This document shows, piece after piece, positions 1-50,701 of a DNA stretch of 50,701 nt. Origin of the DNA: Bacteriovoracia bacterium (GTDB lineage Bacteria; Bdellovibrionota; Bacteriovoracia; Bacteriovoracales; Bacteriovoracaceae). The notes under the pieces are model-generated. The model searched no databases. It was not told the DNA's origin and saw nothing but the letters and a program-made list of their open reading frames with translations. How positions within the stretch are numbered: position 1 is the stretch's first letter; each line of letters opens with the position of its first letter. The position numbers and the translations under genes were made by a program. Location of the stretch: assembly GCA_046570105.1 (NCBI GenBank), contig JBKHVI010000015.1:1-50701 (forward strand). Reading direction: 5' to 3'.

Positions 1-1
1 C

Positions 2-541
2 CAAGCGATGGCGACAGCCAACGTAAAGTAAGTAGAGCCAAGCGAGCTGTTGAAAAAAGACTCCGATTACCGGAAGAATAAGAAAGAAATGCGAGCTTAA
101 GGCCACATTGGTTATATCGGTCGCAATGTCTTGATGATCCCCTTCAACTTCTAAAAATCCCGCGTAGAGACGAAGAATAAAGCTCCAGACTTCAGTCATA
201 ACGAGAGTCAGAATGGGGAAAAAAATTAAATCAAGAGCGCTTGAGAAAACTAAAATGTAATAGGGAAAAAGTCCGTCTTGAGCATCTACAAAAGCAGAAA
301 AAAGATTGTCTTCATTCTGATAGCTCAAGAACAGTTGCACTAAAACATTGGCGATCATGAGACGGGCAATCCCTTGCACTATCGCCAGGGCCCAGGAAAC
401 ACCAATTTGGTTTGAGAGTTCTGGACGTGGAAGCTCTTCATCTCCGTAAGGAGGCACGCCATGTTGCAACCAATCCAACATGAGACGAGGTCTCAAGAGA
501 CATAAAGTATACGAGTGAAGATAGGCCGCGAGAGTTTGCAT
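2..541 (-). CDS. Hypothetical multi-pass membrane protein (possibly Yip1-like), 3' truncated by window edge
   Basis: Manually translated open frame from ATG at 541 (MQTLAAYLHSYTLCLLRPRLMLDWLQHG...) to the window edge; TGATG overlap with the upstream stop; several hydrophobic segments. Not in the ORF track. Confidence 0.75.
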   Translation of the reverse strand, partial: MQTLAAYLHSYTLCLLRPRLMLDWLQHGVPPYGDEELPRPELSNQIGVSWALAIVQGIARLMIANVLVQLFLSYQNEDNLFSAFVDAQDGLFPYYILVFSSALDLIFFPILTLVMTEVWSFILRLYAGFLEVEGDHQDIATDITNVALSSHFFLILPVIGVFFQQLAWLYLLYVGCRHRL

Positions 542-1761
542 CATGGTTTTAAAAGGGTAGCAAAATCCATGGGAGACTCCAAGGGAAGACTCCAGGTCCA
601 AGTGAGTCCTGTTTCACAATCAAGTATCGCCCAGCCACTGGAGACACGGCGCCATGCATACTCAATCCCTTGAGTTTTGAGTTGAATCACAGATGTACGC
701 GCCAGTTCCTGACAATCTTTGCCAGTTATCAAACTGAGTATTTCAAAAGTTTGCGCTGTTTGCATAAAACGAGTCAGCGCTTTACTCGCCTCTGATTCAA
801 CCGTTACTTGCTGCTTATTTTCGACAATCTCTGGCTTCACGCCAGGCTCGCCAAGTACCATCGAAAACGACTTACTGACTAAGCGCTCAGGGAAGCGGCC
901 AATGAATTCACTGCTCTCTTGATCGAGGGGATAGGCTTTTTTCAGATGGGGCAACCAGACATAGATCAAATCTAAATTGGGATGTTCATAAAACTCCCAA
1001 GAGATTTTAGCTCCATTATGCAAAGTAAAAAACCATGGTTGGATTTTGCTTTTTTTAAGTGGAGCTTGATTGAGAATATTGCCTTTCACTTTCAAAGATT
1101 GCAGACCTGCCAAAAAAGCATTCATGGCAGCCTTGCCCCAAGGTCTTTTACTTAACACCAGTGAATCGAGTTTCAGTTCACCTTTTTCCCAATTGAGAAA
1201 CTGTGCAAATTGTAAGAGAGGCAAGAGACGCTCTTCGCGCCAGCGATCTTCAGGATATAACAGCAGATCTCGAAGCCTTTGGTATTTTGATTGCAGCAAA
1301 ACTTTTTCTTCATCGGCCATGGCAAAAGAGCCCATGGCACGCAAATCGACGACATAAACATTCGGATCACCCACGAGACCCAGAAAAAAACTATCTCCTG
1401 ACGGGGCCATACTTCCCCATTCAAATGTTTGATCATCTACTGAGAATTTTAAACCTTCACCAAAGAACTCATTGCGATCAGGAGCATCGGAAATAACCCG
1501 TGCAATTGTAAGCGATTCAAGTGAGCGATGAAGTTCTTCTAAGACTTCAGCGCGAGCGATCTCACCACTACCGGTACGCCAAACTCCCTCACTCATAGTC
1601 AATTCTGCAGCAGGAAGATTAAACTTCTGAGGATTTTGCAAACTTTTGGCCATTACTTTTTCGAGATTAGATTTTTTGTCCATCCAACCACTCTCGGTAA
1701 GCACCCAGGTCAGAGTAAGTAGCAAACCTAAAATGCCGACCAAAAGCAAAATCTTTTTCAT
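541..1761 (-). CDS. Membrane-anchored protein, DUF4340-like accessory of the Gld-type ABC operon
   Basis: 406-aa ORF, N-terminal TM segment, 4-nt overlap with the GldG-like gene; family call rests mainly on gene context. Confidence 0.55.
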   Translation of the reverse strand: MKKILLLVGILGLLLTLTWVLTESGWMDKKSNLEKVMAKSLQNPQKFNLPAAELTMSEGVWRTGSGEIARAEVLEELHRSLESLTIARVISDAPDRNEFFGEGLKFSVDDQTFEWGSMAPSGDSFFLGLVGDPNVYVVDLRAMGSFAMADEEKVLLQSKYQRLRDLLLYPEDRWREERLLPLLQFAQFLNWEKGELKLDSLVLSKRPWGKAAMNAFLAGLQSLKVKGNILNQAPLKKSKIQPWFFTLHNGAKISWEFYEHPNLDLIYVWLPHLKKAYPLDQESSEFIGRFPERLVSKSFSMVLGEPGVKPEIVENKQQVTVESEASKALTRFMQTAQTFEILSLITGKDCQELARTSVIQLKTQGIEYAWRRVSSGWAILDCETGLTWTWSLPLESPMDFATLLKP

Positions 1762-3314
1762 AGGCGACGACGACGGCGGTAAACTAAGACCGCTAGAATG
1801 AAAGCAATAAGTGGAATACTTAAAACTGTGACGACAAAGACAAAACGCAAATGCGGCGTACTTAAAATGACCGGTTCATGTGTCAGCCCTGGACGATTAA
1901 GGGTCAAGAGTCCCTCTTCATGAGCAAGCCAGCTCATAATATTTAAAACGAAATTCATATTGGCAGTTTGATTTTGGTACGCATTACGAATGAACACATC
2001 ATTACCAATCACTGCTACACGAGTATCTTTTTCTTTTGTGTTTTCTGTAATTCTCTCGGCCACCATGGCAACGCCAATGGGCCCTTTCTTATCGAGCTTT
2101 TCATCAAAGTTCGCTTTACCTTGAGAGATGGCCGCTAAATCACGTTCCGCCCAGCTACCAGGATAATCAGAAGTCTGGGCAAGAGTTGTTACCGCCACAT
2201 TTTGATAAAGCGGTAACACTGCTTCAAGTGATGAGCTCAGAGGAAAAATAGTGCGGGAATGAAAGCCACGGGTAATCGGATGATTGGCAGAATATTTAGA
2301 GATCACCGGAATAGTGGCTTCATTTGACTCTAGCGTTGAGAGACGATCAATCACCAGATCATTAAATGATTGAATTCCCCATTTCACTAACAGAGCTCGC
2401 AAGTCTTTTTGGTGATCCTGTTGAAAGTTAGGTGAATAAGCAAAAAGCAGACTTCCGCCCTTTTCAAGCCAGCGCTGCAATCGCTGAATTTCTTGGGGCA
2501 AAATCCCTGCGACTGGTCCCCAAATAATGACGACATCTGCATCCAGTGGAATCTCAGCCGAGCGCTGAAGATCAAGCGGGAGTGCAATAAAGTTCTGTGA
2601 CTTTAAATGAGCACAAAAAGCCGAAAGTCCTTCTTCTCGAATATTGTCACAAGTCGCCTCACCGTGCGCACTTATAAAATAAGCACGCGTTTGTCTTTCA
2701 CGAATAATTTTCAGAAGAGCATTGGTAACACTTAACTCATCTTGCAAAGCAAAACTGATTCGTTTGCCGCCACCTTCAACCACCACTGTGCCGTGATCGT
2801 TTACGCCAGCAGCACGCGCCGCTTGCGGACGCGTTTCAGGATCAATCGCTTCTAAGACGATATCTCTGCGTACATCGCGGAAGAGACGCAAAAGTGCCAT
2901 GGCACGCGTCCACTCGGCTCTACGAGCATAGAGAGTCATCTTAGTATCGGCCGGCAATTGCTCAATAATTTTTTGACTCTGATCAGAAAGTGTATTGAGC
3001 GAGCGCTCAGTCATATCGACTTGGAAAGGAAATTTCCAGGCCAAGAAAGTGACTAAGCCCGTAATACAACAAACCAGAAAAAATTGTGTGAGTTGGATAA
3101 AACTCGCTCGTCCTTGACGACTTTTAAGCCAAGTGACCACCCCAACGCGGCGAGGGTAAAATAAAATCCCACCGAGAAGAATGGTAAATACCGTTACACT
3201 TAAGTTAAGCACCAAGTGTTCAGGGGCGACTAACCACAAAGTCATAGTTGAGAGAAGTAACAGGCCTTCAGCAATGACCCACAAACTGTACCACCAGCGA
3301 TTCATACGGCTCAC
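1758..3314 (-). CDS. GldG-like ABC transporter auxiliary component
   Basis: 518 aa; DMTERSLNTLSDQS, SAHGE, HPITRG and N-x-NFVLNIMSWL motifs; N- and C-terminal TM segments. Confidence 0.8.
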   Translation of the reverse strand: MSRMNRWWYSLWVIAEGLLLLSTMTLWLVAPEHLVLNLSVTVFTILLGGILFYPRRVGVVTWLKSRQGRASFIQLTQFFLVCCITGLVTFLAWKFPFQVDMTERSLNTLSDQSQKIIEQLPADTKMTLYARRAEWTRAMALLRLFRDVRRDIVLEAIDPETRPQAARAAGVNDHGTVVVEGGGKRISFALQDELSVTNALLKIIRERQTRAYFISAHGEATCDNIREEGLSAFCAHLKSQNFIALPLDLQRSAEIPLDADVVIIWGPVAGILPQEIQRLQRWLEKGGSLLFAYSPNFQQDHQKDLRALLVKWGIQSFNDLVIDRLSTLESNEATIPVISKYSANHPITRGFHSRTIFPLSSSLEAVLPLYQNVAVTTLAQTSDYPGSWAERDLAAISQGKANFDEKLDKKGPIGVAMVAERITENTKEKDTRVAVIGNDVFIRNAYQNQTANMNFVLNIMSWLAHEEGLLTLNRPGLTHEPVILSTPHLRFVFVVTVLSIPLIAFILAVLVYRRRRRL

Positions 3315-4072
3315 CAGTTCCTACTTTCTAGCACTTTGACAGAAGCACTGAGACTCAAAAATATAAAAGCTAAGTAATAAGTAAAATCCGACGTAGAAAG
3401 AATCCCTTTAACCAGGGTTTCAAAATGTCCGGTCACCGAGAGCCAACGCAGTGTCTCTGCCACCATGAAATTATCTGTCCCCTGGGCTATCCAACTCAAA
3501 AGCCAAGTAAACATAATAAACATAAAGCCCAAAAGTGCGGCAATCACTTGGTTATCGGTTAGCGAAGAAGCCAGTAGTCCTACCGCCACATAGCAAGCGG
3601 TATTAAATGCTAAGCCGAGGTAACAACCAAGTAAGACTTTTTGATCGGGTACACCCGCCCAGAAGAGCACGATGGGAAAGAGTAAAGTTGGAATCAACAG
3701 CACCAGAGTAAAAGCCCACGTGGCCAGAAATTTCCCCAAAACGATTTGAATATCTGAAACGGGGGCGGCCCATAATAGATCGATCGTTCCTTGTTTTTTT
3801 TCTTCAGCGAGCAAGCGCATAGTCATAGGAGGAATAAAAAACAGCAAAAAGAAATTGATATTGCCGTACAGGCGCAAGACCACTTCTTCCAAGAAACTAA
3901 TTTGCGACTGCATATCGGCAGGAATGGCCTGGATATTATCCACATAACCTACGAGTAAGTTAAAAAATGTCCAACCACATAGGAGTGAGAAAATACCTAT
4001 CAACGTCCACGCCATCGGTGAGCGCCATTGCATAGAAAGTTCGCGCCCTGCTAGCACCCAAACGGCATTCAT
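3311..4072 (-). CDS. GldF-like ABC-2 permease
   Basis: 253 aa; TMRLLAEEKKQGTIDLL, IVLGKFLA and SSLTDNQVIA motifs; multiple TM helices. Confidence 0.85.
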   Translation of the reverse strand: MNAVWVLAGRELSMQWRSPMAWTLIGIFSLLCGWTFFNLLVGYVDNIQAIPADMQSQISFLEEVVLRLYGNINFFLLFFIPPMTMRLLAEEKKQGTIDLLWAAPVSDIQIVLGKFLATWAFTLVLLIPTLLFPIVLFWAGVPDQKVLLGCYLGLAFNTACYVAVGLLASSLTDNQVIAALLGFMFIMFTWLLSWIAQGTDNFMVAETLRWLSVTGHFETLVKGILSTSDFTYYLAFIFLSLSASVKVLESRNW

Positions 4073-5022
4073 GGATGATCCTTTTGTTTTGTGACCGCCA
4101 AAAAGACTTGTTCTAACTGTGAGCCTGTCATTTGCAAGCCCCGCACGTCGAGATTAAGTTTCACCATGGCACGCACCAACTCCGCACGCATATCTTCTTG
4201 TGTGTTAAGATGAAGTCTAAAATGATGCTGATCAGCGGTGGTCTCGATCGCCGAAATATAAGGCAGATTTTTTAGACTTTCCGCTGCCGCATTTGGCAGA
4301 GATGCAAGATCCACATCGAGAATGGTTTTCCCACTAAAGCGCTCTCTGACTTCTGTAAGCGTTCCGTGCGCTAACAGTTCACCTTGAGAAATAATCGTAA
4401 TACTGTCACAAACCTCTTCTACTTCATGCAAAAGATGACTTGAAAAAAGGACCGTCTTCGTCGCTTTTAAACTTTTTATTAAACCTCTGACTTCTACTAC
4501 GGATTCTGGATCTAGGCCGGCCGTCGGTTCATCCAAAATAACGAGCTTGGGATCATGGATCAGGGCCTGGGCTATTCCCACACGCTGACGATAACCTTTG
4601 GATAAATTGCCAATCAAGCGATGGGCGACATGTTGAATCTTCACCATGTCCACAACACGCTCAAAAGCTTCTTGGGGGGTTTTCACGTGATGAAGGCGAG
4701 CCGTAAAAAAGAGAAACTCTTTAACAGTCATATCCCGATAGAGCGGTGGATTTTCTGGCAACAGACCGACCAGGGATTTAACCTCATTGGCCGAGCTCAC
4801 CGGATCAACTCCACACATAAGGACTTGGCCCGAGCTAGGGCGCAAGAGTCCGCTCATCATGCGAATAGTAGTGGATTTCCCCGCTCCGTTTGGTCCCAAG
4901 AAGCCATGAATCACACCTTGGGGAACTTGAAAATTAAGCTCCTTGACGGCAACAAGGCCCGGATAGTCCTTTCTGAGCGATTTGGCCTCAATGGCCCAAG
5001 AATGATTAGAGTAACCGAGCAT
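4069..5022 (-). CDS. GldA-like ABC transporter ATP-binding protein
   Basis: Walker A GPNGAGKST, signature LSKGYRQR, Walker B ILDEPT, switch SSH. Confidence 0.92.
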   Translation of the reverse strand: MLGYSNHSWAIEAKSLRKDYPGLVAVKELNFQVPQGVIHGFLGPNGAGKSTTIRMMSGLLRPSSGQVLMCGVDPVSSANEVKSLVGLLPENPPLYRDMTVKEFLFFTARLHHVKTPQEAFERVVDMVKIQHVAHRLIGNLSKGYRQRVGIAQALIHDPKLVILDEPTAGLDPESVVEVRGLIKSLKATKTVLFSSHLLHEVEEVCDSITIISQGELLAHGTLTEVRERFSGKTILDVDLASLPNAAAESLKNLPYISAIETTADQHHFRLHLNTQEDMRAELVRAMVKLNLDVRGLQMTGSQLEQVFLAVTKQKDHP

Positions 5023-5131
5023 TCAGCTCCTCCAATTACAGTGCACTGTTGTGTTGCCCTAAATGGCATAAACAGTGAAAATACTTATTAGTCGCTTAAT
5101 ATCAGTCAGCAATTTTCCGAAAAGTATAAGC

Positions 5132-6133
5132 ATGTCCATTGTAGATAATTTCAAGTCAAGAATTCAAGGGATCAAGTCCGTAGTTTTCACTACGCACGTT
5201 ATTCCTGATGCCGATGGCATCGGTTCAGAGATTAGTCTTTGCATGGCCCTGCGTCGACTGGGGATTAAAGCTGTCTGCGTTAATGATGAGCCTCTCCCCT
5301 TGCGCTATCGCTACATGGATCCTGATCATGTGGTTCAAGGCGTCGATGAGTTTGAGCCCAATGTCTTTGGTCCGATTGATCTTTGGATCGTGGTAGATAC
5401 CAACACTGTTGATCGTGTCTGCGCGGGCCTGCAGCCTCTCATTCGTAAAAATAATAATGTGCTCTTTGTTGATCACCACCCTGATCCGCTCTTGGAAGGG
5501 AAAAGTGATCAATGTGTCGATACCTCAGCAGCGGCCACGGGCCAGCTGGCCGGTGACATCATTCGCGGACTCGGACTTGAATTTGATCGTAAGCTCGCTC
5601 TTCCGCTCTATACCGCCATTATTATCGACACGAGCTCTTTTCGTTACCCCAGTGTTTCGGCGGCGACCCATCATCTGGTAGGAGATTTAATGGCGACTGG
5701 TATTGCTCCAGGTGAAGCCTATAACGGCATTTATGGCGCCAAAAAAATTGAACATATGCATCTCTTGGGCACCATCCTTTCGACGGCCCAATCTACGAAG
5801 TCCGGCGACATCGCTTGGATTCATTTGTCGAAAAATTTAATTAAGCGCTTTGATTCAGATGTGGAAGACACTCACGCCTTTATTAACCATCTGTTGATTT
5901 TGGATAATATCAAAGTCGCCTGTATGTTCCGTGATGATGGTGATGTGCTTAAGCTCTCTTTGCGCTCATCAGGCGTTTGGGACGTGGGCCATATCGCTCG
6001 TCAAATCGGCGGCGGCGGTCACTCCCACTCGGCAGCAACCGTCATCGTCAAAAAGAATGGCGAGAGCACCGACGACATTATTCATGAGATCATAGGGAAA
6101 ATGGAAAAAATTCTCTTCTCTATGAAAAAATAG
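5132..6133 (+). CDS. DHH/DHHA1 phosphoesterase (NrnA-like oligoribonuclease/pAp phosphatase)
   Basis: HVIPDADGIGS, VDT, VDHH, DTSSF, SLRS and GGGHSHSA motifs; start moved to ATG 5132. Confidence 0.88.
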   Translation: MSIVDNFKSRIQGIKSVVFTTHVIPDADGIGSEISLCMALRRLGIKAVCVNDEPLPLRYRYMDPDHVVQGVDEFEPNVFGPIDLWIVVDTNTVDRVCAGLQPLIRKNNNVLFVDHHPDPLLEGKSDQCVDTSAAATGQLAGDIIRGLGLEFDRKLALPLYTAIIIDTSSFRYPSVSAATHHLVGDLMATGIAPGEAYNGIYGAKKIEHMHLLGTILSTAQSTKSGDIAWIHLSKNLIKRFDSDVEDTHAFINHLLILDNIKVACMFRDDGDVLKLSLRSSGVWDVGHIARQIGGGGHSHSAATVIVKKNGESTDDIIHEIIGKMEKILFSMKK

Positions 6134-6170
6134 TTCTCTCTATTCAAAAAGTACTTTTCGAGGACTACTA

Positions 6171-9100
6171 ATGAAGTATTTCTTGCTTATTTCACTCACC
6201 CTAGTCTCGAATCTGGTGCAAGCCCGTTGGACTTTACTAAGTGATCACAACTATAAAATAAAAAATTATCAAACTGTTATTAAAGTCAATAAAATCGGTG
6301 CCGCAACATCTGAAACAAATATTGAATATGAGATTTTGAAAGATCAGGGTCGAAAGGACTTATCCATCTTAAAATTTAGCTATGACCCACTTCTAAGTGT
6401 TACCGAGATTCTTGAAGCTAAGATTATAACCAATCAAATTGCTATTGAAATTGATAAGAATAATATCACGACAATTAACTTAGGTTCTAGAGATGGCTCA
6501 GACGAATTAAAAGAAATTCGCTTAACAGTTCCATCAATAAAGATTGGTTCAACCCTAAAGCTTAAATATCGCGAAACACAGAAAAAACCAATCCTAACGG
6601 GGTATTACTCATTAAGAAAAGACCTCGACTCGCTAGGATACGTTGAGCAATTTTCCACTGAGATTATTTCTGAAATACCTCTCAGCCATCACATAAATGA
6701 CCCTGAAAATAAAATTGAGTTCGAGGAAAAAAAAGCAGAGGTCTTGTATAGCTATCGGTTTAAAACAAAAAGTCTTTTCAATAGAACATTAATTTCAGAG
6801 CCGGGTAAATTAAGTGAGTCAGACAAAACCTTTTTTACCTTAAAGAGTGAGAGCGAATGGAGCAAAATTCAGCTTAATTTCCAGAGTCGATTTCAAAAGT
6901 TAATTTCATCGCCTCTCCCCTTATCTCTTGCAGAGGTCATATCAGAAGCGAAACAAAAAAAATCATTGATCGAAAAAGTTGAATTCCTGACTAATTATCT
7001 TGCCGAGAATTATAAATATTTAGGTGACTGGCAAAATATGAATAACGCTTTTATTCCACGAAGCTTTGATTCCATCGTTCAATCCAGGAATGGGAATTGC
7101 AAAGACCTGTCGCTCTTACTTATGCGCATGCTAAAGGAAATACAAATCAATGCAAGCATTGCATTCGTTCAACGTTCAGCTCCCCAGTATGATAAATTAA
7201 AAAAAGATCATCATGCTACATTAGATAGCTTCAATCATGTGGTCGTTGCGATTAAGCAAGATGAGAAATATCTCTGGATTGATCCTACAAAAAATTCCAC
7301 CTACGGATTTAATATCCGCAAAGATATCGCTGGAAAAAAAGCTCTGATTTTAGACGACACAAGTGCATTGGTTGACATACCTCATATGACACCACCTGAA
7401 TCTAAAATGATCATAGAGAAAACAATCGACTTTACAGAGTCTTCTGCTTCACAAGTAAAAACTAACATTAAACTTACAGGCGCATTGGCCTATCCATTTA
7501 TCGGAATTGAAAACGATGCGACTCAAGCAAAAAATAACCGTCAAATACTTTCTTTATTAGACGAACCAACCCATACAGTTATTTCAGCAACTCATAATTT
7601 CGATTTTAAGAATAGAACTTATAGGCCAATGAATATTGATTTGAACTACACGAGTCATTCAATCCTTGAACTCAATGATAAAATTGCATTTCTAAGATTA
7701 GCATCGATTGAAAAATTCATTGCTCCAATCTTACAAAATACAAAAACATGGCAAGGCCATCTCATTTTCGATGAAGTGTTTGAAATAATTCAAACCTCAA
7801 ATTTCAAGAATCTTTTTACGAAAGATGGCATTGACGAATGTGCCATTAATTCGAAGTGGCTGGATTATCGTTTTTCAGCAAACTTACTACCTACGGGAAC
7901 CGTCCTTATTACTAACCTTACACTAAAAGAAAAATATATAGATAATAGTGAATTCAAGACTAGTGATTTCATCAAAATGCAAAATGAGCTCCGAAAATGT
8001 ATCCGTAACCAATCAATTGAGGTGGCACTTGGTCAAAAGAAACATATCAACCTTGTAGACGATATTGAGAAAAGTTTAAAAAATCTTGAAGTTAGGAAAA
8101 AAGCACAAGAAAGATACAATATTATTTTGAGAACAAGTCGAAAGAATAAAAATCTGATCAAAAATAAGGTTTATATCAAACTTGCCAGCAAGAATATCCA
8201 AGAAGATCCTGCCTTCGACCGTTCTTTTATATGGCTGAGTAACAACATCTTAACAAATGGCTTTGAGGATGAGGGCAAATATACTGAATCAATACTAGGT
8301 GAAGCTTCGAATACTGTTGTGGAAGGCCTTAAGTACAACCCGGAGAGCCAAGGTCTAAAACTAGTCCAGGTGCAAATCTTTATTATACAAAATGATCAAG
8401 CCAAAGCGCTTGAATTACTTAATCAAATTCAAATTGATCCAGAGACTTCATTAGTCGAAGACATAATTGCCTTATCACGTATTAAACGCAGCTTAAATAA
8501 ACACCAAGAAGCTGATGCCCTTTTATCACAGACCTTATTACGAAAAAATCCTAAGTGGGCGATTGCTGATATCAATACCGAGCTTGCAATTAGTAGAAAA
8601 AAATTAAACGACTTCACTGGATGTGTAGAATTTTATCAGAAAGTTTTGAGTATTGATCGCTACCGAACCTACCTTTATACAGAATTACCGCTTTGCCTCT
8701 ACAAACTAAATCAACTTGATGAGGCGATTAAAATTAGCCGGCAGGGCCTTACTATTTCTGAGACTTCTCAATTTAAAAAAACTACCGTCAGTCTGCTGAT
8801 GCAAAGATTGCAAGGTCACATAGCAAAAAAAGATTTCATTAGTGCTGAAACTGATATTCGTGAATCAATCCAAATAAACCCAACTGAAGAATTATATCTT
8901 AAGCTTTCACAAGTTTTAGTTTTAAAAGGTGAGGTAAATTCTGTAGCAGCAGTTATCAAGGATGGTGAGAAATATGCTGAAAATTGCTCAACCTACTTAT
9001 TAAAAGCTGCTTTGATCACACAGCAGAACAATGACTCCGCTTTAAAATTCGCACAAGGTGCTCTGGATTGCGCCGAGGACAGATCTGCAAGATTACAAGT

Positions 9101-9194
9101 CCTCGGATATTTAGTTCGCGTAAGTTCAAAGGATGCAAATTTAAACAAAAAATACAGAGAATTGTATCAATCGACACTGCAGCGTTCGAATTAG
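6171..9194 (+). CDS. Secreted DUF3857/transglutaminase-like protein with C-terminal TPR-like repeats
   Basis: Signal peptide; GNCKD, FNHVV and WIDPT (Cys-His-Asp triad); helical TPR-like C-terminus; visibly AT-rich. Confidence 0.8.
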   Translation: MKYFLLISLTLVSNLVQARWTLLSDHNYKIKNYQTVIKVNKIGAATSETNIEYEILKDQGRKDLSILKFSYDPLLSVTEILEAKIITNQIAIEIDKNNITTINLGSRDGSDELKEIRLTVPSIKIGSTLKLKYRETQKKPILTGYYSLRKDLDSLGYVEQFSTEIISEIPLSHHINDPENKIEFEEKKAEVLYSYRFKTKSLFNRTLISEPGKLSESDKTFFTLKSESEWSKIQLNFQSRFQKLISSPLPLSLAEVISEAKQKKSLIEKVEFLTNYLAENYKYLGDWQNMNNAFIPRSFDSIVQSRNGNCKDLSLLLMRMLKEIQINASIAFVQRSAPQYDKLKKDHHATLDSFNHVVVAIKQDEKYLWIDPTKNSTYGFNIRKDIAGKKALILDDTSALVDIPHMTPPESKMIIEKTIDFTESSASQVKTNIKLTGALAYPFIGIENDATQAKNNRQILSLLDEPTHTVISATHNFDFKNRTYRPMNIDLNYTSHSILELNDKIAFLRLASIEKFIAPILQNTKTWQGHLIFDEVFEIIQTSNFKNLFTKDGIDECAINSKWLDYRFSANLLPTGTVLITNLTLKEKYIDNSEFKTSDFIKMQNELRKCIRNQSIEVALGQKKHINLVDDIEKSLKNLEVRKKAQERYNIILRTSRKNKNLIKNKVYIKLASKNIQEDPAFDRSFIWLSNNILTNGFEDEGKYTESILGEASNTVVEGLKYNPESQGLKLVQVQIFIIQNDQAKALELLNQIQIDPETSLVEDIIALSRIKRSLNKHQEADALLSQTLLRKNPKWAIADINTELAISRKKLNDFTGCVEFYQKVLSIDRYRTYLYTELPLCLYKLNQLDEAIKISRQGLTISETSQFKKTTVSLLMQRLQGHIAKKDFISAETDIRESIQINPTEELYLKLSQVLVLKGEVNSVAAVIKDGEKYAENCSTYLLKAALITQQNNDSALKFAQGALDCAEDRSARLQVLGYLVRVSSKDANLNKKYRELYQSTLQRSN

Positions 9195-10240
9195 TCTTCT
9201 TTCACGGGCCTAATCCCCGCCCAAATACGCATTTGATTTTTGAACAAACGCTCGTTGAACTTAAGACCGGCCCGACGCAGTTGTTTTTTATCGAAAGATA
9301 AAAAATCACGATTTGACATTTTGAAAATGTCAGTCACATTACCTTGCTCAAACCAAACTCCCTCTGAAGGAAGAACTTCACGATAGTGTGGCAAATCAGC
9401 GACAACCACAGGACGTCCACAGCAGAGAGCACCCAGGGCCTCGGTTGGAAAACTAGGCTGGCCCAAAATCCAAACAGCACGAGCGGCATGAGTGAAAGCC
9501 GCGGTAGTAGCGGCACAGTGATCACCGATAAATTCTAATTGGGGATCGTTGAGTGCTTTCTCTTCAGCATACTCTTCATCATGGCCGACACACTTTATAT
9601 TGATGTTAGCCTTTTTCGCCTCAGCGAAAATCTCTCGCACCTTAGTGGGATTAGCACCTGTGAGAAGAACTAAGTGATGAGGATACTCACCCGGATGCTG
9701 ATCATCGGGTACTATTGGATAATCATCCGTTTTGATACCGGGATAAACCACTTTAAGATCACTGCCGATTTTTTTAGCTAAAATGCTTGAAGCTACAGTT
9801 AGATTCTTTTCTGAGATGAGACCCTTCTTCTTGAGATCCTCATGATAGAAGCTGAAAACGCTCTTCCAACCTTTGAGCTTCAAGCTTTCTGGACTCAATT
9901 GATTGCACCAAACATAGCGCTCGGTTTTGGGATGAGACTTGATTAAATGAGACCAACCACTAGAGAGGATAATCAGCTTATCCACATCTGGAGCGACCGT
10001 GAGAGTTTTAACGAAACTCGGTAGCATCCAAGAGCGCTTTGATAAATCGGCTGAGTTTTGGACTAAGCGGCCAAGGGGTGTGGAATGAATGCGATGAGTT
10101 TCAATCCGTCCGAGAATTTTTCCTTGGGCATGCGCCAGGCAATAAATATCAGCGTCATCAAAACCAGCGAGCAAAAGCTCAAGCAAAAACACTTCTGGTG
10201 TTCGTTCGACAAGAAAATCAATGGCGAAAGCGACTTTCAT
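9191..10240 (-). CDS. Divergent GT4-like glycosyltransferase
   Basis: MKVAFAIDFLV start, VVYPGI and ALCCGRPVV motifs of the GT-B fold. Confidence 0.65.
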   Translation of the reverse strand: MKVAFAIDFLVERTPEVFLLELLLAGFDDADIYCLAHAQGKILGRIETHRIHSTPLGRLVQNSADLSKRSWMLPSFVKTLTVAPDVDKLIILSSGWSHLIKSHPKTERYVWCNQLSPESLKLKGWKSVFSFYHEDLKKKGLISEKNLTVASSILAKKIGSDLKVVYPGIKTDDYPIVPDDQHPGEYPHHLVLLTGANPTKVREIFAEAKKANINIKCVGHDEEYAEEKALNDPQLEFIGDHCAATTAAFTHAARAVWILGQPSFPTEALGALCCGRPVVVADLPHYREVLPSEGVWFEQGNVTDIFKMSNRDFLSFDKKQLRRAGLKFNERLFKNQMRIWAGIRPVKED

Positions 10241-10241
10241 C

Positions 10242-11144
10242 TTAGTACTTCTTCAACTGCAGGACAAAGGCGCCGGTCATGAGCAAAGCACCTCCTAAAA
10301 GTTGAATATCTGAGAGCTGTTTGCCGAGGAAAAACCAATTGGCAAAAACGGCCATCAAAGGAAAAAACATTTCGAGAATCGAACAAAACTTTGCCGGCAG
10401 ACGCTTGAGGCCTTGGTAGTAAAACCACATGGCCATGAGTCCGGAGAATATAATCATGACACCTAAACGAGCATAGTCCATTGGGTCGGCAAGAATCATC
10501 TTGTGGCCCCAAGGTACGACAAAACAAATCGCCACAAATCCCAAGACAAATCGGCCGGCTAAAAGTGAATTCGTATCAAATCCGGCCATGCTTAATTTTT
10601 TTCCAAAGACCGTGGTGGCACCCCAAGCAAGAACTGAGATACCCACCAGAGAATAACCTCTCACGGCCGAATCACTGGCAAATTTATCTGGACTCAACTT
10701 TAAAAGCAGCCAAACTTTTTCGACATCGGGTGCACTGATTAGAATAGCGCCAAGTAAACACACCAGCGACCACAGCAAAAATGGTCTTGGCAGTGGTTCA
10801 CGCAATATCGCCCAAGCTAAAAATATCGCCACCACCGGCTGAAATTTCTGCAACAAAATAACCAACGATGGATTGAGAAAAACAAACGCTCCGGTAAAAG
10901 CCACCGTCGCCAAACAACTTCCGACAATCCCCACGATTAAAAATGAGAAGCCGTCTGAGAGTTTCAACTCGCCGATGCGTGGAAGTGAAGCAATTAATTT
11001 AGGTAAAAAGATAGCAGCTAAAACGGCGTGCTCAAAAAAGACGATGATCAGCGGATCGACACCCTTCTCAACCAACGGATAGCGAATCAGGGTATCAAGG
11101 GCCCATAAGAAGCAGGCGAGAATAATAAACAGAGCACCAGACAC
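10242..11144 (-). CDS. DMT/EamA family transporter
   Basis: 300 aa, about 10 TM helices, two EamA-like halves (LAWAILRE, NWFFLGK). Confidence 0.85.
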   Translation of the reverse strand: MSGALFIILACFLWALDTLIRYPLVEKGVDPLIIVFFEHAVLAAIFLPKLIASLPRIGELKLSDGFSFLIVGIVGSCLATVAFTGAFVFLNPSLVILLQKFQPVVAIFLAWAILREPLPRPFLLWSLVCLLGAILISAPDVEKVWLLLKLSPDKFASDSAVRGYSLVGISVLAWGATTVFGKKLSMAGFDTNSLLAGRFVLGFVAICFVVPWGHKMILADPMDYARLGVMIIFSGLMAMWFYYQGLKRLPAKFCSILEMFFPLMAVFANWFFLGKQLSDIQLLGGALLMTGAFVLQLKKY

Positions 11145-11172
11145 AAGGACTCACTAGTTGGAGATAATCCAA

Positions 11173-12516
11173 CTATAGCTGATCTCGAAACACCTCGAAA
11201 ACCTCTCGTGCACGTGCCGCCGCAAAAGATTTGCGAACTTTCTTCCTTGGCCCCATTTTGCGCTGCTCTTTGGTCAGTTCAACTGAGGGCAGTAAACCAA
11301 AGTTAATATTGGACGGTGTTGGCTTCTCGATAGTCATTACATAGTTCACCAGGGCACCAATAGCTGTCTCTTTCGGCCAAACAAGTTCCGCTTGATTGTT
11401 CAAACGCTTCCAAAGCTGGCCCGCGACATAAAGTCCCATGGCAGCCGATTCGGTATATCCTTCTACGCCAGTGATTTGACCGGCAAAGCTCAGTTCGGGG
11501 TACTTGAGACTTGTCATGCTGGCGTTCAACAGACGACGGCTATTCAAGAAAGAGTTGCGATGACAGGAACCCAAATGAATAAAGCTCGCCTCTTCAAGGC
11601 CCGGGATCATACGGAAGATGCGCACCTGCTCTTTGTAGGTTAAGCGAGTTTGAAAACCGACCAAGTTGAAAGCGGCACCAGCGAGGTTCTCTTTGCGTAG
11701 CTGCACCACCGCCCAAGGTTCACTCCCATCAGGAAGTTCCAGGCCAATCGGCTTCATACAAGAAAAACGCGCGGTTTCCGGTCCTCGCTCGGCCATCAGG
11801 TCAATGGGTAAGCAAGATTCAAAGAATTTCCAATCTTCAAAATCTTTGGGCGGAACTTTCTCGGCGGCCACCATCGCGGCAATAAAAGCATCGTACTGCT
11901 CTTTATTCATCGGCGCATTGAGGTAGTCAGCACGCTCATCAGGTTTTCTGTGACGATCTTTATAGTAGAGTTTGTCGTAATCCAAGGTATCAGCGTCCAC
12001 AACTGGAGCGATGGCATCGTAAAAATAAATGTCTTCAGCACCTAGATTATCTACCATCCACTGTTCGAGAGGTCCGGTCGTCAAAGGGCCAGAAGCCACA
12101 ATGACATGTTGGCATTCAAATTCACGCATAAGAGCGAGAGGATCACTCGCCTCCACCGCTACCACCCGAATATTGGGATGAGTTGAGAGTTTTTCCGTGA
12201 TCGCCTTGGAGAAAAGTTCGCGATCAACCGCCAGGGCATCTCCGGCGGGAACAGCGGTTTCGCTGGCAACTGATAGGATCAAAGAACCCATCGCCCGCAT
12301 TTCTGTTTTGAGCAGTCCGTGGGCCGAATCAGGATCGAGGGATTTAAGCGAATTAGTGCAAACGAGCTCTGCAAAATGAGGAATTTTCTGCGCTGGGTTC
12401 TTTTTGAGGGTTTTGACCTCGGCCAATACCACCGACACTCCGCGAGAGGCCAAAAACCAGGCGGCATCTGAGCCAGCAAGGCCCGCGCCAATCACCAACA
12501 CTCGCGCAGTCGTCAT
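11173..12516 (-). CDS. trmFO: Methylenetetrahydrofolate-tRNA (uracil-5)-methyltransferase TrmFO
   Basis: GAGLAGS, AELVCTNSL, FYDAIAP, YLNAPM, VGFQT and FAGQITGVEGY motifs. Confidence 0.95.
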   Translation of the reverse strand: MTTARVLVIGAGLAGSDAAWFLASRGVSVVLAEVKTLKKNPAQKIPHFAELVCTNSLKSLDPDSAHGLLKTEMRAMGSLILSVASETAVPAGDALAVDRELFSKAITEKLSTHPNIRVVAVEASDPLALMREFECQHVIVASGPLTTGPLEQWMVDNLGAEDIYFYDAIAPVVDADTLDYDKLYYKDRHRKPDERADYLNAPMNKEQYDAFIAAMVAAEKVPPKDFEDWKFFESCLPIDLMAERGPETARFSCMKPIGLELPDGSEPWAVVQLRKENLAGAAFNLVGFQTRLTYKEQVRIFRMIPGLEEASFIHLGSCHRNSFLNSRRLLNASMTSLKYPELSFAGQITGVEGYTESAAMGLYVAGQLWKRLNNQAELVWPKETAIGALVNYVMTIEKPTPSNINFGLLPSVELTKEQRKMGPRKKVRKSFAAARAREVFEVFRDQL

Positions 12517-12616
12517 TTTTCATCCTCTTTTTAGAATTACTTAAGCATAATGGGGACGTGTCTTGGGGTATTAACCCTTGAGGCTCTTTCAGTCAACGCG
12601 TACAAGGCTTAAGTCT

Positions 12617-14344
12617 ATGCAAATCCATCTGCACCAAACTCATCATACGATCGCTGATTTTCAGGCAATTAACGCAAGCCTCTTAAGCACTCTGGAGCGT
12701 CCTGGGCTCCATGTTTTTCCTGAGCTCTACCTGACCGGCTATCCTTTGGCGGATTTGTGTCTGACCGCCCCGTTTATTCAGACCTATCTGGATTTTCTTA
12801 AAAAATTAAATAGCGACATTCTTTCTTTGCCGAAAAATGATCAGACGGCGGCCCTCGTCGGAGGACTGGCCTACACTTTGAGTGACGAAGGTGTGCCTCA
12901 TAGTATTCGCAATGTGATCTTTGAGGTGATTCCCGGCCAAGAATTGCGCGAGCTCTACAGCAAACGCTTGCTGCCGAATTACGATATATTTGATGAACAA
13001 AAATATTTCACGCCGGGAACTGAGCCCGCTGTGTGGTCGTGGCAAGGCAAGCGCCTCGCTTTGATGATTTGTGAAGATATGTGGGCCTCTAGTTTTCATA
13101 AACTCGATCCGGCACGTGATCTGGTGGCACTCAAACCTTTCGATGGCGTAATTAATCTCTCGGCTTCGCCTTATGATGTCGCCAAAGGCGACAAGCGCCG
13201 CGACCGCGCCCGGGTACTCTCACATTTACTGGAAGCGCCCTTTTTCTACGTCAATCGAGTGGGAGGAGAGGACGAAATCCTCTTTGATGGAGCTTCGTTT
13301 GCAGTGAATGGAGACGAAACTCTTGGAATTGCTCCCCAGTTTCTCGCTCACACGCTCTCCGTGGAACTGGTCTCTAAAACTAAGTACACCACCCCTTCTA
13401 CACTTTTAGAAAATACCTGGGAATCACTCTTTGCCCCACGTTTTTCGGCTAATAAGTCCTTCCCGCGCCAATTACAAGAATGGAGCGATGAGGAGTGCGC
13501 CAGTGTCTCAAAGGCCCTGCAATTTTCTTTGCAGGAATACGCCAGTAAAAATAAATTTAAGAAGTTCCTCGTCGCCCTATCTGGAGGCATGGATTCGGCG
13601 CTGGTGCTGACGCTTGCTAAAATGAGCCTCAAGCCGGGTCAAGAATTAGAAGCTATTTACATGCCAGGCCCCTATTCGCGCTCGATAAGCTGGGATTATT
13701 CACTCGAGCTTTGTCAGCGCTTGGGACTTAAGCTCACAAGTTTGCCCATTAAGTTTCTCCACTCCAATGTTCGTATGTCCTTCCAGAATACTTTCCCTGA
13801 GCCCTTTGAGGGCCTCACAGATGAGAATGTACAAAGCCGTTTAAGAGGGATGTTGATCTATACGCGCTCGAACCAAACGGGCGCGATGGTCATTAATACT
13901 TCAAATAAGTCTGAAATTGCCGTTGGTTACTCGACTCAATATGGCGATGCTGTGGGTGCTTATTCGCTCTTGGGTGACCTCTACAAGACTGAGGTTTATC
14001 GACTGGCCGTCTGGATTAATCAAAATCATGGAGGCCTCATCCCGGCCGGTATCATTGAGCGCCCACCTTCGGCTGAACTCAAACCTAACCAAACCGATCA
14101 AGACAGTCTTCCTCCTTACCCGCGTCTCGATGCCATTCTCGAGGGGATTTTGAGTTTCCGTCATCGCCAACAAGATCTCATTGCGATGGGATTTAGTGAG
14201 GAAGAAGTAAAAAGGGTCTTCCATCTTTATAGCATTGCGGAGTATAAGAGGCGTCAGTTCTGCCCTATAGCTAAAATCAAGGCGAAAAGTTTTGGTTTTG
14301 GGTATAGAGTACCACTGAGCAAACACACTGGTTTTTATCAGTAA
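12617..14344 (+). CDS. nadE: Glutamine-dependent NAD+ synthetase
   Basis: Nitrilase triad (FPELYL, KRLLPNYDIFDE, ICEDMW) plus synthetase motifs SGGMDS, ENVQSR, NKSE, GYSTQYGD, PPSAEL; start moved to ATG 12617. Confidence 0.95.
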   Translation: MQIHLHQTHHTIADFQAINASLLSTLERPGLHVFPELYLTGYPLADLCLTAPFIQTYLDFLKKLNSDILSLPKNDQTAALVGGLAYTLSDEGVPHSIRNVIFEVIPGQELRELYSKRLLPNYDIFDEQKYFTPGTEPAVWSWQGKRLALMICEDMWASSFHKLDPARDLVALKPFDGVINLSASPYDVAKGDKRRDRARVLSHLLEAPFFYVNRVGGEDEILFDGASFAVNGDETLGIAPQFLAHTLSVELVSKTKYTTPSTLLENTWESLFAPRFSANKSFPRQLQEWSDEECASVSKALQFSLQEYASKNKFKKFLVALSGGMDSALVLTLAKMSLKPGQELEAIYMPGPYSRSISWDYSLELCQRLGLKLTSLPIKFLHSNVRMSFQNTFPEPFEGLTDENVQSRLRGMLIYTRSNQTGAMVINTSNKSEIAVGYSTQYGDAVGAYSLLGDLYKTEVYRLAVWINQNHGGLIPAGIIERPPSAELKPNQTDQDSLPPYPRLDAILEGILSFRHRQQDLIAMGFSEEEVKRVFHLYSIAEYKRRQFCPIAKIKAKSFGFGYRVPLSKHTGFYQ

Positions 14345-14362
14345 CAACCCTGGGGGCCTGAC

Positions 14363-14779
14363 ATGACAAACGAAACTAACACAAGTTCCAACTCTGTCCT
14401 TGGCGCAATTGAGAACGTCAAAAAGAACGTCCAAGAAAATGTAAAAACAGTAAAAGAAACAGTCGCGAACTTGGGCCAGTTCAAAGGTCAAGTGAAGGCG
14501 ATGGTCAAAGAAGCTCAAGGCGAATTCGCAAAACTCGTCAATAAAGACCTCGCAATTGCTAAGAAGAAAATTGCTGCTGAGAAAGCTCTTCTTGAGAAAG
14601 AAGTGAAGAAACAAACTTTGATTGCAAAAAAGTTCATTGCGACTCAGAAAAAAGAAATCGCTGTTCTCCAAGCTAAGCTTGAGAAAATTGTTGCTAGTAA
14701 GACAACAAAGAAAAAAGCGACGAAGAAAGTTGCTAAGAAAGCGACCAAGAAAGCCACTAAGAAAGTAGCATCTAAGTAA
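14363..14779 (+). CDS. Lys/Ala-rich helical protein with histone-H1-like KKAT/KKVA tail
   Basis: 138 aa; C-terminus KKKATKKVAKKATKKATKKVASK; followed by a strong hairpin. Confidence 0.8.
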   Translation: MTNETNTSSNSVLGAIENVKKNVQENVKTVKETVANLGQFKGQVKAMVKEAQGEFAKLVNKDLAIAKKKIAAEKALLEKEVKKQTLIAKKFIATQKKEIAVLQAKLEKIVASKTTKKKATKKVAKKATKKATKKVASK

Positions 14780-14784
14780 TAACC

Positions 14785-14811
14785 TCCCTCCCTTCGGGGA
14801 GGGAACTCTTT
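14785..14811 (+). terminator. Intrinsic terminator-like hairpin
   Basis: TCCCTCCC-TTCG-GGGAGGGA 8-bp stem with UUCG loop just after the stop codon; weak U-tract (actcttt). Confidence 0.7.
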
Positions 14812-14822
14812 GACATTTTTTT

Positions 14823-14898
14823 GCTAGGGGTGCTGCGAGTAATCGTGGCTGAGACAAACCCTTCGAACCTGAAAGAGATAATGCTCGCGCAGGGAAGC
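14823..14898 (+). ncRNA. TPP (THI-box) riboswitch
   Basis: GGGGTGC...GCTGAGA...ACCCTTCGAACCTGA-AAGAG-ATAATG-CTC-GCGCAGGGAAG matches the conserved TPP aptamer core. Confidence 0.92.
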
Positions 14899-14900
14899 TT

Positions 14901-16892
14901 ATGACACTTCTACTCTATTTTATTTTATTCTTCTCTCCCGCACTGGCGCAGGAGCTACTCGCGCCTATTGATGTGAATGAAGCTGCAATCGACTTATCAA
15001 GTTCGACCGGTTTCTCTGGAGCACCACAGACGGCGCCACTCTCGACCGCTAGTTACTCACAAACAGAAATGCGCACCTATGGAGTTGAGCGTCTCTCCGA
15101 TCTCACTCGTCTCGATGCCGCATTAACAGAGAGCTATAGTGCCGGTGGATACTGGGACATACTTTCTCTGCGAGGTTTGCCATTAGACAATCGCGCCAAC
15201 TATCTGCGGGAAGGTCTGCCTATAAGTGCCGAAACCGCCATCCCGTTAGATAATAAAGAGCGTGTTGATATCATCAAGGGCCCCGCCGGGATTACCAGTG
15301 GCGCACCTACTCCTGCCGGACTTATTCACTTCCAAGTGAAAAGGCCCTCATCCAAGAAGTTCTCCCAACTAAGTCTTTCCTGGAGTGAAGCGAATCAACA
15401 GCTCTTGGGTCTTGAAACCAATCGTCCCCTATCAGATAAACTCACCACTCGACTTCAGGCGGTCTTAGAAAAAATTAATCCTTTAATAGAAAACTCTAAA
15501 GGTGAAAGATATCTTATGGCCGGGGCCCTCGATTATCGCAGGAGTTCGCGCTCCCTGTGGCAGTTTGAAGTGGAGGCTTCAAAACAAGCACGGCCGAGTG
15601 TCGCTGGTTTCTCGCTCGAAGGTAATAAGCTGCCTTCGGTTCCAGATATGCGTCGTAACCTTAATCAGCAAGACTGGAGTAGGCCCGTTGAATTCAAGGC
15701 GCTCACCAGTACATTAAAAAATACGACCTCTCTATCAGATAATATTCTTCTTACCACAACCCTAGGCATTCAACATTTAAGGAATGATGATTTTCTGGCC
15801 TACCCCTATGGATGCGACAAAGAAGGTCGTTATGATCGCTATTGCAGTGATGGCACCTTTGATGTTTATGACTATCGTAGTGAGAATGAAAGAAGACGAA
15901 CAACAGCTGCGCGAATCGCCTTAGAGGGAAGCGGCTCAGTTTTAAACTTAGAAAGACAATGGAATATGGGGGCACTTTGGAGCCAACGTTCCGAGCGCTA
16001 TGGTAAACAGGCCTATAATTATGCTGGCGAGGGAAATACCGCTGGTGATTTTGATCTCCCGGCCAATCCCAGTAAAGATGACCAGAATACAAATCGTGAT
16101 TTTTTACAAAAAGAAATATTCTGGTTTGAGCAATTATCGATTAAGAATTGGCATCTCAACACCAAATTAAGTCTTCATGACGTAGATCGCACCAGTGAGC
16201 GCACTGACCGCTCCGAGAAAACACAATCCCAAGATAAATTCACTCTCCCCTGGATAGCTATTTCTCATCAAGGGAGATTTACCAGTTATATGAGCTATGG
16301 CCAAGGCAGCGAACTTTTTATGACTCCTAACCGGAGTGATTATAATAGAGCAGGAAAAAGCCTTGAGAGAGCGCGCTCTGAGCAGTGGGAGCTGGGAATA
16401 AAAACGCAGCGATGGTCACTGACGGCATTTTACCTAAAGCGTCCCTCTCTACGTGATGAGGCGCCACTTTATGAATTAAGTGGATACTTTCTTCAAAAAG
16501 GGTTGGAGGCCAGCACGCTTTTAGAATGGAATAAATTCTCTTGGCAGCAATCAGCAATGATTGTGCGTATCGATCGATCTGATAGTCTCAAGGTGACTAA
16601 CGTTCCTCAATACACCTGGAGATCTCATCTCGGATATAAATGGAAAGATGAATCATTGCTTACATTAAGCACCATCTATGAGGGGGAGCGAGAGATTGAG
16701 ACCCATGGGCAAACTCAACTCGCCGCATGGGTTCGTTGGGATATGAGTCTCAATTATAAAAGCTGGCTTCTGCGAATTGAGAATATTTTTGCCAACAGGT
16801 ACTGGAGAGAATCCCCCACTCAATACGGGCACATCTACCTCTATCCAGGCATTCAGCGACGAATGAGCTTAAGTTGGAGTCACCAATGGTAA
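14901..16892 (+). CDS. TonB-dependent outer-membrane receptor, probably for thiamine or a precursor
   Basis: Signal peptide, plug motifs LRG and ERVDIIKGP, ENIFANRYW, terminal Trp; directly downstream of the TPP riboswitch. Confidence 0.85.
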   Translation: MTLLLYFILFFSPALAQELLAPIDVNEAAIDLSSSTGFSGAPQTAPLSTASYSQTEMRTYGVERLSDLTRLDAALTESYSAGGYWDILSLRGLPLDNRANYLREGLPISAETAIPLDNKERVDIIKGPAGITSGAPTPAGLIHFQVKRPSSKKFSQLSLSWSEANQQLLGLETNRPLSDKLTTRLQAVLEKINPLIENSKGERYLMAGALDYRRSSRSLWQFEVEASKQARPSVAGFSLEGNKLPSVPDMRRNLNQQDWSRPVEFKALTSTLKNTTSLSDNILLTTTLGIQHLRNDDFLAYPYGCDKEGRYDRYCSDGTFDVYDYRSENERRRTTAARIALEGSGSVLNLERQWNMGALWSQRSERYGKQAYNYAGEGNTAGDFDLPANPSKDDQNTNRDFLQKEIFWFEQLSIKNWHLNTKLSLHDVDRTSERTDRSEKTQSQDKFTLPWIAISHQGRFTSYMSYGQGSELFMTPNRSDYNRAGKSLERARSEQWELGIKTQRWSLTAFYLKRPSLRDEAPLYELSGYFLQKGLEASTLLEWNKFSWQQSAMIVRIDRSDSLKVTNVPQYTWRSHLGYKWKDESLLTLSTIYEGEREIETHGQTQLAAWVRWDMSLNYKSWLLRIENIFANRYWRESPTQYGHIYLYPGIQRRMSLSWSHQW

Positions 16893-17726
16893 TTACTCTG
16901 AAAGACAAATCTCTACAAAAAAATCACCGACGTTACTCTCAAAAGGAACAATCACAATCGGCCCTTTGGTTAATGCCGAAAGCGTATGCCCTTTACCTGT
17001 AACAACAGAAGGAATGGCCATCTTGATACCATACCCTTTTTCATTCAAAACAACTTTGGCCTGACCGAAGATCATGTTGGTAATTTCGCCGGCCCCATCC
17101 ACAATCTCTTTATCAAGAGTCGTGATTTCTTCGCCAAGCATGCCTGACATTACTTTCAAAAATGTCTTTTCAGGAAAACTAATAACCACTGAGCCATTAA
17201 AGGCATCACTGACGACACCAATAACACCCGAGACATCACCCACTAACATCTCGTGAGGTTTTTTAATAAACGGTTTTCCCGATTTAGCTTCAACGGAAGC
17301 TTGAACCTTTAAAACATGAAGTGTTGCCGTTAAAAAAGGATCTACAAATTCTGTATCCATAGTTCTCTTCGCGATAATCCCTAAATCAATCAAAGCAGCC
17401 GTCAGCGACTTTGAGATTTGAAAGGCCCCGTCGATCCCTTCTTTTTTGAGGTACGCTAACACGGATTGGTTAACGTTAATTAAGCGCATACTTTTGCCGG
17501 AACCCTTAAGTGCCATTTGTAGTCGCAAAAGTGAACGTACCCAATCTTTTGAAAAACTCATGAGCATCTGACAATCAACGATTAAATGATTGTGTGCTGA
17601 AGTCAGCATCGGCTCAATTTCTTCATCAAAGGCCTTTCCTTGAGCGAAATCAAGAATGCCCTCTAAGCGAAGTTTCTTATAGCCTTCGCACATCTCAAAT
17701 TTATGACCAAGCGTGACTGTTGCCAT
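16893..17726 (-). CDS. cheX: CheX chemotaxis phosphatase with N-terminal STAS-like domain
   Basis: FVDPF, DVSGVIG and GEITNMIFG (ExxN) motifs; N-terminal ~110 aa resemble STAS (LRLEGILD, LIVDC). Confidence 0.82.
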   Translation of the reverse strand: MATVTLGHKFEMCEGYKKLRLEGILDFAQGKAFDEEIEPMLTSAHNHLIVDCQMLMSFSKDWVRSLLRLQMALKGSGKSMRLINVNQSVLAYLKKEGIDGAFQISKSLTAALIDLGIIAKRTMDTEFVDPFLTATLHVLKVQASVEAKSGKPFIKKPHEMLVGDVSGVIGVVSDAFNGSVVISFPEKTFLKVMSGMLGEEITTLDKEIVDGAGEITNMIFGQAKVVLNEKGYGIKMAIPSVVTGKGHTLSALTKGPIVIVPFESNVGDFFVEICLSE

Positions 17727-18134
17727 CTAGGCACTCGCTCGTAGACTAATCTTTTTATGGGCCGACTCTAACTTTGCCTTGAGGGCATCTTTACTAAAAG
17801 GCTTTACCACATACTGATCAACACCTGTCTTAATTGCTTCAGCAACCTGAGTCGATTCTGCTTCAGCAGTCACCAACAAAAAGGGCGTCGATTTTAACTT
17901 TTCATCCGCTCGAACATTTTTCAAGAAATCAAGTCCCGTCATCTTCGGCATATTCCAGTCTGAAATAATCAATCCGAATGGCTTATCCGCACTTTTTGTC
18001 TTCTCCCAAGCTTCATGTCCATCAACGGCTTCTTGAATATCGGTATAACCTAATTCACGAAGGATCTTTGAAACAACTTTACGCATAGTAAGCATATCAT
18101 CAACAACCAACACTTTTGTTTTCAAATCGAACAT
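17727..18134 (-). CDS. cheY: CheY response regulator
   Basis: VLVVDD, ISDWNMP, LVTAE and YVVKPF motifs; start moved to ATG 18134 behind a GAAGGAG SD. Confidence 0.92.
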   Translation of the reverse strand: MFDLKTKVLVVDDMLTMRKVVSKILRELGYTDIQEAVDGHEAWEKTKSADKPFGLIISDWNMPKMTGLDFLKNVRADEKLKSTPFLLVTAEAESTQVAEAIKTGVDQYVVKPFSKDALKAKLESAHKKISLRASA

Positions 18135-18144
18135 AAGTACTCCT

Positions 18145-18972
18145 TCAAGCGACGAGCTTGGATTTTGCATTTTTCTTTCTATAAACGATAACTTTGTCTT
18201 GTAGAGTTGTTTGTACTTGATCAGTCACGCCCATCAAGGTTTCACCAACACCTAGGATGAGACCTCCTTGAGAATCCATACGATTAAGCATGGACTCGAC
18301 TACTTGCTTTTTGGTGGACACCTTTTGATAAATTAAAACATTCCGACACAAAATGAGATGAAAAGTATCATTCACCGTTGAGGACAATAAGTTATTGTAC
18401 TGGAATGTAATCTTAGATCTGATACTTTGATTGGCCTGCCAACCGAGCGCCGTTTTTACAAAAAAGCGTTTCTTCCTTTCTTCAGAAATACCCCGTGATA
18501 ACTCAAATTCGGTATAAACGCCGGCCTTGGCTTTATCTAATGCACGCTGACAGATGTCAGTACCTAAGATTTTATAAGGTGGTAGTGAAAAAGTGCTACC
18601 GAGCTCCTCGAGTAAGATCGCAACACTGAGTGCTTCCTGTCCGGTACTGGATGCAGCTGACCAGATACGGATTTCTGATGGTCGCTGAGGAATGATTTCT
18701 TTAACCACAAATTCTTTTATGGCATCAAAAAAAGCCGGATCTCTAAAGAACAAAGTTTCATTATTGGTTGAGTGATCTAGCAACTTTTGCTTTAAACTAT
18801 AATCAGGACCTCGTTCAAACTTGGATAATAGTGTGTCCAGATCTGTGATTCCTTCAGTTTTTGCAATTTCCTCTAGGCGAGTTTGTAATTGGTATAAATT
18901 AGTTTCATGAAACACGATACCTGTTTCTTGTTCAATAAAATTTGAAAAATAGCTAAGAGCTCTATGCGACAC
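18145..18972 (-). CDS. cheR: CheR methyltransferase
   Basis: NETLFFRD, IWSAASSTGQE, GTDI and CRNVLIY motifs. Confidence 0.93.
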   Translation of the reverse strand: MSHRALSYFSNFIEQETGIVFHETNLYQLQTRLEEIAKTEGITDLDTLLSKFERGPDYSLKQKLLDHSTNNETLFFRDPAFFDAIKEFVVKEIIPQRPSEIRIWSAASSTGQEALSVAILLEELGSTFSLPPYKILGTDICQRALDKAKAGVYTEFELSRGISEERKKRFFVKTALGWQANQSIRSKITFQYNNLLSSTVNDTFHLILCRNVLIYQKVSTKKQVVESMLNRMDSQGGLILGVGETLMGVTDQVQTTLQDKVIVYRKKNAKSKLVA

Positions 18973-20029
18973 GTGTATGACTCCGGTGAATAGCTATTTG
19001 TTGTACCTTGGAAGCAAGATCTTGTGGCGAGCCCGAATAGTCGAAATGCCCCCCATCAAATACAGCTCCGGGCATTCCAAAAACAACACACGTTTCTTGA
19101 TTTTGAATGAGTACAACACCGTGTTGGTTTTTAATCGCCGCCGCCCCCTGGGCACCGTCTCTCCCCATCCCCGTCAGCACCACCCCAAGTGTATGTCGCC
19201 CATAAATGGCGGTAGCCGTTTCAAAAAGATGATCAGCACAGGGCCGTACAAAATTTCTTTGAGGCCCTTGATCAAGCGTTATGATGGGATTTGATTTATC
19301 ACCCACGACTTTCATGTGATAGTCACCTGGAGCAAGATAGATATGATTATCTTTGAGTACTTCTCCATGAACTGCTTCACGACATATTTTATTACTCGAC
19401 TTGGCGATTCGTTCAGCTAACGAAGTCGTAAACATAGGTGGCATGTGCTGTGCAATCAAAACGGGAAAAGGTATTTCACAGTTTATTCCACTGAAAAAAT
19501 CAACCAAGGCATTGGGACCACCAGTGGAAGAGGCGACAACCATTATTTCTGGGCGTAAAGCCTCCCAAATGATTGTTGGGCCAGCCACTTTCGTAGCTGT
19601 TTTGACCCTGGTGAGCTTTTCGCCAGGAAAAAGCGAGATGATTTTAGGATAAAGAGCTTCTTTGATTTTTTGAGCAGGTGTCAAAGTTGATTTATCTGGC
19701 ATAGGCTTTGCGACAAAGTCTGTTGCGCCTATATGCATAGCTTCTAGCGTCTTGGTGGCACCGGCGATACTTTGAGATGAAAAAACGACAACTTTGGGTT
19801 GCAAATTTTTCAGCTTCATTTCTTTGAGAGTTGAGATCCCATCAAGAACTGGCATCTCAAGATCAAGTGTTATAAGGTCCACTTCTTGTGACTGCATCTT
19901 TTCTATTGCGATTTTTCCATTCGATGCCGTTCCAACGATTTCGATTTCTACGCAGTCTTTAAGCGCTTCTTGAATCTGAGATCTGAACAAAACAGAATCG
20001 TCGACAATTAAAACTTTGATCGTTTTCAA
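18962..20029 (-). CDS. cheB: CheB methylesterase (REC + esterase)
   Basis: LIVDDS, TLDLEMP, SSTGGP, QHMP and LTGMGRDGA motifs. Confidence 0.95.
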   Translation of the reverse strand: MKTIKVLIVDDSVLFRSQIQEALKDCVEIEIVGTASNGKIAIEKMQSQEVDLITLDLEMPVLDGISTLKEMKLKNLQPKVVVFSSQSIAGATKTLEAMHIGATDFVAKPMPDKSTLTPAQKIKEALYPKIISLFPGEKLTRVKTATKVAGPTIIWEALRPEIMVVASSTGGPNALVDFFSGINCEIPFPVLIAQHMPPMFTTSLAERIAKSSNKICREAVHGEVLKDNHIYLAPGDYHMKVVGDKSNPIITLDQGPQRNFVRPCADHLFETATAIYGRHTLGVVLTGMGRDGAQGAAAIKNQHGVVLIQNQETCVVFGMPGAVFDGGHFDYSGSPQDLASKVQQIAIHRSHTRVA

Positions 20030-20039
20030 TTACTTTCCT

Positions 20040-20519
20040 TTAGGCTGCGCAACGCTTTTCAAGTTCCTGCATAATCGTTTCCATTTTCAAGACACTTAAA
20101 ATCGCGCCTTCCATTTTGTACACGCCTTGAACAAACATGCGCACATTACTAGGGACTGAAATCGGGCATGATTCAAAGCGATCTTCATCGGCCTCTACGA
20201 CGTCTCCAATTTGATCTACGAGTAATGAGATGAGAACGTCGTCAATACGACAGACCACCACCATCTTCTCGATACTCTCTTCAGACTTCAAACCGAAGAA
20301 TTCTCGCAAACCGATAGCTGTGGCAATCTGTCCTCGTAAATTGATCAGACCATTTATAAATGGAGGAGCAGTCCTCATTTTGGTCAATGACATTGGTTTT
20401 GTGACCTCTTGAACTTTCATCACATCAATTCCATACCAACGACCATCAATATAGAATGTCGAAAACTGACAAGGTTCTTTCGTCGTTTTGATTGTTGTAC
20501 TGTCCAATATTGTTTTCAT
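20040..20519 (-). CDS. cheW: CheW adaptor
   Basis: YGIDVMKVQEV, GLINLRGQI and LLVDQIGDV motifs; start moved to ATG 20519 overlapping the cheA stop. Confidence 0.92.
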   Translation of the reverse strand: MKTILDSTTIKTTKEPCQFSTFYIDGRWYGIDVMKVQEVTKPMSLTKMRTAPPFINGLINLRGQIATAIGLREFFGLKSEESIEKMVVVCRIDDVLISLLVDQIGDVVEADEDRFESCPISVPSNVRMFVQGVYKMEGAILSVLKMETIMQELEKRCAA

Positions 20520-23479
20520 GCGATTTTCCTCTTCTGAGAATTCAAGCATTCACTTACGAGCAAAGTTAGAAGTTTACCTTTTCCTTTTTCTAGAAAAGTA
20601 GAAAAGCCTGCCAACTTGGCTTCTTTTAAATCAGCTTGGGAATTTTTTGTAGTAAATGCAATCAAAGCGGTATTTCGCATTCTTTCAATACCACGCACTT
20701 TTTTAGCAAATTCGTATCCATTCATTCGTGGCATTTCAATATCTGAGACAATGACATCAAAACTGCAGCGATGATTAGCAATCTGTCGTAAACCTTCGAT
20801 ACCATCGACGGCCACTTCAACCTGATAACCTTCTGCGATTAAGTCTTGAACAATTTTAGTTCGTATCGACTCGGTATCTTCAACGACCAACACTTTACGC
20901 CCAGAGTTTCTCGGTATTTCTTGACCAATTTTTTTCAAAGCACCTTCAAAAATTCGCTCTACATCTACCACCACGACGATTTCGTTAGTAGTAACGAGAT
21001 TTCCAATAATCGCCTCGTGACTTGTGACTGATTGATCTAAATAATCACGAGTAGAAAGTACATCGATGATCTGATCTACTTCTAGGCCAAACAATTGCTC
21101 ATCCATTTTTACAACGATGACTTGGGTGATATCCTTGTTCTCTTCTTTGTCGTGACCTAAGGCTTCGTTTAAAGAGATGAGGCGCAAGACTCCACCTCGA
21201 TAACGGATAACTCTCTCCTCACCTGACAGCTCTATTGTTGAAGTTTTAATTTCTTCCATGCGCGATACCATCGAAAGTGGAATAGCATGCTTGGCCCCTT
21301 TACCCATCGCAACGAGAACATACTCTCGTGGCCCAACAGCATCAATAACACCCTGTGCATACTTGTCTTGTAGCTCCATTTCACGTTCTTTACTTAATCC
21401 GACAGAACCGAAATGCTTAAGCGCTATTCCTTGGACATCCAAAATAAATGCGACTCCCCCGTCTCCCAGGACGGTCGCACCAGAGTAGACGGAAATAGGC
21501 TTTAGAAAGCGCGCGAGAGGTTTTACGACAATATCGGCGGTATCAAGGATTTCATCTACGACCATCCCAAAGAGATAGTTATCTGAATTAAGAACGACAA
21601 TATTGATTGCTTCGCATTCTGTAACGACTTGCCCTTCCAGGACTTCCTTCAAATTTAACAAAGGAAGAATATTTCCTCGCAAGCGATAAACCGGTCGATC
21701 TTGCACCATCTCAATGGCACTTTTTTCTACTCTAACTAATTCAACTAATTTGACTTGAGGAATTGCGTAACGATCTTCCCCTGAACGAACAATCATCGCC
21801 GGAACAATTGCCAGAGTAAGGGGAATCTTCAAAGTAATCTTTGTCCCCTGACCTTCATTACTCGTTATATCAACGAGACCACCAATTTTCTCGATATTGC
21901 TCTTAACCACATCCATTCCCACACCACGGCCGGAAACATTCGTCACTTGCTCCGCTGTTGAAAATCCCGGAGCAAAGATTAGGGCTTGGACATCTCTATC
22001 TCGCATTGAAGCGGAATCTTCAGCTTTAATGATTCCACGCTCTATCGCTTTCTTTAATAGCTTTTCACGCGAGAGACCACGACCATCATCACTTATATCT
22101 ACAATAACTTGACCACCTTCGTGATAGGCCTTAATTGTTACTGTGCCTGTATCACTCTTCCCAGCTGCTGCTCTGACTTCTGGTGTCTCTATACCGTGAT
22201 CACACGAATTACGCACAATGTGCATAAGAGGATCTTTCACTGCTTCAATTAATGACTTATCGAGTTCCGTTTCAACCCCAATCAAATTGAGATTGATTTT
22301 TTTATTGAGGGAACCAGATAAATCTCGAACAACTCTTTGAAATTTGCTCAAGATATTGCCAATCGGCTGCATACGCGTTTTCATCGTTTCTTCTTGCAAC
22401 TCACTGGTAACAACGTCGAGCTTTTGACTTAAGTTGAGAAACTCGAGATCATCACTTTTGCTGGTATACTGTAAGACTTGGTTTCGTACGAGAACCATTT
22501 CACCCATCAGCGCCATGAGTCTATCGAGCAATGAGACTTGTACACGAATTGTACTGTCCGTTTTGTCTGAAGTTTCTGCACTATTATTAACAGGTGCAGC
22601 TGAATTGGACTTAACGACATCATGAGTTTGTTCTTTGGTCGACACTTTAACTTCCTTTGCGGGGGGCTTAGGTGCTACCACCGCTTTTGATTTTATAAAT
22701 GGATCGAGCAGCCCAACCATGAAATTAACTTCTTTGAGCACTTCATCACTTTCTTTGGATTGAATGCATTGTGGGAAAAGGTCAATACAGAGGAGCATGG
22801 TACTTACATGTGATTTATCAATTTCTTGTTTTTCACCGGAACGCAAACCTTCTAGGCTGGATTCCATCGCATGGGCCAATGCGGATGCTGAAACGAAACC
22901 AAATAATTGCACAGCACCCTTAATAGAATGAATATCGCGGTAAAGCGCATCAACAACACCTTCATCGCATGAGCCGGCCTCAAGTTTCATTAAGGTTGTT
23001 GAAATACGATCTAACGAATCATCTACTTCTGATTTAAATTCGGGATTTATCTCTTCTCGCTGGACATTCATTTCAGGTACTACGGCCATCACCACTTCGG
23101 ACTTGGCCTGTACTTCAACTGGCTCAGTCTCACCGGATTCAGTTGGTAAGTCATAACTAAAGCTATACGGTTGAGCATCCATGATAGCGCGGGTGGCATC
23201 GTTTCCTTTTAAAAACCAACCTATGTAATGTTTGGGAATTGATTGTGTCGATTTCGTCTGCATCAAAACACTTTCAAGCTGATGAACGTGGTGCTGTAAT
23301 TCACCCCAATCCATCATTCCTGCAGCACCCTTGATATTATGATAGGCGCGAAACACTTCATCGTAGAGAGCGGGAGCGGACTCATCATCAGGCAACTGAT
23401 CAAAGCCTAACAAGGCTTTTTCAGCTCTCTCTATCAGCTCGACTATCTCAACTTTAAATTCTTCGAGTTCATCACTCAT
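20516..23479 (-). CDS. cheA: Hybrid CheA (Hpt-Hpt-dimer-HATPase-CheW-CheW-REC)
   Basis: HNIKG and HSIKG Hpt motifs; HIVRNSCDHGIE, DDGRG, GFST, SGRGVGMDVV; two CheW-like domains; C-terminal REC (VVED, SDIEMP); start moved to ATG 23479. Confidence 0.93.
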   Translation of the reverse strand: MSDELEEFKVEIVELIERAEKALLGFDQLPDDESAPALYDEVFRAYHNIKGAAGMMDWGELQHHVHQLESVLMQTKSTQSIPKHYIGWFLKGNDATRAIMDAQPYSFSYDLPTESGETEPVEVQAKSEVVMAVVPEMNVQREEINPEFKSEVDDSLDRISTTLMKLEAGSCDEGVVDALYRDIHSIKGAVQLFGFVSASALAHAMESSLEGLRSGEKQEIDKSHVSTMLLCIDLFPQCIQSKESDEVLKEVNFMVGLLDPFIKSKAVVAPKPPAKEVKVSTKEQTHDVVKSNSAAPVNNSAETSDKTDSTIRVQVSLLDRLMALMGEMVLVRNQVLQYTSKSDDLEFLNLSQKLDVVTSELQEETMKTRMQPIGNILSKFQRVVRDLSGSLNKKINLNLIGVETELDKSLIEAVKDPLMHIVRNSCDHGIETPEVRAAAGKSDTGTVTIKAYHEGGQVIVDISDDGRGLSREKLLKKAIERGIIKAEDSASMRDRDVQALIFAPGFSTAEQVTNVSGRGVGMDVVKSNIEKIGGLVDITSNEGQGTKITLKIPLTLAIVPAMIVRSGEDRYAIPQVKLVELVRVEKSAIEMVQDRPVYRLRGNILPLLNLKEVLEGQVVTECEAINIVVLNSDNYLFGMVVDEILDTADIVVKPLARFLKPISVYSGATVLGDGGVAFILDVQGIALKHFGSVGLSKEREMELQDKYAQGVIDAVGPREYVLVAMGKGAKHAIPLSMVSRMEEIKTSTIELSGEERVIRYRGGVLRLISLNEALGHDKEENKDITQVIVVKMDEQLFGLEVDQIIDVLSTRDYLDQSVTSHEAIIGNLVTTNEIVVVVDVERIFEGALKKIGQEIPRNSGRKVLVVEDTESIRTKIVQDLIAEGYQVEVAVDGIEGLRQIANHRCSFDVIVSDIEMPRMNGYEFAKKVRGIERMRNTALIAFTTKNSQADLKEAKLAGFSTFLEKGKGKLLTLLVSECLNSQKRKIA

Positions 23480-23531
23480 TAGTTTTCCTTGCCACTGTTT
23501 AAAACATTGCAAACGATACGAAGCCTTACTA

Positions 23532-23559
23532 TTTTCGGAGACTCTTGGATTTTGCTCTA
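23532..23559 (-). promoter_or_regulatory. Candidate sigma28 (FliA) promoter of the che operon
   Basis: Minus strand TAGA-N16-TCCGAAAA about 50 nt upstream of cheA. Confidence 0.4.
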
Positions 23560-23818
23560 AGCTTATTTTGCGGACACTTTCTGGTACTTTGAAGGAACCA
23601 TAAAGTACTTCAACAGCTTAAAGAGCTAAGTAGTGAATTTGTTGAACTTATTAATATATTTTGAAGATTCGTTTTCACTTTTCAGAATTGAAACGAGTGA
23701 AAAGCATGATCAGAAAGTGTTTTCAACCTAGAAAAGAAAAACTCTCGATTTGTTGGTAATGCCCTGATTCTTGGAACTCAAAAAAAAACGTTGAGCCCTT
23801 TGCAACTGAATTACACCA

Positions 23819-25750
23819 CTAAAGTTTAAGTGATTCCGCAGTTCGGCGAAGATCAAGACCTTCATCTTCGAGAGCTTCTTTAATTAACAAAATTTTGCGA
23901 TAGAACGTGGCGGTACTTTCATCACCACGTACAAAATCAAGCTGGCGATCATTAGCGGAGAGATTCAAATCGAGCCGATAAGTTTGTTCAGGCTGCAAGT
24001 ACATCAAAAAACCAATTCCACTCTGAGAGAAAACAGTATTCTTTCTCAGATCCATAAAAGCTTGTAGGCGTTCATTATGGGAGCGCTTCGTATCAACTGC
24101 TTGGGATAACTTTTTACCGATTCTTCCTAGAGCTGAATCAAACTTAAACTGAGCACTATGTTGAATTCCACCACGATCATGGCGTGGACCGTCCACAAAA
24201 TAGTCAGTTGCCGTGAGGCCCTTTTGATACAGATAATTTTTAAACAAAGTCACAATCTCATCTGGAGTGAGTTCCGGAGTGTTAAATACCACTTCAGGAC
24301 CCAAGACAAGCTGATACCGCATACCAAAGTTGCGAAGGATGTCCTTGTCACCTTGTTGCCAAGCATCGAATGGAATATGCGTATACACAAAATCTGGCAA
24401 CGCCTTCTTCATTTGCAATCGAATGTCCTTAAATTCTTTCTTTCTTAAACGGCTGTCTTTTCTCTCAAAGTTTTGCACAATATTTATTGCTTCTAGTTGC
24501 TCAAACTCACTGTCGACAGACTTAAGCAAAACCTCAACGCCCTTCTTAGTGAAGAGACGTGACCATGAATACCCTACGCGCCCATCGTACGTACGATCAT
24601 AAGATCGAAGTAAATAACGTGTAATAGAATCGTTAGGCTCTCTGATCGAAATTCGGCTAGCAGCTGTCGTGGCATCAAATTCAAACCCAAGAAGTCTATT
24701 GCCAATATCCAAGGAGAAACGTGCACCATCTTGATCAGAGGTCGAGCGAAGTGTACGACGAATACGGGCCACATTATTATTATCATGGTCGGCTCGGAAG
24801 ATATCTTCCAGCGGGGCCAAATCCATAATAATTTTATTTTCAATTTCATTCTTGCTGCTAAATGGAGATGCGAGCTGAAGACTTTTAAAATACTTAGTTT
24901 GTCTTAGAACTTTGTCGTAAGCATCTGCCACAGCAGGATCTCTTAAATTAAGTGTGTAATCGACAATAAAGACGCGAGCATTTGTGTCGTTGTAGCTTAC
25001 TTTAAGAGGTTCTGGGTCAACAATGCGTCGAAGCTGGCGGTCTAATTGTGAAACGCCAAAGACATCAAATTCACCACTCCATCCGACATTGAGGCCGGCA
25101 CCAATTTCCTTACCTCGGCGAGCTATGATCTTTAAGCGAACGTGATCATCATCCTGACGAACGATATGAATTTGATAAGAACCTTGCAGGAGATAACTAG
25201 CAGAAGCTCTCACTCCCCATAATGGCGTTCCCAAAAGCTTAAGCATGTCTGCACTAACAACAAATCCAAGTGAGGCCTTGAAGACGAAGTACTCGCCACG
25301 TTGAAACTTATCACTGAGAGCTGCCGTTGCTTTGAGAGGAACACGGCGTGGAGTATAAGGCAGAGCAATTTCGGCCTGGCAGGCATTCTTGAAAAATCGA
25401 ATGAAGGTGGCTTCAGCGCCATGCTTTGCTCCAATACCTGCGCTCCAAGTATGGCCACCGCTTAACTCTCCATCGGTAGTTGGGACAAGAGATGTATTGA
25501 TTTGCCAGCGGTCTGTTCTGGCATAGAGACCATTACTATAAGCAGGCTCTACTTCGTATTCATAACCTGCAGAAATGTTTCCACCCGAGAAAATATCGTA
25601 ATCAACTAAATCGAGATCAACACTTGGATCAAAACTCGCAATTTGTTCGGCTGCTGTTCGAACACGTTGTCCTTCACAAAAACTACGGGCCTGTGCTGTC
25701 AGAGACAACAAAAGAGTCGAACAGACAAAAACGATCAATTTAATAGACAT
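23819..25750 (-). CDS. Secreted hypothetical protein
   Basis: 643-aa ORF with Sec signal peptide (AQA site); no family recognised. Confidence 0.8.
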   Translation of the reverse strand: MSIKLIVFVCSTLLLSLTAQARSFCEGQRVRTAAEQIASFDPSVDLDLVDYDIFSGGNISAGYEYEVEPAYSNGLYARTDRWQINTSLVPTTDGELSGGHTWSAGIGAKHGAEATFIRFFKNACQAEIALPYTPRRVPLKATAALSDKFQRGEYFVFKASLGFVVSADMLKLLGTPLWGVRASASYLLQGSYQIHIVRQDDDHVRLKIIARRGKEIGAGLNVGWSGEFDVFGVSQLDRQLRRIVDPEPLKVSYNDTNARVFIVDYTLNLRDPAVADAYDKVLRQTKYFKSLQLASPFSSKNEIENKIIMDLAPLEDIFRADHDNNNVARIRRTLRSTSDQDGARFSLDIGNRLLGFEFDATTAASRISIREPNDSITRYLLRSYDRTYDGRVGYSWSRLFTKKGVEVLLKSVDSEFEQLEAINIVQNFERKDSRLRKKEFKDIRLQMKKALPDFVYTHIPFDAWQQGDKDILRNFGMRYQLVLGPEVVFNTPELTPDEIVTLFKNYLYQKGLTATDYFVDGPRHDRGGIQHSAQFKFDSALGRIGKKLSQAVDTKRSHNERLQAFMDLRKNTVFSQSGIGFLMYLQPEQTYRLDLNLSANDRQLDFVRGDESTATFYRKILLIKEALEDEGLDLRRTAESLKL

Positions 25751-25819
25751 AAGATGGAGTTATCCCACAGAACCAGGTGAGAAATGTAAGAACCTGAAAG
25801 AAGTGGTATTTTTTACAGA

Positions 25820-27139
25820 CTACAGAACTTCAGTAACATGGAAGACTTTCCCACGACCTGACTTTTTCGACATATACATCATCTGATCAGCAAAATCGAT
25901 CAAAGCACGAGCAGTCTGTGCATCCTCAGGATAGGTGGCTATTCCTACTGATAAGCTGAGCTTATAAGGCCTGTCTTGTACCGAGAAGTCATGGGCCTTG
26001 ATGGCACCTGAAAGGCGTAAGGCGGTATGTTTAGCGCTATCTAGCCCGACATCTGGCAAGAGGACAATAAACTCATCACCACCATAGCGATAAATCAAAT
26101 CACTCCCTCGCAATTCTCGACGAAGAATGGCGGCCATATCGATCAAGAGTTGAGAGCCATGAACATGACCAAACTGATCATTCACATTTTTGAAAAAATC
26201 GATATCGATAAAGAGCAATGAGAACGATCCTTGAACTGCCACTTTCTCCTCAAGGTCTTGTGAGAGTTTTCGCTGATTCCATAGCCCTGTGATTTCGTCG
26301 GTAAGCGCCAAACGACGCATTCTTTCGCGTTCGAGATGGGCTTCGTAGTGCTCACGTTGGCCACGCAATAGATTGAGGAAATGTGTTCCAAATAATTCAT
26401 CATGAGAGGCATGACTTAAATTTTGACTTGCCCAATAGCAAGTAAAATCCGGTGCGAGCTTCACAATCCAGGCCAGGTGATTTTTAGATCGCTCTAAACC
26501 AAAGAAGATTCCCTTTGGGTCTTGTAAGAAATGTTCCAGTTTTTTTGCCTGCGATTTTCCCAAACGATGCTTTCGGATTAAAAATTCTGCTACACCATGC
26601 GGGAGAAGAAAGCGCTTGTGCTCGCCTATCTCTAGAAACAGAGAAAAATAACGATGAAGATTATCGGCTAAGTCATCCCACTGATCTGCAATCGGTCTCG
26701 TAAAAAAATGGGCCGCTGCTTGTAGCGGAGACCATTCACCTGAATTGGCAATACTTCCAGGACGCAAGCTTACTCGACGTAAAGCCTGAGCTAATTCAAA
26801 ATCATCGAAAGGGGCTAGCAATACATCATAGGCGCCGGCACGAAAAAAATGAACCAGCAGATGGGGGTCACTCTTGGGCGAAACTACCAACAAGGCGGCA
26901 TTAGGAAAACGATAAAGTAATTCTTGTACCAGCTTCAGACCTTGTCCAAAGTGGGCAGGCACTCGCACCAAAAGGATATCAACCCTGGCGAGATCATTAT
27001 TCATATCGTCAGATGTCGCTGCAAAAGCAGCTCTCACCTTGAGGCGATGTAACTTGAGAGCACCTTTGACTTTCTCGATTAGCGTCGGATCTAGACCTAA
27101 TCCCAGAAGTCGAGTGCCCGTCTTTGGAGACGAGACCAT
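25820..27139 (-). CDS. Diguanylate cyclase with N-terminal atypical receiver domain
   Basis: TDEITGLWN, IDIDFFKNVNDQFGH, RGSD I-site, RYGGDEF; REC-like N-terminus. Confidence 0.9.
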   Translation of the reverse strand: MVSSPKTGTRLLGLGLDPTLIEKVKGALKLHRLKVRAAFAATSDDMNNDLARVDILLVRVPAHFGQGLKLVQELLYRFPNAALLVVSPKSDPHLLVHFFRAGAYDVLLAPFDDFELAQALRRVSLRPGSIANSGEWSPLQAAAHFFTRPIADQWDDLADNLHRYFSLFLEIGEHKRFLLPHGVAEFLIRKHRLGKSQAKKLEHFLQDPKGIFFGLERSKNHLAWIVKLAPDFTCYWASQNLSHASHDELFGTHFLNLLRGQREHYEAHLERERMRRLALTDEITGLWNQRKLSQDLEEKVAVQGSFSLLFIDIDFFKNVNDQFGHVHGSQLLIDMAAILRRELRGSDLIYRYGGDEFIVLLPDVGLDSAKHTALRLSGAIKAHDFSVQDRPYKLSLSVGIATYPEDAQTARALIDFADQMMYMSKKSGRGKVFHVTEVL

Positions 27140-28906
27140 TTAAACGTCCAAATTCTTTTTCAGTTTTTCAAGGGTCGCTAGTTTTGGGTCGTCTACTTCA
27201 AGAATTCCAATGGCAGTTCGTAAAGTTTTAATGGCCTTATCCAGCTTACCTTCCAACTCTGTCTTATCACCCATCGATTTCTGCTCGAGGGAATTAAGAG
27301 TGTCCATTTCAAATTCCATAGCGTCAATACGTCGTTTTAATTCTAAGATTTTCATATCGCGATGACGAATTTGTGTTTCGGCATCACTCTTCAATAATTC
27401 TAGTTTTTGCTCGAGCTCTCTTTCACGGCTCGAGACTTTTTTGACTTCAAGTTTCACTTTTTGCTGCAGAGCTTGAATCTCGCCCTGATATTCACGTGCT
27501 CGCTCTTCTGCCAGTTTGCGACGCTCTTGCTCGAGTTCAAATTGATACTTCAAATCCTGAGATTCTTCAGTCATGCGTTTTTTCATTAACTGAATTTCAA
27601 TTTTTTTCTCGTCAAGTTCCGCGCGCATATTAAGGCCCAAACGCTGCTGTGAGAGCTTATCCTCTTCCAGTTGCTCGATCTTTTTAAGCAACTCTCCGCG
27701 ATCCCCTCTCAGATGATTAAGCGTGGCCTGTAGACGCTCGAGCTCTGCATTGTAATTTCCGACCGCACTTTGATAATTGCTGCGTTCTTCTTTGGTTGAG
27801 ACACTTGAGCTGGACTTAGACTGAGGGACTTCTTGCGGCAAAACAAAGCTCGGTTTAGTGGCTTCTCCAACAGACGGAGATGATATTTTAATAGATGGTG
27901 ATGTCGCTTTCGAAATTGATTGCTCAACTCTCTCTTCTACTGCAAAAGACAATTCTTCATCACCGCTTTCGTCATCTTGTTCGAGAGTTGGAGCAGAGGG
28001 AAGTTGCTTTTTTGCCAAAGTTTTAAGCTCAGCTCCCAGAGAAATGCCGCTTCGAGTAAACAAACTCTCCTCGGGGTCAGCTTCAAAGTTTGCCACTTCG
28101 ATCATACCAGGGTCACTTAGTTCATTTAAGCTCCCCTCACCTAAATCCAAAGCATCAACATCACCCGACAAACTTAATTCATCGCCAGCACCATCGTCTA
28201 ACAGGGCTTCGGCCCCAAGTGACAGAGCATCCGCACCGTCATCTGACAAACTAATTTCTTCACCACCCTCAGCAGATAGATCAAGATCATCCATCGCCAG
28301 GGCAGGATTAGTGACTTCTTTTAATTCACCTGGTGCAGGACGCATCATCGTTTGAGTAGCATCTGCAACCATAATCTCTTCAATCTCGGCAAGTTTGGCC
28401 AAAACATCTTCTTCTAGTCCACCAGCATCTCCGAGACGTAATTCTGTGACCGTCTCTTCGGCAGATGATTCATCTAAACTCAGATCAAAATCTTCGCTCG
28501 CACTAGGTGCTTCAACCGATTCATCAGCATCCAATGACAAATCTAAGTCATCATCGGTGGAAATCGTTTGAGGTGCGTCCTCAGACAAAGAAAGCTCACC
28601 CACATCATCAAGTTCAAGGTCTTTATCTACCATGGCCACTTCTCCGTCTTGTTCACTTCCAATCGTGAAATCTAAATCAATTTCCATGCTTTTATCATCC
28701 GCACCAGATGAGCCTGCTGCTGCTAATCCAACAATTGTTCGAGTCGCTTCCGCTTGGCGCGAAAAGACTTGATCAAACTTGCTTTGGATTTTTTGGTGCT
28801 GTGGATTAGCTAAATACTTAGCCAAAGCAGCATCGTCACCAAAACCCATATTTTTTAATGAGTCAGCTAGTGCAGCATCTTGGCCCACAGCTTTTTTCTC
28901 CGACAC
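27140..28906 (-). CDS. Acidic low-complexity protein with long C-terminal coiled coil
   Basis: Repeated D/E-L-x-L motifs followed by ~200 aa of heptad-rich sequence; start moved to GTG 28906 behind a GAGGAG SD. Confidence 0.8.
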   Translation of the reverse strand: MSEKKAVGQDAALADSLKNMGFGDDAALAKYLANPQHQKIQSKFDQVFSRQAEATRTIVGLAAAGSSGADDKSMEIDLDFTIGSEQDGEVAMVDKDLELDDVGELSLSEDAPQTISTDDDLDLSLDADESVEAPSASEDFDLSLDESSAEETVTELRLGDAGGLEEDVLAKLAEIEEIMVADATQTMMRPAPGELKEVTNPALAMDDLDLSAEGGEEISLSDDGADALSLGAEALLDDGAGDELSLSGDVDALDLGEGSLNELSDPGMIEVANFEADPEESLFTRSGISLGAELKTLAKKQLPSAPTLEQDDESGDEELSFAVEERVEQSISKATSPSIKISSPSVGEATKPSFVLPQEVPQSKSSSSVSTKEERSNYQSAVGNYNAELERLQATLNHLRGDRGELLKKIEQLEEDKLSQQRLGLNMRAELDEKKIEIQLMKKRMTEESQDLKYQFELEQERRKLAEERAREYQGEIQALQQKVKLEVKKVSSRERELEQKLELLKSDAETQIRHRDMKILELKRRIDAMEFEMDTLNSLEQKSMGDKTELEGKLDKAIKTLRTAIGILEVDDPKLATLEKLKKNLDV

Positions 28907-29089
28907 AAAGAGCTCCTCTCGTAATATTAACAACTCAAATAATATCAGGACTTAGAGCGAGAGCACTTCTTTGCTATAAGCGGCAAAGATTTCTAGAGTA
29001 ATTCGCTCGGAATCTGCTTGGAATGTTCCTTGTACCTACACCCAGAGCGTAATAAAATCTTGAGGATATCTAATTTCGGGAGTTGATAC

Positions 29090-30067
29090 ATGAAACTTGC
29101 TCGTCTCGCTCTTTTAGCGATGACCTTTATTTTGAATACCGCCAAAGCACAGGATTTTTTTCCTGCCCATCTTATCAATCTCGAAGATCGATTTGCTCAT
29201 CATGTGCTGCTGGTTGAAAAGTCGACCCACAGTCTTTTTGTCTACGAAAACAAGGGTGGCCTTCCCCAATTAGTAAAAAGCTTTAAAATCGCCAGCGGAA
29301 AAAACAAAGGCGATAAAGTTAAAGAGGGAGATCGCAAAACTCCTGAAGGGATCTATACACTTAACGAATTTTTTTCTGAGCAATTGCTTAAACAGCGTCA
29401 TGGAGACATGGCAAAGATGTACGGTGCCGGTGCATTCACGACGGACTACCCGAACTTAATGGATCAACGTCAAGGTAAAACAGGCAGTGGTATTTGGCTG
29501 CATTCAACTGACGATGCGACCAGGATTGATAAAGGTCTTGATTCACGTGGTTGTGTTGTCGTTAACGATCTTGATCTCAAGTCAGTCGCTCAATACCTAG
29601 ACCTTCCTCACACACCTATGATTGTGGTTCAGGATATAACTTATCTTTCAAAAAAATCTTGGGACAAAACTCGCTCTGAACTGATGGGAACTGTTGAAGG
29701 TTGGGCGAACGCCTGGAAAGAAAAACGTTTTAATGATTATATTTCTTACTACCACACGACTGAATTTAAAGATCGTTCGCGTGGAGGTTTCCAGGCCTAT
29801 CGCGCTTATAAGCAAGCCGTCTTCGCTAGACCAGATAGCCCTAAGATCACCATCGATTCTGTTTCGATTCTCTTTGCAGAAGGCTATGCCGTTGCCACTT
29901 TAAGACAGGACTACCGCTCAGTCATCATCAATGACACTGGTAAGAAAACACTCTATCTGCGCCAAGATGATAATTATGATTGGAAAATTGTTGCCGAAAT
30001 TTGGCAGCAATATCCGGATGAATCTAATGTAGCCTTCACGCCTTCGGCGCGCTTTTTTAAAGAGTAA
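29090..30067 (+). CDS. YkuD-family L,D-peptidase with C-terminal NTF2-like domain (Csd6/Pgp2/Bd1075 type)
   Basis: Signal peptide; GDRKTPEGIY, GIWLH...SRGCV (His/Cys catalytic motif); WANAW...KTLYL...WKIVAE NTF2-like tail. Confidence 0.85.
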   Translation: MKLARLALLAMTFILNTAKAQDFFPAHLINLEDRFAHHVLLVEKSTHSLFVYENKGGLPQLVKSFKIASGKNKGDKVKEGDRKTPEGIYTLNEFFSEQLLKQRHGDMAKMYGAGAFTTDYPNLMDQRQGKTGSGIWLHSTDDATRIDKGLDSRGCVVVNDLDLKSVAQYLDLPHTPMIVVQDITYLSKKSWDKTRSELMGTVEGWANAWKEKRFNDYISYYHTTEFKDRSRGGFQAYRAYKQAVFARPDSPKITIDSVSILFAEGYAVATLRQDYRSVIINDTGKKTLYLRQDDNYDWKIVAEIWQQYPDESNVAFTPSARFFKE

Positions 30068-30070
30068 AGC

Positions 30071-30796
30071 ATGATTGAAAAAGAATCGAATGAGCTTCAT
30101 CTCATTCTCCATGATCATCCTGAACCACCACGCCTATTGGTGATTCCAAAAGCACGTCTTAAGAGATTTTTAATTCTTGTTCCACTAATTGTTATTATGA
30201 TGGGCGTTTCTCTTGTATTAACAATAATGTGGTCACGCACACAGAATATCCAAGTGCAGATGCCATCTCTTCCAGTGGCAGGCAACAATTCTAAAATTAA
30301 TGATCTTGAAGCTGAACTCAAAGCTCTTCAGACAGCACAAAAAGCTTTGCAGTTGAAATTATCGACTCAAGGTGTTCCTGAACTCGACATTTGGTTGGGG
30401 CCGGTCAAAAAGCCTTATGCTCTCCAAGACCTCACAAACAAAAAACTTCTCAAGATCGAGAGTATGACTCTTGAAGACGGAGCTGGGAAACGCGTATTGC
30501 GCTTTCATCTCATTAATACTGGCAGTGAGCTAGAAAGAGTTACCGGCCATATTTTTGTCTTTCAAATTGATAGTCGCGGACTCTCACCCTACCCTGCGAT
30601 GACCCAACAAGAATGGCTGGAAGGTATCCGCTACAACAAGGGCGAGAGCTTTGCTGTCGCTCGTCTACGGCCTGTGGAAGCTCCTTTCCCACCAGCTGAT
30701 GCGGAGGCGCGCTTTCTGGTTGTTGTGTTTAATCGTGAAGGAGATCTACTTATTCGCCAAGAATTAGTGGGGCCGTTTAAAGCTGGAGCACCTTAA
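30071..30796 (+). CDS. Single-pass membrane protein with coiled coil, hypothetical
   Basis: 241 aa, TM at about residues 33-54, short coiled coil; TAATG coupling to the bactofilin gene. Confidence 0.75.
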   Translation: MIEKESNELHLILHDHPEPPRLLVIPKARLKRFLILVPLIVIMMGVSLVLTIMWSRTQNIQVQMPSLPVAGNNSKINDLEAELKALQTAQKALQLKLSTQGVPELDIWLGPVKKPYALQDLTNKKLLKIESMTLEDGAGKRVLRFHLINTGSELERVTGHIFVFQIDSRGLSPYPAMTQQEWLEGIRYNKGESFAVARLRPVEAPFPPADAEARFLVVVFNREGDLLIRQELVGPFKAGAP

Positions 30797-31140
30797 TGGA
30801 TATCGAAGATTTTAAAACTACTCGATTTAATGTTTTAGGCCAAGGCACTCGTATTAAAGGTGAGTTTCATTTCTCTGGTCGTAGTTCCGTCAGCGGAGAG
30901 ATCGAAGGTCAATTGATTGCCTTAGAAGGAAGCTATCTCATTATTGAAAAGACGGCCCATGTGCGTGGAGATATTCAAGCTTTTGATATCGAAGTCCATG
31001 GTATCTTCGATGGAACGATCAATGCTCGCGGTACTCTTTCGCTAAAACCTGGCAGCGTCGTAAGTGGACAAATTAAAGCTGCACACCTGGTGATTTATCC
31101 AGGGGCACAGCTTAATTCGGAATGTGAGTCAGGGATTTAA
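30796..31140 (+). CDS. Bactofilin (polymer-forming cytoskeletal protein, CcmA family)
   Basis: VLGQGTRIKGEF...GEIEG...AHVRGDIQA...VHG..DGTI...VSGQIKA..LVIYPGA beta-helix pattern. Confidence 0.88.
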   Translation: MDIEDFKTTRFNVLGQGTRIKGEFHFSGRSSVSGEIEGQLIALEGSYLIIEKTAHVRGDIQAFDIEVHGIFDGTINARGTLSLKPGSVVSGQIKAAHLVIYPGAQLNSECESGI

Positions 31141-32495
31141 AGTAGTGTCTCAGGCTTAATAATTTGTACACGACGAATCTTAGTCAGTGGCAATTCAAGT
31201 GATGGATCACCTACAACCACAATAACTAACTCATCCCATGTAAATAGTTTGCCAACAGCATCGGCAATCTCTCGCGCTCCCAGCTTTTTAATCTTTTCTG
31301 GAAACATATAGAGACTCTCAAGTGGCTCCTCGACATGATCTAACATGGCAAGTTGCGAGAGAAATCCATTTGATCCTTCAAATCCGAAAGGATAATGACC
31401 GATCACATAATTTCTCATGTGATCCACATTTTCTGGTTTGATTTTCGTCGGATCAGTATTTTTCTGCAAAATATCTTTGATGACTTTAATGGTTTCAACC
31501 ACAGTTTCATTTTTAGAAAAAGTACTAATTCCAGCTCGGCCATACTCCGCTTGAAGACTGACATAACTTCCGACGGAATAGGTAAGGCCACGCTTCACTC
31601 GAATTTCTTGTATGAGTTCAGCGGTAAATCCTCCACCCAAATAATCACTGGCAAAACTCAAGCGCTCATCAGGATCGACGGCCTCAGCTGAGGCCAGGTA
31701 GCGACCAATACGAATCTGCGCCTGGTTAGCTCCAGGAACTGGAACGAAGAATAAGCGATGTCCCATTGCTGAAAGTGGATTTCTTAAACGGAAAGATTGC
31801 GTCCCGCCCACCTTCCATCCGCACTTTGATAAGAAATTATCTTTAATGAAAAGTGCTTCGCGAGGGCCTTTAATATAAAACCGTTTTGGTGCTTCATCTC
31901 TTAACTGCGCCCAACGTGTCTTGAGTCCTTCTGACTGTAATAGTTCAAGAGAGGCCAGATTTCCCTCTACCGCTTGTTCATAGCTTGAGCCCTTCATCAG
32001 AACACTTCTGAAAGCTCGCTCGGCCAGTGCCGAATGATTAGACGGTAAGTTTCTCAATTGAGTGATAGAGCGCTTCTTATGAGGCACCAATTCACTACGC
32101 GGATAATTGGCTTCTTTAACCACATGACAGAATTTTTCAACTACAGCTGGTAAGTCTTTTACCAATGCAGAGAAACTTAGCATGCCATATTCATGAGTCA
32201 CACTGTGATTGAAATCGACTCCGTAGAAATCAAAAAACTCACTCAGCTTTTTCTGATCTAACTTATTAGTTCCCGAAAACAACAAATCAAAAGCCGCTTG
32301 TGTGCGCCCAGCTTCTTTTTGGTTATCACGAAGGGCCCCATCTCCAAAATAAATACTGATGGTAGCCTTTGGAAAGCGTCCGTCATCAAGCCAGGTCGTT
32401 TTAAAGTCTCCCCACTGAAGACGATTAATTTCTGACTTTCTAAAATCAGCTGAGATCAGCAATGAACAAAGGGCCAAAAGAATAATTTTTAACAT
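31137..32495 (-). CDS. M16 peptidase family, non-catalytic subunit
   Basis: LGGGF..ELIQEIRVKRGLTYSV motif; no HxxEH motif. Confidence 0.85.
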   Translation of the reverse strand: MLKIILLALCSLLISADFRKSEINRLQWGDFKTTWLDDGRFPKATISIYFGDGALRDNQKEAGRTQAAFDLLFSGTNKLDQKKLSEFFDFYGVDFNHSVTHEYGMLSFSALVKDLPAVVEKFCHVVKEANYPRSELVPHKKRSITQLRNLPSNHSALAERAFRSVLMKGSSYEQAVEGNLASLELLQSEGLKTRWAQLRDEAPKRFYIKGPREALFIKDNFLSKCGWKVGGTQSFRLRNPLSAMGHRLFFVPVPGANQAQIRIGRYLASAEAVDPDERLSFASDYLGGGFTAELIQEIRVKRGLTYSVGSYVSLQAEYGRAGISTFSKNETVVETIKVIKDILQKNTDPTKIKPENVDHMRNYVIGHYPFGFEGSNGFLSQLAMLDHVEEPLESLYMFPEKIKKLGAREIADAVGKLFTWDELVIVVVGDPSLELPLTKIRRVQIIKPETLL

Positions 32496-32498
32496 GGT

Positions 32499-33890
32499 CT
32501 ACTCCGCTTTCACTTGAGAATTAACAAGCTGTTCATTTTTATCCCAAACCGTTACCCAAACATGAACTGGGTTGGCGAACATCTTTTGGCAGGCCGCTTT
32601 CACTTCTTTCAGACCTAATTGTTGATAAATCTGCAGCTCGCGACGATAGTAGGCCCAATCTTGATAGAACGCTTCACGTTCACCCAGAAATTGCGCTAAA
32701 CCTGCTGAGGTATCGAGACGATCAAACAATCCTGCTTCGTACTGATTTTTTACTTTCTTTAAATTTCTCGCCGTCACCGCTGTTTGGCATGATGACTTTA
32801 ACTCTTTAATGAGTTTCTTTTTAAATACTTTGGGATCCTGGCCACGCATCATCTCGCCACTCACCATAAAAGCGCCCGCTTTCTCGAGAGTATAATTTCC
32901 GGCGTAGATACTTGAAACCAACGGACGCTTGCTAAGAGCAAACTTTTGGATCAAGTGCGAGCTTTTTCCGTCACCCAAGATTGAACTTAAAATATCTTGG
33001 GCATAAGCCTCGGCATTGCCGACAGGGGCAGCGGGATATGAAAGCATAAACATCGGTACAGTAGAATTACCATAAAGATTCGTTTCAACAGGTTCTTTAA
33101 TTTGAATATCAAATGCGGAAGCAGGAACTGCTGCGCGAGAATCGGCTGGTACCGGAGAAGCCGCGAGCTCGGCAAAATGTTTTTTAACCAAATCCTTCAC
33201 ATTTGATGTCTTGACGTCACCGACCAAAACTAATGTGACATTATTAGGGGCATACCATTGACGATAGTATTTATAGATCTGATCACGTGAAACAGACTTT
33301 AAATCTTCAATGTCTCCGATAACTGATGTGCCATAAGGAGTGCCTCTAAAGAGTTCTTCCATCATGCGAAGATAGAGTTGTCCGCGAGGTGAATTTTCAT
33401 AACGCATTTTGCGCTCTTCCAAAACCACTTGGCGCTCTTGTTCGAATTCATTTTTTTTAATAACCAGATTCACCATGCGATCAGCTTCCACACCCAACAT
33501 TAAATCAAGGGCCGTGGTAGGCATGTTCTCGTGATAAACCGTCATATCATTACTGGTGTAGGCGTTGGAGCTGCCGCCATTACCTTCCACCAAATAATCA
33601 AACTTGCTGGCCGACATATTCTTGGTGCCCTTGAACATTAAGTGTTCAAGGAAGTGGCTGGCGCCGGTAATCCCTTTGCGCTCATCCTTCCCCCCTACCT
33701 TGTAAAACATATAGAGTGAGAAGACTGGCAGTCGATCATCTTCCAGCACGACAACCTTCAGACCATTGTCCAAAGTAAAACTTGCGACATCGAGCTTCAA
33801 AGGATCGGGCAAAGATTGGGAGGGACTTTTTGGTCCCATTGCACAGGCACTCAGCAATAACAAAGCAAAAAGACTAGAGATACAACGCAT
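32499..33890 (-). CDS. M16 zinc peptidase, catalytic subunit (lipoprotein)
   Basis: LDNGLKV, HFLEHLMFKGT, NAYTS, VLEERKMR; lipobox LSAC; start moved to ATG 33890. Confidence 0.9.
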   Translation of the reverse strand: MRCISSLFALLLLSACAMGPKSPSQSLPDPLKLDVASFTLDNGLKVVVLEDDRLPVFSLYMFYKVGGKDERKGITGASHFLEHLMFKGTKNMSASKFDYLVEGNGGSSNAYTSNDMTVYHENMPTTALDLMLGVEADRMVNLVIKKNEFEQERQVVLEERKMRYENSPRGQLYLRMMEELFRGTPYGTSVIGDIEDLKSVSRDQIYKYYRQWYAPNNVTLVLVGDVKTSNVKDLVKKHFAELAASPVPADSRAAVPASAFDIQIKEPVETNLYGNSTVPMFMLSYPAAPVGNAEAYAQDILSSILGDGKSSHLIQKFALSKRPLVSSIYAGNYTLEKAGAFMVSGEMMRGQDPKVFKKKLIKELKSSCQTAVTARNLKKVKNQYEAGLFDRLDTSAGLAQFLGEREAFYQDWAYYRRELQIYQQLGLKEVKAACQKMFANPVHVWVTVWDKNEQLVNSQVKAE

Positions 33891-34092
33891 GTAGGCCCTC
33901 AACGGTGATAGGAATAAACATGTTATTTTACGCCCGAACCTCCTCTGCGATCAACCTAGACAGAATAGGCACTGCGTTGCAAACCTGTGAAGACACTCAA
34001 GTATTTTCACACCCTCTAGTAGCTTTCCAAAAGCTTGGGTAAGATGGGCGCAAAACTAAATCAGGCGTCTAGCGCCCTTAAGGAGTCTCTCC

Positions 34093-35211
34093 ATGAAAAT
34101 TGCTATTCCTAAGGAAATTAAAAACAACGAAAACCGAATTGCTATTGTACCAGGTGGCGTGCGCCAACTTGTTCAAGATGGTCACGAAGTTTTCGTCCAG
34201 AAAAATGGTGGTCTTGGTATCGGTATCACTGATGAAGAATACATCAAGGCCGGAGCGAAAATTCTCAACACGCTTGAAGAATGTTTTGCTACGGGTGAGA
34301 TGATCATCAAGGTTAAAGAGCCTCAGCCAAATGAGATCGCGCTCCTAAAGCCTCACCATATCCTCTACACCTATTTGCATCTTGCTGCTGACAAGCCTCA
34401 GACTGAAGGTCTAATGAAGTCTGGCGCGACTTGTATCGCCTACGAGACAATCCAGCTTGAAGACAACAGCCTTCCTCTTCTCGTTCCTATGTCAGAAGTC
34501 GCTGGTCGCATGTCAGTACAAGTGGGCGCTACTTACTTGCAACTTGATAAGGGCGGTAAAGGAATTCTCTTAGGCGGCGTCCCAGGTGTTCGTCGTGCCA
34601 AGGTGACCATCATCGGTTGTGGTGTTGCTGGAACAAACGCTGCAAAAATGGCGATCGGTATGGGTGCAGACGTTACACTTATCGATCTTTCTACTAAGCG
34701 CTTGGCCGAGCTTGATGATCTGTTTGAAAATAAAGTGAACACAGTATTTTCTAACTCACAGAATATTGAAGAATGTGTGATTCACTCTGATCTCGTCATC
34801 GGGGCAGTTTTGGTTCCAGGCGCGAAAGCACCGAAGCTTGTGACTCGCGATATGATTGCTAAAATGGGTAAAGGCTCAGTCGTTGTTGATATCGCCGTTG
34901 ACCAAGGTGGCTGTATCGAAACTTGTAAGCCGACCACTCACGAAAACCCTACTTTTATGGTTGATGGAGTTGTTCACTATTGCGTGGCCAATATGCCAGG
35001 TGCCGTAGCAAGAACCTCAACTTTTGCTTTGACCAACGTGACCCTGAAGTACGCACGTATGATTGCTGGCATGGGTGTTGATAAGGCCATCATGAAAGAC
35101 AAGCCATTGCGCCTAGGCGTGAATATCTACAAAGGAAAGCTGGTATACGAGCAAGTCGCCCGTGACCTCGACCTTCCTTACACTCCGCTTGCTCTCGATA
35201 AGTATCTTTAG
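34093..35211 (+). CDS. ald: Alanine dehydrogenase
   Basis: [37 protein letters not shown] and HYCVANMPG motifs. Confidence 0.96.
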
Positions 35212-35247
35212 TCTTTTCCGGTCGTGGTTCCGTGTTAATATGGAACC

Positions 35248-35718
35248 ATGACCGGTAATCCTTTATTCGACAAAATTCTCTTAGGTGCCAACGGTGCGAT
35301 AGTTCTACTCGCTGCCGGGTTAGTCTTTTTTTCTCACACCAAAGTAAAACCACCCCCAACAGATGTTCCTGGCGAAGAACAAAGCTTACTAGATACCGCC
35401 ATAGCAGAGTCACAGTTAAAGCCACACGCCATGAAACAGATGACGGTGAATTTGTATTCTGAAGGAACTCGTCTTCGTTATTTGAATGCCGAAATGAACT
35501 TAGTTCCTTTCAAGCAAACCGATTTGGAAATTTTAAAGGCTAACGAGCATATTGTTAAAAACGAATTGATTCGTATCGCTGCAACCATGACGCCTGATGA
35601 ATTGGGTTCTATCACTGGCAAAATTCTTCTCGAATCACGTCTAAAAAAAGCCGTGAACGAAAAGCTTAATCAACCTCTGATTAAGAGTATCTTCTTTGCC
35701 AAATTCTTAGTGCAGTAG
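35248..35718 (+). CDS. fliL: FliL-family flagellar basal-body-associated protein
   Basis: N-terminal TM; TVNL..RYL, GKILL, IFFAKFLVQ. Confidence 0.8.
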   Translation: MTGNPLFDKILLGANGAIVLLAAGLVFFSHTKVKPPPTDVPGEEQSLLDTAIAESQLKPHAMKQMTVNLYSEGTRLRYLNAEMNLVPFKQTDLEILKANEHIVKNELIRIAATMTPDELGSITGKILLESRLKKAVNEKLNQPLIKSIFFAKFLVQ

Positions 35719-35768
35719 AGTGGAAGTGTCGTCCTACTCCCTTTCGAGAGTAGGATGAAATCGGAAAA

Positions 35769-35942
35769 TTACTGACGAGTAGCAGAGGCTTCAGACTCAA
35801 GAGCGACAGCTTTATCTGTGTCGTCTGGGAGGCCCTTAAGCATTTTCTGGATATCTTCTTTAGTGATTTTTCCTTCAGCAAGAAGGCGGTCGCGCAAACG
35901 AACATCGAGTAGCTTTTCTTCTAGGGCAAGGCGTAATTTCAT
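35769..35942 (-). CDS. Small hypothetical protein, 57 aa (MKLRLALEEKLLDVRLRDRLLAEGKITKEDIQKMLKGLPDDTDKAVALESEASATRQ)
   Basis: Manually translated; GAGG SD upstream of ATG; fills the gap downstream of the rhomboid gene; below the ORF-track cutoff. Confidence 0.75.
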   Translation of the reverse strand: MKLRLALEEKLLDVRLRDRLLAEGKITKEDIQKMLKGLPDDTDKAVALESEASATRQ

Positions 35943-36004
35943 GGGTTACCTCTCGTTAAGACGGCTAAACTAACAAAAGCTTTAAAAGCTGTCTACACTG
36001 ACGC

Positions 36005-36727
36005 CTAGTGCCAATACTTAGGTTTATCATCGTCGCCCTTAACCAGACGAAGATGCTGCGAGTCACGCTTCTTTCCACCCTTTTCACTGGCACTCGATTC
36101 CTTAAGCCACCAACGAATCGGCGTCCAGGTCTGGTGGCGAATGAGCAGAAAGGCAATTCCCATGGAGAACAGATGGCCCCAAGAAGCAGGGTTACCTGAG
36201 AACACTCCAATATACAGCTCAACTCCCGCCATTATGAGGCAGAACCACTTGGCCTTAACTGGGAAAGCAAACATCAGCAAAAACTGACGTTCAGGATAGA
36301 GAACAGCGTAGGCGGTACACAAAGCATAAGTGAAGCCGGCACTGCCAACTAGCACTCCTCCACCGAGCCAAGTTCCTCGTAAAAATAGGACAGCAAAAAA
36401 GAGGTAAACCAGGCCTGCGAGAAAAATACTAGTGAAGAGAAATTTTAAATAAACACGTGGGCCCCACTGGCCTTCTAGCTCAGAACCTAAAAACCAAAGC
36501 GCAAGACCATTAAACATGACCGCCATCAATTGAGTTTCGACCCAAGGATAAGTCACTAAAGTATGCAGTCTCAGTGGAAAGGTAGCACCAGGTAGCAAAC
36601 CAAACCATTGCACGAGTGAAAACCACCCGAGTGCTTGGCCAATGGAGTGAATTAAAAACAAACTCACCAACGTGATCAAGAGAACTTTATTCACTTTCGT
36701 AAGGGGTGGTGCTTGAAAACTACTCAT
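36005..36727 (-). CDS. Rhomboid-family intramembrane protein
   Basis: LVTYP, FNGLALWFLGSELEGQWG and WGHL motifs; multiple TM helices. Confidence 0.8.
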   Translation of the reverse strand: MSSFQAPPLTKVNKVLLITLVSLFLIHSIGQALGWFSLVQWFGLLPGATFPLRLHTLVTYPWVETQLMAVMFNGLALWFLGSELEGQWGPRVYLKFLFTSIFLAGLVYLFFAVLFLRGTWLGGGVLVGSAGFTYALCTAYAVLYPERQFLLMFAFPVKAKWFCLIMAGVELYIGVFSGNPASWGHLFSMGIAFLLIRHQTWTPIRWWLKESSASEKGGKKRDSQHLRLVKGDDDKPKYWH

Positions 36728-37145
36728 GACTTCTTCCTGTCGAGATTTCGATCAATACCCCACCCGTCGATTTAGGATGAATGAAATTGACCATACAACC
36801 GCCGGCCCCAGGGCGAGCAACGGGATAAATAAAACGATAACCTTTAGCTTCCATTTCTTTTTGCTTGGCCGCCACATCAGCGACCTTAAAGCAGAGATGA
36901 TGAAGGCCTTCACCTTTAGTGGCAATAAATTTTCCAATCGGAGTATCAGGCCCGGTGGGTTCTAAGAGTTCAACATGAGCGTGTTGATCGATCGGAGCAA
37001 ACGCCGTGGTGACACCTTGGTCTGCGACGAGTTCGCGCTTAGCTTCAAATTTTAAACCGAGATCTTCCCAGATCTTGATGCGATCAAGTGAACTCACCGC
37101 AATAGCGATATGATCAAGCAGACAGTCTTTAAGTTCGGGAAGCAT
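36720..37145 (-). CDS. mce: Methylmalonyl-CoA epimerase (VOC family)
   Basis: DHIAIAV, QGV, VELLEP, GEGLHHLCF and FIHPKSTGGVLIE motifs. Confidence 0.9.
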   Translation of the reverse strand: MLPELKDCLLDHIAIAVSSLDRIKIWEDLGLKFEAKRELVADQGVTTAFAPIDQHAHVELLEPTGPDTPIGKFIATKGEGLHHLCFKVADVAAKQKEMEAKGYRFIYPVARPGAGGCMVNFIHPKSTGGVLIEISTGRSHE

Positions 37146-37189
37146 AGCGATCCTCCGGGGCTTATTATGCCTTGGAAGATCTCAGGAGG

Positions 37190-39232
37190 CTAGAGATCTG
37201 GTGGGTCAATAGCGTCAGCACATGCGTCTGGTGCATTAGGATCGAAGCTTGGATTTAGCCCTGGCGGAGGTGGCTGACAGACACCGGCACGGCAGTCACC
37301 AAATTCTTGTGAGTTGTAACAGCGCTTAGCACAAGTGATATTTCCTTGAGGGTCAGTACCCGTTTTCACAATATAGCAGTTAGTCACGTTGGACTTCTGA
37401 CACCATTCTTTAGCAATACAGAATTGCCCATACGGCTTGTTACACAAGACCGGTGGATCAAGACGATTGTCATGAACACTGCATCGGCCAGTTGAGGTAT
37501 TACAGCATAAGCTTGAACACTCAAAATCAGACGCACAAGCGGCACCAATCGGAGAATTCCCCACCGTCGGTGCTTGCTCTACACATTGAGTAACTAAATC
37601 AGTACTCCAACAACGTTGGTTATAACAACACTCGCCGCTGCCACACTGATTTGAATTGCTGCAAGATTTGAAATTGCTATAAAGATACTCTTGGTTTTCA
37701 CCAGAAATTTGCGTTGGACGCACTAACTGCAAAATAACCTCTTTGGTTTCTGCCATGACAATGTCGACACCCTCATCATTGGTGGCGAGAATTTCAATTT
37801 TTCCTGAAGCATTACATGAACCGATGTGCTCACCTTGGAAGTTCACACTTTGCACGCGAAGGTTACAGCCATCGACTAACTCAGTGGCACCACCTGATGC
37901 TTGTGTCGCGACATCTTTCGTATTGAGATTGGCCTGCTCAGTTTTCAGATACTTCACGTTCGTTGGCAGATCCATATAGGAGAAGCGCGGGAATTGTTTT
38001 GAGATACTCAAAGCTGCCGAGTCCATTTTAGTTGCAAATGAACTACCCGGCATAACCATCTCTAGGGCCGAGAGCGGTGAATCAGATTCAAATAGACCAT
38101 ATGGGCTGAAGACAGCTTCACCCGTCACTTCCCAATTGGCCGCGTTGATCGGCTTAAATGGACCATGGTACTTGAGTGCCTGAGTGAACAGTGCGGTTCC
38201 GCCGGCATCACGAAGTACGAGATTTTTTTGCTGATTGAATAATTCAAAGAATAGATCTTCTACACCAGTGGCCGACGTGGCATTGGAAACACCGCTGGCA
38301 ATCCAAGTCACAGGATAAGTCGGAGAACCCACTTGCTTATCTGGCAAACAGCGATTCATCAAAGTGTCTGTACTCTGATGATAGTAACCGCGCTTATCAA
38401 CGGTTAAATCGATTTGTGGTAAAGTAGGAAAGACTGTTGTTTCAGTCGCGCCACTTACACGCGTAAGTGCGCGGTCAACCACTTTGGCATAAGTATAAAG
38501 ACAGCGCTCTTCTGGATAAGCAGTCCCGTTAGCATACTTACCATCACAAGCACCTTGACCATTAAAAGTCGGATCATCTTGTAAACGTAATCCACGGCAA
38601 TAAAGATGCGGATCACGGTTAGTTTCTACCGGATCAGCAATTGTGGTCGGATCAAGCGGATCAGTCGGTTCGTAATCACGATAGTCGTACAAATCATAAA
38701 TCAAACGTTGGTCATCAAATGGTTTATTTCGCAGATCCATGACGAGCACATCAATCTCAGTATTCGGTGTAATACCCGGCGCGCGTGCGACTGTCGCAGG
38801 TACCGTCACTTGTTCACGTGAAACACCAAAGGTGAAGCGTACTTTCACGAAACGATTCTGGAGTGAGTTGATGTTGATCCCACCTAAGTACAACAGACCT
38901 TGGTAGTTTTTTGGAAGAGTCAGTTTACGAACATAGGAGCCAGCACCCGAGAGACCGGTGCCGGTATAATAACTTGGATAATCACCTGTCGTGATTTTAG
39001 GTTCGACGAGATTTCTGATTTCAACTTTCGGAGCAACAGCAGTCGCACCACCACTTGAGCCTGAAGTGGTGCCCACACCTACTCCACCACCCGCCCCTGA
39101 AGTCGTACCAGGTGCTACGACTGAGCCCGGCAACTGTCGATTGGGAACTGTTTCGGAAATACACGCGGAAAGACCCAAGCACATGGCCAGCATCGTTGCG
39201 GTATGTTTGAAAGAGTTTTTCCAGAATTCCAA
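37190..39232 (-). CDS. Large lipoprotein with Gly/Thr linker and Cys-rich C-terminal repeats
   Basis: Lipobox LSAC; repeated C-x4/5-C-x3/4-CC-x4/6-C modules; GAGGAG SD before TTG start. Confidence 0.82.
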   Translation of the reverse strand: MEFWKNSFKHTATMLAMCLGLSACISETVPNRQLPGSVVAPGTTSGAGGGVGVGTTSGSSGGATAVAPKVEIRNLVEPKITTGDYPSYYTGTGLSGAGSYVRKLTLPKNYQGLLYLGGININSLQNRFVKVRFTFGVSREQVTVPATVARAPGITPNTEIDVLVMDLRNKPFDDQRLIYDLYDYRDYEPTDPLDPTTIADPVETNRDPHLYCRGLRLQDDPTFNGQGACDGKYANGTAYPEERCLYTYAKVVDRALTRVSGATETTVFPTLPQIDLTVDKRGYYHQSTDTLMNRCLPDKQVGSPTYPVTWIASGVSNATSATGVEDLFFELFNQQKNLVLRDAGGTALFTQALKYHGPFKPINAANWEVTGEAVFSPYGLFESDSPLSALEMVMPGSSFATKMDSAALSISKQFPRFSYMDLPTNVKYLKTEQANLNTKDVATQASGGATELVDGCNLRVQSVNFQGEHIGSCNASGKIEILATNDEGVDIVMAETKEVILQLVRPTQISGENQEYLYSNFKSCSNSNQCGSGECCYNQRCWSTDLVTQCVEQAPTVGNSPIGAACASDFECSSLCCNTSTGRCSVHDNRLDPPVLCNKPYGQFCIAKEWCQKSNVTNCYIVKTGTDPQGNITCAKRCYNSQEFGDCRAGVCQPPPPGLNPSFDPNAPDACADAIDPPDL

Positions 39233-39252
39233 TCGAGTCTCCTCAATGAAAC

Positions 39253-39280
39253 TTATCGTCCTAAATCCTTAAGACTTTTA
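39253..39280 (-). promoter_or_regulatory. Candidate sigma28 (FliA) promoter
   Basis: Minus strand TAAA-N16-GACGATAA, 20 nt upstream of the lipoprotein start. Confidence 0.6.
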
Positions 39281-39307
39281 GACTTACCTCTATTCTAAGG
39301 GGGGGAG

Positions 39308-39329
39308 AAAAAAGCTCCCTTTTGGGAGC
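39308..39329 (-). terminator. Intrinsic terminator downstream of the asparaginase-like gene
   Basis: Minus strand GCTCCC-AAAA-GGGAGC followed by TTTTTT. Confidence 0.7.
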
Positions 39330-39382
39330 CTAAGCTACCGATAGTTCGAAATAGTAACTGAGCAAGCTGCCCAGTTTTTCAC

Positions 39383-39904
39383 TCACTCGATGGCCTCAAA
39401 GGTGCCTTTCTGGCGATTCTTCCTAAATCCGGGCACTGAGAACAGTCGGCCATGAAAAGTCACCCAGTAGCCTGGGGTCAGCATATGGGCCGCAAAAATG
39501 GCTTCCACCACATTCTGAGTAGCATCGGAATCGTCAAATCCCATCGGCTTCATCGCTCCGGTCAACACCACCGCCACCTTGGGTTTATGGTGTTCAAAAC
39601 AATAACTGGCGGTCACATCCATGGTGTCGGTGCCATGGAGAATCACAATGGGAAAACCTAGTTTTTCATGCTCAGCGATTGAGTCACAAATAATTTTGCG
39701 GTCATCCTCATCCATATACAGCGAGTCCTTCGCCATCAAGGATTTCACCCGAATATCGGTGTAAGGCAGACGCAGTTTTTGCAGGATTTTATTCTTAATA
39801 ATGGTATCGCGATTCTGCAGTGTGCCTTCATTCTCATCGTAGATTTTTTCGATGGTTCCGCCAGTGGTCAAAATTGTGAGCGGTCGAACATCATTTATTG
39901 CCAT
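39383..39904 (-). CDS. Asparaginase-family protein, N-terminal catalytic domain only
   Basis: TTGGTI, HGTDTM and VLTGAM motifs; 173 aa from ATG 39904. Confidence 0.85.
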   Translation of the reverse strand: MAINDVRPLTILTTGGTIEKIYDENEGTLQNRDTIIKNKILQKLRLPYTDIRVKSLMAKDSLYMDEDDRKIICDSIAEHEKLGFPIVILHGTDTMDVTASYCFEHHKPKVAVVLTGAMKPMGFDDSDATQNVVEAIFAAHMLTPGYWVTFHGRLFSVPGFRKNRQKGTFEAIE

Positions 39905-39978
39905 AGGCACCCTTGACTCCCGGGGAGTCGTCTCCATATTGTTTGACACAAATTTACCACATTGTTTTGGAGGACTCC

Positions 39979-41829
39979 ATGGCCCGTTCAGGTAGCATCT
40001 CAGTAAAAACCCAAGACATCTTCCCGATTATCAAAAAATGGCTTTACTCGGAGCATGATATTTTCTTGCGCGAGCTGGTTTCAAACGCCTGTGACGCCAT
40101 CACCAAACGCCATGCTTACGCTCGCACAGAAAACCTCGAGGCCCCGGAAGGCAGCGTCGAAGTCATAGTCAATAAAACGGCTGGAACTATTGTTATCAAA
40201 GACAACGGCCTTGGTATGAACGAAGCCGAAGTCGAAAAATATCTCGCGCAACTCGCCTTCTCGGGTGCTGCGGAATTCGTAGAGAAAATGAAAGCGTCGG
40301 GCCAAGACTCTGACGTCATCGGTAAATTCGGTTTAGGTTTCTACTCGGCGTTTATGGTGGCCGATGAAGTCACCGTTGATACTCTTTCCTACAAAGAAGG
40401 TTCAACTCCCGTGAAGTGGACCTGCCAAGGGGACGTTGATTACACTTTTGATACGGGTACTCGTACCGAAGCCGGTACAACCATCACTCTTAAAGTCAGC
40501 GAAGATTCAAAAGACTTCTTAAACAAATGGAAAGTATCTGAGACTTTGCGCCGCTACTGTGACTTCATGCCGTGGGACGTATCCGTTCTCGATGCTGAAG
40601 AAAAAGACGCTAAAGCGGAAGTCTTTAACGAGAAAGTTCCTCTGTGGAAAAAAGACCCTAAAGACATCACGGATGATCAATATAAAGAATTCTATCGCAA
40701 ACTCTTCCCAATGGATCCAGAACCTCTTTTCTGGTTACACTTAAATGTCGATCATCCTTTCACATTGCAAGGGATTCTCTATTTTCCAAAAATCAATTTG
40801 CAAAAACCGATGCAAGAACAAGGCATCAAGCTTTACTGCAAACAGGTTTTTGTTTCTGACTCAGTTAAAAACGTTCTGCCTGACTTCCTCACCCTTCTCA
40901 AAGGTGCGATGGATTCAACTGATATCCCGCTGAACGTGTCGCGTTCAGCTTTGCAAGGTGACCCGAACGTTAAAAAGATCGCTAACTACGTTATTAAGAA
41001 AGTCGCTGAAGGTATCAAGAAGCTTGCGAACTCAGATCGCGAACGCTTCAACAAAGTTTGGGAAGACATTGGCCTATTCGTTAAATACGGCTGTGTCTCT
41101 GATCCAAAGTTTGATGAGCTCGCACGTCCCTTTGTTCTTTTCAAAAACTCTGAGAACAAACTCGTAACTCTCGCCGAGTACACCGAGTCGATCCCAGAGA
41201 AGTACAAAGAAAAAATGAAAGAGAAAGTTCTCACACACGATATGCAAAATGGTGATGAGTCCCTTCGTAAACAAATGCTCTCAGAAGGTGTGCATGCCAT
41301 CAGCCTTGATCAAATGATTGACCCGCATTTTACACAGCATGCGGAAATGCATGCACAAGGTGAAGTGAAGTATAAGTTCCTCACTATCGAAACAGAAATC
41401 GAAAATCTTCTCGAGACAGCTCCAGTAGGCGCCGATGATTTGAAGATTGGCGATTTCTTCAAAGAAGCTTTGGATGCAAAACCAGAAACTCTTGATGTAG
41501 AAGTCAAAGGTCTAAAGAACGCAACGACACCAGCTTATTTTAAAGTTGATGAGTCGATGAGACGCTTCCAGCAGATGACGAAATCGATGGGACAGAACTT
41601 CCCGATGCCTTTAAAGAAAACTTTGGTAGTGAACCCTACTCACCCCTTGGTTCAAAACGCCTGGAAATTGTCAGAGGGTAAACACAAGGAACTCGCGAAG
41701 AAGATGGTCACCCACGTGCAGGATCTCGCGACTCTTTCTAGCGAAGGTTTGACCGCTGAGAACAAAGAAGCCTTCGTCGCTCGCTCGCAAGCTTTGATTC
41801 AAGAACTCTCGGGCCTAGCACTTCATTAA
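39979..41829 (+). CDS. htpG: Chaperone HtpG (Hsp90)
   Basis: LYSEHDIFLRELVSNACDA, DNGLGM, IGKFGLGFYSAF, DIPLNVSRS; start moved to ATG 39979 behind a GGAGG SD. Confidence 0.97.
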   Translation: MARSGSISVKTQDIFPIIKKWLYSEHDIFLRELVSNACDAITKRHAYARTENLEAPEGSVEVIVNKTAGTIVIKDNGLGMNEAEVEKYLAQLAFSGAAEFVEKMKASGQDSDVIGKFGLGFYSAFMVADEVTVDTLSYKEGSTPVKWTCQGDVDYTFDTGTRTEAGTTITLKVSEDSKDFLNKWKVSETLRRYCDFMPWDVSVLDAEEKDAKAEVFNEKVPLWKKDPKDITDDQYKEFYRKLFPMDPEPLFWLHLNVDHPFTLQGILYFPKINLQKPMQEQGIKLYCKQVFVSDSVKNVLPDFLTLLKGAMDSTDIPLNVSRSALQGDPNVKKIANYVIKKVAEGIKKLANSDRERFNKVWEDIGLFVKYGCVSDPKFDELARPFVLFKNSENKLVTLAEYTESIPEKYKEKMKEKVLTHDMQNGDESLRKQMLSEGVHAISLDQMIDPHFTQHAEMHAQGEVKYKFLTIETEIENLLETAPVGADDLKIGDFFKEALDAKPETLDVEVKGLKNATTPAYFKVDESMRRFQQMTKSMGQNFPMPLKKTLVVNPTHPLVQNAWKLSEGKHKELAKKMVTHVQDLATLSSEGLTAENKEAFVARSQALIQELSGLALH

Positions 41830-41843
41830 AGTTCTTCATTAAA

Positions 41844-41908
41844 GTTCCAACACTCTTTTACGTAAGCAATGCACAAAACGCAGAGCTTACGTAAAAGTCA
41901 TTTGGAAC
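41844..41908. repeat. 65-bp palindromic REP-like element, copy 1
   Basis: GTTCCAA...CTTTTACGTAAGC-17nt-GCTTACGTAAAAG...TTGGAAC; 55/65 identical to 46670-46734 by manual alignment. Confidence 0.85.
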
Positions 41909-42147
41909 CTTCTCAAAGTTAAAATGACATTTATTTCGATTCAGAAAAACGCCAAAGGCATTTCCTTGATTGCTATTTCTAATATCAGTAGTCCAATATT
42001 TTGGAGTGTTAGGAATAAAAATGATGAGCTTTTTCGTAAGGTACAAGCTATCTATCAAAAGTAGCTTATTGGGTCGCATTAAACAGAAGACCTTTTGAAA
42101 ATAGAAATTCATCTCTGAAAAACTAATCAAAACTAGTCACATCAAAC

Positions 42148-42183
42148 AGAAAACCCAGCTCGAGTTGTTATACACAAGCTGGG
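42148..42183 (-). terminator. Intrinsic terminator on the minus strand
   Basis: Minus strand CCCAGCUUG...CGAGCUGGG 9-bp stem (one G-U pair that forms only on this strand) followed by UUUUCUGUUU. Confidence 0.7.
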
Positions 42184-42229
42184 CTCTTCTATGATCGCCA
42201 ATGACGGCGACCTTTAACTAAGGAAATTC

Positions 42230-42304
42230 ATGGAGGAGTTGTTAAGGGTTCTTGCTCTTATCATCATCTTGTTACAGCTCGCTGTAATGTTGAAGATGGT
42301 TTGA
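42230..42304 (+). CDS. 24-aa hydrophobic peptide MEELLRVLALIIILLQLAVMLKMV, candidate type I toxin (TisB/DinQ-like)
   Basis: AAGGA SD 5 nt upstream of ATG; single TM-length helix; own terminator 10 nt after the stop. Confidence 0.65.
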   Translation: MEELLRVLALIIILLQLAVMLKMV

Positions 42305-42314
42305 TTCGGATTTG

Positions 42315-42347
42315 GGGAAGGGAGCAGCAACTCCCTTCCCACCTTTT
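42315..42347 (+). terminator. Intrinsic terminator of the small peptide gene
   Basis: GGGAAGGGAG-CAGCAA-CTCCCTTCCC perfect 10-bp stem followed by ACCTTTT. Confidence 0.75.
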
Positions 42348-42364
42348 CAACTTTCCACAAATCT

Positions 42365-42394
42365 ATTCTATGTATCTTTTGAAATTGAGCGCAA
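42365..42394 (-). promoter_or_regulatory. Candidate sigma70 promoter for the antisense RNA
   Basis: Minus strand TTGCGC-N18-TAGAAT. Confidence 0.45.
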
Positions 42395-42462
42395 GCATTT
42401 TGAACAAAACTCAATAACGCGCAACGATTAAGTTCGAATTTCCTAAAAGTAGCTGACACCTT

Positions 42463-42945
42463 TTAGCCGGCAGTTGGATCAAGTTCGGGCTCACCCATCT
42501 TCACACTCAAATTGCCCGTTTGATCTTCTTTACCACCCAAACGGCCACCGCTATTGATGGCAAAAACATTACTGCCAGCAAATTTCACCGAATGACGGTT
42601 ACCGTGAATCATTTGCTTTTCGCCACGCTCTTCTTCTTCTTTACAGTGAATACAAAGAGTCGCTGTAGGACGAGCACTCAAGCGCGATAAACCGATTTCC
42701 GCGCCACAGTCCTCACACTCTCCGAACTGACCTGCTTGAATTTTATCAAGCGCGTATTTAACTTTCTTAAGATAGACCGAGTTGCGCGACTTCAAGCGCA
42801 GATCCATCTGCTGTTGTTTTTCCTGGGTGAAAGTATCGATCTCATCACCACCGATGATTTCGGTGAGGACGTTCTCGGTAACAAACTCTGCGCCCAAGAT
42901 ATTGAGGAACATTGTCTTGAAACCTTCGATCTGTGACTTCTCCAT
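42463..42945 (-). CDS. TraR/DksA-family C4 zinc-finger protein
   Basis: GDEID coiled-coil tip, FGECEDCGAEI..RL.ARPTATLCIHCK; start moved to ATG 42945 behind a GAAGGAG SD. Confidence 0.9.
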   Translation of the reverse strand: MEKSQIEGFKTMFLNILGAEFVTENVLTEIIGGDEIDTFTQEKQQQMDLRLKSRNSVYLKKVKYALDKIQAGQFGECEDCGAEIGLSRLSARPTATLCIHCKEEEERGEKQMIHGNRHSVKFAGSNVFAINSGGRLGGKEDQTGNLSVKMGEPELDPTAG

Positions 42946-42969
42946 AACAACTCCTTCTTTTTCCATCAT

Positions 42970-43079
42970 GCCCAAATCCTTCTGGGCCTTTTTGTTTCCC
43001 CTACCAATCCTTGGCGGGGGCCAATCCTTTGGGAAGCTTCGGTGGAGATCCCTCTCCTAGAGTGTCTCATCCATGAGAC
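42970..43079 (-). promoter_or_regulatory. Array of GGA-loop hairpins in the leader (candidate CsrA/RsmA binding sites)
   Basis: GUCUCA-UGGA-UGAGAC, CUC-UAGGA-GAG, GGAGA-GGGA-UCUCC, CCAA-AGGA-UUGG, CCA-AGGAU-UGG, GCCCAGA-AGGA-UUUGGGC. Confidence 0.65.
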
Positions 43080-43104
43080 CCCCTCAGCTTCGTGCCAACA
43101 CTAG

Positions 43105-43121
43105 AGCAGGAACGATGCCAA
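43105..43121 (-). promoter_or_regulatory. Sigma54 (-24/-12) promoter candidate
   Basis: Minus strand TTGGCATCGTTCCTGCT with GG-N10-GC spacing. Confidence 0.65.
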
Positions 43122-43270
43122 GTTTGGCCTCATGAAAAAACTGGGGGTTACTCATAACGCAGGTGTCAAACAGGCCTTATACGGGCCAAAGAGACACTGG
43201 GGCAGGGACAAAAAGGTCTAACCTAAAATGACTTACAGTGAGGAATTCTAAGATGTTAGATGTCGTTTGA

Positions 43271-43561
43271 TTATGATGCGGCCCTTTTAACGACCAAATT
43301 CACACCTAATATGAGTGCCACCTTGGCAATAAAATCTAAGCTCACCTCGCTCACTAGGCCTGATTCCATGCGAGCGATAGCCGGCTGCTTTGTATGGCAA
43401 AGACTCGCTAAAACACTTTGAGATAGACCTTGAGCTTTTCGAGCTTTGATCAATTTTTCAATCATAAGTTTCTTTTGCTTAACAAGATCCATTTCCACAT
43501 CACTAAGACCTAAAAATGCACCAAACTCTTTAGCGCTTTTGAATTTGATATTTTTCTTCAT
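43271..43561 (-). CDS. XRE-family HTH antitoxin (HigA-like)
   Basis: ARKAQGLSQSVLA...TKQPAIARMESG HTH; ATGA overlap with the upstream toxin gene. Confidence 0.85.
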   Translation of the reverse strand: MKKNIKFKSAKEFGAFLGLSDVEMDLVKQKKLMIEKLIKARKAQGLSQSVLASLCHTKQPAIARMESGLVSEVSLDFIAKVALILGVNLVVKRAAS

Positions 43562-43875
43562 GCAATCCCCCTTAAGCGTTGCTTGAGTAATCGAATGGTC
43601 TGCTGTTGCATCTTTTGCGATTTTTTTACAGCAGCATGAATTACATAAATCGCTTCTTTGACCCTTATTACGTAGAAGACCCTTAACTCTCCGGACACGC
43701 CAGTTAATCTAAGTTCATTTAATCCTGGAGCAATACTTGCGAGAGATCTGGAAATTGGCATTTCAAGTTTTTTGCCTCTCGAGAGATCTTCAAAAAGTGA
43801 ATAGATATCTTCTGAAAACTCTTTAGGGCATCTCCTCAGCTCTCTTTGTGCTTGCTTGAGTACAACAATCACCAC
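43558..43875 (-). CDS. RelE/HigB-like type II toxin (Gp49-like)
   Basis: MPISRSL..GLNELR...LRVFY...IYVIHA..KKSQK pattern; toxin-first order; GTG start (43875 or 43872) behind an AAGGAG SD. Confidence 0.82.
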   Translation of the reverse strand: MVIVVLKQAQRELRRCPKEFSEDIYSLFEDLSRGKKLEMPISRSLASIAPGLNELRLTGVSGELRVFYVIRVKEAIYVIHAAVKKSQKMQQQTIRLLKQRLRGIA

Positions 43876-43890
43876 GGCAACTCCTTTAAT

Positions 43891-43906
43891 ATAACGCATT
43901 CGTTAT
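43891..43906. promoter_or_regulatory. Palindromic operator of the TA operon
   Basis: ATAACG-CATT-CGTTAT, overlapping the spacer and -10 of a minus-strand TTTACA-N17-TATATT promoter-like sequence (43888-43916). Confidence 0.6.
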
Positions 43907-44038
43907 TATATGTAAATCCTGTCCAGATAGAGTTACTGCAAGCGCGTCACCACAAAGGGACGATCTTAGATAGTCCGAATTATTGAGTTTCTTTTTTAAT
44001 TAGGAGAAATAATTCCCCGGGTTGGGGAAATTTTTGGA

Positions 44039-44758
44039 CTAGCTAAGCTGAGAGAGATTTTCCTGAAAGCCTTGATACATTTTCGCGAAAGAGAATCCGC
44101 GTTTAATCACTTCATCGCGCACGCCGAGACCACGCAATAAGAAACGAGTGAGATTGGTCAGACGCTCCCGTTCAGTTTCCCAACTCACCATCAGGTGAGG
44201 ACGAGAAGCTTCCGTGAGGGCGAGCGAGAGCATCTGACCAAACGCCAGCCACAAAGTTTCGTCGGAGACCTCTTCTGTATGAAGGTCTCCGGCGGAACAT
44301 GCGGCCTCATAAGACATCATCCACCACGGCAGGAGGGTGTGGGCGAAATGCTCTTGGTGAAAACGCAATGGTCCTTCGGTTTCGAAGAGACCGTGACCCA
44401 AGAGCCGCAGGATTTGCGGATGTCGTGGTACTGACTCCAAAGAGCCAGGGCGACGTCCGAGGGTAATTCCCCAAACCAACATGCCGGTGATGAACAAGAA
44501 GTGACCCGTCGAAGGCGTGGGCCCTCGAACAAAAGATTCCCAGGCATGGAAAGGAAAGCGATGAAGACGCTTAACTTCCATCCAAAGATCATCCTTTGAT
44601 TGGAAATGACGATAAAGAATTGGTTCGGTGATGAGCAGTCGCTGCGAGAGTTCGCGAGTGGTAACTCCATAATATCCGCGCTCGGCGAACATCTGTGAAG
44701 CTATCTCTAAAATCTGTGAACGCCGATCCTCGGCCTTCATACGGATCTTCTGTGTCAT
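44039..44758 (-). CDS. TetR/AcrR-family transcriptional regulator
   Basis: RRSQILEIASQMFAERGYYGVTTRELS...LYRHFQSKDDL HTH. Confidence 0.9.
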   Translation of the reverse strand: MTQKIRMKAEDRRSQILEIASQMFAERGYYGVTTRELSQRLLITEPILYRHFQSKDDLWMEVKRLHRFPFHAWESFVRGPTPSTGHFLFITGMLVWGITLGRRPGSLESVPRHPQILRLLGHGLFETEGPLRFHQEHFAHTLLPWWMMSYEAACSAGDLHTEEVSDETLWLAFGQMLSLALTEASRPHLMVSWETERERLTNLTRFLLRGLGVRDEVIKRGFSFAKMYQGFQENLSQLS

Positions 44759-44784
44759 TCTCTTCCTTGAGGCGACTGTCTTTT

Positions 44785-44849
44785 GATTAGTATAAGCTAA
44801 CTTAAGCTTTTTGGAGGGAATTTTTTGCCTGAGTTAGTAAGCGCTAACT
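44785..44849. promoter_or_regulatory. Two palindromic sites (TTAG-N6-CTAACT), candidate TetR operators
   Basis: GATTAG-TATAAG-CTAACT at 44785-44802 and AGTTAG-TAAGCG-CTAACT at 44832-44849. Confidence 0.55.
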
Positions 44850-44877
44850 AACTTGCCCAAGTATTTTCATCCGGTAC

Positions 44878-44905
44878 TAAAGTTAAGTCCCCATATTTCC
44901 GATAC
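44878..44905 (+). promoter_or_regulatory. Candidate sigma28 (FliA) promoter
   Basis: TAAA-N16-TCCGATAC ending 6 nt before ATG 44912. Confidence 0.55.
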
Positions 44906-44911
44906 GGTTCC

Positions 44912-45547
44912 ATGGGCCAGAATTTGACACAACTCTGTCGGGAAGAATGTTTGCGACTTTTACGCGAACTGCCACGCCATACCCAACCTAAAATTATTTT
45001 GCACACTCTCAAAGCTAACGTTCATGCTTTGGGTTTGGTCATTCTTGCCAAAGAAATTCATGCGGCAGAAGAGAAGAAAATCCCAGTAAAAGATCTTCCA
45101 CTTGAGCGCTGGAACAATGAAGTTAAAAAGCTTCATCCGCGCGAAAAAAGTTGGGAAGAAACACTGATGATGCTCGCTCGTGAGAATGAAAAAACACTGA
45201 CGCTTCATTGGCATGGGCCACACTTAGAAGAACTCTCATCGATCGTTTTGCATCTCGCTCGTAACACCATCGCTCACGGACAGAAAAAAGATTTAAGTCT
45301 CTGGGTCACAGTTAAGCAGCGTAATGATCGCTGGCATGTACAAGTGCGCGACGATGCCGGTGGTATGCATTCTCATGCGCGTGAGAGTGATCTGTTTGCT
45401 GGACAGGGCGAAGGTCTAAACTATGTCCGCGCAACCCTTAAGCTCTGGGGTGGCTCATGCGGAATTTTGTCTAATCCAGGTCAAGGTGTGACGGTAACTC
45501 TCCAATTTCCGATGCAAGCGCAAATGCCGCTCAAGAAAACCGCCTAA
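44912..45547 (+). CDS. Minimal CheA-like protein (Hpt-like helix + HATPase domain)
   Basis: LHTLKAN (Hpt-like), HLARNTIAHG (N box), VRDDAGG (G1), GQGEGL (G2), SNPGQGVT. Confidence 0.7.
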   Translation: MGQNLTQLCREECLRLLRELPRHTQPKIILHTLKANVHALGLVILAKEIHAAEEKKIPVKDLPLERWNNEVKKLHPREKSWEETLMMLARENEKTLTLHWHGPHLEELSSIVLHLARNTIAHGQKKDLSLWVTVKQRNDRWHVQVRDDAGGMHSHARESDLFAGQGEGLNYVRATLKLWGGSCGILSNPGQGVTVTLQFPMQAQMPLKKTA

Positions 45548-45615
45548 TTCACTTCGTTGCCAGTCGCTCTCGCTCCATGATGAGATAAGGTAATTCTTTT
45601 CTCAAGGAGTGAGAG

Positions 45616-46557
45616 ATGTATCAAATTACTAGTAAATTCTTACTACCCCTTCTCGTCTTATTCACAGTTGTTCAAAGTAGCGCGGTAGAAGCCCCCTACA
45701 CCGACAGCACCAATCTCGTGGTATTCGGTGACTCTGGAAAAGATAATCAAGGCCAACTTGATGTCAGCATGGCGATGCAAGAATTTTGTACTCGTGAAAA
45801 ATGTGATTATGGCGCACTCGTGGGTGATGTCGTTTATCCAACGGGTGTGAAAAGTGCCAAAGATCCTATTCTTGAAACGATGTTTGATAAGTACTACAAC
45901 CCGCTCAACATCCCTTTCATCATTTCTCTCGGAAATCATGACTACGGAAAACTGACTCTTCAGTGGAAGCGCGGCTATTATCACAAGCTACACGCGCAAA
46001 AGAATCCGAACTACCTTTTCCCACACTACTACTACGTGCACGAAACGCCTGAAGCTGTTATCGCAGTCCTAGATACCACTCGCTTGATGTGGATTCGTAG
46101 CTACACCGCTCAAAGAAAAATGGTTCAGGCCGCATACAAACGTGCCCAAGCGACAGGTAAATGGTTCTTTGTACAAGGCCATCACCCTTATCTCTCAAAT
46201 GGTAAGCATGGTAATGCCGGTTACTACGAGCAGTTCCCACTTCCTTTCTTTGCCTCAGGTCGAATTGTAAAAAAATTCTTTGATCGCTACGTCTGCGGTA
46301 AAGCTCACTTCTATCTTGCGGGCCATGATCACAGCTTGCAACTTATGAATGGCGTTCAAGCTGGTTGCGAAACACAACTCATCGTCTCGGGCTCAGGTGC
46401 AAGCTCAACGAAGCTCTACACCCGCAACTTCGTCGAATTCGAAAGTCTTGAAAAAGGCTTCTTCCATGTTTCCATCGAAGCGCAAAATGTTCATGTTAAA
46501 GCGGTAAATAGTAATGCTGAAGTGATGTTCGAAAAGTCTTACACCAAAACTCGTTAA
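45616..46557 (+). CDS. Secreted metallophosphoesterase (acid phosphatase-like)
   Basis: FGDSG, GDVVY, GNHDY, HHP and AGHDH motifs; signal peptide. Confidence 0.9.
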   Translation: MYQITSKFLLPLLVLFTVVQSSAVEAPYTDSTNLVVFGDSGKDNQGQLDVSMAMQEFCTREKCDYGALVGDVVYPTGVKSAKDPILETMFDKYYNPLNIPFIISLGNHDYGKLTLQWKRGYYHKLHAQKNPNYLFPHYYYVHETPEAVIAVLDTTRLMWIRSYTAQRKMVQAAYKRAQATGKWFFVQGHHPYLSNGKHGNAGYYEQFPLPFFASGRIVKKFFDRYVCGKAHFYLAGHDHSLQLMNGVQAGCETQLIVSGSGASSTKLYTRNFVEFESLEKGFFHVSIEAQNVHVKAVNSNAEVMFEKSYTKTR

Positions 46558-46566
46558 TCAACTCAT

Positions 46567-46598
46567 CTGATCGGTAGGAAGAGATTCTTACCGATCAG
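46567..46598. terminator. Hairpin between convergent genes
   Basis: CTGATCGGTAGGA...TCTTACCGATCAG 13-bp stem (one G-U on plus strand) followed by TTTCTTCTT. Confidence 0.7.
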
Positions 46599-46814
46599 TT
46601 TCTTCTTAAGACAACCTTCCCCATATCTTTGCCAGTTGAATCGAAGTATTGCTCAAGGTTCTGCTCAAGGTTCCAACACACTTTTACTTAAGCAAAGCAT
46701 CAAACGCAGCGCTTACGTAAAGGTGTGTTGGAACTTAAATAAATGAGATTCTTACCGATCAGTTTCTTCTTAAGACAACCTTCCCCATATCTTTGCCAGT
46801 TGAATCGAAGTATT
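46581..46814. repeat. Perfect 70-bp direct repeat (46581-46650 and 46745-46814) flanking a 94-bp insert
   Basis: GAGATTCTTACCGATCAG...GAATCGAAGTATT identical in both copies; includes the 3' end and stop of the 46759-47553 gene. Confidence 0.95.
46670..46734. repeat. 65-bp palindromic REP-like element, copy 2
   Basis: GTTCCAACACACTTTTACTTAAGC-17nt-GCTTACGTAAAGGTGTGTTGGAAC near-perfect 24-bp inverted arms. Confidence 0.85.
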
Positions 46815-47553
46815 TTCCGGAAAAACGATAAGAGTTCTTTATGTTCAGGTGAATAAAATCACCTGGTGTAGGCTCGATATAAATTTCGTCTTTTTTCCCA
46901 GGAACTAACTTCAGCGAATTATTTCCACCTGTTCCTCGCTTGTTGGAATAGAGCTTTCCGCTGGGATCATAAATGAGAATTTCTACTTCACCCTCAAGAC
47001 TATTTTTTTCACCCACTACAAAATTCACATTCATCACAATGCGATCTTCTCGACCTTTATTCTTCCCTTCGTGACTAAGAATCCCAGTGTAGCTGCCATT
47101 TATCCGACGGATCTGTGGAGTCATCTTGCGGGCATAAGGTGCTTTGGCGTAATTGACTAGATTCTGTACTGACTTCTGCGCAGGAAGACTCGCCTCTGCA
47201 TTTTTAACTTCGGCTTTCGCGGCCATGAGTTTCGCTAACTCGACTTGTTCACTCACTTTCACCGCTTCTTGCGGAGCAATTTCTTTCACAATCGGTTCAC
47301 CTAAATTCGCTACCGGCGCATCACCACTCACGCGATTGGCAAGACTGGCGAGAAATAGCACAACGGCTTTGCCGTAATACTCTTCGGCAGCTTTAAGTTG
47401 TTCTTCGCGAGGAAGCTCACTGATTTGATCAGCGCCTTTCTGTGCCCACACTCGTGACTCTTCCGTTTTCTGGGCTTCTGGTGCTGAACGAAACATCGCC
47501 GAGCCTAAGACTCCAATGATAAAACCAAAAACGAGGAGGCCCCAGGTTTTCAA
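46759..47553 (-). CDS. Membrane-anchored hypothetical protein
   Basis: 264 aa, N-terminal hydrophobic segment, TTG start overlapping the upstream stop. Confidence 0.75.
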   Translation of the reverse strand: MKTWGLLVFGFIIGVLGSAMFRSAPEAQKTEESRVWAQKGADQISELPREEQLKAAEEYYGKAVVLFLASLANRVSGDAPVANLGEPIVKEIAPQEAVKVSEQVELAKLMAAKAEVKNAEASLPAQKSVQNLVNYAKAPYARKMTPQIRRINGSYTGILSHEGKNKGREDRIVMNVNFVVGEKNSLEGEVEILIYDPSGKLYSNKRGTGGNNSLKLVPGKKDEIYIEPTPGDFIHLNIKNSYRFSGKYFDSTGKDMGKVVLRRN

Positions 47554-47987
47554 ACGTATTTCTCACTTTTTGATTTAGAAAGAACGATTTCGCCCTTCTC
47601 TTTCATTTTCAAAACCACATCCATGATTCGGCGTTGAGCTTCCATCACTTCATTTAAAGGCTTGGGTTTTCCTTTGAGAAGCTCATCCACATCGGCGCGA
47701 TTGTTTTTTGATAACAAAGTGAGAATATGATTTTTCACTTCTAAGGATGATCCGCGCAAAGCGAGACCCCAATCGTTGATATGTGTCTCAGGCCAGAGCT
47801 TCGCCATCATGGCGATGGTTAAATACTGAAGATCATCAAACGTCGTAAGACTGGCTTTCAAACGAATCGCCATCTCAGGATCTTGGCGCGCGATATCCGA
47901 GAGAATATTTTGTTGTTGTGCAAGATCAAGGTGCTGCAGCATCTCAAGGGCGGCCTTGAATCCATCGATTTTTTTTCCGCCTGCCAT
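47550..47987 (-). CDS. Stand-alone FliG C-terminal domain protein
   Basis: DPEMAIRLKASLTTFDDL, LALRG and EVMEAQRRIMDVVLKMKEKGEI resemble FliG-C. Confidence 0.75.
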   Translation of the reverse strand: MAGGKKIDGFKAALEMLQHLDLAQQQNILSDIARQDPEMAIRLKASLTTFDDLQYLTIAMMAKLWPETHINDWGLALRGSSLEVKNHILTLLSKNNRADVDELLKGKPKPLNEVMEAQRRIMDVVLKMKEKGEIVLSKSKSEKYV

Positions 47988-47989
47988 GC

Positions 47990-48979
47990 TTATACTCCTA
48001 GATAGGGATGCTTCTGATTCAAGTGATTTTTCACATAATCACCCACCGCTGCTTCAAGTCCCATGAACTTAAATTTCGGCAGTGCTTTTTTGAGTTTCGC
48101 CATATCGGCCTCAGTAAAATACTGATACTGAGCGCGAAGATTTTCTGGCATCTCGATGTAGCGAATGTTGGGTTCTTTTCCTAGGCCTGCGAAAGTAGCG
48201 CGCGCGAGATCAGCAAAGGTGCGAGCTTCACCGGTGCCAAGATTATAAATGCCTGAAAGAGATTTTTTCTTTTTGCCGGCATTCATGAGTTCAACCATGG
48301 CGCGGCAAACATCTTTCACATAAACAAAGTCACGCTTCTGCCCACCATCGACATAACCTTCGCGATGAGACTTAAAGAGCTTCACTTCGCCCTCGGCTTG
48401 GATTTGTTTGAAACCGTGATAAACCACTGAGCTCATTTTGCCTTTGTGGTATTCGTTCGGGCCAAAGACATTGAAGAACTTCACACCAAACCAGCATGGC
48501 GGAGTTTTCGCTTGCTGGAGCACCCACTGATCACTCAATTGTTTTGACCAGCCGTACTTGTTCAAAGGTTTGAGTTCCGGAATTTTTTTTTGATCGTCTT
48601 TGTAGCCAAGCTCTCCATCACCGTAAGTGGCAGCCGAACTGGCATAAACCAGGGGGACTTTTTTCTTGGTGCACACTTCAAACAACATATTGGTGTAGAG
48701 CGTGTTGTTGTCGTAGAGAAAATCCATGTTGGTCTCGGTGGTATCCGAGCAAGCGCCCATATGGAAGACACCTTTGATGGCCAGAGGTTTTGTCCAAACC
48801 GGGTGATTCCACAATTCTTCCGGCAGAATAATGCCACTGAATTTGAGGTCACGAAGGTTAAGCCACTTGTCACCAGACTCCATGCGATCGACCAAGAGCA
48901 GGTTTGTGATACCCAACTGATTGAAATGCCATACCAATACACTTCCAATAAACCCTGCTGCGCCCGTGATGATGTACAT
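47990..48979 (-). CDS. hldD: ADP-L-glycero-D-manno-heptose 6-epimerase
   Basis: ITGAAGFIGS, HMGACSDTT, YASSAATYG, PLNKYGWSK, FNVFGPNEYHKG, YQYFTEA; start moved to ATG 48979. Confidence 0.95.
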   Translation of the reverse strand: MYIITGAAGFIGSVLVWHFNQLGITNLLLVDRMESGDKWLNLRDLKFSGIILPEELWNHPVWTKPLAIKGVFHMGACSDTTETNMDFLYDNNTLYTNMLFEVCTKKKVPLVYASSAATYGDGELGYKDDQKKIPELKPLNKYGWSKQLSDQWVLQQAKTPPCWFGVKFFNVFGPNEYHKGKMSSVVYHGFKQIQAEGEVKLFKSHREGYVDGGQKRDFVYVKDVCRAMVELMNAGKKKKSLSGIYNLGTGEARTFADLARATFAGLGKEPNIRYIEMPENLRAQYQYFTEADMAKLKKALPKFKFMGLEAAVGDYVKNHLNQKHPYLGV

Positions 48980-49088
48980 GAAATGATCCTCTTTTATGTC
49001 TATCATCCTAGCGCATTTGAGCTTTAAAAAAAGGCCATTTTTCAGTATAACCTCGCCTACTTAACATTATGCTTCAAGGATAACGCCC

Positions 49089-49946
49089 ATGAATGTCGAC
49101 GGATGGAAGATCGAAGAGTCATTTCGTAACACTTTTGCCATGGGTTTTAAGGTCACGGCACAGCTTCATTCTGAAAAAAGTGAATACCAACAGATCGATG
49201 TAGTGGAAACCGACGCAGTGGGACGCCTTTTGCTTCTTGATGGCAAAACCATGGTTTCAGACAAAGACGAATTCGTTTATCACGAAGTCGTTTCTCACAT
49301 CCCTTATATGGTTTCACGCCAATGCAAAAACGTTTTGATCATCGGTGGCGGTGATGGCGGTGTGGTTCGCGAGTTTGTGAAACACAAAGACATTCAACGC
49401 ATCGACCTAGTTGAGATTGATGAGCGCGTGATTGAAGTTTCTAAAAAATACTTCCCGGACTGCACCAGCGGATTGTCGGACGCCCGCGTCCGAGTCCTTT
49501 GCCAAGATGGTTTTGCCTTTATCAAAAAAGCCAAAAAAGAATACGACATCATCGTGATTGATTCGACGGATCCGGTGGATTTTGCGACAGCGCTTTTCAC
49601 TGATACTTTCTATCAAGACGTCTATAACGCTTTGACGGATGAAGGCATCATGCTGAATCAAACCGAGAATCCATTCTTGGACGAGTGGGGCGTAAAAGAT
49701 ATCTACAACAATATGAGAAAGATTTTTCCGATCGTAAAATCTTTCACTGCTCCGATGCTGGTTTACCCAGGAGTCTTTTGGACTTGGGGTTTCTCGTCGA
49801 AGAAATTCTCACCAACTGACATCAATCCAGTTCGCGTCTCTTCAATGTCTAAGATCGAGCGCGATTTGAAGTGGTACAACATGGACTGGCATCGTGGAGC
49901 TTTCAGTATTTCTAACTTCCATAAAAAGACCATTGGTCAGGAGTAG
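49089..49946 (+). CDS. speE: Spermidine synthase (polyamine aminopropyltransferase)
   Basis: LLLDG, DEFVYHE, VLIIGGGDGG, VEID and IDSTDP motifs. Confidence 0.95.
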   Translation: MNVDGWKIEESFRNTFAMGFKVTAQLHSEKSEYQQIDVVETDAVGRLLLLDGKTMVSDKDEFVYHEVVSHIPYMVSRQCKNVLIIGGGDGGVVREFVKHKDIQRIDLVEIDERVIEVSKKYFPDCTSGLSDARVRVLCQDGFAFIKKAKKEYDIIVIDSTDPVDFATALFTDTFYQDVYNALTDEGIMLNQTENPFLDEWGVKDIYNNMRKIFPIVKSFTAPMLVYPGVFWTWGFSSKKFSPTDINPVRVSSMSKIERDLKWYNMDWHRGAFSISNFHKKTIGQE

Positions 49947-49948
49947 TT

Positions 49949-50701
49949 ATGGAGCAAAAACTTATTCGAGAAATCGAAGGACTTGAGAGCGCTCGCCCGT
50001 TTATTGGCACGCAGTACGCTCAAGCGATTTTCTCCAACACCACTCACTTGGTGGGATTCTGTTTTGACGGCACGACGAGTTTTCGTCCCGGTGCACGTTT
50101 CGGACCAGGGGCCCTTCGTGAAGCTTCTTATGGCCTCGAAGACTATTCGCCTTATTTAGATAAGGACACGCAAGACTATAACTTCGTCACCATGGGCGAT
50201 CTGCCGGTTTATCCCTCGAAGTGGCACATCACCAATGAATTTTTCATGGAGATGACCAAGAATCTTGATTTCAAAAAAGATAAAATCAAATTCATCGTTT
50301 TGGGTGGCGAGCATTCTATCTCTTATGGCCCAATCGTACGCCACCTTGAGCAGTATCCAGACATGGTACTGTTGCATTTAGATGCGCATGCCGATTTGCG
50401 TGATGGCTATCTTGAAGAAAAGTATTCCCACGCCTCGATCATTCGTCGTGTGCTCGATCACTTCACTGAAAAGAACACGCTTATTCAGTACGGCATCCGT
50501 TCAAGCCCGCGTGATGAATTTAACTGGATGAAAGAGAATGGCACACTCATGCAGTCACTCAAAGAGTGCTGTGAGAAGCTGGAAGCCATTCCTGACTCTC
50601 GTCCAATCTATCTCACACTTGATTTGGATTTCTTTGATCCGGCCTATATGCCGGGCACAGGAACCCCTGAAACTGGTGGCGAAGACTTCCACGGCTTTAT
50701 G
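49949..50701 (+). CDS. speB: Agmatinase, 3' truncated by window edge
   Basis: Manually translated: SFRPGARFGP, GGEHSIS, HLDAHADLRD, SHAS, DLDFFDP, PGTGTPE; follows speE; not in the ORF track. Confidence 0.93.
   Translation, partial: MEQKLIREIEGLESARPFIGTQYAQAIFSNTTHLVGFCFDGTTSFRPGARFGPGALREASYGLEDYSPYLDKDTQDYNFVTMGDLPVYPSKWHITNEFFMEMTKNLDFKKDKIKFIVLGGEHSISYGPIVRHLEQYPDMVLLHLDAHADLRDGYLEEKYSHASIIRRVLDHFTEKNTLIQYGIRSSPRDEFNWMKENGTLMQSLKECCEKLEAIPDSRPIYLTLDLDFFDPAYMPGTGTPETGGEDFHGFM

Follow-up and report, generated by a model that had tools for sequence, protein, structure and literature searches.

A conserved membrane-peptide cassette with an overlapping antisense unit: a predicted type I toxin-antitoxin family in Bacteriovoracaceae

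Can a 24-codon reading frame lodged between two convergent genes be the toxin of a toxin-antitoxin system of type I, and if so, to which of the known systems is it closest? The window analysed here is the whole stretch of 50,701 nt at positions 1 to 50,701 of contig JBKHVI010000015.1, from a Bacteriovoracia bacterium, and the original prediction had placed such a locus in it. We found that the layout of reading frame and antisense unit is real and conserved, and we put at roughly three in four the probability that the cassette represents an undescribed, chromosomal type I family, of which the toxicity and both RNAs are predicted. The type I reading gains support from the spread of the cassette in several and in tandem copies, from its coding signal and occluded start, and from the conservation of the antisense promoter. 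The cassette sits between convergent htpG and dksA-family genes, in the following setting:

39913 to 41829, plus strand: htpG (Hsp90; PF00183), the left neighbour, outside the module
41828 to 41910, no strand assigned: palindromic repeat of about 85 nt, left insertion edge, 3' of htpG
42445 to 42464, no strand assigned: REP-like palindrome, right insertion edge, overlapping the dksA stop
42463 to 42975, minus strand: dksA/traR-family gene (PF01258), the right neighbour, outside the module

In a genome of the same genus (G005), htpG and dksA are parted by nothing but a short bidirectional terminator, i.e. an empty site, and the 633-nt interval of the window, bounded on both sides by a repeated palindrome, thus resembles an insertion. 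The left palindrome has an 81% match at 46655-46734 of the window and a partial match on contig C61, and the right one is repeated in G000, the genome of the window, on C16, C26, C54, C76 and C121. REP-like palindromes flank 27 of 75 cassettes, against 4 of 479 intergenic windows, by a pattern that was built in-sample. A sigma-54 reading of the GGCAC repeats was rejected: the spacing is wrong by eye and the repeats are REP-like. The window itself carries the 85-nt repeat twice (41828-41910 and 46655-46743). About 1 kb from the cassette lies a type II pair, a Gp49/RelE-like toxin with an HTH antitoxin (43271-43899, minus strand). Elsewhere the window holds a TPP riboswitch (RF00059, 14816-14912, plus strand) and a predicted lipoprotein of 680 aa with a Cys-rich C-terminus (37190-39232, minus strand) that has no match in Pfam.

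The original prediction had proposed a search for conserved or paralogous ORF-plus-hairpin units in relatives, and these are plentiful. A peptide profile matches 59 of 237 genomes of the window's family (Bacteriovoracaceae, going by the record labels), with 1-9 matches each, and 31 of the 145 genomes at 90% completeness or more; genome G000 has four (on C15, C1, C10 and C61). In a sample of the phylum, 12 of 100 genomes within the family had matches and none of 300 in the other families. The homologous loci are labelled mostly Bacteriovoracaceae, with one each of Bacteriovoracia, Halobacteriovoraceae and Proteobacteria. No cassette was found in phage records, plasmid records or viral contigs, and judging from the libraries searched the cassette appears so far restricted to Bacteriovoracaceae. 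Copies are intergenic and single or in tandem, with a unit of about 300-360 nt. The 71 flanking ORFs, for the most part housekeeping genes or unmatched and in a few cases parts resembling type II systems, include no shared neighbour, and the cassette lies beside dksA only in G000 and G007. The paralogues of G000 are 59-71% identical, with a longest identical run of 7-15 nt. This divergence is compatible with silencing by the cognate antisense RNA only, as described for Sib/Ibs in the accessible part of PMC2943612.

Genome-derived copies were found via the peptide profile and are hence intact by selection. A profile-independent test used a DNA pattern of leader plus ATGGA on metagenomes, which returned at least 122 stretches, to which four viral ones were added. 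Among the matches listed, 108 were distinct and 52 had both the anti-start element and the Shine-Dalgarno sequence (SD); a hydrophobic ORF of 21-31 aa followed in 38 of these 52, against 1 of the 56 others. Among 53 leader-defined metagenome copies, again from the matches listed, 40 are intact, 2 borderline, 3 cut by a contig end and 8 broken, by deletion of the hydrophobic stretch (3), frameshift (4) or a nonsense codon (1), although some of these may be assembly errors. The antisense promoter, by a strict pattern, is kept in 5 of 10 copies with a broken ORF. Since the copies are related, all such counts overstate independence. Decay on the toxin side speaks for the type I reading, and the orthologous copy of G007 shows another kind of it, an IS481-family element that parts leader from ORF within the SD-hairpin loop:

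L028:886-2166 (G007): inserted element of the IS481 family, each end of which carries a short direct repeat

The ORF at the centre of the cassette is present and reads as had been proposed:

42230 to 42304, plus strand: ORF with coding signal for a hydrophobic 24-aa peptide, a putative membrane toxin

The peptide has an acidic N-terminus, R6, a 15-residue apolar core with Q16, and K22 (GRAVY 1.95; best 19-residue Kyte-Doolittle mean 2.44). We compared 85 distinct intact ORFs of 23-27 aa, of which 62 encode 24 aa with Q16; as these rows were chosen as intact, their absence of stops counts for nothing. Variation among the 24-aa ORFs is biased to the third position, with conservative substitutions. 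Entropy at codon positions 1, 2 and 3 is 0.60, 0.28 and 0.99 in the 62, and in 40 of them sampled pN/pS is 0.35 in frame +1 against 0.48-2.3 in the five other frames, the low value of frame -2 (0.48) being put down to a shadow cast by frame +1. Judged from these alignments, the comparison shows an ORF under codon-level purifying selection. Net charge is 0 in 72 of the 85 distinct ORFs, and R6, L10 and Q16-L17-A18-V19 make up an invariant face. Some codons are fixed by RNA structure, and in all 62 ORFs Q16 is CAG and A18 is GCT. There are two subfamilies, one of 24 aa with a hydrophobic moment of 0.13, to which the window peptide belongs, and one of 26-27 aa with a moment of 0.34.

The window peptide had no match in Pfam, NCBIfam, PHROGs or PDB sequences, and ESM Atlas features gave no usable match and were uninformative. 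Nine of ten family sequences are missing from a collection of 15 billion proteins, the sole one present being a 45-aa read-through: the peptide is invisible to gene callers. A copy of G002 (L035:1438-1572) lacking the usual stop reads through to 45 aa. Two other reading frames were considered and rejected. The AUG of the leader loop is no conserved uORF, its frames being random and the codon missing in 15 of 86 copies, and no minus-strand ORF is conserved, lengths there scattering from 0 to 60 or more.

If the peptide is a type I toxin, its mRNA should hide the start of translation. The predicted mRNA, 42181-42352 on the plus strand, would contain these elements:

42184 to 42194, plus strand: anti-start strand, lying in the predicted fold opposite 42228-42238, which holds the AUG and the first codons
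42195 to 42210, plus strand: leader hairpin, whose loop of 6 nt hardly varies
42211 to 42224, plus strand: hairpin of anti-SD CCTT and SD AAGGA, from sequence and predicted fold
42262 to 42298, plus strand: two stacked ORF-internal helices, an outer helix and the TTACAGC/GCTGTAA stem, with compensatory changes
42315 to 42340, plus strand: GC-rich 3' hairpin of 10 bp, candidate 3' end or terminator of the mRNA
42341 to 42352, plus strand: 3' tail, in long-range pairing with codons 3-7 (42238-42247)

This RNA folds with a z-score of -5.3, and none of 200 dinucleotide shuffles folds as well. A 49-pair structure, drawn from the alignment consensus and scored on 60 copies, is 92% paired, against 46-53% when slid; compensatory events were counted on a tree. 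The automatic consensus fold gave the leader, ORF and 3' helices and missed the anti-start and long-range ones, all helices being recovered on gap-trimmed columns. Occlusion of the SD had been attributed to a CCTT at 42211-42214. It does pair with AAGG at 42220-42223 in the predicted fold, but it is not the main occluder: this is the weakest conserved helix, 79.5% paired, with three compensatory events. In our model the main occluding helix is formed by the 5' anti-start strand, which had been missed. At least 9 of its 10 pairs are contiguous in 63 of 78 copies, against 21 of 1560 shuffles; it shows no compensatory event because its partner is invariant, and its variants (60 G-U against 13 A-C) favour the plus strand. 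Shuffling the leader lowers the pairing of the start region in 77 of 78 nascent folds and in 76 of 78 full ones, and cutting the leader raises the region's unpaired probability from 0.29 to 0.52. Modelled in this way, the mRNA structure would bury both SD and AUG. In many copies (L205, L189, L082, L200 and others) the anti-start element occurs twice; the distal one persists where the proximal one is degraded, and the box described below lies about 12 nt further upstream.

The other helices have left clearer traces of covariation. The leader hairpin is 97.7% paired, with three compensatory events against a null of 0.08. Its loop (42200-42205 in the window) is nearly invariant here and in the homologues, and in a few copies reads AUGGA, which we take to resemble a CsrA site. 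The inverted repeat TTACAGC/GCTGTAA reported inside the ORF is indeed there, at 42272-42287, and the outer helix has two-sided changes at 6 of 7 pairs and 14 compensatory events (null 0.3). The 3' hairpin has two-sided changes at 8 of 9 pairs and 21 events (null 1.0). It had been called a perfect 10-bp terminator; the hairpin is perfect and followed by ACCTTTTC, but the terminator scan made no call, and only 15 of 78 family copies pass a hairpin-plus-U test at this site. The long-range helix, whose strand 42341-42352 read on the minus strand is also the 5' end of the predicted antisense RNA, has 13 events (null 0.44), one column pair occurring in four Watson-Crick forms. Its wobbles favour no strand (15 G-U, 13 A-C), and in the window copy it is found in the minus-strand fold and absent from the plus-strand minimum-energy fold. 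Ratios of G-U to A-C favour the plus strand in the anti-start (60:13), ORF outer (37:4), ORF inner (16:0) and 3' (53:22) helices.

On the other strand, the cassette has what we regard as a unit of its own:

42365 to 42394, minus strand: sigma-70-type antisense promoter TTGCGC-N18-TAGAAT, from family conservation
42148 to 42358, minus strand: predicted antisense RNA of about 211 nt between promoter and terminator, spanning the whole predicted mRNA
42148 to 42187, minus strand: strand-specific intrinsic terminator at which the antisense RNA would end, with its stem at 42154-42183 and its U-run at 42153-42150

The promoter had been described on this strand, and it is found at 42394-42365. Taken alone it is at chance level: a strict scan of 41000-43600 finds no promoter, and a loose scan places it among 10 sites scoring 8-9 of 12 within 660 nt. 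The argument comes from the family. In the 75 of 87 copies with enough sequence to be scored, 58 have TTG plus TAnnnT on the minus strand (shuffles: mean 2.4, maximum 8; plus-strand control: 0), 44 an extended TG and 45 a spacer of 17, across unrelated contexts and orientations. On these comparisons, family-wide conservation of the promoter is not chance. The predicted RNA, 42358-42148, covers the entire ORF at 42230-42304 and folds with a z-score of -6.9, none of 200 dinucleotide shuffles doing as well. Its terminator is strand-specific here, as had been proposed (-24.6 kcal/mol on the minus strand, -14.3 on the plus strand), but it is not a family trait: such a terminator lies upstream in only 15 of 78 copies and 63 have no intrinsic one. 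The strict scan called neither this hairpin nor the 3' one a terminator. In public RNA data (contigs from four of 19 runs) coverage goes no further than dksA, from this or related organisms, and leaves out the cassette, which decides nothing.

What would drive the toxin mRNA? Two further elements lie upstream:

42106 to 42121, plus strand: box TTTCA-N5-GAA, putative activator site, about 70 nt 5' of the inferred mRNA start
42171 to 42176, plus strand: putative -10-like element (TA, 49 nt after the box), in the antisense terminator loop

In the window the box takes the form of a TTCA-N4-TGAA palindrome (42108-42119). It scores above 8 in 65 of 82 copies, against 3.8 in shuffles, with a matrix trained on the same set. 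Of the 75 copies that score above 6, 67 have it at -122 to -140 from the ATG. A TA recurs 48-50 nt downstream of it across cassette copies, and the mRNA would start near 42181-42184. A plus-strand sigma-70 promoter was found in 6 of 76 copies, below shuffles (9.7), and the box may act as an activator site. Among intergenic box matches of G000 that face a gene on the same strand, 22 of 67 have the TA, where other offsets give about 11.5 (p 0.001). Of 20 such G000 genes behind box and TA, 9 are toxin-antitoxin-like or mobile, namely 3 RAYT-like transposases, 2 RelE/ParE, BrnT, 2 weak PIN and ORF6N, with BrnT and ORF6N alone passing curated cut-offs; 20 random control genes include 2 mobile ones and no toxin-antitoxin gene (p 0.015, or 0.043 with the RAYTs counted once). 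As AT-rich acquired DNA could inflate this enrichment, the association is a lead only. The promoter region of one RelE gene is visibly homologous to that of a G007 cassette, and no box lies upstream of the Gp49/RelE-like pair of the window. The genes concerned are:

G000, contigs C63, C62, C2 (L226, L230, L237), C76 (L229), C57 (L241) and C56 (L239): genes behind box and TA
G000, contigs C46, C12 and C98: further genes behind box and TA

Control by the SOS response was considered and rejected: the box is absent upstream of recA, and a LexA-like repeat is absent from the cassettes. The repeat in question is a direct one; two copies precede lexA, and one each precedes recA and a further gene that, we presume, reads like umuD:

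G000, C3:17057-17105, C18:26196 and C65:2605: TTACGG-N5-TTACGG repeats before lexA, recA and the third gene

It is a candidate for the LexA box of this genome, and its half site occurs in only 3 of 86 cassette flanks. The published Bdellovibrio LexA motif, a palindrome in the portion of PMC8565304 available, differs from both the repeat and the box. A WYL activator was searched for in G000 (88% complete) and none was found.

Small (20-60 aa) hydrophobic ORFs under selection, SD and start sequestered by mRNA structure, and repeated or tandem intergenic copies are hallmarks of the type I class, and all three occur here, the second in the predicted fold. We infer toxicity from this architecture and from a weak peptide likeness discussed below. 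The mechanism might run as follows. The antisense RNA would be made constitutively and pair with the mRNA of about 170 nt, leading to decay by RNase III and to interference from convergent transcription. The toxin promoter would depend on an activator bound to the TTTCA-N5-GAA box, and the primary mRNA would be translationally shut, its 5' anti-start strand probably being trimmed before it is read. Once the antisense RNA is titrated out by the mRNA, the peptide would insert as one inner-membrane helix, N-terminus out and C-terminus in. It would self-associate, in the way proposed for TisB, via Q16 and the opposite charges of its ends, and would depolarise the membrane, with stasis or death as the outcome.

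The alternative that fares best is a small membrane protein that is not toxic but controlled by antisense RNA, tuning a membrane partner under the activator. MgrB and AcrZ are small membrane proteins with such a role. The invariant face and low amphipathicity of the 24-aa form would suit it, as would the fixed activator-like box. Yet a tuner would hardly be expected to lack any conserved neighbour, to be patchily present in 1-9 near-redundant copies and tandem arrays, to be silenced at several layers, or to lose its hydrophobic stretch recurrently while leader and hairpin are kept, and we consider it unlikely. It is quite improbable that the minus-strand RNA is the main product, as a trans-acting sRNA or structured non-coding RNA, with the ORF secondary. 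Third-position-biased variation with conservative substitutions, the kept SD and start, the plus-strand wobble bias of four helices and the separate plus-strand box all argue for a translated mRNA, even though the sole clear promoter is on the minus strand and is kept in several ORF-broken copies (the 5 of 10 above), the minus RNA folds best, and the CAG and GCT codons are fixed by RNA structure.

The original prediction had itself named an alternative, that the antisense side is a mere 3' UTR of the dksA-family gene, the hairpins being its terminator. Where G005 has its bidirectional terminator the window has the insertion instead, so that transcription of dksA may run on to 42148 here, and such read-through may add antisense RNA at this locus. 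For the family the explanation fails and is very improbable: the cassette adjoins dksA in just two genomes and the promoter is kept elsewhere, whatever the neighbours, so that the antisense RNA is not just this 3' UTR. Finally, a chance ORF within a palindromic repeat or MITE, a thought invited by the REP-like palindromes that often flank the cassette and by the strong folding of such repeats in general, is scarcely credible, being largely refuted by the coding signal and the pattern-based ORF test (38 of 52 against 1 of 56 among the matches listed), and having to account for two oriented promoter elements.

We return to the type I reading and to what it might mean. A bolder joint version of it, which we hold to be rather doubtful as a whole, would be a predator-specific type I family that combines a ShoB/TisB-like peptide with a full antisense RNA of Ibs/Sib kind, is carried about as cargo between REP elements, perhaps mobilised by RAYT transposases, and answers to an activator other than LexA, with a box that is shared by RAYT transposase and type II toxin genes. 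If true, one stress regulon would couple genome mobility to membrane-level dormancy in predators. The shared box is the most promising lead of the cassette: it points to a non-SOS regulator and opens a way to asking under what conditions a predator would shut itself down, the usual sticking point of type I work. Moreover, about 85 natural variants in weakly and strongly amphipathic subfamilies offer a ready series for studying helix toxicity, and allow one to ask whether the likeness to ShoB and TisB reflects descent or convergence.

We found no report of a type I system in Bacteriovoracaceae, in a literature where subscription papers, the T1TAdb tables and one supplement of PMC2887945 could hold such a prediction. 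Searches pairing type I toxin-antitoxin with Bacteriovorax gave nothing, nor did those with Bdellovibrio among the matches listed; Halobacteriovorax with toxin-antitoxin gave unrelated papers only, by title and the beginning of the abstract, and RAYT with a type I toxin gave none. In the accessible part of PMC2887945, B. bacteriovorus HD100 has no known type I locus and one 54-aa candidate, and Bacteriovorax is absent. Few lineages are known to have type I systems, according to the available portion of PMC12390103. As Bdellovibrionota were formerly placed in Proteobacteria, calling this a new phylum for such systems hinges on taxonomy.

Which known system is closest depends on what is compared. 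No Rfam family describes the locus, at gathering thresholds or at E<=10. The peptide had been called TisB/DinQ-like, which does not hold for the window peptide, as it has no significant match; the order-specific likeness of the family is to ShoB, then to TisB, and mainly in the 26-27-aa subfamily. These likeness tests tried five toxins and concern low-complexity helices. With the whole-family profile they are barely above chance (TisB 54, ShoB 73 and DinQ 205 of 1000 shuffles; 31-205 over TisB, ShoB, DinQ and Ibs), while ungapped whole-family scores single out ShoB (1 of 200 shuffles). The long subfamily is matched by 0 of 2000 shuffles for ShoB and 18 of 2000 for TisB, and DinQ is not above shuffles (380 of 2000). 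The hhalign probability against ShoB is 33% for all members and 68% for the long subfamily, which gives 46% against TisB.

With ShoB the family shares an R-V...L-Q-L register in which Q16 aligns to Q20; it differs in its acidic N-terminus and basic C-terminus, and the locus has no match to the ShoB/OhsC models of Rfam. OhsC also lies 5' of its mRNA without overlap, as do, in position, the antitoxins of TisB, DinQ and Zor (PMC8594479, in the part available), whereas here a convergent antisense promoter lies 3' of the ORF. The similarity to ShoB-family peptides could be convergent. TisB and DinQ share with the family a single helix with Gln on the polar face and a shut primary mRNA. In TisB, Q19 is in register with Q16, and the moment of 0.35 is close to the 0.34 of the long subfamily; the 0.13 of the 24-aa form makes a TisB-type pore doubtful for that form. 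Two of 76 members match TIGR04459 (E 4e-4 and 0.012; 20 and 15 bits, with a cut-off of 38), and the window peptide matches neither this model nor PF13939. IstR-1 and AgrB do not overlap their mRNAs, as the predicted antisense RNA here would. Furthermore, tisB is LexA-controlled (PMC8309996, as far as its accessible text goes), whereas the LexA-like repeat of this genome is missing from the cassette. Profile searches of the family peptides turned up no Zor model.

Toxin mRNAs of the hok and aapA type use a fold-back mechanism. The cassette resembles AapA/IsoA and hok/Sok in the long-range pairing of the 3' tail that closes the mRNA, but the tail here pairs with codons 3-7 rather than the 5' end, and the family peptide has no Cys or basic tail and no match to their Pfam or Rfam models. 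The AapA/IsoA antisense RNA overlaps the ORF, as here (PMC8594479, same portion).

The overlapping layout had been likened to Ibs/Sib, and this comparison holds up best. By prediction the antisense RNA extends over the entire ORF and the start region, as in Ibs/Sib (PMC8594479, same portion); copies are multiple and in tandem; the ibsC mRNA of about 160 nt, given in the accessible part of PMC2943612, is similar in size to the predicted one of about 170 nt; and both peptides are short, weakly amphipathic helices (moment 0.13-0.16). The differences are that RF00113 matches neither this locus nor seven homologous ones (142-148 bits for the E. coli control), that Ibs peptides have 18-19 aa against 23-27 here, with no alignable similarity, and that Sib RNAs have 144-145 nt against about 211 predicted here, mostly without a terminator of their own. 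The cassette thus fails the membership tests of each group, and its sequence suggests a layout like that of Ibs/Sib joined to a peptide chemistry perhaps like that of ShoB and TisB.

Follow-up and report, generated by a model that had tools for sequence, protein, structure and literature searches.

The window analysed here (the whole stretch of 50,701 nt) lies on contig C15 of a 3.0-Mb Bacteriovoracaceae-type MAG that is 88% complete, and the closest named kin of the DksA-like protein encoded at the locus are mostly Bacteriovoracaceae MAGs. On the minus strand, a gene of the DksA/TraR family is preceded by a long leader carrying GGA-loop hairpins and by a sigma-54 promoter motif. The features, in order of transcription, are as follows.

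43163..43197, minus strand: candidate enhancer-binding-protein boxes of the TGRCMC type, at 43188 and 43168 (motif enrichment)
43105..43121, minus strand: sigma-54 -24/-12 promoter motif (GG 43119-43118, N10, GC 43107-43106), predicted +1 at about 43094
42946..43094, minus strand: 5' leader of 149 nt, from the predicted +1 to the start codon
43033..43091, minus strand: 5' domain, a basal stem around H1 and H2 (folding, genus consensus)
43064..43079, minus strand: hairpin H1, loop AUGGAU, GGA 43072-43070 (-5.7 kcal/mol)
43044..43057, minus strand: hairpin H2, loop AGGGAU, GGA 43051-43049 (-5.8 kcal/mol)
43021..43032, minus strand: weak hairpin H3, AAGGAU, GGA 43027-43025 (-1.0 kcal/mol), outside the consensus structure
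42997..43020, minus strand: hairpin H4, extended stem, loop AAGGAU, GGA 43010-43008 (folding, covariation)
42970..42987, minus strand: hairpin H5, loop AAGGAU, GGA 42979-42977 (-8.7 kcal/mol)
42951..42964, minus strand: GGA at 42964 and Shine-Dalgarno (SD) sequence AAGGAG (42956-42951), predicted bridging/repression sites
42463..42945, minus strand: gene of the DksA/TraR family (160 aa), with a four-Cys zinc finger and the tip DEIDTF (PF01258 above cut-off)

The start codon was assigned to the ATG at 42945 by homolog alignment; a uORF or N-terminal extension was considered and rejected, since the ATGs of the leader vary in place and frame among homologs. The encoded protein has the four-Cys zinc finger and the coiled-coil homology of the DksA/TraR family, and it scores under the cut-off of every NCBIfam dksA model, including the dksA equivalog models. 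The initial annotation had placed a DksA-type regulator downstream of the leader, which is right as to the family (PF01258); it had missed the DxxDxF tip and three further dksA-like genes with a canonical tip, which bring the paralogs of the genome to four. The search of the genome for csrA, fliW and rpoN that it had proposed found all three, csrA adjoining fliW, and the PF00158 activators gave 12 matches, six of them strong.

Several related loci share neighbours with this one (an rfaD-like gene, a FliG_C gene and htpG), and their orthology is thereby supported. The FliG C-terminal-domain gene stands alone behind the rfaD-like epimerase (47550-47987, minus strand) and recurs beside the family members of the clade described below. 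A Gp49/RelE-like gene and an HTH gene, likely a toxin-antitoxin pair, are inserted upstream of the promoter (43271-43899, minus strand); among the orthologous loci compared, the pair is shared only with genome G007, and a contig of sequencing run X20 skips 43260-44049, the region that contains it. Elsewhere, the window holds a TPP riboswitch (14816-14912, plus strand) and a Cys-rich, lipoprotein-like ORF of 680 aa with no Pfam match (37190-39232, minus strand).

The GG-N10-GC motif at 43105-43121 (minus strand) is present as first annotated and is conserved across the clade, with its TTGGCA and TGCT unchanged in 8/8 loci of the genus. A conserved TGGC-N9-GC motif together with rpoN and activators in the genome identifies a sigma-54 promoter at the motif level, with a predicted start. 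All four loci seen of one genus (L024, L109, L110, and L111) have GG in place of GC as the -12 element, with TTGGCA intact. Further upstream, the pattern TGRCMC, which was picked post hoc after inspection of the same upstream regions, occurs 61 times over 43 clade regions that lie 20-140 nt upstream of the promoter, compared to a shuffle mean of 5.6 (maximum 14 of 200) and to 0.13 per region in paralog control regions. This enrichment is as expected of an activator site, for which the two boxes are candidates.

GGA occurs at 43072, 43057, 43051, 43027, 43010, 42999, 42979, 42964, 42954 (in the SD) and 42943. The six GGA-loop hairpins initially described can all be drawn and five of them stand; the one at 43052-43062 proved spurious, its GGA having an unpaired probability of 0.01 (43057) and being present in only 2/8 genus leaders. 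In the leader ensemble, the unpaired probability of GGA is about 1.0 at 43072, 43051, 43010 and 42979, 0.43 at 43027 and 0.01 at 42999. The loops, mostly of the form A(N)GGA(U/A), are spaced by 21, 24, 17, and 31 nt, followed by 25 nt to the SD, so that several A(N)GGA hairpin loops stand at the dimer-bridging spacing of CsrA-bound leaders. The additional GGAs reported near 42962 and in the SD were located at 42964 and 42954; the latter is not itself diagnostic because every SD contains GGA. The SD is predicted to be unpaired with a probability of 0.94 in the leader alone versus 0.05 when 65 nt of the coding sequence are added.

Genome-wide, on both strands, the only 150-nt window with six loop GGAs is this leader, and its five ANGGAT loops compare with at most two at any other locus, so that it is the densest GGA-loop cluster of the genome. 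The six hairpin A(N)GGA sites of the leader were equalled by 1 of 20,000 dinucleotide shuffles. In a ranking of 2326 SD-bearing ORF leaders from a crude ORF call, in which the upstream ATG at 42969 was used as the start for this gene, it came first, with five sites versus at most three elsewhere. The folding z-score of the whole leader is modest (-2.07).

Alignment of eight related orthologous leaders of the genus revealed that the GGAs of H1 to H4 are invariant (8/8), as are the AGGAT of H4 and the SD AAGGAG at -9/-10, and that H5 has GGA at the matching place in 7/8. Both sides had changed in 3/6 pairs of H1, in 7/9 of H4 and in 15/32 consensus pairs overall, compared to 7.2 in shuffles and at most six with the partners slid; likewise, 94.1% of the cells were paired versus 84.1 ± 1.2 in shuffled alignments, although the significance of this covariation is overstated because the structure was derived from the same eight related rows. 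Both the loop GGA conservation and the covariation across homologous leaders that had been named as a check were thus found, with four GGAs in 8/8 leaders and covarying stems. Relative to G007, the nearest genome, 3/149 bases of the leader and 14 of the 139 nt upstream of the promoter differ, with pS of 0.30 at synonymous sites of the gene and a dN/dS of 0.057. The few leader differences and the low dN/dS therefore indicate that RNA and protein are both under purifying selection.

At the family level, where the leaders are too divergent for alignment, motif counts were compared between dksA-like genes of related genomes grouped by a protein tree, independently of the leader; L004-L008, L010 and L108 (duplicates), L021 (contig starting inside the gene) and L012 (a long-branch Myxococcota row) were left out of the counts. 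The tree of 75 rows set one clade apart (support 98/97), with 29 members without the Myxococcota row. TGGC-N9-GC was found at -230 to -60 in 28/29 clade members versus 0/43 other paralogs, and the mean number of hairpin A(N)GGA sites at -136 to -17 was 3.45 in the clade (n = 29) versus 0.33 in the paralogs (n = 43), with clade controls of 0.17 (antisense) and 0.94 (dinucleotide shuffles; maximum 1.59 of 200). A held-out set was obtained with a protein HMM over 251 genomes of the phylum, in which 60 regions were taken at high-ranking matches from the 150 matches listed of 733. Among the matches listed, 24 new family members joined the same clade (53 rows, support 99), of which 18 had the strict sigma-54 motif, 22 the relaxed motif, and 20 at least two hairpin sites. 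In total, including the matches listed, the strict sigma-54 motif was present in 46/53 clade members versus 0/39 other paralogs, and two or more hairpin A(N)GGA sites in 48/53 versus 2/39; as kin are not independent, the clade figures are counts rather than statistical tests. These counts showed that the predicted promoter with its putative GGA-hairpin leader marks one clade of dksA paralogs.

Within the family, leader length and site number differ, with 0-6 sites and only 1-2 in some members. The clade gene is seemingly absent from some family genomes, several complete ones giving only low HMM scores, and csrA was detected in 35/36 relatives. A promoter-plus-hairpin leader was found at 0/13 dksA-like genes in five genomes of three other families (f9, f6, and f13).

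The encoded protein also departs from canonical DksA, of which an intact DxxDxA tip is a feature (PMC4010833). Its tip DEIDTF (codons 34-39, 42846-42829) aligns to residues 71-76 of E. coli DksA (1tjl), with Phe in place of the Ala of DxxDxA. Counting rows that include the matches listed, the tip Ala is present in 14/53 clade members and replaced in 39/53, versus kept in 39/39 other paralogs; both tip aspartates are present in 48/53 clade members, and the four cysteines in 29/29. Clade proteins were less alike than a paralog pair of the same genomes in 11/13 comparisons. In Rhodobacter DksA, an Ala-to-Thr change at the tip Ala position is reported to remove most activity, and the tip residues of DksA are described as required for regulation and not for polymerase binding (PMC4010833). 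New here is the replacement, in most of the clade, of a tip residue on which the DksA proteins so far tested depend.

Outside the family, a group of 27 tree rows (support 83; rows including the matches listed) had the tip Ala in 0/27 and a sigma-54 motif close by in 13/27; in nine further rows of this group, a consensus-like sigma-54 site lies 277-497 nt upstream in 7/9, apparently with a short ORF between. The 33 paralogs neighbouring the group had Ala in 33/33 and a sigma-54 motif in one. At L128, L132, L138, L139, L140, L145 and L147, all from other families of the phylum, a sigma-54 motif precedes a tip-degenerate dksA by 277-497 nt, and between them there is apparently a short ORF and, at some loci, GGA hairpins. 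The B. bacteriovorus dksA Bd3519 is reported to drop on leaving attack phase (PMC2797640); its orthology with the present gene was not established and the 13 dksA-like genes of families f9, f6 and f13 lack the unit, so this behaviour should not be carried over to the present gene.

The reading favoured here, with a probability of about one half, is that the GGA-hairpin leader belongs to a sigma-54-driven mRNA of a variant dksA that would be repressed by CsrA at the SD and would also serve as a CsrA sink. An enhancer-binding protein would activate sigma-54 transcription from about 43094. The loops match the SELEX core of CsrA, ARGGAU, and their spacings suit dimer bridging, which makes CsrA binding likely as judged from the sequence; dimers would bind loop pairs 17-31 nt apart, inside the reported bridging range of 10-63 nt (PMC7652899). 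A dimer tethered at H5 would bridge to the GGA of the SD, 25 nt off, and exclude ribosomes, as at glgC. Lying 65-127 nt from the start codon, the 5' sites would be surplus to repression and could act as a sink or set a threshold, and the protein would be made only when the transcript outnumbers free CsrA or when FliW holds CsrA. The host CsrA has the RNA-binding residues, as it keeps L4 and R44 as well as, if the published numbering applies, four of the five class-I residues (K7, S11, I25, E45; V47 in place of L). The sink role would require a high transcript level.

An alternative is a pure cis target, in which CsrA would repress the leader cooperatively, with a transcript too rare to titrate and extra sites that sharpen repression. 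Such a leader would be expected to lie directly before the SD without a terminator, as is the case, and could manage with the 1-2 sites of some family members; moreover, FliW is reported as the main antagonist in C. jejuni (PMC4894983). However, conservation is best at the sites that lie farthest from the SD, and no flagellin leader of the genome has as many sites as this one; the alternative deserves serious weight and is nevertheless unlikely. The six flagellin-like genes (G000 contigs C37, C48, C35, and C18) include five whose leaders were scored, with 0, 2, 2, 3, and 2 hairpin A(N)GGA sites. CsrA of B. bacteriovorus is reported to repress a flagellin reporter (PMC13443453), and the 2-3 sites in four of the five leaders are as would be expected of a CsrA-FliW circuit.

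The SD predicted to pair with the early coding sequence, and the location of H1 and H2 at the predicted 5' end, raise the opposite prospect that CsrA activates or stabilises the mRNA, either by protecting the 5' end against RNase E, as in flhDC, or by freeing the SD. Both modes are known for CsrA, but repression is given as its usual outcome (PMC7652899), and H5, the GGA at 42964 and the SD resemble the tether and bridge of glgC; activation is accordingly rated improbable.

The continuity of leader and gene was considered with RNA data in the form of assembled contigs of depth 2-5, with possible DNA carry-over, from which strand, ends and abundance are not derivable. Three lake metatranscriptome contigs cross the start codon (X1, 42830-43048; X2, 42758-43068; X12, 42867-43045) with 78 nt or more on either side, and end at 43045-43068, short of the promoter; the contig of run X20, whose kind is unrecorded, continues through it. 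X3 and X4 enter the leader by only 18 and 26 nt and were not counted as bridging, and X5 covers only the coding sequence. Within 19.7 kb, the RNA runs X2, X3 and X4 gave 7, 3, and 4 pieces, these runs having been chosen on this locus. The absence of a terminator between leader and gene, already noted in the initial annotation, was borne out, as no minus-strand terminator-like site was found there.

Because there is no terminator and the RNA contigs join the leader to the coding sequence, a 5' UTR is favoured over a separate sRNA. The earlier choice between a CsrB-like sponge in the 5' UTR and dense CsrA control thus survives in the part that makes the leader continuous with the mRNA, while a discrete RNA is disfavoured. 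In such a case, a CsrB/RsmY-like sRNA of about 130-150 nt would arise by processing or Rho-dependent termination, the gene being minor read-through. Its valency of 5-7 sites would fit, and the leader is the sole hit of the CsrB model at E<=1 genome-wide, yet at noise level (11.3 bits, cut-off 71). Contrary to it, besides the missing intrinsic terminator and the bridging contigs, the genus covariance model recovered in 61 genomes only its eight training loci, one per genome and always at the dksA-like gene; the chance of a discrete sRNA is hence put as low. Binding of the loops by another GGA-reading protein, or a purpose unrelated to CsrA, is scarcely likely: CsrA specificity is reported to differ among homologs (PMC13443453), but loop sequence, geometry and spacing suit CsrA, and csrA is near-universal in the family.

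The reading as both repressed target and sink does not require a choice between sponge and target, as the two are not exclusive, because a target leader can titrate CsrA, as flaA does in C. jejuni (PMC4894983). Nor need the dksA leader be the only sink, since a sister unit exists in the same genome. A matrix scan yielded 37 sigma-54 candidates in non-coding DNA, and the sister unit (L083, G000:C51, about 560-900, minus strand) comprises a sigma-54 motif, a stretch of about 180 nt in which several GGA hairpins occur, and a conserved hydrophobic ORF of 38 codons. It was matched in 8/10 genus relatives, in two only partly, and was aligned in six, which suggests a small putative sigma-54/CsrA module. 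At L084 (G000:C99, contig coordinates about 2970-3090, minus strand), a sigma-54 motif precedes about 90 nt that hold a single GGA hairpin and a strong terminator; no ORF was seen there, making it a candidate for a small RNA that stands alone.

CsrA control in predatory Bdellovibrionota is little known, although csrA is reported to be implicated in predation (PMC13443453). As a family-wide feature, the leader is a concrete candidate for the strongest ligand of CsrA in an organism with CsrA and FliW, at a gene where three global systems (sigma-54, Csr, and DksA) would meet, and it draws attention to a naturally occurring clade of DksA proteins whose tip is relaxed and whose activity is amenable to in vitro study. 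A wider scenario may be imagined, which is doubtful at present: sigma-54-driven leaders would replace CsrB-type sRNAs, and one activator would turn on both this leader and the sister GGA-leader/peptide unit, titrating CsrA off flagellin mRNAs and, when CsrA is saturated, releasing the tip-altered DksA as an anti-DksA that competes with the three canonical paralogs in RNA polymerase's secondary channel, so that motility would be coupled to relief of stringent control at the life-cycle switch.

Among known systems, a comparable case is the flaA leader of C. jejuni (PMC4894983), which likewise has GGA loops in the 5' leader, there separated by about 21 nt, in a genome that also has csrA and fliW; the present leader would work in the same way, or as a CsrA target leader whose valency is unusual. 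No canonical Csr sRNA is given for C. jejuni in that account, which describes the flaA leader as both CsrA target and sink. With its two sites, sigma-28 promoter and flagellin product, flaA differs from the present leader, which has five hairpins, a sigma-54 motif and a gene for an RNA-polymerase factor, and for which a dual function is proposed by analogy. The leader of Salmonella fimAICDHF, as cited in the same paper, is an mRNA leader that titrates CsrA, as proposed here. CsrB/CsrC, RsmY and RsmZ (RF00018, RF00195, and RF00166) also present short stems in a row, with ANGGA in the loops; unlike them, the present leader has no terminator, has a coding sequence attached, and carries a sigma-54 motif instead of BarA-UvrY control. 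CsrB-type sRNAs are described as identified only in Gammaproteobacteria as of 2014 (PMC4333381).

Rfam searches of the leader region gave no match at gathering level, thus none to CsrB, RsmY or RsmZ, and only three chance hits at E<=10; a stand-alone gene with its own intrinsic terminator is likewise not what was found. Sub-threshold RsmY/RsmZ hits across the genome were mostly terminators behind genes, and none had a row of GGA hairpins or a sigma-54 motif. TwoAYGGAY (RF01731), a proposed CsrA binder (PMC4333381; bioRxiv 10.64898/2026.09.22.753630), resembles the 5' domain in having two GGA-loop hairpins on a common basal stem; unlike TwoAYGGAY, H2 here has AGGGAU, and the element is single-copy and tied to one gene. 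The TwoAYGGAY model had no match at E<=1 genome-wide (control genomes likewise none) and none at E<=10 at the locus. In the literature on csrA and dksA of Bdellovibrio or bacteriovora, judged mainly by listings, with few subscription papers, no published account of this leader was found. CsrA is reported to repress E. coli dksA, where its action on the dksA mRNA links Csr to the stringent response (PMC7652899), a link comparable to the one proposed here; unlike E. coli dksA, the present gene shares its genome with three paralogs and is marked by a sigma-54 motif and a changed DxxDxA tip. Taken together with these systems, the leader is a real, conserved and seemingly undescribed variant of a type of control already known.
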